Positions 1 through 64,000 of a stretch of 64,000 nucleotides of DNA are shown one piece after another. The stretch lies in the IMG/VR virus record IMGVR_UViG_3300032753_000003, positions 64,001 to 128,000 of that record; one strand, 5' to 3'. The notes below the pieces were generated by a model that searched no databases, was not told where the DNA came from, and saw only the letters and a list, made by a program, of their open reading frames with translations. Position 1 is the first letter of the stretch. Each line of letters opens with the position of its first letter. Source of the DNA: a virus. The translations under genes and the position numbers were made by a program.

Positions 1-60
1 TTGATATTTAAAAACTCCAAAGATCTAATGCTATACAAGCTAAGATGGGAAAATGAATAA
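1..60 (+). CDS. 3' end of small hypothetical protein (partial)
   Basis: Open frame LIFKNSKDLMLYKLRWENE* from the window edge; same C-terminal pattern as neighbours. Confidence 0.6.
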   Translation: MIFKNSKDLMLYKLRWENE

Positions 61-85
61 ATTCAAATCAATAGTTAGGTAAATT

Positions 86-340
86 ATGTTCAAATATCAG
101 CTAGCAATAATAGATATATTAACAAGTAACGATCCTCCACTATTAACTACAGACGATTACACAATTGATCTCAAAAATCTCACCAATCTCCTTAAAGAAC
201 TATGTCCTGGCAATTTTGAATTAAAATGGAAAGATCCCAACAAGAGAATGGGATTATTCGACGGGGTAGATATTCATCTGATAGAACCAGTTTTTGAAAA
301 TGATTATGATAGAATGGAGTGGATGCTGCGTTATGAGTAA
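86..340 (+). CDS. small hypothetical phage protein
   Basis: 84 aa ORF; shares CPG.(F/Y)E and F...Y.R.EW.L.Y motifs with the next ORF. Confidence 0.7.
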   Translation: MFKYQLAIIDILTSNDPPLLTTDDYTIDLKNLTNLLKELCPGNFELKWKDPNKRMGLFDGVDIHLIEPVFENDYDRMEWMLRYE

Positions 341-578
341 ACCTTATTTTGTCAAAGTGATTGAAAACATAGCGTGGGACACTGTAATTGAACCCGGGTC
401 ATATAATATCAATAAAATATGCGCTAAACTTAAAAGAGTTTGTCCAGGAGATTATGAAATTGAAATCAATCCAGATATCTCCAAAATGGATTTATGTGTA
501 AATGGAAAGAGTTTTGGCATATACTTGGTGTTTAGTGACATATATTCTCGTTTAGAATGGTTATTGAAATATAGCTGA
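333..578 (+). CDS. small hypothetical protein, paralog of 86..340
   Basis: ATG at 333 overlaps upstream stop; CPGDYE and FSDIYSRLEWLLKY motifs. Confidence 0.7.
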   Translation: MSKPYFVKVIENIAWDTVIEPGSYNINKICAKLKRVCPGDYEIEINPDISKMDLCVNGKSFGIYLVFSDIYSRLEWLLKYS

Positions 579-633
579 TTGACTAACCTTTTGCTAGCTG
601 CTATTCTAACTTAGAATAATTTGGAGAAATATT

Positions 634-843
634 ATGGTACCAGATAATATTGTATGTGTTGATTTTAACCTCAATCCAAACTTAGATAATAGGTCAAAGT
701 TCTTGAACATCTGCAAAACTGAGCTTTGTGAAGATGATTATGTTGACCTGTTAGAAGCTATTATTAGTCCATATTATTACAATAAATGTGACGAAGTTAT
801 ACAAGATTTAGTTAATATCTATTATGATAGATACCATACCTAG
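634..843 (+). CDS. hypothetical protein
   Basis: 69 aa ORF with GGAG RBS. Confidence 0.6.
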   Translation: MVPDNIVCVDFNLNPNLDNRSKFLNICKTELCEDDYVDLLEAIISPYYYNKCDEVIQDLVNIYYDRYHT

Positions 844-927
844 TTAACTTTTATAATGAAAATAAATGATATTAGACTTTTTGGATAAACTGCATATAAT
901 CATTGTAGTTTAATCAAGAGGTTATCT

Positions 928-1152
928 ATGAATCTTCTCAAAGATCGTCCAGACAAGAACCGTGTTTACATACAATGCAGTGAGACTGAGAGAAAAGTAA
1001 AAGCCACAATCCTTAAAAAGGATGATAGGTTATTACAAGTAGAGATGCCAACCGGATTTGTATTGACAATGCAAAAACGCAACCGACGTACTCACTATTC
1101 ATTCAAGGTAGGTATAGTTGAATTTCATAGCGACGGTAAACCAGTAGTTTAG
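928..1152 (+). CDS. hypothetical protein
   Basis: 74 aa ORF with GAGG RBS. Confidence 0.65.
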   Translation: MNLLKDRPDKNRVYIQCSETERKVKATILKKDDRLLQVEMPTGFVLTMQKRNRRTHYSFKVGIVEFHSDGKPVV

Positions 1153-1457
1153 TAAGAGTTGCCAGCGAACGTGAAACTGGTAGTACCGTTTGTGCTGTAT
1201 ACAAAAATACCTTGTAGCAAACCAAGTGCTATATTTTGTAGTGTTACTGTATGATTGGGTGGTATGATAGTATTATATAGTAACCAAGATGTTTCGTCCG
1301 GTTGAAGGTTAGCATTGGTATTAACGCCGACATTAATAATGTCGGCAGTTGATGATTGATTAACTAGGAAGAGGTTGCCTAAGACACCATTTCCATTTGG
1401 CACATAGTATAATAAAGATATATCATTTGCTACTGGTATAATATCAGCTAAAATCAT
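1149..1457 (-). CDS. probable small virion/tail-associated protein
   Basis: N/T/G-rich beta-type composition; co-oriented with the tail fibre gene. Confidence 0.55.
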   Translation of the reverse strand: MILADIIPVANDISLLYYVPNGNGVLGNLFLVNQSSTADIINVGVNTNANLQPDETSWLLYNTIIPPNHTVTLQNIALGLLQGIFVYSTNGTTSFTFAGNSY

Positions 1458-1513
1458 ATAGTATTTACTCTAATACAAATCTAAAAATTGTACAATCACA
1501 AATGCACACCTTA

Positions 1514-3010
1514 TTAAGGGTGAGAATTTTTGTAAGTGTTAAATTCCAAAGTCAGCGCGTCTAGCTTTTCACTGAGCTCTTGTATAGCCTTAGTCAATAA
1601 CGGTACCAAGCTAGATTCGCGAATGCCCAATGATGTTTGCACAGTTCCGTCTTCTGTAATAGAATCACTACTTTCTATTACAGAACCAACATAATTGGTA
1701 TTAGCCAAGGTCGTTTGGACTTCCTGTGCTATGAAACCCACATGAGTTCCATCTGAGAAATCATGTTTACTGTCGTCAACAAACTCAAATGTAACTGGTC
1801 TCAATTGGTTAACTAAATCAAGTGTGCTATCTAAATCTGTTATATTTTTCTTATATTGCTGATCAGAAACATATATGATAGAATTAGCAACCCATATAGT
1901 TCCGTTTACTTGCAACGGGTATGCTCCGTTACTACTTGTGTATCCTATTAGTGTAGTTCCTGTTAATGTAGCACCAGAGGCCAGTATATTGCCGTCTATT
2001 TGTAATAGATATCCGCCCGAATTAACTACAGTATAGCCCATCAAGGTAGTTCCGCTAACAATTAGGTTTCCACCAATGATTGCATACCCATATGAAACGT
2101 TAAGGTTGCCCCCTTCTATGTAGACATTGCCGCTTACACCTAACCCACCGCCGACTGTTAACGCGCCAGTGTCATAGCTGGTGCTAGGAGTATTATTGAT
2201 TATGTTGAGTATATTTGATATTTGTCCGCCATTGAACTCTGGTCCAGTTGGACCCTGTGGACCGGTATATCCAATTGGTCCCATAGTACCGGCTATACCC
2301 TGACTTCCTGTAGGACCGGTAGGGCCGTTAGCAGGTCCTGTTGGACCTGTTGCACCAGTGTTAGCTGCAGTTCCGTCTGCACCTGTCGGACCAAAAGGAC
2401 CGGTCGGTCCGCCGGGTCCAGTTGGCCCGGGATATCCTTGTTCTCCAGTAGGACCAGTAACAACGCTCGGTGCACCTGTAGCACCTGGATATCCTGTTGG
2501 ACCTATTGATCCAGTTGGACCGGTACTACCCATAGGACCAAGCGGACCTATAATACCTGTTGGACCTGTAACACCAATAGGACCTGTAACACCAATTGAA
2601 CCAGTTGGTCCTGTAACGCCAGTTGGTCCAGTTTTACCTATACCAGTTGGTCCAAACGGCCCAATTGGTCCGGTTGCACCTGTTGGACCTGTTGCACCAG
2701 TGTTAACTGCTGTTCCTGGTATTCCCGTTGGACCGGTTGGACCTCCTGCGGGTCCTGTAGGACCTGTTGCACCAGTGTTAACTGCTGTTCCTGGTATTCC
2801 CGTTGGACCGGTTGGACCGGTAGAACCTATTTGGCCATAAGCGCCTGTTGGGCCAGTTGAACCAGACGGACCTCGGTTTCCAGTTGGCCCTGTTGCGCCC
2901 GTATTAACAGCATAACCTGCTGCTCCAGTCGGGCCAGTTGGACCTCCTGCGGGACCTTGCGGACCAGTTGGTCCCATTTGATTTATAACCGGATATGTGT
3001 AAACGCTCAT
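1514..3010 (-). CDS. collagen-like tail fibre/spike with C-terminal peptidase S74-type intramolecular chaperone
   Basis: ~240 aa of Gly-X-Y (mostly GPT) repeats; C-terminal SD..YK.NI..L..L..LRPV.F, GFIAQEV and L..AIQEL motifs. Confidence 0.85.
2685..2818. repeat. 59 nt exact direct repeat (2685-2743 and 2760-2818) inside collagen gene
   Basis: ggacctgttgcaccagtgttaactgctgttcctggtattcccgttggaccggttggacc read twice, 75 nt period. Confidence 0.9.
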
Positions 3011-3081
3011 GATGTCACTTTTGTCTGGTGGTATCCATATTTATGTTAGATATTGCGCAATGAGATTCAGATAAATATGTC

Positions 3082-3540
3082 ATGACTCTTGCTCCTAGCG
3101 TTTGGCCTTTACCTTATGGCGTAACTATTAGAACTGATTATAGCCCTGACCATAATTATGCTATACCCCGCAGTCAGACACAGTGCTGGCCTGTTCAACT
3201 AAACGAATATCAACAAGTTAATATAGCCGCTATACATAACGGCTGGATAGGACATCAAGCATGGACTCTAAGAGCTTGGTTAAGTCCTGATCCAAGCGGC
3301 GGCAATGTTCTTCCGTCAGCGTACGGTGTAAGACAAAATGTACATTTAACCTATGCAGGAAATACCTGGGACTTTTATGCAGTTGGATTGCCACCAAATT
3401 TAATACAAAATGCAAACACAGCATATGTAATAAATCCTGCTCAAATCTATTATTTTAATATACAGAATATTTCAAATACAGACGACGGATATTATTGTAG
3501 ATTTACTTTCACAGGTGCTGGCACTACACTAGTGATATGA
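3082..3540 (+). CDS. hypothetical, probably late/virion protein
   Basis: 152 aa ORF preceded by ATAAATA. Confidence 0.65.
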   Translation: MTLAPSVWPLPYGVTIRTDYSPDHNYAIPRSQTQCWPVQLNEYQQVNIAAIHNGWIGHQAWTLRAWLSPDPSGGNVLPSAYGVRQNVHLTYAGNTWDFYAVGLPPNLIQNANTAYVINPAQIYYFNIQNISNTDDGYYCRFTFTGAGTTLVI

Positions 3541-4352
3541 ATCAGATAGAAATATTCAAACGATCGATAACAGTACTAGACACTGAAACTACTAATCTAT
3601 TACCAGACCTTTGCGAAATTGTTGAAGTAGCTGGTACGCTATGGCAAGATGGCAACTGGGAAGCAAGTAGCATGTTGCTAGGTGCTCACAAAGGTATACC
3701 ACCAGAAGCCAGTGCAAAAAACAACATTTCAAATCGTATGATACATGGTCTTTCAACATTTGATCGCAGTGCAACAGCAGTTAAAAATATATTAAACTGG
3801 CCTCGTTCAAAATGGTATGTAGCTCATAATGCAGATTATGATATGATAGCTCTGAAGACTGCGTTTAGCCGTATTGATAGACAAGAGGATGCGGCGTTAT
3901 GTACAGACAAATCTCGATGGATATGTACATGGAGACTGAGCAAACAGATACTATCGCATGAGTTTAATGACATACAATATGGTCTCAGTTACCTACGATA
4001 TAAATTAGATCTGCCAATAGCCGATACAGTTGGTGTACATAGAGCAGATGCAGATACTTTGGTTTGCGCAAAATTGCTAGATAGATTGATAGATATTGCT
4101 ATCAAAAATGGTCAAATTGATCAATCTAAAGATATAGGTGTTCAGCTAAACGAGTTGTGTTGGGGACACATACCTGTTAAGACGTGGCCGTTTGGCAAGC
4201 ATAAAGGTCAACGTTTAGAAGATCTAGATAACGACTATTATAGTTGGGCTCTCAAGAACTTACCACAACTTAATGAAAAAGATTCTTCATATGACGATGA
4301 CTTAGCTGAGAGCATCAGACAAGTATTAGAAAAAAGATTTGTTGTTTCTTAA
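3537..4352 (+). CDS. DEDDh 3'-5' exonuclease (exonuclease X-like)
   Basis: VLDTETT, VAHNADYD, HRADAD motifs; C-terminal WPFGKHKG. Confidence 0.85.
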   Translation: MNQIEIFKRSITVLDTETTNLLPDLCEIVEVAGTLWQDGNWEASSMLLGAHKGIPPEASAKNNISNRMIHGLSTFDRSATAVKNILNWPRSKWYVAHNADYDMIALKTAFSRIDRQEDAALCTDKSRWICTWRLSKQILSHEFNDIQYGLSYLRYKLDLPIADTVGVHRADADTLVCAKLLDRLIDIAIKNGQIDQSKDIGVQLNELCWGHIPVKTWPFGKHKGQRLEDLDNDYYSWALKNLPQLNEKDSSYDDDLAESIRQVLEKRFVVS

Positions 4353-4373
4353 TTCCAATTAGGAAGGTATATC

Positions 4374-5030
4374 ATGAGTGTAAAGATTGCGGTATTGTTC
4401 AGAGGTCCTGTTAGGCCAAATCCCAGCAGAGTAGTAGATAGAGTTAAAGAGTTCATGAGTCATTTTGCAGGTGCTCAAAATGTAGAGATACATACTTATT
4501 TGGCTACTTGGAGAACCTGGAAGCAATACAATGCAGCAGAATTATTGGCATTAGATATGTTTGACAACGTAATCATGCAGACTGCACCAACTGCAGAGCA
4601 TTGGGGCCGTTGCACGTCGTTAACGAAGTTGCCGAATGGTGCCGATATTGAACCGGTGTTTAAGATGTATTATCAGTCTAAGACAGCGTTAGATTTAATT
4701 ACTAAGGCAGACACATATAGCTATATCGTACATACTCGAACAGACTTACAAATGATATTAGGTGAGCATATTAATCAATGGTTTGATCCCACATTCTATG
4801 TAGCACCACATGTGCATCCTAATCCGTTTATGAATGACCAATTTGGTATAGCTCCTGCACATATCATGCATAAAGCTTGGGATTATTGGGATATGAGTAA
4901 TTTCAAACGACTAATAGAATCTGCCGATAAGCCAGAAGCTATTTTACAGAATATGATAGATGAAGCAGGTATAAAGGTTAGAACCGCACCATATATAGCA
5001 TGGAATTTGGATCCGATGCGCAATCACTGA
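4374..5030 (+). CDS. putative glycosyltransferase-like protein
   Basis: KIAVLFRG start, YYQ, TRTD and NDQFGIA motifs resemble nucleotide-sugar transferase-like phage proteins. Confidence 0.5.
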   Translation: MSVKIAVLFRGPVRPNPSRVVDRVKEFMSHFAGAQNVEIHTYLATWRTWKQYNAAELLALDMFDNVIMQTAPTAEHWGRCTSLTKLPNGADIEPVFKMYYQSKTALDLITKADTYSYIVHTRTDLQMILGEHINQWFDPTFYVAPHVHPNPFMNDQFGIAPAHIMHKAWDYWDMSNFKRLIESADKPEAILQNMIDEAGIKVRTAPYIAWNLDPMRNH

Positions 5031-5099
5031 CCATATAGCTATTGTTTACCATATTTGTTCTCTGTTTAAATATTAAAAAACAAACAGAGAATAATAAAA

Positions 5100-5744
5100 A
5101 TGAAAATAGCACTGTTGTTTAGAGGCCCAATACGACCAAATCCAAACAAGGTTAAAGAGCTAACTCTTGAAAGTATGGAAGATGTTAGATCTTCAGGTCA
5201 CGAGGTACATACATATCTAGCCACTTGGATGACTCACGAAGAACACCATGCCAGTGACCTAGTCAACAACAAGATATATGATAACATTATTGTTCAATAG
5301 CCGACAACGGAAGAATTCATGCGCAAGTATGTGAAGCGCGAAACATATGGTGTTTATCCTGTGAGCAATATCTTTAGAATGTATTATCAAAGCTTAACTG
5401 CTATTAAAGTGATAACAGGTGCAGCCGATTATGACTATATCATACACAGTCGTACAGATATGAACATGCTATTTGGTGATAAATTAGAACAATGGTTTGA
5501 CAAAGAACACTACGTATCCCCGCACAATAATCCTCCCTGGATATGTGATTGGATTGGTGTAGCTACACCTGAGAATATGTTGAAATCTTGGGATTATGGT
5601 ACTTTAGAAAATCTAGGTAAGTTGATAGACGAAACAAATGTACCGGAACATATTGTTACCAATATTATAGACACTGCCGGTGTGAAACGTCGCATAGGGC
5701 ATGCCCATAAGTGCTATATAGAACCTCATCAACTGTACCAATAA
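5100..5744 (+). pseudogene. paralog of 4374..5030 with one in-frame TAG (5298-5300)
   Basis: ORFs 5100..5300 and 5319..5744 share a frame and align end to end with the upstream paralog (KIALLFRGP, HTYLATW, YYQS, SRTD, WDY). Confidence 0.75.
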
Positions 5745-5807
5745 GGTTGACAGCTTATATCATCCCAAAGGTATAATAAGTTATCATATACTTTGCGGTG
5801 ATACAAA

Positions 5808-5996
5808 ATGCCTCAATTGTTATTTAAAAATCAGTTTTACGGTGATAATGCATTAAATCCCACTTGTTATTTTAAAGATGCTAGATGGATAGCAGGATAT
5901 CATAGCTATTGGAAGTTTGATATCAAAGAAACATATCCTTATGAAATATACATGCATCTAGATACTGATGATAAAAAATTACCAATGAAATCATGA
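5808..5996 (+). CDS. hypothetical protein
   Basis: 62 aa ORF after TTGACA..TATAAT promoter. Confidence 0.5.
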   Translation: MPQLLFKNQFYGDNALNPTCYFKDARWIAGYHSYWKFDIKETYPYEIYMHLDTDDKKLPMKS

Positions 5997-6280
5997 TTGA
6001 TTTACGTAAGTTTGTGGAAAGGCGAGCTCTAGGTGACGTAATCGTTAGTGAACTAGATATGTCACATGTGTGGTGTTGGAATGCTGACATGACTAATAAT
6101 ACTTGGGATAAAAAATGGTCTCAGATACAGCATAGATATTTGGTTCTAAATTTTGAATGTGCAGAAGACACAATAACATGGAAACTGATGTATCCAGATT
6201 ATGTTACAGAACAGACTTCGCAGTGGCATCCAAGATATGTAGATCATGCTGAAAATTGTCAAAAGACCAATTGGGGTTGA
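5993..6280 (+). CDS. small hypothetical protein
   Basis: Overlapping start/stop; F...ED...W.L.Y motif. Confidence 0.6.
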   Translation: MIDLRKFVERRALGDVIVSELDMSHVWCWNADMTNNTWDKKWSQIQHRYLVLNFECAEDTITWKLMYPDYVTEQTSQWHPRYVDHAENCQKTNWG

Positions 6281-6336
6281 CACTATTGAAACTTGGTGTT
6301 ATTGTTGTCTAGAATACAATGAGGAAATAATTTATA

Positions 6337-6831
6337 ATGCAAGAAATGAAAAAAGATTATCCAGTATTGTACGTATTTGTTAGAAGTGATATGCCAAGTT
6401 TAGGGTCATCTTCAGGAAAAATGGCTGCACATAGCGGTCACGCTGCTAACGCATTTGTGCATGAAAATGTAGTCAAGAAGCTGCTCAAGGGCAAGAAGCT
6501 TGATCCTGCTGTACAGGAATGGATGGACAGCACTGAGCACGGATTTGGCACACAAATCAATCTCAAAGGTGCGTGGTCAGAAGTTTGTGATGCTCACGAC
6601 CATGCGTTAAAGAATGGTTTCCCTGCCGATCTAGTTACTGACCCAACTTATCCTTATGTTGTAGACGGTGAAATTGTTGGTCTAATTGAAAATATCCGAC
6701 ATACGCTAAATCCTGTTGATATTGGAAATGATAAGTTCATGTGTTTTCGTGCAGAACATACCGCTGCATATATCTTTGGTATGAAGAGTCAGCTTGTTGA
6801 CATTGTTGGAAAGTTTCAGTTGCACCCATGA
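6337..6831 (+). CDS. peptidyl-tRNA hydrolase Pth2-like protein
   Basis: YVFVRSDM...GKMAAHSGHAA N-terminal motif, DPTYP and TAAYIFG. Confidence 0.65.
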   Translation: MQEMKKDYPVLYVFVRSDMPSLGSSSGKMAAHSGHAANAFVHENVVKKLLKGKKLDPAVQEWMDSTEHGFGTQINLKGAWSEVCDAHDHALKNGFPADLVTDPTYPYVVDGEIVGLIENIRHTLNPVDIGNDKFMCFRAEHTAAYIFGMKSQLVDIVGKFQLHP

Positions 6832-6901
6832 CTTGTTAATATCAGAAACACATATTAGACATAAGACTAAATACACTACAACTATTAATCATGGTGGTTT
6901 T

Positions 6902-7755
6902 ATGTCTATTAAATTTATTTGTGATAAATGTGGAAATATAGGAGAAAAAAATTTAAATCTTCAATTAAATTAAAAAATTATTGTTCGGCTGCATGCGGTA
7001 ATGCCGCTAAATCGCGGCCGGGACCATTGAACAGTAGATTTGGATATAAATGGTCAGATGAAGAAAAACTGCAACAGTCTAATCTAATTAAATCTAAAGT
7101 AGACGATGTTTATCGATTTAATGCAGGTACAGCAAATCGAGGTAAAAAGTTCTCAAAAGAAAGAATATCTGCTATGCATGATCATCGCAGTGTAGACAGT
7201 TATAGGCATTATCCAACTGATGAAACTAGAAAACTAATAGGTAAAAAATCTGCCGAAAAGTTTAAGAAACCAGGATTTAAAGAAAAAATTAGAAAATCTA
7301 TGGAAAAATCCAAACGTTGGGTACCTTTAGAAGATTTGGATGCATTTGTAATATACAAACGCGAGTGTTATTGGGCGGGACCTATGTGGAATTTAATTTC
7401 GGATCCTGCTCAGTTAAAGTTGTTAAATGAGAAAAAGGTATTTCATCCAACTAAAAACAGCAAGGGATGCGTGAGAGATCATTTATTTACAAAGGTTGAC
7501 GGATTTACGTTAGGTGTGTATCCGGAAATATTAAGACATCCCGCGAACTGCAAAATAATAACACACGGCGAAAATGCCAGGAAAGGATCGAAGTCTGATA
7601 TATCGCTTGACATGTTATTTGAAGAAATTTACAATTATGATGGAAATTGGTTCGAGCATAATTCAGTTATCGAGTTAATAAAAAAGTACAAAGAAGGATT
7701 TAGGTGGTCTAAATCTGAGTATATCTTTTATAAGAAAGGAGGTCGTCATGAGTGA
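6902..7755 (+). CDS. homing endonuclease-like protein (Zn ribbon, NUMOD3-like repeats, HNH-like C-terminus); frameshift at A7 run ~6945-6951
   Basis: MSIKFICDKCGNIGEK joins KFKSS..YCSAAC if one A is added; RDH..HPANC motif shared with 55750..56370. Confidence 0.65.
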
Positions 7756-8306
7756 AAACATTTGGTTCATTAGTGACACACACTTTTTCTCACGCTAATT
7801 TTCTCAACTTTGTTGATGAGAAGGGTGACAAGATCCGCAAGTTCAATTCTGTTCAGGAAATGGACGACTGCATGATCACTCGATGGAACGAAAGAATCAA
7901 ACCCAGCGACCGAGTATATCATCTTGGTGATGTTGGGTTTGATAGCACCGCTAACCATAAAATCCTAAGCAAGTTAAATGGAAGCAAGCGACTGATTCTT
8001 GGTAATCACGACATTATTAAAGGTGATTTAATTAATCATTTCAAGAAGATCAGCATGTGGCGCATCTTCAAAGAGTATGATTTTGTTTGCAGTCATGTAC
8101 CGTTGCGAGAAGATAGTATGTTTAAGATCACGTTTAATTTGCACGGACATATTCATCAGCAACCTAGCCCTAGTATTCGACATATGAATATGTGCGTTGA
8201 GCACACCAACTATGCGCCCGTACATCTTGATGAGGTACTGGCAGAACTTGCTCGTAGGCGTGCTAGTGAAGAATTTGCCAAGTTGAGTACAGCACATGAT
8301 CGCTAA
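7748..8306 (+). CDS. calcineurin-like metallophosphoesterase; frameshift at T5 run 7784-7788
   Basis: MSENIWFISDTHF joins SHANF if one T is removed; YHLGD, LILGNHD, LHGHIH motifs. Confidence 0.85.
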
Positions 8307-8616
8307 AACTTCTGATGATGCTAAACTGGAAGCGTTGGATATTTTACAGGAAGAATGTGCCGAACTTATCCAAATTGCCAGCAAGATGATTAGATTTGGT
8401 GAGATGGATACACACGAAGGCAAGCTTCCTACCGTTAGATATAGGATGATGCAAGAGATTGCTGATGTTCTTGCTATGATAAGCATAGTAAATGCGCAGA
8501 TGGGCTACACCAAAACAGAACTAGATGTAGCTATGGAAAGCAAATACAAAAAGCTTAGGAAATATAGCAACCTACTAGAACCAGATGAAGTTAGCCAAGA
8601 CCCATATATTTCTTGA
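8296..8616 (+). CDS. MazG-like nucleotide pyrophosphohydrolase
   Basis: LQEECAELIQ..SK..RFG and EIADV motifs. Confidence 0.7.
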   Translation: MIAKTSDDAKLEALDILQEECAELIQIASKMIRFGEMDTHEGKLPTVRYRMMQEIADVLAMISIVNAQMGYTKTELDVAMESKYKKLRKYSNLLEPDEVSQDPYIS

Positions 8617-9316
8617 ACCATTCAGTACGTTCTGGTAAGCCTAGCATACCGGGATTTATGAACTTGGTTACATTCTTGACATCAGTAAAGTCTTTGACAT
8701 TTGGTCTAACATGATTTAGCCAATACCAAACTGATACTTCTGCTGCAACTCTTAGATTTTTCTCTGCTAGATCTGGATGTAACTCTAGAGGTAAGTTGAG
8801 TTCATCTCCTGCCGTACTATAATTATCGCGACCGGTTATCTGTATAAATCCGCGACCTCTGTATCTAATACCGTCGCCTTTTCTAGTATTGCCAAGCTCT
8901 TCTGCCTTGTCAGGATTGTACTTGATATCATACTTCTTTGCGAAATATTCGGGTGTACCCTTTTCTCGCAAAGTACTAAATCCACTTGTCTCATGCGCGC
9001 ATTGTGCCATAAACGCTGCCAATTCTGTACCTTTTATACCGTTGCGAATGGCAATATTCCTTAAGATTCTTTCATAGGTTCTATTGCGTATACTTGGAAT
9101 TTGTACATGCGCAACAGGTTTTTTATCTGCAGCCTGTTGAGTAATAGCCGTTGGTTCTGTTGGCACCTTTCCAGTATTTGGATTCAATGCTACAGTTGCA
9201 CCAAATGCACCAGATAATCCACCTATTACCGCAGCCTTTTTCATCCAACTGGGCATAGCTTCATCTAATGCAGATTCTAATAATTGATCAGTTTGGTAAA
9301 ATTCTTTTAATCGCAT
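8591..9316 (-). CDS. glycoside hydrolase family 19 lysin-like protein
   Basis: FMAQCAHET, YRGRGFIQITGRDNY, INPG..GL.ER motifs. Confidence 0.85.
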   Translation of the reverse strand: MRLKEFYQTDQLLESALDEAMPSWMKKAAVIGGLSGAFGATVALNPNTGKVPTEPTAITQQAADKKPVAHVQIPSIRNRTYERILRNIAIRNGIKGTELAAFMAQCAHETSGFSTLREKGTPEYFAKKYDIKYNPDKAEELGNTRKGDGIRYRGRGFIQITGRDNYSTAGDELNLPLELHPDLAEKNLRVAAEVSVWYWLNHVRPNVKDFTDVKNVTKFINPGMLGLPERTEWFKKYMGLG

Positions 9317-9425
9317 GCACAGTTATTTATTTTAAAATAACCTATTGCATTATTGTGTCATCTGTTGTATAAATATGTTGTGGATGGATAGACCGTCCGC
9401 TCAAAAATACGTAGTAGGATTTACT

Positions 9426-10496
9426 ATGACACACACTTATGATATTGCCGTATTCATCGGCAGGTTTCAACCGCTACATTTAGGACACTGTCACGTTATT
9501 GAAAGTGCGCTTGATCGAGCAGATCATGTATGCATCTTGGTTGGATCGTCGTATATGCCTCGCAGCTATCGCAATCCTTGGCTCTTTGAAGAGCGCAAGG
9601 AAATGATCCTAGAAAGTTTTGCTAGCCAGCGCGATCGCATCACGGTTCTAGCCCTAGAAGATACTATCTACAACGATTCTCAGTGGGTACAGAATGTACA
9701 ACATCTGGTATCTAATGTAGTGGTTGACCAGTTTGGTCCCAATATCGTGCATACTGGCAGATATCCTAGGATCGCATTAATCGGACATAGCAAGGACAAT
9801 TCCAGCTACTATCTCAAGCTATTCCCACAGTGGGAGTCAGTCAACGTCCCAGGTTACGTCAATGAGGAATTTGTACTGGCTGCTACCAACATTCGAGATT
9901 GGTACTTCAGCAAGGACAGCGACTACTTCCTTAGAATTGAAGCTCGGCATCTGACACCAGCTGTTAGCAAGTTCTTGGCTAAGTTCAACAAGACCGAAGT
10001 ATTCAAGAACATTGTTGAAGAATACGAGTTTGTGCAGAGCTACAAGAATGCGTGGGCTGCTGCTCCATATGCACCAACGTTTGTGACTACAGATGCTGTT
10101 GTTGTGCAGAGCGGACACATCTTGCTAGTCAAGCGCAAGGCTCGTCCCGGTAAGGGGCTGTGGGCGCTGCCGGGTGGCTTCCTCAATGCTAATGAGCGCA
10201 TTGAAGATGGTGTACTCAGGGAACTGCGGGAGGAAACTAAGATCAAGGTACCTTTGCCAGTACTTCGAGGCAGCATTGTTGCAAACAGGGTGTTTGATGA
10301 TCCCTATCGCAGTAGCCGCGGCAGGACCATTACACATGCGCATCTGATCAACCTAGCACCCGACACAGTTCTACCTCAAGTCAAGGGGTCAGATGATGCT
10401 GAAAAGGCTCGTTGGGTTCCTCTTGCAGAAGTTAAGCGCGAAATGATGTTCGAAGATCACAAAGATATAATTGATTGCCTTACAGCGTTGATCTGA
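9426..10496 (+). CDS. nadM: bifunctional NMN adenylyltransferase / Nudix ADP-ribose pyrophosphatase
   Basis: FIGRFQPLHLGH nucleotidyltransferase motif; WALPGGF..ELREET Nudix box. Confidence 0.92.
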   Translation: MTHTYDIAVFIGRFQPLHLGHCHVIESALDRADHVCILVGSSYMPRSYRNPWLFEERKEMILESFASQRDRITVLALEDTIYNDSQWVQNVQHLVSNVVVDQFGPNIVHTGRYPRIALIGHSKDNSSYYLKLFPQWESVNVPGYVNEEFVLAATNIRDWYFSKDSDYFLRIEARHLTPAVSKFLAKFNKTEVFKNIVEEYEFVQSYKNAWAAAPYAPTFVTTDAVVVQSGHILLVKRKARPGKGLWALPGGFLNANERIEDGVLRELREETKIKVPLPVLRGSIVANRVFDDPYRSSRGRTITHAHLINLAPDTVLPQVKGSDDAEKARWVPLAEVKREMMFEDHKDIIDCLTALI

Positions 10497-11055
10497 GAGA
10501 AATAATATGTTTATATGTATAACCGGCCTTCATAGCGGCAGAATAAGTTGGATATTCGATACCATCGATGGTAATCGACTTAGCCCTGAAATGTTTTGCA
10601 CCACTAATAGAAGCAGCTTGCTTAGCCCGTGCAATCGGATCTTTAGACGATTTTTTACCATTCAAAGAAACCGCCTTTCTGGTACGATCAGATACAGGAT
10701 GCCCAAGTTGAGATTGTCTCATTCTCTCTCTTGTTTCAAGGGTATGTTTTTTACCTGCAAACCCTCTGGTAATACTACCTTTACCTCCATCAGTGAGGTT
10801 GTACCAATTGGGATCAGAAACAGCATTATAAAATTCAATATAATGCTTTTCAGCTCTATTAAGATCAGCAAGGTCAATGGCTTCATAGATTATAGTTCTG
10901 GAAAAGTTTTCAGAACCATATGCTTTGATGGCCTTTTTCAAAAGTTTACCCGAACCAAGATAATATTTCCATCGACCGTTATAAACACGCTGCCCGATAT
11001 ATTTTTTACCGTTAATATGATTTTTGGTAATATAGATAAATCCATAGTAATTCAT
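10480..11055 (-). mobile_element. free-standing GIY-YIG homing endonuclease with NUMOD3 repeat
   Basis: GFIYIT.N.INGKKYIGQ, YLGSG, YNL..GG; HT.ETR.RM. Confidence 0.85.
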
Positions 11056-11168
11056 AATGTATTTAGTAATGAAAATACATTATGACATAATAAATCCTGA
11101 AATTAATAATTTCAGGTCAGTATATGGGATAGACCCTACACTGCAATATGATGTAAAGGAGATTTACA

Positions 11169-12551
11169 ATGTTTAAGAACTTACTTTTGAATACAGATAG
11201 TTACAAGCCAAGCCACACATTCCAGTACCCACCGGGCACTGAATATGTTTACAGCTACATTGAATCACGCGGCGGCCGCTTTGACCGCACAGTGTTCTTT
11301 GGGCTGCAGATGTGGTTGAAGGAATATCTCAGCAACCCGATCACTCGCGCGGATATCGAAGAGGCGGCTGAATTTTGGGCAGCACACGGAGAACCATTCT
11401 ATCGCGAAGGCTGGGAGTATATCCTAGAAAAGCACAACGGACATTTGCCAGTTGTGATCAATGCAGTTCCCGAAGGTACTGTGGTACCAGTCAAGAACGT
11501 GCTGGCTACGATTGTCAACACAGATCCCAAGTGCTGGTGGCTGCCCGGCTTCCTTGAAACTGCAATGCTGCGAGCTGTTTGGTACCCAACTACGGTTGCT
11601 ACCAACAGTTGGTACTGCAAGCAGATCATCAAGGCTGCACTGGAAAAGAGCAGTGATGATCAAGCTCAGGTAGTGTTCAAGCTGCATGACTTTGGCGCCC
11701 GTGGTGTTAGCAGTCAGGAATCGGCGGCTATTGGCGGTGTTGCACATTTGGTTAACTTCATGGGTTCAGACACGGTTGCAGGGGTACTAGCAGCACGCAA
11801 GTACTATCATGAGCCAATGGCTGCGTTTAGTATTCCTGCTGCTGAACACAGTACCATTACCAGTTGGGGTCGTGAACATGAAGTAGATGCATATCGCAAC
11901 ATGCTCAAGCAGTTTGCCCGGCCGGGCTCACTGGTGGCAGTGGTCAGCGATAGCTATGACATCATGAATGCTACTAGCAATATCTGGGGCGGTGTACTCC
12001 GTGATGAGGTCGTTGCATCCGGTGCCACAGTGGTTGTGCGTCCTGACTCCGGCAATTCTCTCACAGTGCCAGTAGACGTAGTTGCTGCTCTTGCTGACAA
12101 GTTTGGTTATACTGTCAACAGCAAGGGTTACAAGGTGCTGCCCGGGTGTGTTAGGGTAATCCAGGGAGACGGTATCACACCAGATACTCTACCTGTTATC
12201 CTAGACAACTTGCTAGCTGCTGGATTTGCAGCAGACAACATTGCATTTGGTATGGGTGGTGGCTTGCTACAGCAGGTCAATCGCGACAGTCAAAGGTTTG
12301 CAATGAAGTGCAGTGCTGTGATGATCAACGGTACTTGGCGAGAAGTGTTCAAGGATCCTGCGGGAGACCACAGCAAGGCCAGCAAGCGCGGGCAGTTGGC
12401 ACTGATCAACGACGGCGAAGGTTGGCAGACAGTGTCTCGAGAGGGCAATGCATGGAGGGATCAGTTGCTACAAGTATGGCGCAACGGCGATCTACAGCAG
12501 GAGTGGACACTGGCTGAAATCCGCGAACGTTCTAACTCAGTATCAATGTAA
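11169..12551 (+). CDS. nadV: nicotinamide phosphoribosyltransferase (NAMPT)
   Basis: TDSYK, LHDFGARG, GSDT, AEHS, VSDSYD, RPDSG, IQGDG motifs. Confidence 0.93.
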   Translation: MFKNLLLNTDSYKPSHTFQYPPGTEYVYSYIESRGGRFDRTVFFGLQMWLKEYLSNPITRADIEEAAEFWAAHGEPFYREGWEYILEKHNGHLPVVINAVPEGTVVPVKNVLATIVNTDPKCWWLPGFLETAMLRAVWYPTTVATNSWYCKQIIKAALEKSSDDQAQVVFKLHDFGARGVSSQESAAIGGVAHLVNFMGSDTVAGVLAARKYYHEPMAAFSIPAAEHSTITSWGREHEVDAYRNMLKQFARPGSLVAVVSDSYDIMNATSNIWGGVLRDEVVASGATVVVRPDSGNSLTVPVDVVAALADKFGYTVNSKGYKVLPGCVRVIQGDGITPDTLPVILDNLLAAGFAADNIAFGMGGGLLQQVNRDSQRFAMKCSAVMINGTWREVFKDPAGDHSKASKRGQLALINDGEGWQTVSREGNAWRDQLLQVWRNGDLQQEWTLAEIRERSNSVSM

Positions 12552-12650
12552 AATTACCAAAATGCAATAGCTGCCCAAGGGCAGCTATTGTTTTGAATTT
12601 GCACTATATAACATTTTGAAATAGTACATAAAAATTTTGCAAAATTAACG

Positions 12651-12679
12651 GTTGACAATCTTTGTATAGATGCTATTGT
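12651..12679 (+). promoter_or_regulatory. early promoter GTTGACA-N11-AGATGCTATTGT
   Basis: -35 TTGACA, extended -10 TG-C-TATTGT, 16 nt spacer. Confidence 0.8.
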
Positions 12680-12708
12680 ACGGAATAAGCAATGCATGGG
12701 GAACCACA

Positions 12709-13107
12709 ATGGCCTACATGAATCAAGAACGCAAGACACATATTGCTCCCAAGGTCAAGGAGATTCTCAAACGCTATGGCATCAAGGGTTCGCTTGCTGT
12801 ACGAGATCACATGACGCTGGTGTTGAATATCAGCGAAGGATCAATTGACTTCATCAGCAACTATGCTGATACTATGGGTGCCAGTCGCCATCTAGGACAC
12901 AAGCCCAATGGTTACCTCAACGTCAACTGCTATCACTATCGCGATCATTTCTCTGATGTTGCTCGCAAGTGCCTCGACGAAGTGTATGCTGCTATGATGG
13001 AAGGCAATTGGGACAAGAGCCAAATTGAGTACGATATTCATGATGTTGGCTGGTATGTTGACATCAACATTGGCCGTTGGAATAAGCCTTACCGTTTGAC
13101 AGCTTGA
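12709..13107 (+). CDS. conserved hypothetical early protein
   Basis: ORF directly after early promoter, GGGG RBS. Confidence 0.7.
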   Translation: MAYMNQERKTHIAPKVKEILKRYGIKGSLAVRDHMTLVLNISEGSIDFISNYADTMGASRHLGHKPNGYLNVNCYHYRDHFSDVARKCLDEVYAAMMEGNWDKSQIEYDIHDVGWYVDINIGRWNKPYRLTA

Positions 13108-13119
13108 GGAACAACCGTC

Positions 13120-13794
13120 GTGAGCTATCGCATCAATCGTGCTATGGGATATGGTATGCCATATGAACAATTTAAAGACGTGTGTATCCTTCCCAAAGAT
13201 AACGATGATGTACTTGACGGGGTACTTAACGTCTTATACAATGCCTTCGAAAAGCTCACTGATGCAGATCTCACAGTAGACGACAAGCTATATCGAGCAT
13301 TGTTCTACGGCGACGGAGTAAAGCCCGCCCCAGTTCTTCAAACTAGATTGTTGGCAGAAGATTTCACGAGAGTTTCTAACAAGCCCTGCACAATTGGAAA
13401 GGCAGAAGATCTATTTGTTACTGTAACGACTCCCGACGAAACAACAGACATCATCTTCTTTCCAAATTTGTACTTTCGTAAGAAGTGGTATCGCTGGGAT
13501 GATGAGCTAGATTATGCATTTGAACAGTGGAGATCTGGTTCAGGCGATAGAAGTTCTGCACAGGGTCCGCAAGATTTTACAATCTATACAGAATACGGAC
13601 ATCATCCATTTTCATATGACATTATGGACATTAACGGTAATCCCTTAAAATGGGAGCCCGCTAGGCTAAATCAACACAGCAATTGGATACCCGCTGTTCC
13701 CAGCGAGATTAGATGGTATTTGACTCAACATGGGATTATGTTCAATGAAGGTGTAAACCAGTTGCGACCCGTAGTTGCGCAGTGGTGGAGTTGA
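13120..13794 (+). CDS. hypothetical protein
   Basis: 224 aa ORF, GTG start with GAGG RBS. Confidence 0.7.
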   Translation: MSYRINRAMGYGMPYEQFKDVCILPKDNDDVLDGVLNVLYNAFEKLTDADLTVDDKLYRALFYGDGVKPAPVLQTRLLAEDFTRVSNKPCTIGKAEDLFVTVTTPDETTDIIFFPNLYFRKKWYRWDDELDYAFEQWRSGSGDRSSAQGPQDFTIYTEYGHHPFSYDIMDINGNPLKWEPARLNQHSNWIPAVPSEIRWYLTQHGIMFNEGVNQLRPVVAQWWS

Positions 13795-13800
13795 TCGGTT

Positions 13801-14088
13801 ATGAAGATCACCAACAAGTGGATCACAGTATTCAAAGAAGTTGCAGAAGATTGGTATGGAAATTATCGCATAGCAGATGACGTTAGATATACAGGAAAAT
13901 ATGTCAGCGTTGGTATAACCAAACTGTCCAACGGAATGTATCGTGTTGCAGTATGGGGCAATGACGATTTTGGAATGGAATATGATACCAAGACCAAAAA
14001 CCGAGCTGTGCTGATATTTCAGCGTTGTGTGATGGAAGATCTCTTAACCAAACAATGGTTATTGGACAACGGATTTGCGAATTGTTAA
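13801..14088 (+). CDS. hypothetical protein
   Basis: 95 aa ORF in operon context. Confidence 0.65.
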   Translation: MKITNKWITVFKEVAEDWYGNYRIADDVRYTGKYVSVGITKLSNGMYRVAVWGNDDFGMEYDTKTKNRAVLIFQRCVMEDLLTKQWLLDNGFANC

Positions 14089-14150
14089 TCTTTTGATCAT
14101 ACCTACCTTCTCCTCTGATAACTAATGTTGTGTATTAGAGGAGAGTTACT

Positions 14151-14348
14151 ATGACTTATCTAGAACAGTTTATAGGACAATATTGGCCAGGTCAGGTTCA
14201 GGATGCTATAAATCAGTGGGCCGCCCAAAATGGATATGACACTAACATTATACCCGATGGTGTAGACAACATTGATGTTGAACCTCGCAGGTTGAACGTA
14301 TGGTTGGACGGTAACACCAGTACTGTCATCCGTTTCACAGTAGGGTGA
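14151..14348 (+). CDS. I78-like peptidase inhibitor domain protein
   Basis: C-terminal D.EPRRLNVWLD....I..F..G matches the remembered I78 pattern; GAGGAG RBS. Confidence 0.5.
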   Translation: MTYLEQFIGQYWPGQVQDAINQWAAQNGYDTNIIPDGVDNIDVEPRRLNVWLDGNTSTVIRFTVG

Positions 14349-14381
14349 TGATCAGTAGATCATTAACACTCTACTAAATAA

Positions 14382-14837
14382 ATGATGACAGACAAAGACA
14401 GATTCCTCTATTGGGTTATCACGATGTGCTGCTTGGTACTTGCAGCATTACTCGCTCAGAATTTCAATCTTTGGGAAACAATGAATTCCAAAGATGCTAC
14501 AAAGATAAGCTGGCTGATATGTACTATAACAGCTGGCACTAGTTTAGCTATAGGTTGGTGCTCATTGCAACCAACAATTAGCCAAAACATCATGAACAAA
14601 TTTTGGTTTATAGCTGATGCTATGTTTACTTTGGGAATGATAGGATCGGTATCAGGATTCTTGCTGATGACTGGCGACGGATTAACCAGTATTAACACAT
14701 CCGATCCTTCTAGCATACAGAAGACTCTCAATCTCATTGTGACGGGTGTTGGTACCACAATGGTCACAACACTACTGGGCTTGATTAGTAGCTTACTGTT
14801 GAGATTGCAGTTGGAAATCATATACCATGAGGAATAA
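14382..14837 (+). CDS. MotA/TolQ/ExbB proton-channel-like membrane protein
   Basis: Four hydrophobic segments; TLGMIGSV.GF and G..T...TTLLGL motifs. Confidence 0.75.
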   Translation: MMTDKDRFLYWVITMCCLVLAALLAQNFNLWETMNSKDATKISWLICTITAGTSLAIGWCSLQPTISQNIMNKFWFIADAMFTLGMIGSVSGFLLMTGDGLTSINTSDPSSIQKTLNLIVTGVGTTMVTTLLGLISSLLLRLQLEIIYHEE

Positions 14838-15495
14838 ATTTCGACATGGTAGCTTACTTGGCTATGTTGACATATGCGTAAACATGCTGATGTTTTTTAC
14901 AGCCATGTTTATGTTAGCTATGGTACTGATCAAAGTACAGGAAAGTACCAATGACAAATCTGGACTAACTCCAAAAGGCAAACTCATAATACATCTAAGT
15001 TGGGATCCCAAGAGCAATACTGACTTAGACTTGTGGGCTAGAACTGACAATCCAGTTAGCATTGTGAGTTTTAGACAAACTGATAGCAGCAACATGTGGT
15101 TGGATCATGATAGCCGCGGTGCAGCAAGTAACAAGGTCAAGATGGCTGATGGTACCTATAAGACTACCTTTGGTAACGATGAGATAATACAATTTAAGGA
15201 ATGCACTAAAACTAGGGTAACTGTTAATGTGCATGCATATCATCTAGATCTAGGTCTACCTGTTGCTGCAACAGTTGATATAATCTTGCCACCTAGCTAC
15301 AAGACAATACACACAGCGCAACTTGACATTAAAGTAAACGGTCAAGAATCCACCGCATTTAGCTTTGATCTTGATGAAGATTGCAATGTTTCTAACTTTG
15401 ATGATACATTAATACCGTTTGTCTATAGCGTTATTACGCCTAATTCATCAACATTGCCTGGCTCCCCACCTTACGAACAACACGGAGAACAATAA
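14827..15495 (+). CDS. membrane-anchored partner of MotA-like protein (ExbD/MotB-like anchor, YfaP-like domain)
   Basis: N-terminal D...N.L..F TM helix; LSWD....DLDLW motif. Confidence 0.55.
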   Translation: MRNKFRHGSLLGYVDICVNMLMFFTAMFMLAMVLIKVQESTNDKSGLTPKGKLIIHLSWDPKSNTDLDLWARTDNPVSIVSFRQTDSSNMWLDHDSRGAASNKVKMADGTYKTTFGNDEIIQFKECTKTRVTVNVHAYHLDLGLPVAATVDIILPPSYKTIHTAQLDIKVNGQESTAFSFDLDEDCNVSNFDDTLIPFVYSVITPNSSTLPGSPPYEQHGEQ

Positions 15496-16028
15496 TGCTT
15501 TGGCTATTATCCTTACATGAAGTGCAGTTCCTGTTGGCAATTTGGTTAATTCAGTTGATGTATGCCGCTGTTGTAACTGTAGGATGCAAATGGAATTGGA
15601 AATCCAAAGCTATAGCTATACCTATTTTATTTGCCGCTTGCTATCAAACCATAATGGTAAGTAACAGTCTATTGGGAACTCCCAAATTTACCAACGATGA
15701 AATTACTGGAACGCTAGCTGGATATGCTGAATTTAAAAATGGGGATCAAAAGGAATTAGCAGTTCTGCTAATTACCAAAACTGGTCCTATCATGTTTGCA
15801 GTACCGTATGATCCAAAGTCTGAGACAGACCTAAGGCAAGCTATGAATCAATTAGCTACCACAGGAAAACCCACGTTGGTTAGAAAGAAATCCAATAATC
15901 AGCTGCAGAATGCAAAACAAACTAATAAGAACGGCAAAGAAGGTCAAGGCAATCAAGTTTCTGGGAATTTAGAATTGTATGATTTCACAGACCAATTGCT
16001 AGTTCCTAAAGGCCAGAAGGATCAATAA
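15495..16028 (+). CDS. membrane protein, third gene of MotA-like trio
   Basis: Two N-terminal TM segments; translationally coupled. Confidence 0.6.
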   Translation: MLWLLSLHEVQFLLAIWLIQLMYAAVVTVGCKWNWKSKAIAIPILFAACYQTIMVSNSLLGTPKFTNDEITGTLAGYAEFKNGDQKELAVLLITKTGPIMFAVPYDPKSETDLRQAMNQLATTGKPTLVRKKSNNQLQNAKQTNKNGKEGQGNQVSGNLELYDFTDQLLVPKGQKDQ

Positions 16029-17061
16029 CCTTAAATGTAAACACCTTGTGTTCGCCATCGCGCAATACACTGAGTTCTACGGTATCGCCTGGTTTGGTTA
16101 ATTGCGTCTCGTAAATTAACTCTTCTGGTAATTTTACATCTACCCACTGTCGATTTGATGCAGGAGTTCTTATTGCAATTATTTCATCATTTGGTAGTAA
16201 CCCTGCAGCCACAGCCGGGCTATTTTTAGATACAGCTGAAACAGCAATATGATGCTGATCTTTACTGGGACCTAATAGCAACCCTATCTTACCAACTTTG
16301 ATCTTGCCGCCATCTAATAGGTCATTTACTACCTTCTTGGCATAATCGCTTGGTATAATAAGGCCAAAATATCCTTCTCTACCAAAAATAGCTGTGTTAA
16401 TACCTATCACATTTCCTCTGCTATCAAATAGAGGTCCTCCACTGTTGCCCGGATATATCGGAGTTGTGGTCTGCATATAATATTCAGGACTGTCATCATC
16501 ATGTCTAAGCTTATTGCTAATGATGCCCTGTGCTACAGTCCAAGATAGTCCATACGGGTGTCCTATGCTCCATACTATGTCGCCAACATTCAACGCTCTA
16601 CTACTACCCCACGACAATATAGTTGGATGCTCAACTGCCACAAAGTCATCCCATTCATCAATCTTTATTACAGCAATGTCTGCGTTTGCATCAGTTGCTA
16701 TAACAGTCGCGTTATAGGGTTTCATATCATCATAACCAATTACCTTTATCTTGCGGTCTTTACCTGCAATAACATGATTGTTGGTAACGATTATGTTCGG
16801 AGCTATTATAAATCCAGTACCCAAACTGGAATGATGGTCGGGATCATTATCTTTATCATTATTATGATCTTTATCGGCATCTGGTTTTATGGGTTCTTCT
16901 TTTTTAGGCGTGGGAACCGCTGGTAATTTATCATCAGTATTTGGTGGAAGATTACTCACCAAAACTACACTTGAAAGCCGTTGATTGCTCATGGTGCTTA
17001 TCGTGTCAGAGCATGAAACTAGAGACAAGCAAGCTAGCATCATTGTGATAAATTTAATCAT
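16006..17061 (-). CDS. htrA: HtrA/DegP serine protease with PDZ domain and lipoprotein-like signal
   Basis: GTGFII..IVTNNHV, DIAVIK, PGNSGGPL triad motifs; SPA..AGL..NDEI PDZ; LVSC lipobox-like. Confidence 0.9.
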   Translation of the reverse strand: MIKFITMMLACLSLVSCSDTISTMSNQRLSSVVLVSNLPPNTDDKLPAVPTPKKEEPIKPDADKDHNNDKDNDPDHHSSLGTGFIIAPNIIVTNNHVIAGKDRKIKVIGYDDMKPYNATVIATDANADIAVIKIDEWDDFVAVEHPTILSWGSSRALNVGDIVWSIGHPYGLSWTVAQGIISNKLRHDDDSPEYYMQTTTPIYPGNSGGPLFDSRGNVIGINTAIFGREGYFGLIIPSDYAKKVVNDLLDGGKIKVGKIGLLLGPSKDQHHIAVSAVSKNSPAVAAGLLPNDEIIAIRTPASNRQWVDVKLPEELIYETQLTKPGDTVELSVLRDGEHKVFTFKVIDPSGL

Positions 17062-17153
17062 ACTTTATTTATAATAGTAGATATCTATTGGTTGACTTAA
17101 ATCTGTGCGATGTTATTATGGCTAATCATAAACGCACTGAGATAGGATGTGAT

Positions 17154-17816
17154 ATGAAATATGGAGCATTTCGCCGGCGTATTAGGCACAATACTGCAGT
17201 GTTGAAGAAGGCACTTGATCAGCGAGAAAAGTTGATCACCATCCTACCCAACCTATATACAATGACAACTGGTCCGGGAGAGTTGCACAGTTCGGTAATG
17301 ATCCGTAATGCTCATGATATATTGCCTTCTGCGTTTATTGGCGCACTAGCCAGCATCAATGCTAACGGTACTGATGCCTATCAGATCACACCCAATGACG
17401 AAGAAATTCAAATTGAACTTAAGACCAGTGAGATTGATAGCAGAAAGGTTTGGAAAGGTGTAAGAGGCGGACTGTATACCGGAAAATGCAACTCGAAAGC
17501 CAGCAAAGTTGCAGTTACCAGTCATCTTAATGCATCATATCAGTTTGATTCAGAAGCTATTAAAAATGAAAAGAGAGTCAAAACTGTACTCATAGTCTGC
17601 GATACTGCTAGTGAAATTGATACCTATTTTGATGCATGGGAAATTGACGGCAATATTCTAGTTGACGAATATCTACACAACAAGACCACTGCTGCAATTA
17701 AATTGGGTAGCTTTATGCTACACGGCAAGCGAGCCAAAACAGTAGTAGATCTAGAAGGCATTGACACATGGAAGAAGCGCGTTGGTGCCAATGCCCCTAT
17801 CAAGTATCCAGTCTAA
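17154..17816 (+). CDS. putative PD-(D/E)XK nuclease-fold protein
   Basis: GTDA...IELKTS pattern. Confidence 0.45.
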   Translation: MKYGAFRRRIRHNTAVLKKALDQREKLITILPNLYTMTTGPGELHSSVMIRNAHDILPSAFIGALASINANGTDAYQITPNDEEIQIELKTSEIDSRKVWKGVRGGLYTGKCNSKASKVAVTSHLNASYQFDSEAIKNEKRVKTVLIVCDTASEIDTYFDAWEIDGNILVDEYLHNKTTAAIKLGSFMLHGKRAKTVVDLEGIDTWKKRVGANAPIKYPV

Positions 17817-17821
17817 TTAAA

Positions 17822-18631
17822 TCAACGACGAGGAAGTGACCTGCTTGGGCGCCTAACTGGCTCCTGAGCGGGAGCTTTATTACCTATCTGAGGTGTAGCA
17901 CCTATGCTATCGGCTTCAGGCCAACAATATATGTAATCCCCAAACTGATCTTTAACGATCTTGAATCTAATACCGCCAACCACATAGTGTTTGACGTCTG
18001 CCCTGTATCCGGGTATAGTTGCTCCAAAATCTATGCTGGCTGTGTCAACCGGACGACCGTGCTCAACTACCCAATTTGCAACTGATCGAACTTCGCGGGT
18101 GGTGTTAGGACCCTGTCCGCCAACATTGCCTATCATCACAATATCCTCAGTAGGTGTACGAGTAAATGCGCGGAACAATGCCTTACCTAGTGTAAGTATA
18201 GCTCTTGACATGTTACCAGGTAAGTTGGCCACGGTATGCCAAGTTGGATTTACAGCATGTGGATCAGTCATAGCTATCTCTCTGCTGATTACTGCTGGTA
18301 AATGTTCCGGTGTAATGCGTTGTGTAGAAGGTAGGTTATCAGTCGGTTCATCTACACCCGTATCATCTACAGGCACATTGATTCTGCTCATCATGTCTCT
18401 CATTGCATCAGTAGGTGACATCTTTGCAGTTGCCTTTGCTGTATCTGCAGCACTGCCTATCTTCATATGAGGTACTTCTGCAGCACCTGCAGATGGTTTC
18501 AGTGAGCTGCTCTTAGTATCAGTGCTCAACTCTCCGCCAGCGGGCTCATCAAAGATGTTATCCCAATCGATACCAGTCTTGTCTTTGACATCGGTTGGTT
18601 TTTCAGCTTCATTTTGTATATCGTTTGCCAT
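17822..18631 (-). CDS. hypothetical protein, probably late/virion
   Basis: 269 aa ORF with low-complexity acidic N-terminus; TAAATA upstream. Confidence 0.65.
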   Translation of the reverse strand: MANDIQNEAEKPTDVKDKTGIDWDNIFDEPAGGELSTDTKSSSLKPSAGAAEVPHMKIGSAADTAKATAKMSPTDAMRDMMSRINVPVDDTGVDEPTDNLPSTQRITPEHLPAVISREIAMTDPHAVNPTWHTVANLPGNMSRAILTLGKALFRAFTRTPTEDIVMIGNVGGQGPNTTREVRSVANWVVEHGRPVDTASIDFGATIPGYRADVKHYVVGGIRFKIVKDQFGDYIYCWPEADSIGATPQIGNKAPAQEPVRRPSRSLPRR

Positions 18632-18748
18632 TTTGATCTCCGCGGCGAATGTCTCGTTAGATTATTTATCTATTCATTGCTGTAAAATAATTGCAAATAT
18701 ATCGGCTAAAAGTTTATAATTAAACTATTATAGTCTATAAGGTTTATC

Positions 18749-19705
18749 ATGATTGATCATCAATACATTCGCTTAGAACATTCTAATCCAGATAGCAAAA
18801 ATTGGTTTGTAGTTAACTGGTGTCTCGGTAACACTTGTAATTTCTCTTGTAGTTATTGCCCGTCTGGATTACACGATGGTTCAACCAAATGGCCCGAACC
18901 AGACACCATAAAGAATTTTATAGATAAGGTAAAACTAACACACAACGACAAGAACATTTATTTTGAGTTTACAGGAGGCGAAGTAACTGTTTACAAGCAT
19001 TTTATCGACATATGCAAATATTGTACTGAACTTGGCATTAAGGTTGGTATGATATCAAATGGCTCTAGAACTCTGCGTTATTGGGAACAAAACAAACATT
19101 TCTTTGATCATGTTTGCCTCAGTTTTCATCCTGAGTTTACTGACAAAGATCATTTTGTAGAAGTAGTTAAGATATTACACAACGAGTTGCGAGTACATGT
19201 TAACATCATGATGAGTCCATCTAAGTTTGATTATTGTTATGATGTAGCAAACACTGTAAAAGATTTAGGTAATATCAGCATGGCATTACAACCTCTAATA
19301 CATGACTTTGGAGATAAACTCTTTGACTATACACCAGAGCAGAAAGATATATTAACAAACCAATATAAATTAATAATCAGACATATTAAGTTTACTAAAA
19401 GTTTTCAATTCTACCGCGGCGCAATGAAAAAAGTAAATTCAGATGGAACCTCAGAGGTTCAACCCGCACATAAATTCATATCAACTAATACAAACGATTG
19501 GTCTGGATGGAATTGTTATGCCGGAGTTGAACAGTTAATAGTAGATATGGACGGTAGTGTACATCGAGGTTGGTGCAAAGTAGGGAAACCAATAGGTCGC
19601 ATAACAGATAATGATCTCCAGCTACCAACGAATCCAATACTTTGCGACAAGACCATGTGTCATTGTAACTATGATATCATGAGTACCAAGGAAAAAATTA
19701 TATGA
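18749..19705 (+). CDS. radical SAM protein with C-terminal SPASM/twitch-like Cys cluster
   Basis: CNFSCSYC, TGGE, C-terminal C..G..D G...RGWC...C...C.C. Confidence 0.88.
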   Translation: MIDHQYIRLEHSNPDSKNWFVVNWCLGNTCNFSCSYCPSGLHDGSTKWPEPDTIKNFIDKVKLTHNDKNIYFEFTGGEVTVYKHFIDICKYCTELGIKVGMISNGSRTLRYWEQNKHFFDHVCLSFHPEFTDKDHFVEVVKILHNELRVHVNIMMSPSKFDYCYDVANTVKDLGNISMALQPLIHDFGDKLFDYTPEQKDILTNQYKLIIRHIKFTKSFQFYRGAMKKVNSDGTSEVQPAHKFISTNTNDWSGWNCYAGVEQLIVDMDGSVHRGWCKVGKPIGRITDNDLQLPTNPILCDKTMCHCNYDIMSTKEKII

Positions 19706-20970
19706 GACAATTAATTTCGCTAGATGAGTCTAATACCAATAAACAAGTTAGGCATTACGACAAAGACGGATATTACATAAGACTAAGTGTAGATGAAACC
19801 ATAGCAAATAATCTCAACGAATGGCAAGGATGGCATTGCAGTGCCGGTATAAGTGGTTTATACATAGATTATGATGGTAATGTATGGACATGCAATACCG
19901 CTGGATCAAAACTTGATAGGTTTAATAGTACTGAATGGGAAAAAACTTTTAAACCATATATTGACCCATTTGGTCCAAATATACCGCTCGAATGGCAAGG
20001 CGATGGCAAAAAATGGTTAAATCTTCTCAAAAAGTTTAACGCACGTGATATTGCATTTGCAAAATTAGTACCTGCAACAAAAGAAAATAAAGAAAAGTAT
20101 CCTGGGTTTTTAGGAAATATCAAAGAAGGTTTTGAATTACCAACTACTTGGTTTAAATGCCCTTGGCAAGCATGCGGGTGCGGCGCAGATGTATTTCTAG
20201 CTAAATCAAAATCAAAACCAACCCAAGATAATTTACCTGTATTTTTTAAAGGGGATCTGGGGCAAGCTGAAACTAAAAATAAATTAGTAAAAGATATTCC
20301 AAAAGAGGACATCATAGGAATTGAAATAAATTTTCATAAACCCTATCAAATATTGTGGGATTTAGGTAGGCGATGCAATTATGACTGTTCTTATTGTTGG
20401 TCGGGCGTACACAATCGAGACGGTGCTCATTTAACCCTAGACGAAATGGTTAATACAGCAGATAAGATAATTGCCAAATGGTCAAAAGGAGAATCAATAA
20501 GGTGGAACTTTGGCGGCGGCGAACCTACACTAAATCCAAACTTCTTAGATTTTTTGAAATACCTAAAATCTAAAAACCAATGGGTATTGGTAACCACCAA
20601 CGGCAGCAGACCCAATACATATTGGAGCAAGGCTGTTGAATATGTCAACAGCATAAATCTCAGTGTTCATTTTGAATTTGCTGATGAAAATAAAATGTTG
20701 CTCAATATAAAAGCAATATGCGAACATTTCGATCAGCATGATGACGATCATTGGCTAGAAATAAAATTAATGGCGCCGCCTGCATATGTTGAACAAGCAG
20801 TTAATTTTAAAAAGACAATATTATCAAAAACTGATATATTAAATACCGGAGCTAATGGTCGTTTAAAAGGTACTGTTAGTATTGTTCCTATCAGAGGCAT
20901 TGACGATAGTAGTCATATTATTGACTACAACAACACACAACTCGAACTATTGAAGAGTCAAGATACATGA
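19702..20970 (+). CDS. radical SAM protein with N-terminal SPASM-like domain
   Basis: N-terminal WHCSAG..DG.VWTC..CPW..CGC; C-terminal CNYDCSYC, GGGEP, TTNGS. Confidence 0.85.
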   Translation: MRQLISLDESNTNKQVRHYDKDGYYIRLSVDETIANNLNEWQGWHCSAGISGLYIDYDGNVWTCNTAGSKLDRFNSTEWEKTFKPYIDPFGPNIPLEWQGDGKKWLNLLKKFNARDIAFAKLVPATKENKEKYPGFLGNIKEGFELPTTWFKCPWQACGCGADVFLAKSKSKPTQDNLPVFFKGDLGQAETKNKLVKDIPKEDIIGIEINFHKPYQILWDLGRRCNYDCSYCWSGVHNRDGAHLTLDEMVNTADKIIAKWSKGESIRWNFGGGEPTLNPNFLDFLKYLKSKNQWVLVTTNGSRPNTYWSKAVEYVNSINLSVHFEFADENKMLLNIKAICEHFDQHDDDHWLEIKLMAPPAYVEQAVNFKKTILSKTDILNTGANGRLKGTVSIVPIRGIDDSSHIIDYNNTQLELLKSQDT

Positions 20971-23291
20971 ACCAATCAGAATTAGATAAAATCTATTTAG
21001 AAAAATTAAAATCTTGTGAAAATTATATTGAGCGAATATCGTTACTCAACAACAGCGATTGTCCTCTATGGTTGATTGAATTATATTGCACTGCTGACAT
21101 AGAGTTTGATGTTGCAAAAGCCGCAGCGCTGGATCCAAGAGCCTTACATTCCTGGGTTATGGTTGCAATCAACAGATTTCCAAACCTCAATAACGACAAC
21201 TTTTGGAAAACTAAAAAAAATCGTTTAGAAGTATATAATCGACTTCTCGAAATAAAACAGCTTGAAGACGAAGCAGGCCCAAACATGTCTGGTGATCGAG
21301 ATCAGATTATCATGGAACATATAAAGAAAGTAGATGATATTAAAAAGACCATTGGACATGCAGAAGCGCATCTTGGTACTTTCGAATTAAAAAATGATTT
21401 AACATTAGTAAATTCAGATATACCTTGGGCCGAAACTGATAAATTTAGAATAGCTTTGGTAATGGCACCTGCATGGGGTATTTTATTTCCCCCGTATAAC
21501 ATAGCAAAATTAACTGGGCTTTTGAGAAATGATGGTTACAGTGTTAAAGTATATGACCTCAATATAGAATCATATTATCATTTGTTAAAGCAAACCAATC
21601 AAGATTTTTGGAGATCTGAAAAATATTTTCTTTGGGTAAATGAACAAAATTTTGAAAAATATATTTTACCTTATTTAGAGTCACTTTTTTTTGAAACTAT
21701 AAAAAACATTGTCAGTTCAAACCCAAAAGTCATTGGATTTAGTGTATACAATACCAATTTATATGCAACATGGTATTTGATTAAAGAAATTAGACTAGCA
21801 TTGCCCGATGTATGTATAATAGTAGGTGGTCCTGAAATCGCTACAATGCCGGGGTCAATGGCGCGTTCATTGGTTAATTATATATTTGTGGGCGAAGCTG
21901 AAGAAAATCTATTAAATGTATTAAAAGAAATAGCTGATCAAACAACTTATCCGATAGATAAAACTATTGGGTCTACTGCAAGCCGACTCAATTTAGATCA
22001 GTTTCCCTATCCCGACTATACTGATTATAATTTAAATAATTATTTGCATCAGGACGGCGTTAGCATAGAAACGTCTCGAGGATGTGTTGCACAATGCAGT
22101 TTTTGCGCAGAAACATATTTTTGGAAATTTCGCAGTATGTCACCCGAAAGAGTAGTTGATGAGATAGAATATCAACTAAACAAACACGGTATAAAAAGAT
22201 TTTGGTTTGTTGATAGTTTGGTTAATGGAAATCTTAAAAATTTCTCAAAGGTAGTAGATTTGATAATAGAAAGAAATTTAAAGATTGACTGGAATAGCTA
22301 TGCTCGATGTGATGGTAGAATGACTGCAGATTTCTTAAAACGTGTAAATCAAAGCGGATGTACTTGTTTAAGTTTTGGTGTAGAGTCTGGCAGTCAAAAA
22401 GTACTAAATGATATGCGTAAAAAAATAGAAATTTGGGAAATAGAAAACAATCTTAGAGACGGACACAACGCTGGCATGTTTAATCATGTCAATTGGATTG
22501 TGGGATTTCCCACAGAAGAACCAATTGATTGGTTACATAGTCTGCAATTGCTCTATAATTGCAAGGATTGGATAAGCTCAATAAGTCCCGGCTTCACCGC
22601 TGGACCTGCCGAATCTAGTCATACACATACACATTGGCAACTGTATGATATACAATGGAAAGAAAAACCCTGGGACAATAAATTTTTAGACTCTTGGTAT
22701 ACTGGTGATTATAACAATACAAAATTACATAGATTTATAAGACTTAAATTAACACATGTCTGGTTAGAACTAATTGAAAACCATACTTCGGGTATCATTG
22801 TAGATGGCCAAAAAGATGAAAGAATTAAAGACTTTTTTACATTTTCAGTTTCAAAACCTACGTCGGTCGTTTACATACCATGTGAAAATTTTGTCAAGTT
22901 AGATAGGGTATCTAATGATACTTTTAGCAAGAAGATTATGAATGAGTATTTTGCATTCCTTTACGCATTATACATATACTTTGGTGAATGTGAGTTTGAA
23001 TTTACTTGCGATAAAAATAGAGATTTAACTGTGTTTGGTAATTATCTAGCATCAGTATATAACTGTAACCTAAAATTCAAAATTGATTCAAACGGAAATT
23101 ATAAAATTAATATCAAACACAACCTAATACATGACACAGACGATGATAGACTCAAACAAATATATGCTATCGAAAGAGAAAGAAAAGATATGAGTTTTAA
23201 TGATTCATATTTTCATGTAGGTAATATTAACGATTGGAAAACAACTATAAATCAAACTAAAGAAACTATACACGCTGCATATAGAAAATAA
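20967..23291 (+). CDS. B12-binding-domain radical SAM protein (class B methyltransferase-like)
   Basis: PPYNIAKL..LR.DG.SV.VYDLN, IIVGGP, SRGC...CSFC.E, FGVESGS. Confidence 0.85.
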   Translation: MNQSELDKIYLEKLKSCENYIERISLLNNSDCPLWLIELYCTADIEFDVAKAAALDPRALHSWVMVAINRFPNLNNDNFWKTKKNRLEVYNRLLEIKQLEDEAGPNMSGDRDQIIMEHIKKVDDIKKTIGHAEAHLGTFELKNDLTLVNSDIPWAETDKFRIALVMAPAWGILFPPYNIAKLTGLLRNDGYSVKVYDLNIESYYHLLKQTNQDFWRSEKYFLWVNEQNFEKYILPYLESLFFETIKNIVSSNPKVIGFSVYNTNLYATWYLIKEIRLALPDVCIIVGGPEIATMPGSMARSLVNYIFVGEAEENLLNVLKEIADQTTYPIDKTIGSTASRLNLDQFPYPDYTDYNLNNYLHQDGVSIETSRGCVAQCSFCAETYFWKFRSMSPERVVDEIEYQLNKHGIKRFWFVDSLVNGNLKNFSKVVDLIIERNLKIDWNSYARCDGRMTADFLKRVNQSGCTCLSFGVESGSQKVLNDMRKKIEIWEIENNLRDGHNAGMFNHVNWIVGFPTEEPIDWLHSLQLLYNCKDWISSISPGFTAGPAESSHTHTHWQLYDIQWKEKPWDNKFLDSWYTGDYNNTKLHRFIRLKLTHVWLELIENHTSGIIVDGQKDERIKDFFTFSVSKPTSVVYIPCENFVKLDRVSNDTFSKKIMNEYFAFLYALYIYFGECEFEFTCDKNRDLTVFGNYLASVYNCNLKFKIDSNGNYKINIKHNLIHDTDDDRLKQIYAIERERKDMSFNDSYFHVGNINDWKTTINQTKETIHAAYRK

Positions 23292-23316
23292 ATCAAACAA
23301 CAGGTTGAGATAATAT

Positions 23317-24630
23317 ATGACTAATACTATTTGTTCGTTACCGTGGCACCATCTTTCATTACAACAAAACGGAGATTATAGAATCTGTTGCCAGATGATA
23401 CATCATCCTTTTGGAAAATTAAATACTGATAACAACGATTATTTGAATATTAAAAACACCAGCATGAATGATGTTAGAAACCATGAGATATTGAAAGAAC
23501 TTAGAAAAAGCATGTTGAATGGAGAACAACACAGTTTGTGCAATTTGTGTTGGACGGAGGAAGCAAGCGGGTTAAATTCGAAAAGAATTTTTATGAATAA
23601 TCAAATACCGAGCGATCATATACAATATATGATCAATAATACTGATCAAGATGGATAAATAGATCCAAATTTATTTCCAATTAGTTATTATGATATAAGA
23701 TTTGGAAATCTCTGTAATCTAAAATGCAGAAGTTGCAGTGCAAGTGATAGCTCGCTGTGGTATGAAGACCATGAGAAGTTAACTGGTTCAAATAATTTTT
23801 GGTTTTATGGTAGAGAAAATTACTATAAAATAATCAATAACAACAATACCTATGATGTAAATTTTGATGATTTCAAATGGTATGAAGATGAAAACTTTTG
23901 GAATGAATTTAAATCAAATATACATAATACAGAAATTGTTTATATAACAGGTGGCGAACCAACAATAAACAAAGCACATTTTAGATTGTTAGATTTGTGC
24001 ATATCAGAAGGTGCTGCACATAATATCAAACTTGAATATAATTCAAATATGTTTGCTGTACCTGATAAACTTTATAACCTATGGAAAAATTTTAAACATG
24101 TATCTATTGGGTGCAGCATCGATGGTAAAGACAAAATGGCAAATTATCTCAGACCGCCAAGCACCTGGGATAGATTAGAAAAAAATCTAAATAAATTAGA
24201 TTCAAGTGATAATCAAAATATAACTGCCGCTATAAGCACCACAGTGAGCGTGTATAATGTTTTACATTTTTTAGATTTCACTGATTGGCTATTGTCTAAG
24301 GAATATAAAATTATAGGGAATATACCAGTATTTCATATGTTAGACGGTCCGCATCGTTATAGCGTACAGGTGCTACCAAAAGACGTAAAAAAGAAAATCA
24401 CTAAAACTTATGAAAATTACTACAATCGAGTAAAAAGTAAATTTGGTATTACAATATCTAGAGAAATTGAAAGCACGTACTCTGGTATTATCAACTATAT
24501 GAACTTAGAGGATAAATCCAACCTATTACCTAAACTAGCAGATTCAACCTATCGTTTGGATGCAATAAGAAATCAACAACTAGCAGATGTAATTCCTTGG
24601 TTAGATGAAATACTAAAAAATTTTGTATAA
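23317..24630 (+). pseudogene. twitch-domain radical SAM protein with one in-frame TAA (23656-23658)
   Basis: Frame stays open after the TAA: IDPN..DIRFGNLCNLKCRSC..TGGEP and runs into ORF 23986..24630. Confidence 0.85.
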
Positions 24631-24804
24631 TACGTGGTTGACCTCTTAACATTCAGATGCTAGTGTTCATCATAGTTAAGAGGACAGCACATGAAGTTCG
24701 ATGTACCGTTGATTATATACGAGCATCCTACTAAGGAATATTGGAAAAGCATGTATTCCAATGCCTTCCAAGCAAAAGAGGCTGCGTGAAGTAGAACTGA
24801 TCCC

Positions 24805-25107
24805 ATGCACGAAACTGATGAAGAGCGAATCCGTCGTCTCATAAAATATGTTAAAAGCCAGTCTGTCAACTTTGATAGGAGGAAAAACGACATTCTAGCT
24901 GCTAAAAAGTGGTGTTTGGAAAACGTAGGCGAACAGCGAAGCCAGCATCCAATTTGGGAGGCAGCAGAAGGGTGGCTGGATTTCTTTGAGGGCGACTGGG
25001 CTGTAGATTCATATTACTACCTCGAACCCAATCAAAATAATATTGCATCATTTTGGTTTTCTCGTACAGAAGATCGCGTGCAGTTTCAGTTGATATGGGG
25101 TAGTTGA
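24805..25107 (+). CDS. small hypothetical protein
   Basis: C-terminal F....D...F.L.W motif. Confidence 0.65.
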   Translation: MHETDEERIRRLIKYVKSQSVNFDRRKNDILAAKKWCLENVGEQRSQHPIWEAAEGWLDFFEGDWAVDSYYYLEPNQNNIASFWFSRTEDRVQFQLIWGS

Positions 25108-25161
25108 CATTGCTTCATATTAAAATTATCATTAATTCTAACAGTAGAGAGGTAATATCAA

Positions 25162-25509
25162 GTGTGGGTATTCATTAATGACGCATTTTACAGTATTGTA
25201 GATCCCAGCCGAGGTTCGGGTGACAAGCTATTAGTTAGGGCTAGATTTCCGGGCGATATCAAAAGGAATTTCCCAAACGCAGTTGAAGTACAGTTGCCCA
25301 ACAGGGATTATGCCTATCGAGCAGAAGTTGACAGAAACCAAGTTGCTGCTGTTATTGCTAACCATGTTGCTAATATCAAGTATGACAATTTCAAAGACAG
25401 TGTGAGAGAACACTGGCGTCACGATGCATATGCAGATGTGTGGGCAGTGTTGTATCGAGAACAGCACCGTCGCAGCATGAAGAATAAGGAACTCAATACG
25501 GTAGGATGA
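25162..25509 (+). CDS. conserved hypothetical phage protein
   Basis: MWVF..F.SIV, LLVRAR, DY.YR, Y.NFK pattern; GAGG RBS. Confidence 0.7.
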   Translation: MWVFINDAFYSIVDPSRGSGDKLLVRARFPGDIKRNFPNAVEVQLPNRDYAYRAEVDRNQVAAVIANHVANIKYDNFKDSVREHWRHDAYADVWAVLYREQHRRSMKNKELNTVG

Positions 25510-26003
25510 TAACTCATATATTGCATACAGGAGTGGTGCATGCCAGCACCATTCAACCATCATCTGATACCGTAGTGATTAGCATATTAGATTATAACAG
25601 CCGGCATCCTAGACCCAACTTCTCAGGTTTTAGAGACTCGCTGTCACTGTGTTTCAAAGATCGTTGCGAAGAAGATTATGGGGTCAAATCCCATTGGCCT
25701 GACGAGATACCAGACAACTTGCAGGCGTTCTATACGGGAGACGAGTTAGAACGTATATGTAATCTAAGTGATGCAGAGAAGATCTTGAGATTCTTTGACA
25801 AACATCACCGTGATCCTCAACCTATAAATTTGGTTGCGCATTGCAAAAGTGGAGTTGGTCGTAGTGCTGCTATCGCACATTGGTTTGGAACAGTATATGG
25901 CATTAGCTATCACGGAACAGATTTGAGAAAACGTTTCAATCCCAATCCCAGGGTAATTCGTATGCTCAACAAAGCGTACAATCAATTACACAAAACAGTG
26001 TAA
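25506..26003 (+). CDS. protein-tyrosine/dual-specificity phosphatase-like protein
   Basis: HCKSGVGRS = CX5R active-site loop. Confidence 0.8.
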   Translation: MITHILHTGVVHASTIQPSSDTVVISILDYNSRHPRPNFSGFRDSLSLCFKDRCEEDYGVKSHWPDEIPDNLQAFYTGDELERICNLSDAEKILRFFDKHHRDPQPINLVAHCKSGVGRSAAIAHWFGTVYGISYHGTDLRKRFNPNPRVIRMLNKAYNQLHKTV

Positions 26004-26010
26004 ATACTGT

Positions 26011-26481
26011 ATGCTGATAAATGAGATAATGAAAGAGCCTTTCACCAATTGGTCCTTCCCAAATGAAGCAACCATGCAGGCAGATTTCAAAGAATACAAA
26101 AAGAAGGAAACTAGCAAATGGCAAGGTCGTGCCAGCAGTATGGGGTTCCGTTTCCCTATCTTTGATACCTTTGACGATTTCTCAAATGCTCTAAGATCAG
26201 CCGAAGTTATCACGCTAACTCCCCAGCATGATTCGCGTATAGCCAATCGTAGTCATACCAGTAATATAGACGACCTTAAATCTCTAGTTGGCAGCTATGT
26301 TAGACCGAGAGATGTAGATAGGATCGTGCATGGATTTGAGAGCAATGCACCAATTCCCATGCCCATTGTGTTAAAAGGTCGCAAAGGTGAATGGATAATG
26401 GCAGGTAATACACGTTTAGACACTGCATTTATTCTAGGCGTAAATCCCATTAAAATTTTGTTAGTTGACGTCAGCGCTTAG
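26011..26481 (+). CDS. ParB/Srx-like protein with MLINEI N-terminus
   Basis: PIV.....IMAGNTRL motif; TAAATA upstream. Confidence 0.5.
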   Translation: MLINEIMKEPFTNWSFPNEATMQADFKEYKKKETSKWQGRASSMGFRFPIFDTFDDFSNALRSAEVITLTPQHDSRIANRSHTSNIDDLKSLVGSYVRPRDVDRIVHGFESNAPIPMPIVLKGRKGEWIMAGNTRLDTAFILGVNPIKILLVDVSA

Positions 26482-26520
26482 TGGTGCTATATTCTGCTCA
26501 CATTGCTACAGAGGTGAGCT

Positions 26521-26700
26521 ATGCTGTTGACCGAAAAACGCTTGCAGACGCTGGTTGATCTTGCTACTGAATACGCCAAAAGCAAGAATCTCTGTGTTAC
26601 AGAATATCTACGTGGAATACTCAACCCCGATACGCTGGGCAATGTAGATGCTGGCGTTATTGTTGAGACGCTAATCCGTTATCACAAAGAATGGAAGTGA
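26521..26700 (+). CDS. hypothetical protein (59 aa, absent from ORF track)
   Basis: GAGGTG RBS, ATG..TGA open frame. Confidence 0.6.
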   Translation: MLLTEKRLQTLVDLATEYAKSKNLCVTEYLRGILNPDTLGNVDAGVIVETLIRYHKEWK

Positions 26701-26712
26701 AAGGACTCTAAC

Positions 26713-27047
26713 ATGCCCTGCCGTACAGATGATTATTATTATGATGACTCTACTCGTATTTCAGCTTTTGAGCTCCGTGAATATAAGATTGCCAAAGCAA
26801 CTTTGTGCATGTTGTTTACCCATTACGGTATCCACACGCTGATTAATGAACAGATTACGCCTGCTGAATTAAAGGAAGCCGGTGTTAAAAAGGGAGAAAT
26901 TTTTGGTTGGTGGAACCGGCACGAAAAAGAAGATCGGGCGCGGCGCGAACGCGAGCGTGTGCTGAGCATGAAAAGCGCGAGAAGACCAAAGCTGCTCTTG
27001 CCAAACTTACACCGGAAGAACGTGCTTTGCTGGGCCTTAAAAGCTAG
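26713..27047 (+). CDS. hypothetical protein; probable frameshift near 26955-26962
   Basis: Alternative frame gives AEHEKREKTKAALAKLTPEERALLGLKS*, a typical phage C-terminus. Confidence 0.6.
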
Positions 27048-27080
27048 TAATTTACGTTGATAAGCAGTGCTGTCTTTTTG

Positions 27081-27109
27081 GTTGACAGCACCGCTACAGA
27101 TGCTATTGT
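27081..27109 (+). promoter_or_regulatory. early promoter, same consensus
   Basis: gttgacagcaccgctacagatgctattgt. Confidence 0.8.
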
Positions 27110-27134
27110 GGGACATCAAACGAGGAGCTAGGTC

Positions 27135-27626
27135 ATGAAGCATACCGTTGAAAGCATCAAGCATCTTCTCGCTACCAATGACAAGGCAGTGGGCCGCGCG
27201 CTGATTGTGCTGCGCAACCGCCAGACTGTTGACGAACGTAGCTCCGAAACTACCCGGCATCTCAACGGCCGTGGGTTCCGTCCCTGCCATGCGCGGATGG
27301 GTACTTCGATGGCTAACTTTTTTGAGAGCCGCGGGTATCTTACTGCCAAGCAGGTTGCCTATTGGCGAGTGGCTATGGCTGACGGCAATAGCCGCATTGA
27401 GATCTACGCTCGCCAGTTGCTGGAAGAGGCTGAAGTCAAGGCCAAAGCTGCTGCTAAGGTTCAGCAGGATGCAATTGATCCCGATACCATGAACAAGATG
27501 CAGTGGGACGCTATGCGCGCGGAACGTGAGATGCAGAGCATGGAAGCCGAGTGGGATCGTGCCCAAACTGTTCGCGATGAAATGAACAAGTGGGCTGCGC
27601 GCGAATACATGGAAAGGGCTGCCTAA
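27135..27626 (+). CDS. conserved hypothetical early protein
   Basis: Follows early promoter, GAGG RBS, GC3-rich codons. Confidence 0.75.
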   Translation: MKHTVESIKHLLATNDKAVGRALIVLRNRQTVDERSSETTRHLNGRGFRPCHARMGTSMANFFESRGYLTAKQVAYWRVAMADGNSRIEIYARQLLEEAEVKAKAAAKVQQDAIDPDTMNKMQWDAMRAEREMQSMEAEWDRAQTVRDEMNKWAAREYMERAA

Positions 27627-27659
27627 TGAATACTTCGGCGTTCAGGTGGTATTGTTTTT

Positions 27660-27962
27660 ATGCGTGGGAAAGGCAGCATAACTTTCCCAACGATGCAAAC
27701 GACTGTGATTACATGCACAGTATTGTCTGGTGCTAGGAGAAGCAACATGCTCAAGGACCACACTCATAACAATATACAAGAAGCATTTGTACGTGTCTGC
27801 CAAGACAGTGGGTGGAAAATGAGTCATATTGATGCGGCTATATTCACCGCAAAAGTTCTCAACATACATCCACTTGAAGTATGGATTGCATTCTCTTCTC
27901 TTGATGCAATGGCACAGATAGCCAATCATTCTCACCCATACGTTGCACAAATGCGCAAATAA
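27660..27962 (+). CDS. hypothetical protein (true start probably internal)
   Basis: ORF with AGGA RBS before MLKDH. Confidence 0.5.
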   Translation: MRGKGSITFPTMQTTVITCTVLSGARRSNMLKDHTHNNIQEAFVRVCQDSGWKMSHIDAAIFTAKVLNIHPLEVWIAFSSLDAMAQIANHSHPYVAQMRK

Positions 27963-28032
27963 TTAGCGCATAGGATCTTGACAAATCCGCAACAAATGCT
28001 AATATTATCCTACGGTAGAAGGAGAACCAATC

Positions 28033-28257
28033 ATGCATTACAAATATAATGGTCTAAACCCGATTGCCGAAGCTGAATTCACTGTGGCCCAGCGCATGGC
28101 AGCATACGATGCTCTACCTGCTGAAGTTCGACGCTTGCTGTGGACTCTCAATGACCTGTTGGACTACGGAAACAATACGCAGTCTGATATCGTTGATCTT
28201 CTCTTGGTCAATGAAAATATCAATCCCAGCATCAACCGCAGAGAGATGCAGGAGTAA
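28033..28257 (+). CDS. hypothetical protein
   Basis: AAGGAG RBS after TTGACA promoter. Confidence 0.65.
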   Translation: MHYKYNGLNPIAEAEFTVAQRMAAYDALPAEVRRLLWTLNDLLDYGNNTQSDIVDLLLVNENINPSINRREMQE

Positions 28258-28271
28258 ATGCGAGTGTAAAA

Positions 28272-28526
28272 ATGGCGTATCAAATCGTCCAGTGCGAGGT
28301 TCTTTGGGACGCTGTCTACTATGTCAGCGGCAATGAAAGTGTAGGTACGCCGTATTCGTTAGGGTATTTTGAAACAGAAGGCGATGCATGCCGTGCATTT
28401 GCCGAAGCTGGGTTTACCCGACACGAAAATAATTCTTGGCGCAGACCATATTCGAGTGGTTATGTGTCGAGAATATTGAGGGAGATTAAAAGATGTGGCG
28501 GAAACCTTATGGATATGAATCGTTAA
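28272..28526 (+). CDS. hypothetical protein
   Basis: 84 aa ORF in operon. Confidence 0.5.
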   Translation: MAYQIVQCEVLWDAVYYVSGNESVGTPYSLGYFETEGDACRAFAEAGFTRHENNSWRRPYSSGYVSRILREIKRCGGNLMDMNR

Positions 28527-28750
28527 GTACCAGTGAATTATCTAAACATGTTGCTGAAGGTAAGGCAGAATTAGAAAAAGTTGCAACAAAAGCCGTTAAG
28601 GTTGATGATATGATTGCGAATCTAGAACAAAAACTTAGAGAGTTCAAACTTTTAAAACTCAGTTTGTTTGAAGATACGAAAAATATCGTCATGGACCTAG
28701 ACGAAGTGTCAGAGCTTTATAAACTTAGGAACGCATTTAAGGATTTATGA
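28493..28750 (+). CDS. coiled-coil hypothetical protein
   Basis: GAGG RBS, heptad-like K/E/L pattern. Confidence 0.55.
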   Translation: MWRKPYGYESLSTSELSKHVAEGKAELEKVATKAVKVDDMIANLEQKLREFKLLKLSLFEDTKNIVMDLDEVSELYKLRNAFKDL

Positions 28751-28753
28751 TCA

Positions 28754-29128
28754 ATGGCCAAGGAAGTTAAACCTCGGGAACGAGGCTATCTCAAGCGATC
28801 CAATCTAGAATTTAATGGTGTTTGGACGGTTGACGGAAATAGTATTCATTCTGTCATCGTTCGAGCACTGGAATTCTTTGAAACACATCGCATCGTCAAA
28901 GACAAGGATGTTACAGAATATTTTAATGTAGCATACACAATCGAGCGGCTACATGCTAGTGAACGTCATTGGAACCCAGATATCATTAGGTCGTGGATTG
29001 ACATGTTCCACGACTATATGTCTAGTGCAGTGTATCTAGACGCATTCCATGGTACACAGGGTGGTGAGAAACCAAAGTTCAAAGCTGCAGAGTCTGTGTT
29101 TGCAGAGTTCCAGAAAACATTTGCCTAA
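28754..29128 (+). CDS. hypothetical protein
   Basis: 124 aa ORF. Confidence 0.65.
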   Translation: MAKEVKPRERGYLKRSNLEFNGVWTVDGNSIHSVIVRALEFFETHRIVKDKDVTEYFNVAYTIERLHASERHWNPDIIRSWIDMFHDYMSSAVYLDAFHGTQGGEKPKFKAAESVFAEFQKTFA

Positions 29129-29136
29129 GGTAAACT

Positions 29137-29559
29137 GTGATGAAGTTAGTGGTTTGTTACGGCCATGGATCAGAAGGATCCGGATGTTGGACAGAAAATA
29201 TCTGTGTGGAATATGAAAGCAAGGATCACTTCCTTGTGGCATTTATTGACGGATTTGAAGCTTGGGGCAAGCGCCGCAAGCTAGAGAATCAATACCGGTC
29301 CAAGATTGCCCTTGTCCGAGCATCTCGCAATCAGGACAAGGTTAGTGCTGCCATAGATGAATATTCAGAGTTTTTGAAGTCTAAAAACAGCTACGATTAT
29401 GACTTAATTGTAGACGGGGCTGTCTTTGACTATTTTGAAGACTACGAATACGATAGCAAGACAGGCGAATACACTATTATATCATTACCAAATGTTTATG
29501 ATCTTGACGAATGGTTTGAACTCAATCGACCAAAGACAATACAAGGGGCATCTAAATGA
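29137..29559 (+). CDS. hypothetical protein
   Basis: 140 aa ORF. Confidence 0.65.
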   Translation: MMKLVVCYGHGSEGSGCWTENICVEYESKDHFLVAFIDGFEAWGKRRKLENQYRSKIALVRASRNQDKVSAAIDEYSEFLKSKNSYDYDLIVDGAVFDYFEDYEYDSKTGEYTIISLPNVYDLDEWFELNRPKTIQGASK

Positions 29560-29741
29560 CTGACAAAACAGATACATCAACCGAGACCGTGTTGTCGCAG
29601 ATTGCAATGATGAAGGACGGCTTGCTGCCTTGGACTGTAAATGTGATACGTGCTCTGTTGACTGAACGAGATGCGCTAGCAGCTCAGCTAGCAGTAACAG
29701 AACAAACTACTTTTGAAAAAAGTACAAAAGAAAACAAGTAA
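29556..29741 (+). CDS. hypothetical protein
   Basis: Coupled start/stop. Confidence 0.55.
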   Translation: MTDKTDTSTETVLSQIAMMKDGLLPWTVNVIRALLTERDALAAQLAVTEQTTFEKSTKENK

Positions 29742-29770
29742 TTACAATTTAAAATTGTATAATTTTTATG

Positions 29771-29799
29771 GTTGACAAACGGTCTATAGATGCTATTGT
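29771..29799 (+). promoter_or_regulatory. early promoter, same consensus
   Basis: gttgacaaacggtctatagatgctattgt. Confidence 0.8.
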
Positions 29800-30038
29800 T
29801 CCTAAACGATAGGGAGAGCACGACGGAACGCACCGTTCATTTTGTGGGATTTAGAGGCGATGAATACACAGCCGCAGTGCGTGTTTTTGGTCGTCCAAAT
29901 TTTATCCATCGCATTTGGGATATTAGGGCTGCGGCTGAGATTCAGCCCGAAGATCTTGTGGTATTCGCGCGCGAAAAAGACTGGGCAAACCTGCGGAAGC
30001 CCAACAAATTCGCGTTCGATGACAGTGCAGCGATGTGA
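29790..30038 (+). CDS. hypothetical protein
   Basis: After early promoter; VHFVGFRGDEY..A.RVFG.P.F.HR.WD pattern. Confidence 0.6.
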   Translation: MLLFLNDRESTTERTVHFVGFRGDEYTAAVRVFGRPNFIHRIWDIRAAAEIQPEDLVVFAREKDWANLRKPNKFAFDDSAAM

Positions 30039-30094
30039 ATAGTAATTCACAAACTGTGCTGTTTAATCTAAAAGTAAAAATCCGCAGAATAGTG

Positions 30095-30123
30095 GTTGAC
30101 AAAATGCGTTAAGATGCTAATGT
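30095..30123 (+). promoter_or_regulatory. early promoter, same consensus
   Basis: gttgacaaaatgcgttaagatgctaatgt. Confidence 0.8.
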
Positions 30124-30156
30124 ACAGCATAGGCGCTCAAACTTAGGAGTTAATGA

Positions 30157-30657
30157 ATGGATAAGGTATTTGCAGTTGCCGGTGTTTCCACCCTTGAGGG
30201 TGTTGTTAAGGCTCGCTTTGCCAAGGACTTGGCTCGCGTGAAGGTGCTTGAGAAGAACGGCCATACGGCAATCCGTTTGGTCGAGCTCCCCAATGAGATG
30301 ACCAAGGATGCTGCGCTGTCGTGGCTGCGCGGCCACAAGGACTTCCAGGATGCTGCCGCACAGGCTGCGCTGGTTCCCGAGGACACGGCTGCTGCTAAGC
30401 CTGTCAAGGCTGCTAAGCCGTCGTCGGAACCTAAGGCCAAGGCTGAACCCAAGGCCAAGCCCGAGAAGGCTGTTGCCAAGGCGGCGGCGCCCAAGGCCAA
30501 GACTGAGCCCAAGGTGACTTCGGATGTTGAGGCTATCCGTGCTAAGAATCGCGAGGCCATGAAGGCTGCATTCGACAAGTTCAAGGAACAGCAGGTTGAG
30601 GCAACCGAAGGTACTGATGCTGCTGCAACTGATCACATGCCGGGCGTCCTCAAGTAA
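30157..30657 (+). CDS. highly expressed early protein with histone H1-like Pro/Ala/Lys-rich tail
   Basis: Own promoter, AGGAG RBS, terminator; AAKP/EPKAK repeats. Confidence 0.75.
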   Translation: MDKVFAVAGVSTLEGVVKARFAKDLARVKVLEKNGHTAIRLVELPNEMTKDAALSWLRGHKDFQDAAAQAALVPEDTAAAKPVKAAKPSSEPKAKAEPKAKPEKAVAKAAAPKAKTEPKVTSDVEAIRAKNREAMKAAFDKFKEQQVEATEGTDAAATDHMPGVLK

Positions 30658-30671
30658 GGTCCTTAGCAATC

Positions 30672-30694
30672 AAGGAGGGACTAGATCCCTCCTT
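30672..30694. terminator. hairpin terminator
   Basis: aaggaggga-ctaga-tccctcctt 9 bp stem after 30657 stop. Confidence 0.6.
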
Positions 30695-30714
30695 CCTCAT
30701 GGACGAATGGTCAA

Positions 30715-31344
30715 ATGAGTCAAGACTTAGAGCAACTGTTAGAACAGTATAAACACGCTCTGCAGCACTATGCAGCTATCCCGGGCGAAGTTGGTGCTAG
30801 GGCTAGGGTAGCTCTAGATGGGCCTTTGGCTGTCATGGACAGTCCTTACCTCATTAGATATAACGCTGAACTGAATTACAATCCCAATTTTGGCGACAAT
30901 CGCAAATGCAAATGTGGTCATCCATACTTCAGACACTTTGATCCATATGAAGACAATCGTGCAGTTGGATGCAAATACTGTCACTGTTATACATTTGTAT
31001 GTGAATCAATTGACACTACCTGGAAGCTGTTCCTAGATGATGAACGCGATCCAGTTGATGACAGTTGGATAGTGTGCCGTACTGTATTAACTGCTATAGG
31101 TGAATGTACTGCAAGAGGCTTACCAACCTATATCAACTTTGATCATGATCTCGGTAACAGCGGTAACGATCATCCCATGTTCAAAGACGGCATAGGATTT
31201 GCTCACTGGATGATTGAAGAGGTGCTAAATGACAGATGGACTTTGCCCAAAAACTTTGATTGGTATGTGCATAGCCAGAACCCCATTGGTGCAGAAAACA
31301 TCAATGCGTTGATGCACAATTGGATGCGATCGCTGGGGAGATAA
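30715..31344 (+). CDS. Zn-ribbon + cyclic-phosphate processing receiver-like domain protein
   Basis: C.CGH..HF..GC.YC.C; LFLDDERDP, FDHDLG, HSQNPIG motifs. Confidence 0.65.
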   Translation: MSQDLEQLLEQYKHALQHYAAIPGEVGARARVALDGPLAVMDSPYLIRYNAELNYNPNFGDNRKCKCGHPYFRHFDPYEDNRAVGCKYCHCYTFVCESIDTTWKLFLDDERDPVDDSWIVCRTVLTAIGECTARGLPTYINFDHDLGNSGNDHPMFKDGIGFAHWMIEEVLNDRWTLPKNFDWYVHSQNPIGAENINALMHNWMRSLGR

Positions 31345-31351
31345 ATATTCC

Positions 31352-38508: not shown

Positions 38509-38655
38509 ATGAAGCAACTTTTTATCAAATTAAGCTATTGTTGGCACATACCAATCAATATGGTTTCAAAATTCTTTAAGAGAATAAAACAAAAACATGA
38601 GTTCCACAAAAGTATGAAGAAGATGCGCAAACGAAATCCATTTATCTATAGATGA
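38509..38655 (+). CDS. 48 aa basic peptide ending RKRNPFIYR
   Basis: Open frame, stop overlaps next ATG. Confidence 0.65.
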   Translation: MKQLFIKLSYCWHIPINMVSKFFKRIKQKHEFHKSMKKMRKRNPFIYR

Positions 38656-39437
38656 GAATTATCGTGTCTGATCATAAACCAACGATTGCATTTTGTGGAG
38701 ATAGTTTTTGCGAATATGTAGACGATTGGAATCCGCAAGGTAGAACTTGGTTGAGATCAATAGTTGATCATTATGGATACAATGTTGTGCATAGTGGATT
38801 TGGTGGTAGCAGCATCTGGGATCTAGCAGTTATACAACTGCCCAAACTTTTGAAAGTAAAAAGTCTAATAGATGTTAACCAAGATACAGTATGTCCAGAT
38901 ACATTAATTATTACTATCACAAGTTCTTATAGAGTGTTTGATCGAACGCATAGAAATATAGGAAAATGGGTAATTGATAGCCAAAATTCAAAAACAGATC
39001 CAGTGTTATCAGCAGCCAGAGAATATTATCTGTGGTTATGGGACCAAGACAAAAGCTACCTAGAGGACAAAATGCTGATGCATTACCTCGACACAGTGGT
39101 ATTTGATCAATTAAAAAATAGATGCAAGATAATCTGCATGTGGTCATTTGGTACTATCAAATGGGATAATTTTGAACAACAGCACCCATTAGTAACGCAA
39201 TATGCACATATATGGGAAAATGCAGCCGAGATAAGGCCTAGCTTGCATAGTGTAAGCGTTATAGATAACAAATGGGGATTTTGGGATAATCTAGATCCTA
39301 GACCAAATCATCTAGAAGATCACAAGAATCCAATTGTGTTTGAAATGGTAAAAGATGCTATAGATCATTACGAGCCTGGCAAGATTTTTGATAACAGCAA
39401 TAAAATTGCAAAGCTCTGGGAAGGTTGGAAAAGATGA
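38652..39437 (+). CDS. SGNH-like hydrolase/acyltransferase
   Basis: FCGDSF, GFGGSS, RPNHL motifs. Confidence 0.55.
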   Translation: MRIIVSDHKPTIAFCGDSFCEYVDDWNPQGRTWLRSIVDHYGYNVVHSGFGGSSIWDLAVIQLPKLLKVKSLIDVNQDTVCPDTLIITITSSYRVFDRTHRNIGKWVIDSQNSKTDPVLSAAREYYLWLWDQDKSYLEDKMLMHYLDTVVFDQLKNRCKIICMWSFGTIKWDNFEQQHPLVTQYAHIWENAAEIRPSLHSVSVIDNKWGFWDNLDPRPNHLEDHKNPIVFEMVKDAIDHYEPGKIFDNSNKIAKLWEGWKR

Positions 39438-39544
39438 GTTTGATCAAATGGTTCAAAAACAAATGGCACATGATATCATTGCATATGCATAAACGCAAAC
39501 GTTTGGCAGAATTGCGTAAATCTAAAGATTACATATATAAATGA
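39434..39544 (+). CDS. 36 aa basic peptide ending LRKSKDYIYK
   Basis: Coupled to both neighbours by ATGA overlaps; resembles 38509 peptide. Confidence 0.65.
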   Translation: MSLIKWFKNKWHMISLHMHKRKRLAELRKSKDYIYK

Positions 39545-40998
39545 TAACTTGGGGTATAAGTGCAGGCGGTCACGATGCTGCTATAGCAGTTATCAAAGAT
39601 CAAGAGATAACGTGGGCTGCTCATAGCGAACGCTACAGCAAGGTTAAAGATTGTGATTGGCTAGATGTCAAGTTGATAGATGCTGCATTAGAATATGGTC
39701 GACCAGATAACATAGTTTGGCATGAACGCAATTGGCTAAAACGCACTAGAGAAATATTCATTGGAGATTGGGAAAGTGTATGGTCTTCGACACCCAAACA
39801 ACAGCTTAATGCGCTGGGATTAGGCAACATACCCATAAAATCTGTAAGTCATCATCACAGTCATGCAGCAGGTGGCTACTTCACAAGCGGTTTTACAAGT
39901 GCAGCTATATTGGTAGTAGATGCAGTGGGAGAATGGGAAACCATAACAGCATGGCATGCAACAGGAAACAACATCAGGAAGATAGCTAGTCTAAAATATC
40001 CGCAAAGTATGGGTATGTTCTACAGTGCTATGACACAGAGATGTGGATTTAAACCAAACGGCGAAGAATACATCATGATGGGTCTCAGCGCATTTGGAAA
40101 TTCTAACAATGTAGATTTGAGCGACATTATAACTGAAAATAAACATTGGCCTTTCTTTAGATTACAGCACAACTTGCATTGGGGTATTGGCGATTGGCAC
40201 ACAGAATATAACATAGCTGATATTGCCGCAGCAGCACAAGAAGCTTACACTTGTGTACTACTAAAAATCAGCAGTTGGTTAAAATCTTTAACTAACGAAC
40301 CCAATTTGGTACTAAGCGGTGGCTGTGCATTAAATTGCGTCGCTAATACAGCATTAGCCAAGCAAGGTCACTGGGATAATATCTGGATCATGCCAAATTC
40401 GGGAGACGCAGGTAATAGTTTAGGTGCGGCGGTGGCTTATTGTACGCAACATGTGCAATGGTCGGGACCTTACCTGGGGCACAACATAATAGGAGAATAT
40501 CCCGTAGACCTATTACTACAAGAATTGCTAGCAGGACGCCCTGTTGGAGTAGCAAATGGTAGAGCTGAGTTTGGTCCAAGAGCATTGGGTAATAGGAGCT
40601 TGTTAGTTGATCCTAGATTACCTGATATAAAATCAACATTAAACAAGCTAAAACATCGAGAAGAATTTAGACCTTTTGCACCAGTTATACTAGCAGAACA
40701 TGCTGCTAGCTGGTTTGAAGATATAGGTCAAGACCTAAGCTATATGCAATATGCCGTTAAGTGTTTGCGTCCAACTGAAATACCAGGGGTTGTACACGTA
40801 GACGGTACTAGCAGAGTGCAAACTGTAAAAATGAGTCAAAATTTTGGTTTGCATAGACTATTGTCAAAATGGTATGCAAAAACTGGATGTCCGGTATTAG
40901 TAAATACCAGTCTAAATTGCAAAGGCGAGCCGATAGTAAATGACTTGTACGATGCAAACAAATTTGAACAGACAACTGGTATTAGAGTATTAACCTAA
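39541..40998 (+). CDS. carbamoyltransferase (CmcH/NodU/TobZ family)
   Basis: HDAAIA, ER.S..K, HH.SHAA, E.GPRALGNRS, RE.FRPFAP, VDGTSRVQ, NTSLN. Confidence 0.92.
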   Translation: MITWGISAGGHDAAIAVIKDQEITWAAHSERYSKVKDCDWLDVKLIDAALEYGRPDNIVWHERNWLKRTREIFIGDWESVWSSTPKQQLNALGLGNIPIKSVSHHHSHAAGGYFTSGFTSAAILVVDAVGEWETITAWHATGNNIRKIASLKYPQSMGMFYSAMTQRCGFKPNGEEYIMMGLSAFGNSNNVDLSDIITENKHWPFFRLQHNLHWGIGDWHTEYNIADIAAAAQEAYTCVLLKISSWLKSLTNEPNLVLSGGCALNCVANTALAKQGHWDNIWIMPNSGDAGNSLGAAVAYCTQHVQWSGPYLGHNIIGEYPVDLLLQELLAGRPVGVANGRAEFGPRALGNRSLLVDPRLPDIKSTLNKLKHREEFRPFAPVILAEHAASWFEDIGQDLSYMQYAVKCLRPTEIPGVVHVDGTSRVQTVKMSQNFGLHRLLSKWYAKTGCPVLVNTSLNCKGEPIVNDLYDANKFEQTTGIRVLT

Positions 40999-41008
40999 AG
41001 GTCATAGA

Positions 41009-41803
41009 ATGATATGCATGATTGGCAGTAGTTTCAGCAGAGGCGCACAAGGTGCAGACTATTATAATATAGACGCTTATATACACAACTTATTAGCAAA
41101 AGAACTAGATTGTGAAGTGGTCAACTTGGCAGTTCCGGGACACGGATGCGAACTATATCTAGAAAATTACATGATGGCTAGCAAGGAATACAAACCAAAA
41201 TTATTTTTAGCTGAGATATGGCTAGACAGAACATTTTGCAATTTATGGTTATCCACTCATGCTGCTAAAAAACATGCAGAATTATCTCCGCATGAATTAT
41301 ACTCAAATAGTTTTCCTATCGGTACCAATAATGGTCAACACTACGATCATAAAGATCTATGGGATTATAAATTGTTTAGGTATGATGACATAGATGATAG
41401 ATATCGGATGTTGTTTAATCAATTACCTATCTTGGCACACGATCCAAAAGAAATTTTAAACATGTATGAAAACCTAGGTGTATATCTCGAACACGATTGG
41501 GTTTTGACTCTGCGTACCATTAGATATCTCATGAGTGTTGAAAATGCAGCACAGCTAGTAGGTATTCCCGTGTTATGGTGGACTTATTTTGATATGCCAA
41601 TGTTCACAAAATTTTCAGATAGCTTGCCACCAGATAGACATCTTAATACATGGAGTGGTATTAATGTTGGTACTTGTCAATGGGCCAAACAAAAACTAAA
41701 CAGCAAGCATTTAGCAGACAAATGTCATTTGACTGCTCAAGCAGATACTATGGTAGTGAAGGAACTTATGGCACCATTCATACAACATCATTTGAAACAA
41801 TAG
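41009..41803 (+). CDS. SGNH-like protein
   Basis: IGSSFS, VNLAVPGHG, DKCHL. Confidence 0.5.
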   Translation: MICMIGSSFSRGAQGADYYNIDAYIHNLLAKELDCEVVNLAVPGHGCELYLENYMMASKEYKPKLFLAEIWLDRTFCNLWLSTHAAKKHAELSPHELYSNSFPIGTNNGQHYDHKDLWDYKLFRYDDIDDRYRMLFNQLPILAHDPKEILNMYENLGVYLEHDWVLTLRTIRYLMSVENAAQLVGIPVLWWTYFDMPMFTKFSDSLPPDRHLNTWSGINVGTCQWAKQKLNSKHLADKCHLTAQADTMVVKELMAPFIQHHLKQ

Positions 41804-41832
41804 GTTGACAGCAATCTAAAAGATGCTATTGT
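41804..41832 (+). promoter_or_regulatory. early promoter upstream of candidate ncRNA
   Basis: gttgacagcaatctaaaagatgctattgt. Confidence 0.8.
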
Positions 41833-41871
41833 ATATGAGTAAATGCTGTTTGACAAATTAGAAAGCTTATG

Positions 41872-42122
41872 CTTTGCTAGAGTAAAGCACGCACTGTGTC
41901 GCGAAAGATCCAGTGAGCTAAGATAGACAGGTCTTGCTCACAAACTGTTTACGCCAGCAGCTGATAGACCCGGCCAGGTTGAATTGATGTTGGTAGTTTA
42001 AGTAGGCTGAAAACCGGAGAACGAGGTTAGGTGCAAGCTCCACAGCAAGGCTCTAACTAGGGATCCAATTGCAGAGATTCGAGACACTCTGCCCAATGTT
42101 TCAGCTGCCGGCGTAAACAGTT
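41872..42122 (+). ncRNA. candidate structured RNA; 180 nt domain closed by 22 bp stem with one mismatch
   Basis: aactgtttacgcc-a-gcagctga (41943-41964) / tcagctgc-c-ggcgtaaacagtt (42101-42122); promoter at 41804. Confidence 0.65.
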
Positions 42123-42187
42123 ATGTAAAAAATTATAGTCCAAAAAAGATTAATGTATTATAATATAAATATCGTAACTTGAGTTTT

Positions 42188-42265
42188 CAGGGTATCGCCT
42201 AGCCTGGTATGGCACCAGTTTTGGGTACTGGAATAACGGTGGTTCGAATCCGCCTACCCTGACCA
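42188..42265 (+). tRNA. tRNA-Pro(UGG)
   Basis: ccagt-TTTGGGT-actgg; CCA. Confidence 0.92.
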
Positions 42266-42273
42266 ATAATAAT

Positions 42274-42349
42274 GGGGCCTTAGCTCATTCAGGAGAGCGC
42301 CTGCTTTGCAAGCAGGGGGTGGTCGGGGCAGAGCCGACAGGCTCCACCA
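42274..42349 (+). tRNA. tRNA-Ala(UGC)
   Basis: G3:U70, cctgc-TTTGCAA-gcagg; T-loop GGCAGAG; CCA. Confidence 0.9.
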
Positions 42350-42396
42350 TTATTTTATTATTCAAAACCATTTACTCATCAAAAAATTTAACAAAC

Positions 42397-42471
42397 GGTT
42401 CCATAGTGTACTGGTGCGCACAACGGTCTGTCTAATCGTTAGAGGGGGTTCAAATCCCTCTGGGATCGCCA
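42397..42471 (+). tRNA. tRNA-Asp(GUC)
   Basis: acggt-CTGTCTA-atcgt; GCCA. Confidence 0.88.
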
Positions 42472-42541
42472 ACGAATATATTGACATATAGACGTTTTTA
42501 AGTAACTATATATTATAATTTAATTTTAGGAAAGGTGCATT

Positions 42542-42804
42542 ATGTCAGAAAACGATAACAAGATCAAGGTCATATTTGCACCAGGTGCATTTGATAATTT
42601 CGAAGGCACTCAATAGAAGAACTCGAAGAGATAATTCAAGAGATTACAGCTATGGCCAAAATCGGCGAGCTAATAGATCACGCAAGGTTGATAAATGAAG
42701 ACGATTTCAATGATATTCCTGATGATGTTATAATGCAGTTGGCAAGCGGATTTGGCCTTATCGAAGACGAAGAAGTTGAAACTCGCAAGAGACCATTAAA
42801 TTAA
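42542..42804 (+). pseudogene. small acidic protein frameshifted at 42614-42615
   Basis: FAPGAFDNFEGTQ continues as EELEEIIQEI.. in another frame after 2 extra nt. Confidence 0.65.
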
Positions 42805-42808
42805 GAAT

Positions 42809-43549
42809 ATGTACGGCGGTGTGAAGAAACAACTTTGTGGTAAATGCTACAAAGAAATATCAGTTAATAACTTCAACCGGCATTACATATCATGCCTGGC
42901 ATCTGTACCTAAAAAAATACGCGGTATCGACTTTGATCCAAATATAGGATTTAAAAATGGTACAAGGCATGCATGGAACAAAGGATTATCTAAAAATACA
43001 GATAATAGAGTTTTAAAGAACGGGCTGGCTTTAAAGGGGCATCCAAACATTGGTAAATGTGCCGATCCAGAAAAAGAAAAACAACGTATATGTAAATTAT
43101 CTGTTAATGCTAAAAAGCAAGGTTTTGGAGGATACAATAAAAATGCAGGCCATTCTAAAAAATTTAAATATCAAGATAGCTTTGGTAATATTGTAACACT
43201 ACAATCAACCTACGAATTAGATACTGCTAAACTATTAGATAGTTTAAATATTAAATGGATAAGACCATCTTATTTGACATATTATAATAAAAAGTATTAT
43301 CCAGATTTTTTATTAGTTGATTATAACATATATTTAGATCCAAAAAACTCATATCTGGCAATAAAGGATAAAGATAAAATACGACTTGCATCTGAACAGA
43401 ACAATGTTAAAATATTCATACTAGAACAGACGCAAATAAACAAAGAATATATAAACACTATATTGGCGCGTAACTCAGCGGTAGAGTGCAATCCTGATAA
43501 GATTGAAGTCGGTGGTTCAACTCCATCCGCGCCAACCAACTACATGTGA
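42809..43549 (+). mobile_element. PD-(D/E)XK-type homing endonuclease-like ORF reading through tRNA-Ile
   Basis: S.YE...A..LD...IKW.RP, Y.PDF.L......DPK; NUMOD-like AWNKGL. Confidence 0.75.
43464..43538 (+). tRNA. tRNA-Ile(GAU)
   Basis: caatc-CTGATAA-gattg; ACCA. Confidence 0.9.
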
Positions 43550-43664
43550 GAAACGCATTTGGTAATGCAGCACAGGCATGTGCGTCCTGAGGTTCAATTC
43601 CTTTTGTGTCTCTGCAAGAGATGCTAGTTTGGAACAGTGCAAGTTCGATTCTTGCTGCTCACAT
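43544..43664 (+). ncRNA. tRNA-like RNA with GGCA-capped anticodon arm and two T-loops
   Basis: atgtgag/ctcacat ends; gcat-TTGGTA-atgc; gcaca-GGCA-tgtgc; TTCAATT and TTCGATT loops. Confidence 0.6.
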
Positions 43665-43743
43665 TTTATTTAGACAACATTGTTATATGAATTTATAATA
43701 ATGATATTGGGAGAGTACTTAAAATACAAAAGTAGAGTATAGA

Positions 43744-43828
43744 TCGGGGATAGTTTAATTGGTAAAACTTCGGACTTTGACTCCGATAACAGATAATGCT
43801 AGTGCAGGTTCGAATCCTGCTCCCCGAT
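43744..43828 (+). tRNA. tRNA-Gln(UUG) with 17 nt variable region, no CCA, inside an 18 bp inverted repeat (43733-43838)
   Basis: tcgga-CTTTGAC-tccga; tagagtataga/tctatactcta extends the acceptor. Confidence 0.8.
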
Positions 43829-43907
43829 CTATACTCTATTATGATTCATTGATATAATCGAACCTTCAATTATATTGTGTATAAATACATTATATTGAGG
43901 TTCAATT

Positions 43908-44543
43908 ATGACAAAAATATGTCCCAAATGTTTTACTGAGTTTGATCCGGGTAAATAGAACAAATTATTTTGTTCTAGAAAATGCGCAAATAGTAGAGTA
44001 TTTTCATCAGAAACTAATAGCAGGCGTTCCGTTAGCGTTAAACTTGCAAGGTCTAAATTTAGTAATGACGAGTTACAAGAAATTGCACAAAAACGATTAA
44101 GATCTTATAGGAAAACAAAGCCAGAAATACATTGTAAATGCGGCAAAAAAATTTCAAGATCTAATAAACATAAAATGTGTATAGATTGTTATCGACAAAG
44201 CGATGTATTTTTAGAAGTGTGCGGGCATTATCATAAAAATTATAAACGTATGAAAGTAATTGATTCATTTGGTAACAACGTATTATTGTTGTCATCTTTA
44301 GAAATAAAATATTTTCAATATCTTTCTAACAACCATATAAAATGGATGAAACCTCCTGCTATCAAATACACAGATAATATAGGAAAGACACATATATATT
44401 TTGCAGATTTTTACTTAGTTGATACTAACGAAACAATTGAAGTAAAGGGATATTGGTGGAATAACGATAAACAGAAGATGAAATGGGTTATTGAACAACA
44501 TCCAGAATTAAATATAAAAATTTTAACAAGAAAAGATATTTAA
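43908..44543 (+). pseudogene. Zn-finger + PD-(D/E)XK endonuclease-like gene with in-frame TAG (43956-43958)
   Basis: MTKICPKC..PGK*NKLFCSRKCANS is in frame with ORF 44175; Y.ADFY...IEVKG. Confidence 0.75.
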
Positions 44544-44601
44544 TATATTTGCCAAAAATTCAGTTGCACTAATAGATGCAACGTGTATAATAAACGTATA
44601 G

Positions 44602-44686
44602 GCCCGCTTGGTGGAATTGGTAGACATAAGGGACTTAAAATCCCTCGCTTAATAGCATGCCGGTTCGAGTCCGGCAGCGGGCACCA
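44602..44686 (+). tRNA. tRNA-Leu(UAA)
   Basis: aggga-CTTAAAA-tccct; ACCA. Confidence 0.92.
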
Positions 44687-44705
44687 AACTTAACAGGAAC
44701 AGCAG

Positions 44706-45158
44706 ATGACTGCCACAGAGAATCTCAACAAATGGGACAAGCGATTCATTGAACTAGCCAACCATGTGTCAACATGGAGCAAGGATCCGCGTACCAAAGT
44801 TGGTGCAGTGGTTGTGTCGCCTGACCGCAGAGTCATCAGTCTTGGTTACAATGGGTTCCCCCGTGGTGTTGAGGATACTGATGAGCGATTGACAGATAGA
44901 GCCACCAAATTGAGATTTGTAGCCCATGCTGAGCGCAATGCTCTGGACAACTGTGATCAGAACATGCGAGATTGCACCATGTATGTCACGCTGCAACCCT
45001 GTGCCGAATGCACCAAGAGCATTATACAAAGGGGTATCAAGCGAGTGATCTGCATACTGGATCATTCACGACCTGAGTATGTAGCTGATTTTGTAGATTA
45101 CAGTGCAGCAATGATGCAGGAAGCTGGCGTTGAAGTAGTGAGTATTGATATAACCTGA
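44706..45158 (+). CDS. dCMP deaminase
   Basis: SKDP.TKVGAV, GYNGFP, HAERNA, PCAEC. Confidence 0.9.
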   Translation: MTATENLNKWDKRFIELANHVSTWSKDPRTKVGAVVVSPDRRVISLGYNGFPRGVEDTDERLTDRATKLRFVAHAERNALDNCDQNMRDCTMYVTLQPCAECTKSIIQRGIKRVICILDHSRPEYVADFVDYSAAMMQEAGVEVVSIDIT

Positions 45159-45200
45159 GTAAGTGTTGTTAGAGGCACGCTGGTCTGTGGAAACAAACTG

Positions 45201-45229
45201 GTTGACAGCATGTGTAAACGTGCTATTGT
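45201..45229 (+). promoter_or_regulatory. early promoter variant
   Basis: gttgacagcatgtgtaaacgtgctattgt. Confidence 0.75.
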
Positions 45230-45236
45230 AAGACAT

Positions 45237-45312
45237 GGACTGGTAGTATAACGGTTAATGCGCCCGCCTCATAAGCGGTCCTATGTAGGTTCGAATCCTA
45301 CCCGGTCCACCA
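45237..45312 (+). tRNA. tRNA-CAU (Met or Ile2)
   Basis: cccgc-CTCATAA-gcggt; ACCA. Confidence 0.88.
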
Positions 45313-45319
45313 AAGTTTA

Positions 45320-45400
45320 GCCCCGTCAACGTGGGATGCGTCGGTCCAGAGGTAACGTTACTGGACTGGGAGTGCGGTTCAAATCCGACGCGGGGCGCCA
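45320..45400 (+). ncRNA. tRNA-like gene with 11 nt self-complementary anticodon region
   Basis: gccccgt/gcggggc + GCCA; gtccag-AGGTAACGTTA-ctggac; TTCAAAT loop. Confidence 0.65.
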
Positions 45401-45458
45401 AAGTTTTAACTGTTAATCCGTTTATGGTATAAATACTATATTAAATGGATTAACAGTT

Positions 45459-46136
45459 ATGGATTATCAAAGTCATTATAATCGCCTAATAGGACGAGCT
45501 AGAGTGCGATCATTGTCCGGTTATGGCGAAAAGCACCACATACTTCCGCGATGCATGGGAGGAGATGATAGCGACGGTAATCTGGTTACTCTTACAGCCA
45601 GAGAGCACTTTATCGCACATCTGCTTTTAGTTAAGATATATGGTAACGATTTTAGATTGATCAAAGCAGCGGCAATGATGTGTATGGGTCAAGACCAACG
45701 CAAGATGAATAACAAGCTCTACAGCAAATTTAGAGAGTTATGGCGAGCAGCTATGTCTGATAGCCAAACAGGTCAAGGTAACTCGCAATGGGGCACTAAA
45801 TGGATTTACAGCGATACTCTCAAATTATCTCGGAAAATTCCTAAAGAACAAGATATACCGAATGGATGGAATTTAGGTAGGATAGTGAACTTTGATAAGA
45901 AACCTCGGCCGTTACCAACTAAAGATAAACGACGAGATATAATAAGAGAGAAAAATACTGCGCTGGCAAGAAACCTGTACAATAGTTATGTAAATGGTAA
46001 TTTTGTATCGATAAGAGACTTTTGTAGGTTAGGAAATTATACAAAATCGCATGTATCTTTAACAAAGATGTGGAAAAAGTTTATTCCTGAATTCGCTGAT
46101 AATGTTAAACCAGGAAAAAGGTTTATTCCTAAGTAG
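45459..46136 (+). mobile_element. HNH homing endonuclease; stop codon lies within tRNA-Asn 5' end
   Basis: HHILPRCMGG.D...NLV.LTAREHF.AH.LL motif. Confidence 0.88.
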
Positions 46137-46202
46137 CACAACTGGTAGTGCGCCGCACTGTTAATGCGGAGGTTGCTGGATCGTACCCAGCCTTAGGAGC
46201 CA
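46127..46202 (+). tRNA. tRNA-Asn(GUU), second copy
   Basis: ccgca-CTGTTAA-tgcgg; GCCA. Confidence 0.9.
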
Positions 46203-46337
46203 ATTGGCAAGGGGAACAACCGGGCAGTCCGGCGTGAAGAACGCATGGCAACGCGGCCCCTTGCTGCTGAGGTTAGAGGGTTGTAGGTGACCTGTACGGA
46301 CTGGGAACCTTCAAACACATTATAAATATGTGTATAC

Positions 46338-46426
46338 GGAGGGTTATCAAGCCTGGGATGCTTGCACGGTCTTGAAAACCGTCGGAACCTTTGGGTCAGG
46401 AGTTCGATTCTGCCAGCCCTCCGCCA
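46338..46426 (+). tRNA. tRNA-Ser(UGA), 8/4-type
   Basis: ggagggtt/agccctcc 8 bp; acggt-CTTGAAA-accgt; GCCA. Confidence 0.88.
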
Positions 46427-46444
46427 TTAATTCAAATGTTATGT

Positions 46445-46537
46445 GGAAGAGAAACTAGCTGGGAGCTAGTACTGATTGGAAATCAGTGGGGACCGTATCT
46501 GTTACGGTCTGCGGATCGAGACCGCTCTCTTCCTCCA
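46445..46537 (+). tRNA. tRNA-Ser(GGA), 8/4-type
   Basis: ggaagaga/tctcttcc 8 bp, gcgg/ccgc 4 bp T stem, 6 bp D stem, TTGGAAA loop. Confidence 0.88.
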
Positions 46538-46543
46538 CTATGC

Positions 46544-46635
46544 GGAAAAGTATCTCAGGTGGCCCTAGGTACGGCGTCGAATACCGTCAGTACCTTTGGT
46601 TTGGTATGGAGATCGACACTACCACTTTTCCACCA
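46544..46635 (+). tRNA. atypical 8/4 tRNA, anticodon probably CGA (Ser-like) with A73
   Basis: ggaaaagt/acttttcc 8 bp; acggc-GTCGAAT-accgt; long V arm; ACCA. Confidence 0.65.
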
Positions 46636-46646
46636 TAAATATCAAC

Positions 46647-47792
46647 ATGTCAGATAAACCATTTTGTATATGGCCTTGGTTCCATCAAACTGTCAAAACT
46701 AACGGAAATGTTACACCGTGCGTGGTATGGAATGAAGATATTGATTCAGTTAACTATGAAAATTTTATCACCAGTCAGTTTATGCAATCTCTAAGAGATT
46801 CATTTAGACAGGGTATTCCGCATGAAAAATGCAAAAGATGTGTATATCTAGATAAATTTTCAGATTTAAGTGTTAGACGGTGGGGGTTTAATGTAGCCGA
46901 TTCTATTGGTATTGGCGAGTTTGAAGCATTAGATGCTACGTCAAATTTAATAGTACAAAGCCAAGATGTCAACTTGAGTAATGTATGCAATTTAAAGTGC
47001 AGAACTTGTAACCAAACCCGTAGTACTAAATGGATGTCTGATGCAGTAGCAATGGGAGAAAAACCAGTTGGTCTATTACGATCAAATTGGTCATTGACTA
47101 CAGAACAAGCAATTAAAATCAAACGACTTAGATTTCCGGGCGGTGAGCCGCTGTTGCACCAGGACATAATATGCAATGAATTAAATAAGATTAAAAAATT
47201 TGGTACTATATCCGAGTTTGTATTGCATTTAACAACTAATATGACAATACCATTCTCAAATGAACTTGTAGAATTAATGAAAGACACAAAGCAAACATTT
47301 ATAAGCTGTAGTGTAGATGGCGTTGGTAAGATAAACAATTATATAAGGTCAGACAGCAAATGGGAAACAATTGAAAGTAATATATTCGCGCTTGAAAAAA
47401 TATGTGTTGAAAACAACAACATAATTTTTGATATCAGTACGGTATACAGTGTATTCAATTCTAACTCGTTAGATGAATTGATAAATTGGACACATAGAAA
47501 TAATTTCAAGCACGGATTAATAATATTAGATCGCCCAACTATACATGATGCGAGAAATTTACCTGTTGATTACAAGAATCTTTTAATTGACAGATACAAA
47601 GATACATTAAAAAAATTCCCAAATCATATCCAATTAATTGAATCAGTTATAACACATCTCAGTAACTCCCCGATAATAGATATTAGCAGTTGGAAAGAAC
47701 AATTTAAGAAACATAATGACTTTTTAGATTATAGACGAAATTCTAAATTAGAAGATGTAAATTTAGAATTATCTTTTATTGTAAATAATTGA
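46647..47792 (+). CDS. twitch-domain radical SAM protein
   Basis: FCIWPW..G...PC, CNLKCRTC, PGGEP, SVDG. Confidence 0.88.
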   Translation: MSDKPFCIWPWFHQTVKTNGNVTPCVVWNEDIDSVNYENFITSQFMQSLRDSFRQGIPHEKCKRCVYLDKFSDLSVRRWGFNVADSIGIGEFEALDATSNLIVQSQDVNLSNVCNLKCRTCNQTRSTKWMSDAVAMGEKPVGLLRSNWSLTTEQAIKIKRLRFPGGEPLLHQDIICNELNKIKKFGTISEFVLHLTTNMTIPFSNELVELMKDTKQTFISCSVDGVGKINNYIRSDSKWETIESNIFALEKICVENNNIIFDISTVYSVFNSNSLDELINWTHRNNFKHGLIILDRPTIHDARNLPVDYKNLLIDRYKDTLKKFPNHIQLIESVITHLSNSPIIDISSWKEQFKKHNDFLDYRRNSKLEDVNLELSFIVNN

Positions 47793-47815
47793 CATAATAT
47801 AATAATATTTTATAT

Positions 47816-47918
47816 GCGGGTGTAGCTCAGCGGTAGAGCGCAACCTTGCCTAAGCACATTCTGAGCAGTGTGCTTAACAAGGTTGATGTCGAGAGTTCGA
47901 TCCTCTTCGCCCGCTCCA
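47816..47918 (+). tRNA. tRNA-Gly(GCC) interrupted by a 28 nt hairpin (47851-47878)
   Basis: Removing the insert restores caacc-TTGCCAA-ggttg; canonical acceptor, D, T and TCCA. Confidence 0.85.
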
Positions 47919-47936
47919 TTCTTTAGTAAATAGTTG

Positions 47937-48530
47937 ATGAAAATAAACGAACTAGAACGCAACACCCTAAGCAAGACTGGCTTGCATCTTCCGCGCAAGC
48001 GTTCTCAATTTCCTAAAGAACTGCCATTCAAAATAGAAGGTTTTGAATTGCGTTATATTAAGAACAATTGGGGAGAAACTACAGTATCTGCCTGGGATGG
48101 CGATACAGAAGTTATGGAGATAACACTAGAACCAATTGCCTATCAAAGCATACGATGCCATAGTATTATAAAAGCTGTGGTAAATCCGCAATACCAAGGC
48201 AAAGGGTTGGGCCTATCTCTATACAAGGGTTTGATAATAAATTTGGATATGCCTATCATCAGCAACGACAGTCACAGTCCCGGTGCTAGAAAGATGTGGG
48301 TCAGGTTAAATCAAGATCCAGCCGTAGATGTATATGGATTTGATTTAAGTTCAAACCGAGTGTTTGCCGTTGGTCCAGATGAATCGGGCACAGAATTATC
48401 TGCATCATCAAAGGACGTTGAACTATACGGACAGCCAAGCACTGGCGTAATAGCTACACGTAAAAACGGACAAGCAGATACCATTATGAAATCCCTACTT
48501 AGACAAAGCCAAATAAAACATAGCGGTTGA
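47937..48530 (+). CDS. GNAT-like protein with MKINEL N-terminus
   Basis: VNPQYQGKGLGLSLY acetyl-CoA-binding-type motif; HSPGARKMW. Confidence 0.7.
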   Translation: MKINELERNTLSKTGLHLPRKRSQFPKELPFKIEGFELRYIKNNWGETTVSAWDGDTEVMEITLEPIAYQSIRCHSIIKAVVNPQYQGKGLGLSLYKGLIINLDMPIISNDSHSPGARKMWVRLNQDPAVDVYGFDLSSNRVFAVGPDESGTELSASSKDVELYGQPSTGVIATRKNGQADTIMKSLLRQSQIKHSG

Positions 48531-48578
48531 CAAACTAGATATACATGTTATAGTATTCCCATCCTCAGGAGAATCAAC

Positions 48579-48887
48579 ATGGATGTAAATTTCATTTGGA
48601 TTGGATATTGCAACCGAGACAATCACGACAAAGTTTGGGGCATCCTTTGCATGAACAACTTTAGTGGAGGTGTTCCTCATGGAACTCCTGTACATATTTT
48701 TTGGGGAGGCAGAGGCAAATCACTATCGTTTAAATCTGACAAAATGAATTTCCCTCTACATAAGTTAATTGACACAAAGGAGGGCAAGGGTTATAGGAGG
48801 ATCAGCGCTACGGATCTACGTAGCATGTGTACTGATTTTGACGATACTCTAAAACAGCGATTGACCCTACATATATTGAGTCAATAA
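48579..48887 (+). CDS. WGR-domain-like protein
   Basis: DKVWG, FWGGRG, K..KGY motifs. Confidence 0.55.
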   Translation: MDVNFIWIGYCNRDNHDKVWGILCMNNFSGGVPHGTPVHIFWGGRGKSLSFKSDKMNFPLHKLIDTKEGKGYRRISATDLRSMCTDFDDTLKQRLTLHILSQ

Positions 48888-48962
48888 TTTGTTATAAATC
48901 TTGCATCTATTTGTTTTGTATAATACAATAGATCATAAGGGTTAGACATTAGAGAGAGAAAA

Positions 48963-49511
48963 ATGGCAGAGCAAAAAGATCAACTGGACGAAAATAACAT
49001 CTACCTCTTCATGGAGGATTTCACTAACAAGACTGTGAAGCCGGTGATCGATTGGATACTGCAAAAGAATCTCGCACCAACCAAGAGCCGGCCAAAGCAT
49101 CTAACTCTTATGATCAATAGTCCCGGCGGCGAAGTACATTCTGCGTTTGCCTTGATTGATATCATGAAGGGTAGCACTATTCCTGTCCGTACTGTAGGAC
49201 TTGGTATGATCGCTAGCTGTGGACTATTGACATTTATGAGTGGTGAGAAGGGTCACCGGGTAATTACTCCAAATACCAGTATATTGAGCCATCAGTATAG
49301 TTGGGGATCGTATGGCAAGGAGCACGAGCTATTTGCTAGGGTCAAGGAGTTTGAGCTAAGCACTGAACGCATGTTAGAACATTACAAGAAGTGTACTGGT
49401 CTAAATGAAAAAGATGTGCGCAAGTATCTACTACCTGAAAAGGATGTTTGGTTGAGTGCCGAAGAAGCAGTCAAGCATGGTATTGCAGATGAGATCAAAG
49501 AGACGTATTAA
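48963..49511 (+). CDS. clpP: ClpP-like protease subunit
   Basis: INSPGG, GLGMIASCG, ILSHQ, WLSAEEA..GIAD. Confidence 0.9.
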   Translation: MAEQKDQLDENNIYLFMEDFTNKTVKPVIDWILQKNLAPTKSRPKHLTLMINSPGGEVHSAFALIDIMKGSTIPVRTVGLGMIASCGLLTFMSGEKGHRVITPNTSILSHQYSWGSYGKEHELFARVKEFELSTERMLEHYKKCTGLNEKDVRKYLLPEKDVWLSAEEAVKHGIADEIKETY

Positions 49512-49555
49512 GTGATACTTATTTCTACTAAAAACTAAATTGGTAAATTTATAAT

Positions 49556-50229
49556 ATGAAGCCAGTTATAATCTATAGTATGCAAAGGACTCGTAGTAGT
49601 GCAGTGCTTTATTCTTGTATACGAACACAACGTTTATACGAGCCCTTTGGCATAGATACAATTTTTGACGGACATTGGCGAGCACATTCGTTGTTTCCAA
49701 CATTTAACAAATACGTTTCAGATTTAGATTGGACATCATTAATAGAAAAAATGAATGATCCTAATTCAGTAACTAAAATTTTTGGATACCATATATGGAA
49801 ATCTAAAAATGGCAGAAAATGGTTTGAAAGTGCTATTAAAGACAATACACATGATATATTTGTATTAGAAAGAGATTGGATGGAAATAGGATTGTCTAGC
49901 TGTTTGGCTAGGATCACAGGATATGATATTGATCATGAGAAAAAAGATTTCCAATTTCAGTAGACGACGAAACATTTAATAATTTAACTATGCAACTAGA
50001 TTCTTTCATAAGATTTTATCCATCTAGAGGTCAATTAATCACATATGAGAATCTACCAAATAGTCACTTTAATAAAGAATTAAATCATATAATAAATCAG
50101 ACGTCTAATCTTAAGTTGCAACTTATTCAAAATCTTGAATGGACTAAAAAGGTTATAGAAGATATATATGATTTCTATAAAGACGAATGGGATGCAAAAA
50201 GAAATGCGTTGCTAACTTCGAACAGTTGA
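49556..50229 (+). pseudogene. sulfotransferase-like protein split by frameshift near 49955-49960
   Basis: SMQRTRSS P-loop-like start; ..KKDFQF joins SVDDETFNNLTMQLD.. if one T is added. Confidence 0.55.
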
Positions 50230-50253
50230 CAACATCTTAAAAGATGTTATTAT
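50225..50253 (+). promoter_or_regulatory. early promoter variant driving tRNA-Gly/Val/Leu
   Basis: gttgacaacatcttaaaagatgttattat. Confidence 0.75.
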
Positions 50254-50276
50254 ATTTGAAGTAAATACAGTCACAA

Positions 50277-50350
50277 GCGGGTGTAGCTCAATGGTAGAGC
50301 CACTGCCTTCCAAGCAGAAGACGAGGGTTCGATTCCCTTCACCCGCTCCA
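50277..50350 (+). tRNA. tRNA-Gly(UCC)
   Basis: ctgc-CTTCCAA-gcag; TCCA. Confidence 0.93.
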
Positions 50351-50360
50351 ATTATACAAA

Positions 50361-50436
50361 GGGTCCTTAGCTCAGTGGTAGTAGCGCTATCTTTACACGG
50401 TAGATGTCGTAGGTTCGACCCCTACAGGACCCACCA
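50361..50436 (+). tRNA. tRNA-Val(UAC)
   Basis: ctatc-TTTACAC-ggtag; ACCA. Confidence 0.92.
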
Positions 50437-50442
50437 TAAATT

Positions 50443-50526
50443 GCACTAGTGGCGGAATGGTAGACGTGATGGTCTTAGGAACCATTGCTGAAAGGCGTGG
50501 GGGTTCGAGTCCCTCCTGGTGCACCA
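50443..50526 (+). tRNA. tRNA-Leu(UAG)
   Basis: atggt-CTTAGGA-accat; ACCA. Confidence 0.92.
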
Positions 50527-50550
50527 ACCAATATAACAGAGGATGAAAGC

Positions 50551-50898
50551 ATGTATTATCGAGTGAACATTAACCTACCATCTACTCGTAAACAAAACAG
50601 CAAGCTGGTAAATTACATCGAGCCTCTTCGAGCCAAAGGTCTAGTTGAAGTTGGCAAGACCTACAAGCTTAATCTAAATAATCACTCGCTCTATCAAGAA
50701 CCCACTTGGGCTGGTGCCAATTACGATAATCCATTCTGGTTCACAGATAGAACTCTAGCAGAGAAGTTCATTGAAGATTGGGACGAACTAGCTGTCAAGC
50801 GAGAAGTGTATAGCAAGTTGGCATACAATCGAATGGCGAAGTTCTTTACAGAAATTAGCCAAGTAGAAGAAGTCAAAGAGTTCAAAGATTTTATCTAA
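50551..50898 (+). CDS. hypothetical protein
   Basis: GAGG RBS, ATG at 50551. Confidence 0.65.
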   Translation: MYYRVNINLPSTRKQNSKLVNYIEPLRAKGLVEVGKTYKLNLNNHSLYQEPTWAGANYDNPFWFTDRTLAEKFIEDWDELAVKREVYSKLAYNRMAKFFTEISQVEEVKEFKDFI

Positions 50899-51341
50899 TA
50901 TTAGATTGCGCTGCTGTTAGCAGAGTGAACAAGGTACCAATTCGTGGCTAGATCGAGCTCGACGCTTCGAGTCAAATTGGACAATACCAAGTAGCTTCAG
51001 AGTAACGATCTGACAGCGCAAGCTATCTTTTATCTTTTACACCAAACATCTAGTGATGTGCTATTAACCCATGGTATCTGTTTGTGTTTGAGATAGGCAT
51101 ATTGCCATTCATGCAGCTACGAATACGTCTGCAGAATAAGGTACAACTAAGTTGTTGAAAATACTTTGCCAAACTGTCTCAAACGACCAAAAATGTCCAG
51201 ATAGGCAAACTGCTACTTTCACATTAACTATCCTTTGTGATTATAACTTTATAATAGTGTAATATATCAGTCTCTGTATACCAAATTGGCATTAGATTTT
51301 CTTCAAACTAAATATTATTGGTATTTGAAGGAGAGACTGTC

Positions 51342-52151
51342 GTGACCAAAAGATCTTACGGATGGAAACAATCTAAACCTGATCCACGTGATCACAAACT
51401 TAAAACTATAAATCCTGCAGTATATAATAGTTTACCTGCCTCCGTTGATTTGAGGCAATATGTACCAGAAGTTTTAGATCAAGGCGATTTGCAATCATGT
51501 ACAGCTAACAGTATCAGTATGGCAATAAGAGTTGCTAGAGCAATACAAAAATTACCCGATTTGCAACCATCAAGATTGTTCATCTATTACAATGAACGAC
51601 TATTAGAAGGCACAGTTGATCAAGACGCAGGTGCCGAACTTAGAGATGGTGCAAAGGTAGTAGCTACATACGGTGCACCTGCTGAATCAGTTTGGGCATA
51701 TGTAGATAACAACTTATATGTTGAACCAAGCAAAGAGGCCTATGAATCTGCGGTACAGGATGAAGTCAACAAATATCTAGCTGTAGACCAAACCCTAAAT
51801 GAACTCAAGTTGTGTTTGCACGAAGGTTTTCCATTTGTGTTTGGTGCTATGCTGTATTCTGCATTTGAATCAGACGATGTAGCAAAAACTGGTATTGTAC
51901 CGATGCCAGATCCCAATGATCAGCTGATTGGCGGTCATGCATTATGCTGCGTTGGTTATGATGATAGCCGCAAGGTATTCATAGTTCTTAACAGTTGGAG
52001 CGACACTTGGGGTGATCACGGATATTGTTATTTCCCATATGATTATATGACCAATCCAAATCTGTGTTTAGACTTCTGGACTATTAGGAATATTGCTCCC
52101 ACTGATCCTAATAGACAATGGGTTATTCCAAATGTTAATGCACAAGCATAG
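51342..52151 (+). CDS. papain-like C1 cysteine peptidase
   Basis: DQG..SCTAN, GHA...VGYDD, NSW...WG..GY. Confidence 0.9.
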   Translation: MTKRSYGWKQSKPDPRDHKLKTINPAVYNSLPASVDLRQYVPEVLDQGDLQSCTANSISMAIRVARAIQKLPDLQPSRLFIYYNERLLEGTVDQDAGAELRDGAKVVATYGAPAESVWAYVDNNLYVEPSKEAYESAVQDEVNKYLAVDQTLNELKLCLHEGFPFVFGAMLYSAFESDDVAKTGIVPMPDPNDQLIGGHALCCVGYDDSRKVFIVLNSWSDTWGDHGYCYFPYDYMTNPNLCLDFWTIRNIAPTDPNRQWVIPNVNAQA

Positions 52152-52187
52152 TTGATATATTATAGATAATGTGTTAATATAAATTGT

Positions 52188-52262
52188 GGAACGGTGGCAG
52201 AGTAGTTATGCAACAGCCTGCAAAGCTGTATTAGGTAGGTTCAATTCCTACCCGTTCCTCCA
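52188..52262 (+). tRNA. tRNA-Cys(GCA)
   Basis: acagc-CTGCAAA-gctgt; TCCA. Confidence 0.92.
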
Positions 52263-52279
52263 ATTCCTACCCGTTCCTC
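52242..52279 (+). repeat. tandem 19 nt duplication of tRNA-Cys 3' end
   Basis: caattcctacccgttcctc twice in tandem. Confidence 0.9.
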
Positions 52280-52295
52280 CAATTTGGTTAACATA

Positions 52296-52502
52296 ATGCA
52301 AGACGATGGTTTCAAAGTATTAATTTGTGACCCAATTGATATAGTAAACATTTACGAATGGTTTCTAGATCAAGGTATATCTGTAAAAGATATTAGCCTT
52401 GTTGACGTAAGTGATGTTAGCGCATTTGATACCATACTGGAAGTGGTATTTGATAACAAAGAAGATGCTATGTTTTTTAATATCACATGGGGCGGTAAAT
52501 GA
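52296..52502 (+). CDS. small hypothetical protein
   Basis: F...ED..FF...W C-terminal motif. Confidence 0.65.
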   Translation: MQDDGFKVLICDPIDIVNIYEWFLDQGISVKDISLVDVSDVSAFDTILEVVFDNKEDAMFFNITWGGK

Positions 52503-52720
52503 AGGTAGATAAGTTTCTCAAATGGTTTGCTACTTTTACACTGATTGTTGGTGCTATCCTCACCAGCATGGACATCCGTCCTTGGAACATATGGGCGTTT
52601 AATACAGCCAATTTGTCTTGGTTAATAGTTGGTATTATCTGGAAGGAGTGGAGCCTGGTGGTTATGAACGGTGTGTTGATAGCTATCTATGCCTACGGAT
52701 TATTGTTTACTTTTGGATAA
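52499..52720 (+). CDS. small membrane protein (PnuC-like/unknown)
   Basis: Three hydrophobic helices, KW.AT, W..VGI.WKEWSL..N. Confidence 0.55.
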   Translation: MKVDKFLKWFATFTLIVGAILTSMDIRPWNIWAFNTANLSWLIVGIIWKEWSLVVMNGVLIAIYAYGLLFTFG

Positions 52721-52770
52721 TGACTATTGAGTTTTTGCTATTTAGACGCTATAGTTAAGATTATAAATGA

Positions 52771-52846
52771 TGCGGATTAGAGAAGTGGTCATCTCGCTTG
52801 GTTCATACCCAGGAAATCGAAAGTTCGAATCTTTCATCCGCAACCA
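52771..52846 (+). tRNA. tRNA-CAU (possibly initiator)
   Basis: cttgg-TTCATAC-ccagg; ACCA. Confidence 0.85.
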
Positions 52847-52858
52847 CCTCTCATAGAG

Positions 52859-53065
52859 ATGCCAATGACCATAGACGAATTTGCTAAAAATCTAGCGCTT
52901 GACCTGCGCAACAAATCTTTAGAAATATCCAAGAAGGTACAGAACGGAAAGTCTGACGGGTTCCATGCGTTAGTGGATGCTACTATTGCGTCCACTCTCA
53001 TGCATGTAGCAGATTCAGTCTTAGAGGCGTCAATTGAAAAGATCAGTAATCATACAATACGTTGA
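52859..53065 (+). CDS. hypothetical protein
   Basis: 68 aa ORF. Confidence 0.5.
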   Translation: MPMTIDEFAKNLALDLRNKSLEISKKVQNGKSDGFHALVDATIASTLMHVADSVLEASIEKISNHTIR

Positions 53066-53124
53066 TATCTATTTTTAACACCTGGTAAATAATATGCTAT
53101 CTAATTAGCAAGTACCGGGGGTAA

Positions 53125-53364
53125 TTGGCTGTGAAAGATCTAGAATCAAGATTCATCAGCGAATTTGAATTGATATATAGACATCGACGCAATTGGAATA
53201 GAACTATCAAAAGCTCGATTAGGATAATAACTAGCAGTGTTGTGGCTATCTATATCTTGGTCAAATGGTTAAATTCTACAGCCCCGCAAACTGATCTTAT
53301 GGTTTATATCTTAGCTATAGGTTACGGATTAGCAGAATTTATAGGTGTTGTTGAAAATTGGTAG
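53125..53364 (+). CDS. small membrane protein
   Basis: Two TM segments. Confidence 0.5.
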   Translation: MAVKDLESRFISEFELIYRHRRNWNRTIKSSIRIITSSVVAIYILVKWLNSTAPQTDLMVYILAIGYGLAEFIGVVENW

Positions 53365-53403
53365 GTATTTAACTTTAGCAATTTATCTAAATAAACACAG
53401 CAT

Positions 53404-53479
53404 GCATCTGTAGCTCAATGGACAGAGCATTGCCCTCCGAAGGCAAGGGTCAAAGGTTCAAATCCTTTCGGGTGCTCCA
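53404..53479 (+). tRNA. tRNA-Arg(CCG)
   Basis: ttgcc-CTCCGAA-ggcaa; CCA. Confidence 0.92.
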
Positions 53480-53555
53480 TTAATATACTTAAAATTACTA
53501 TCTTCTAATATTACAGATTCAATTAAATAAAGCTGTTGATCAACTAAGGATATGC

Positions 53556-54605
53556 ATGTCAAGGATATTGTTAATACTCAAGAGACGAGAAGATTTTAAT
53601 AGCACTATAAATAACAAGATAGGGTTGAGCACCGGTCTATACAATTCAGCAAACTTTGTCAATGAAATGTTAATACAACAGGGAATTGAATCTAAGCTGG
53701 TAGTTGTTATAGACAATAACGACATCGATAGAGAAGTCGCTGCCTATCGACCAACACACGTTGTAATAGAAGCGTTATGGGTAGTACCTAGCAAGTTTGC
53801 AATACTACAGAAGTTGCACCCAAATGTAACATGGATCATAAGGTTACACTCTGAAATGCCTTTCATGGCCGGGGAAGGTGTAGCTATGGATTGGCTAGGC
53901 GATTACAGCAGTTTCAAAAACATCATTATTGCGTGCAATGCACCACGCATGTTAAGAGAAGTTAAGACCTATTTAAGAATAAGAAACTCTTGGTCTAGCG
54001 AAACAGCAGATTCAAAGATCATTTATCTTCCCAATCACTATCCACAGAATTACAAGACTAAATCAATAGATAAAAACAAAGATTACGTTGACATCAGTTG
54101 CTTTGGTGCAATTAGACCGTTGAAAAATCATTTGTTACAAGCCATAGCAGCAGTTGAGTTTGCAGATAGTATAGGCAAGAAGTTGAGATTTCATGTCAAC
54201 GCAGGTCGCATTGAGATGAAGGGCGAACCAATGATCAACAACCTAAAAGGTCTATTCATGCAATTGGCTGAACGAGGTCATTCATTAGTTAATAATCAAT
54301 GGATGCCGCACGAAGAATTTATAACATTGTGTGAAACAATGGATATTGGCATGCAGGTTAGCTTCTCCGAGACGTTTAATATAGTTGGTGCCAACCTTAT
54401 CAGTCAAGGTGTACCTGTGGTAGGCAGCAAGGAAATACCTTGGATGCCAGCTGATAACTGTGCCGATCCCACTGACAGTGCAGATATGATAAGTAAGCTT
54501 CTTGCTACATGGAATGATCCATTAGCTAATGTAACATCTAATCAGGCAGCACTAACGACATATACAAATAATACACAAACGATGTGGAATAACTATTTCA
54601 AATAA
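53556..54605 (+). CDS. GT-B (GT4-like) glycosyltransferase
   Basis: FGAIRPLKN, S.SETFNIVGA..GVPVV motifs. Confidence 0.75.
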   Translation: MSRILLILKRREDFNSTINNKIGLSTGLYNSANFVNEMLIQQGIESKLVVVIDNNDIDREVAAYRPTHVVIEALWVVPSKFAILQKLHPNVTWIIRLHSEMPFMAGEGVAMDWLGDYSSFKNIIIACNAPRMLREVKTYLRIRNSWSSETADSKIIYLPNHYPQNYKTKSIDKNKDYVDISCFGAIRPLKNHLLQAIAAVEFADSIGKKLRFHVNAGRIEMKGEPMINNLKGLFMQLAERGHSLVNNQWMPHEEFITLCETMDIGMQVSFSETFNIVGANLISQGVPVVGSKEIPWMPADNCADPTDSADMISKLLATWNDPLANVTSNQAALTTYTNNTQTMWNNYFK

Positions 54606-54617
54606 AGGAGAAACAAC

Positions 54618-54821
54618 ATGAGCAAGAGACACGGATGGCATAAGGTTAAGGTACATCGTTGGAAGGACGGATTACTTAACGTAGAAGAAATATTTTTCGA
54701 TACCTATGAGCACGCAGTTGAGTGGTGCAAGACTATTGTAGCTGATAGCATTAAAATATTTGATAGTCTCGATGTATTGGTATATAGTGGAAATTGCACT
54801 GATATTGATTTTTATGCCTAA
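54618..54821 (+). CDS. hypothetical protein
   Basis: AAGGAG RBS. Confidence 0.7.
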   Translation: MSKRHGWHKVKVHRWKDGLLNVEEIFFDTYEHAVEWCKTIVADSIKIFDSLDVLVYSGNCTDIDFYA

Positions 54822-54881
54822 TTTTTTAAAAATATCGTTTTAATGGTTGACCTAATTTACTAAAGGTCTTATATTAACAAT

Positions 54882-55700
54882 ATAGACGCTGAGGACAACG
54901 CAAGTTGAACTTGGTGCAGAAATTGGTTGCATGAACCAATAAGCTGGGTGACCAGTAAATTGCGGTGAAGCCTACATAACCGCGCCGTAACTTGTTACGG
55001 AAATCATGCAAGCTTGGGTTAGACTTGACTCGGTAATACCGAAAGCAAGTCCCGTCAGTAGAATGGCGGTATGCGGTAAGTTACCGCAATGGGTCCGAAA
55101 GGATAGTGTCAGAGCCAATCGGTGAGACACAATGTGGTTGGCGCCACAGCCTATTGCACGCCAGGGTAACGAGCGCAGAAGACCAACAGGTGGATGTGAG
55201 TCTGACTGTTCGCGCAGAAAGGCAAAGCATCAGTTCAAAAGTCAAAGGGATAACCGGAGACTTGAAGAACAGCTAAGTAGCCCGCAAGGTGAAAAGTATG
55301 CGGCGTGGTGTATTGGGTATGCCAAAAGCATATTCAGCAACTGAGGTAGCACGTCGTTGTTAGGTTGATAAAAAGCAAAGACTACCTCGGTTACATAGGT
55401 AAGGTATCAAATACTTGACTCGCAAGAGAATCAAGTCTAATAGACCTCGCAAGGGAATATTAGTTAGTCATGGATGTTTCATAGACGGTTAGCGCTGTCG
55501 AACTGCTCGCAAGGTAGGTGGGAAGAAAGTGGCTGAGAACTATGTAATGACACCGCGGAACGTGAGCGGTATATAAGAACGTGATACTAGTGAATACAAA
55601 TGTACCGCAAGGACATTTGTGGTCAAGAAATTAACAGATCCCGCAAGGATGCTGGTACGGTTTCTAAGGTCACTGTATAAAGCTGTAGGCTCAAGCTTTT
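54882..55700 (+). ncRNA. GOLLD-like giant structured RNA (~820 nt)
   Basis: Own promoter (TTGACC..TATATT) and terminator; many GCAA/GAAA/GTAA-capped hairpins; no credible ORF; near tRNA array; GTGGTGTATT..CCAAAAG..GCAACTGAGG..GCAC segment recalled as GOLLD-like. Confidence 0.7.
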
Positions 55701-55701
55701 C

Positions 55702-55730
55702 AAAACACCAAACATAATGTTTGGTGTTTT
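55702..55730 (+). terminator. 13 bp hairpin terminator after the giant RNA
   Basis: aaaacaccaaaca-taa-tgtttggtgtttt. Confidence 0.85.
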
Positions 55731-55749
55731 CTATTAAAGAATAGGCATC

Positions 55750-64000: not shown

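Follow-up and report, generated by a model that had tools for sequence, protein, structure and literature searches.

The stretch of DNA analysed here (the window: 64,000 nt, positions 64,001 to 128,000 of IMG/VR virus record IMGVR_UViG_3300032753_000003) holds, between a gene for a 349-aa protein and a gene for a 206-aa protein, a unit of approximately 816–850 nt which is without coding signal (Table 1). Its GC content is 0.46, compared with 0.38 in the flanks, and an 854-nt strand covering it folds to −290 kcal/mol, against −234.5 ± 5.1 kcal/mol for dinucleotide shuffles (z −10.8). The minimum-energy fold contains 24 hairpin loops, with six strict GNRA tetraloops and three C(GCAA)G loops; two additional GNRA caps, at 55196 and 55284, were recovered by direct search or from the family consensus, bringing the total to about ten. 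The motif CGCAAG occurs seven times on the plus strand within 849 nt; the remaining 63 kb of that strand in the window have 23 copies. Open reading frames inside the unit have 70 and 86 codons, the longest stop-free stretch is 85 codons, and in 139 relatives (described below) the median of the longest stop-free stretch is 95 codons, compared with 89 in shuffles. A sequence-only reading of this DNA had described a unit of about 820 nt with promoter and terminator, a higher GC content than its surroundings, at least nine GNRA-capped hairpins, five of them with CGCAAG, and no credible ORF. This description holds in all points except the number of CGCAAG motifs, which had been counted too low.

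The unit had also been taken for a relative of GOLLD RNA, which is said to go back to work by Weinberg and colleagues in 2009, and a search with covariance models had been proposed. This search was run over the whole window (Rfam 15) and confirms the guess: GOLLD (RF02032) matches with 169 bits and an E-value of 1e-45, the match spans model positions 1–416 of 416 and is untruncated, and the score lies 19 bits above the curated gathering score of 150 bits. It is the single GOLLD copy found by the Rfam model in the whole virus record of 199,865 bases. Between 54600 and 55900, GOLLD is the only Rfam match at E ≤ 1, with ROOL, OLE and a hidden tRNA all absent, and neither ROOL nor OLE reaches its gathering score anywhere in the window. 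Membership in the GOLLD family is thus hardly open to doubt. With its 816 nt, the copy matches the size of known GOLLD RNAs (about 800 nt), in which a separate, less conserved 5′ domain precedes the 3′ domain. Since the Rfam model describes the conserved 3′ domain only (approximately 398 nt in this copy), separate evidence was needed for the 418 nt of the 5′ domain.

Table 1. Features of the GOLLD locus and its surroundings. Positions refer to the window unless a locus is named.
Feature	Position	Strand	Basis or remark
tRNA look-alike	33930–34015
Free Asn and Lys tRNA genes	35344, 46127, 36342, 36428
Papain-like cysteine peptidase	51318–52151	+	PF00112, E 6e-10; inside the tRNA island
Nearest tRNA gene	53404–53479
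Gene for 349-aa protein	53556–54605	+	155 relatives in viral contigs
Stop of upstream 67-codon ORF	54821
Sigma70-like promoter site, TTGACC-17-TATATT	54847–54875	+	10/12 matches; predicted start near 54882
RNA, predicted start to end of 3′-domain core	54882–55697	+	816 nt
5′ leader hairpin, GCAA tetraloop cap	54882–54920	+	−12.6 kcal/mol, z −3.2
GOLLD 5′ domain, many helices, family-conserved GNRA loops at 54948, 55097 and 55284	54922–55299	+	Iterative nhmmer
Part covered by 5′ profile	54922–55370	+	RNA bases 41–489
Rfam GOLLD match	55300–55697	+	RF02032
First 3′-domain hairpin (P13/P14), A-rich loop CAAAA	55300–55357	+	Rfam model positions 1–62
Central linker J13/15, ~24 nt ahead of invariant AAAAAGCAAAGAC	55358–55389	+	tRNA-free
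Part covered by 3′ profile	55378–55693	+	Iterative nhmmer
Conserved 3′-domain core, terminal loop GUAGGCUCA	55390–55697	+	RF02032, 169 bits
GCAA-capped hairpins in 3′-domain core	55422, 55449, 55509, 55607, 55643	+	Loop conservation
CGCAAG copies	54899, 55283, 55421, 55448, 55508, 55606, 55642	+	Motif count
Intrinsic terminator: 13-bp A/U-flanked hairpin, then U-rich tail	55702–55735	+	Hairpin 55702–55730
HNH endonuclease ORF	57717–58175	+	PF01844, E 7e-7; 2 kb downstream of GOLLD
349-aa homologues at canonical GOLLD loci	L118 987–1985; L139 9376–10374; L160 13783–12782		42–44% identity
tmRNA genes near GOLLD in relatives	L160 10522–10899; L181 2282–2618; L222 2742–3096; L367 1282–1619		One permuted

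A blastn search of the RNA against 50,697 GenBank phage records gave no match. An earlier pattern built on the 3′ end had returned mostly canonical GOLLDs, too divergent for blastn alignment, and a stricter version of it found two loci only; when 12 full-length matches with long gaps were aligned, 10 resembled chance matches in coding DNA. Relatives were fetched with a pattern of three conserved 3′-domain blocks common to the window and two look-alikes. As the pattern fixes these three blocks, their conservation among the relatives is circular. It matched at least 119 stretches each in viral and in metagenome contigs; at least 239 loci with the pattern were fetched, at least 174 in full length, and at least 153 were unique. 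Both the 5′ and the 3′ part of the RNA were aligned by iterative nhmmer, starting from the window halves, to all 153 unique loci listed. The 5′ profile begins at RNA base 41, and the 5′ leader hairpin falls outside it as a lineage-specific element. The window copy scores 213 bits against the 5′ profile (core members approximately 450), and its closest relative among the matches listed is L373, with identities of 67% (5′ domain) and 55% (3′ domain). In an Rfam scan of six relatives, L222, L309, L181, L373 and L367 obtained 154–203 bits on GOLLD and L163 fell below the cut-off; a tRNA match is nested inside the GOLLD interval in the first four.

The relatives also bear on how the RNA is transcribed. 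The promoter box of the window copy ends 7 nt ahead of the predicted start. Of 133 relatives among the matches listed, 59 have a promoter-like site (at least 9/12 matches) in the 150 nt ahead of the conserved core, whereas the same search in a control region inside the RNA found one in 1 of 133. Most commonly, the −10 box in relatives ends 30–50 nt before the core; that of the window copy ends about 45 nt before it, so the promoter is in the family's usual place. At the other end, the terminator hairpin (−14.9 kcal/mol, z −5.8, none of 200 shuffles equally stable) is followed by CUAUU; a simple terminator scan did not pick it up. By a crude test, a terminator-like hairpin directly downstream was seen in 8 of 138 relatives among the matches listed, and a clean promoter-to-terminator unit is accordingly less typical of the family. 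The RNA could instead stem mainly from read-through of the upstream genes or the tRNA island with subsequent processing, and the promoter match could be fortuitous. Such an origin would agree with the lack of a terminator between the stop codon of the upstream 67-codon ORF and the RNA, with the number of promoter-like sites in this AT-rich region (6 found, 5.5 expected from shuffles), and with the presence of an upstream site in only 59 of the 133 relatives listed. We nevertheless think it unlikely, because the site has 10 of 12 matches, a 17-nt spacer and precisely the distance expected, and because the sites of relatives cluster 30–50 nt ahead of the core, against 1/133 in the control region inside the RNA. 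A stand-alone transcription unit, as proposed from the sequence, is plausible: it has a promoter-like site and a terminator of its own, but between it and the upstream gene there is no terminator.

The window copy differs from its relatives in the central linker. Counted from where the 5′ profile ends up to the invariant GCAAAGAC, its linker is the shortest of 146 relatives among the matches listed (2 versus a median of 69, range 2–175), and it holds no tRNA at E ≤ 1 in Rfam and none according to ARAGORN. Of the 146 relatives listed, 100 have a linker tRNA according to ARAGORN, and most others have a linker of tRNA size. The linker tRNAs listed mostly have AAN-box anticodons, led by Asn(GTT) with 34, Lys(TTT) with 20 and Lys(CTT) with 10 cases. 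Linkers below 50 are found in eight members listed, the window copy included. In a FastTree phylogeny of both domains, the neighbours of the window copy bear tRNAs (Arg, Leu, Lys, His), and members with short linkers are scattered over several separate places, which suggests repeated loss in this tree, rooted by midpoint only. No covariation was detected between J13/15 and the loops of the 3′ domain, and no kissing pair of L20 with J13/15 was located; the expected partner segment is invariant in the relatives fetched.

Some properties of the linker tRNAs were noted along the way. Among the subfamily loci (L162–L397), none of the five commonest anticodon groups encodes CCA, and the tRNA 3′ end lies 3–8 nt before GCAAAGAC. 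Some tRNA bodies are up to 98.6% identical yet differ in the anticodon (e.g., CTT and ATT), so the anticodon seems free to change. Judged from these sequences, the linker tRNA may be a structural module rather than a decoder. The residual linker of the window copy (55358–55376) reads UGUUAGGUUGAU, and a three-way alignment sets it against the first bases of the tRNAs embedded in L096 and L146, UUAGCUCA(A/G)U; it could be left over from a deleted tRNA or align there by coincidence.

A copy which has lost its linker tRNA might have drifted into a decaying relic, with assembly and activity gone. Having the shortest linker of the 146 relatives listed would suit a relic, as would its place among the more divergent members (213 bits on the 5′ profile versus approximately 450 for core members), an Rfam score barely above the cut-off, and five related jumbo-phage records which manage without GOLLD (see below). 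Against this, both domains are complete and untruncated, the fold is extremely stable (z −10.8), promoter and terminator are retained, and so are the GNRA loops at eight sites conserved in the family. The occurrence of short-linker members in several branches of the tree further marks a short linker as a tolerated state. Decay is thus a very improbable account of the locus, and we continue with the reading of an intact GOLLD RNA.

Support for the structure of both domains comes from covariation. RNAalifold was applied to the profile alignments, which are profile-based and not structure-based, and controls were made by sliding the 3′ partner of each pair by 1–3 columns; a pair was counted as compensatory when it showed compensatory types and was at least 85% paired. 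The 5′ profile, which reaches through the first 3′-domain hairpin to 55370, has 115 consensus pairs, 79 of them compensatory, with 93% of cells paired; its controls have 3–6 compensatory pairs and 37–43% of cells paired. For the 3′ domain, 52 of 84 consensus pairs are compensatory and again 93% of cells are paired, compared with 2–6 compensatory pairs and 31–40% in the controls. Taken together, 131 of 199 pairs are compensatory in the subfamily alignment of the matches listed. The alignment that yielded the structure also served to test it, which favours it over the controls, but the margin is still very large. The window copy itself forms 86/115 and 71/84 of the consensus pairs (157/199). Part of the pairs which it fails to form (29/115 and 13/84) is explained by inserted bases that the profile alignment dropped, and at such places its own fold has an equivalent hairpin, e.g., at 55030–55040. 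The family retains GNRA caps at the eight sites given in Table 1 (142/142 at 54948), so the feature most visible in the sequence is a real family trait; this conservation fits the tetraloop and minor-groove contacts which hold the solved cages together (PMC12286853, PMC12990946). We conclude that the window copy belongs to a large environmental GOLLD subfamily from lake and soil whose whole structure is backed by covariation. That the stretch is another large RNA (ROOL, OLE or a new class) or codes for protein, for which the only arguments are its size and two small ORFs (70 and 86 codons), has a negligible chance of being right, as GOLLD is the sole match at E ≤ 1, ORF lengths equal those of shuffles, and the substitutions in relatives are compensatory base-pair changes.

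With respect to its genomic setting, the virus record is rated 39% complete, which implies a genome of approximately 500 kb. The window contains 30 tRNA genes. A 20-kb tRNA island ends 1.4 kb upstream of the RNA, and its tRNAs share their strand with the RNA. A phage setting close to tRNA genes, as known for GOLLD, is what the record contains. Two further proposals of the sequence-only reading fared less well. The suggested link between GOLLD and the tRNA mimics of this genome finds no backing: a search through 2.4 Mb from about 315 other GOLLD loci turned up no homologue of the tRNA look-alike of Table 1. The genome is also a weak candidate for a model of GOLLD function, being an uncultured metagenomic phage fragment when cultured carriers exist. 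One cultured carrier is a Lactobacillus brevis prophage. Others are the Caulobacter phiCbK phages, which are part of the GOLLD alignment of PMC12286853, as well as Streptococcus agalactiae and Mycolicibacterium (PMC12990946).

For the upstream 349-aa protein, Pfam, PHROG, NCBIfam and PDB gave no sequence match, and the sole lead, from a protein atlas, is a GT-B glycosyltransferase. The protein was rejected as a likely partner of GOLLD. In 80 loci sharing this gene, nhmmer and blastn detected no similar RNA, and Rfam found only tRNAs in 16 of them; thus, synteny gave no orthologues. Several of these 16 loci carry adjoining tRNA arrays. In three canonical GOLLD loci, a homologue of the 349-aa protein directly follows GOLLD and one tRNA, and the adjacency may merely be shared residence in tRNA islands. 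Five jumbo-phage records with the 349-aa gene (G001–G005, i.e., L008, L022, L070, L050 and L052; 166–354 kb, three of them 92–99% complete with 333–354 kb) have no GOLLD at E ≤ 0.01. Consequently, GOLLD is accessory and patchy among phages sharing this gene and dispensable in those five, which have one gene in common with the window phage and are not necessarily its nearest relatives. The downstream 206-aa gene has a distant relative at one locus only. The tRNA island itself contains a papain-like cysteine peptidase, and an HNH endonuclease ORF follows downstream of the RNA (Table 1). In four of nine relatives scanned, a tmRNA gene is located within a few kb of GOLLD beside dense tRNA arrays; Rfam found no tmRNA in the window.

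Based on these results, the best explanation overall is that the region from 54882 to about 55735 on the plus strand is, with high probability, a GOLLD RNA gene carried by a large uncultured phage. Both domains are present in full length, and the gene has a promoter-like site and a terminator of its own. What it adds to GOLLD is one unannotated, rather divergent copy; the family itself was already known.

Solved structures give an idea of how such an RNA might assemble. The env-38 GOLLD (833 nt) forms a D7 14-mer of 380 Å across, which is intact at nanomolar concentration (PMC12286853; PDB 9MEE, Kretsch et al. 2025). GOLLD of S. agalactiae is a 12-mer (PDB 9L0R), and its 3′ domain alone is mainly a 10-mer (9LMF); the differences in stoichiometry have been ascribed to presence or absence of P7, P9, P10, P11a-c and P21b (PMC12990946). 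In the solved structures, the cage has a “cap” built from the 5′ domain (PMC12286853, PMC12990946), and L14 makes a minor-groove contact between chains in the S. agalactiae RNA (PMC12990946). At the matching model positions, the window copy has an A-rich L14 (CAAAA), both P21-branch hairpins and a GCAA L24. Judging from its two homologues with solved structures, its transcript would fold into a 5′ cap and a 3′ “ring” domain, and copies would join by contacts between GNRA loops and minor grooves and by kissing loops to give a closed, hollow homo-oligomer. We consider it fairly probable that the window copy assembles in this way; by analogy, the product would most likely be an RNA cage of 12 to 14 copies. 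Stoichiometry varies among the solved GOLLDs. In env-38, a disordered linker of 42 nt points into the cage (PMC12286853). The linker of the window copy has shrunk to approximately 24 nt and is free of tRNA, so its cage would have an empty interior with no module tethered inside.

Published ideas on function comprise encapsulation of tRNAs, ribosomes or other molecules, and an “inhibited storage” of the embedded tRNA (PMC12286853, PMC12990946). For the window phage, one may speculate that the RNA serves as a compartment or scaffold during infection and acts on the tRNA economy of the phage, in this case on free tRNAs instead of a tethered one. A role linked to tRNAs would fit the genomic setting and is possible, although we hold it only tentatively. 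More specifically, the window copy could be a naturally “empty” GOLLD: the tethered tRNA would be cis cargo in relatives, while the window phage, with approximately 30 free tRNA genes and several tRNA look-alikes, would load free tRNAs or look-alikes in trans. This proposal is a long shot. If it were true, the copy would be a natural separation-of-function variant, and it would point to storage or shielding of tRNAs, e.g., from anticodon nucleases of the host, as the job of the family.

GOLLD is one of the largest non-coding RNAs of bacteria and phages, and its RNA-only cages are larger than the ribosome. Taken alone, the window copy adds little to this; its value is comparative. The tRNA-shaped insert of the linker can be lost with both domains kept, and any model of GOLLD function must consequently work without a tethered tRNA. 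A natural variant with a minimal linker is moreover a convenient construct for work on assembly and structure.

Compared with known systems, ROOL (an octameric cage, PDB 9MDS) is likewise a large phage-associated RNA near tRNAs, but it has an unrelated fold and gives no Rfam match to the window copy at E ≤ 1. With the GOLLD family as defined by RF02032, the window copy shares the phage setting beside a tRNA island. The tRNA-bearing GOLLDs (100 of the 146 relatives listed) belong to the same subfamily by both domains; the window copy, in contrast, has no embedded tRNA, and the Asn and Lys tRNAs of its phage are separate genes. A tRNA-Phe in J13/15 is reported for Mycolicibacterium GOLLD (Morgado et al. 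2020, PMC7549688, as related in PMC12990946). The S. agalactiae RNA is of the same family, and the kinds of contact it uses (minor groove at L14, tetraloop-receptor at L24, kissing loop at L21) would be the same in the window copy, but it measures 700 nt and is without P9, P11a-c and P21b, whereas the window copy has about 816 nt and a second P21 hairpin. The full match of the 3′ domain, many GNRA loops and two P21-branch hairpins are shared with env-38. The domains are similar in size (420 and 413 nt in env-38 versus approximately 418 and 398 nt), and the window copy differs by its extra 5′ leader hairpin, its divergent sequence and its linker, which is empty at about 24 nt, compared with 42 disordered nt in env-38 and a tRNA in many other members. 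Judging by the second P21 hairpin and the length of approximately 816 nt, the window copy looks closer to the 14-mer type.
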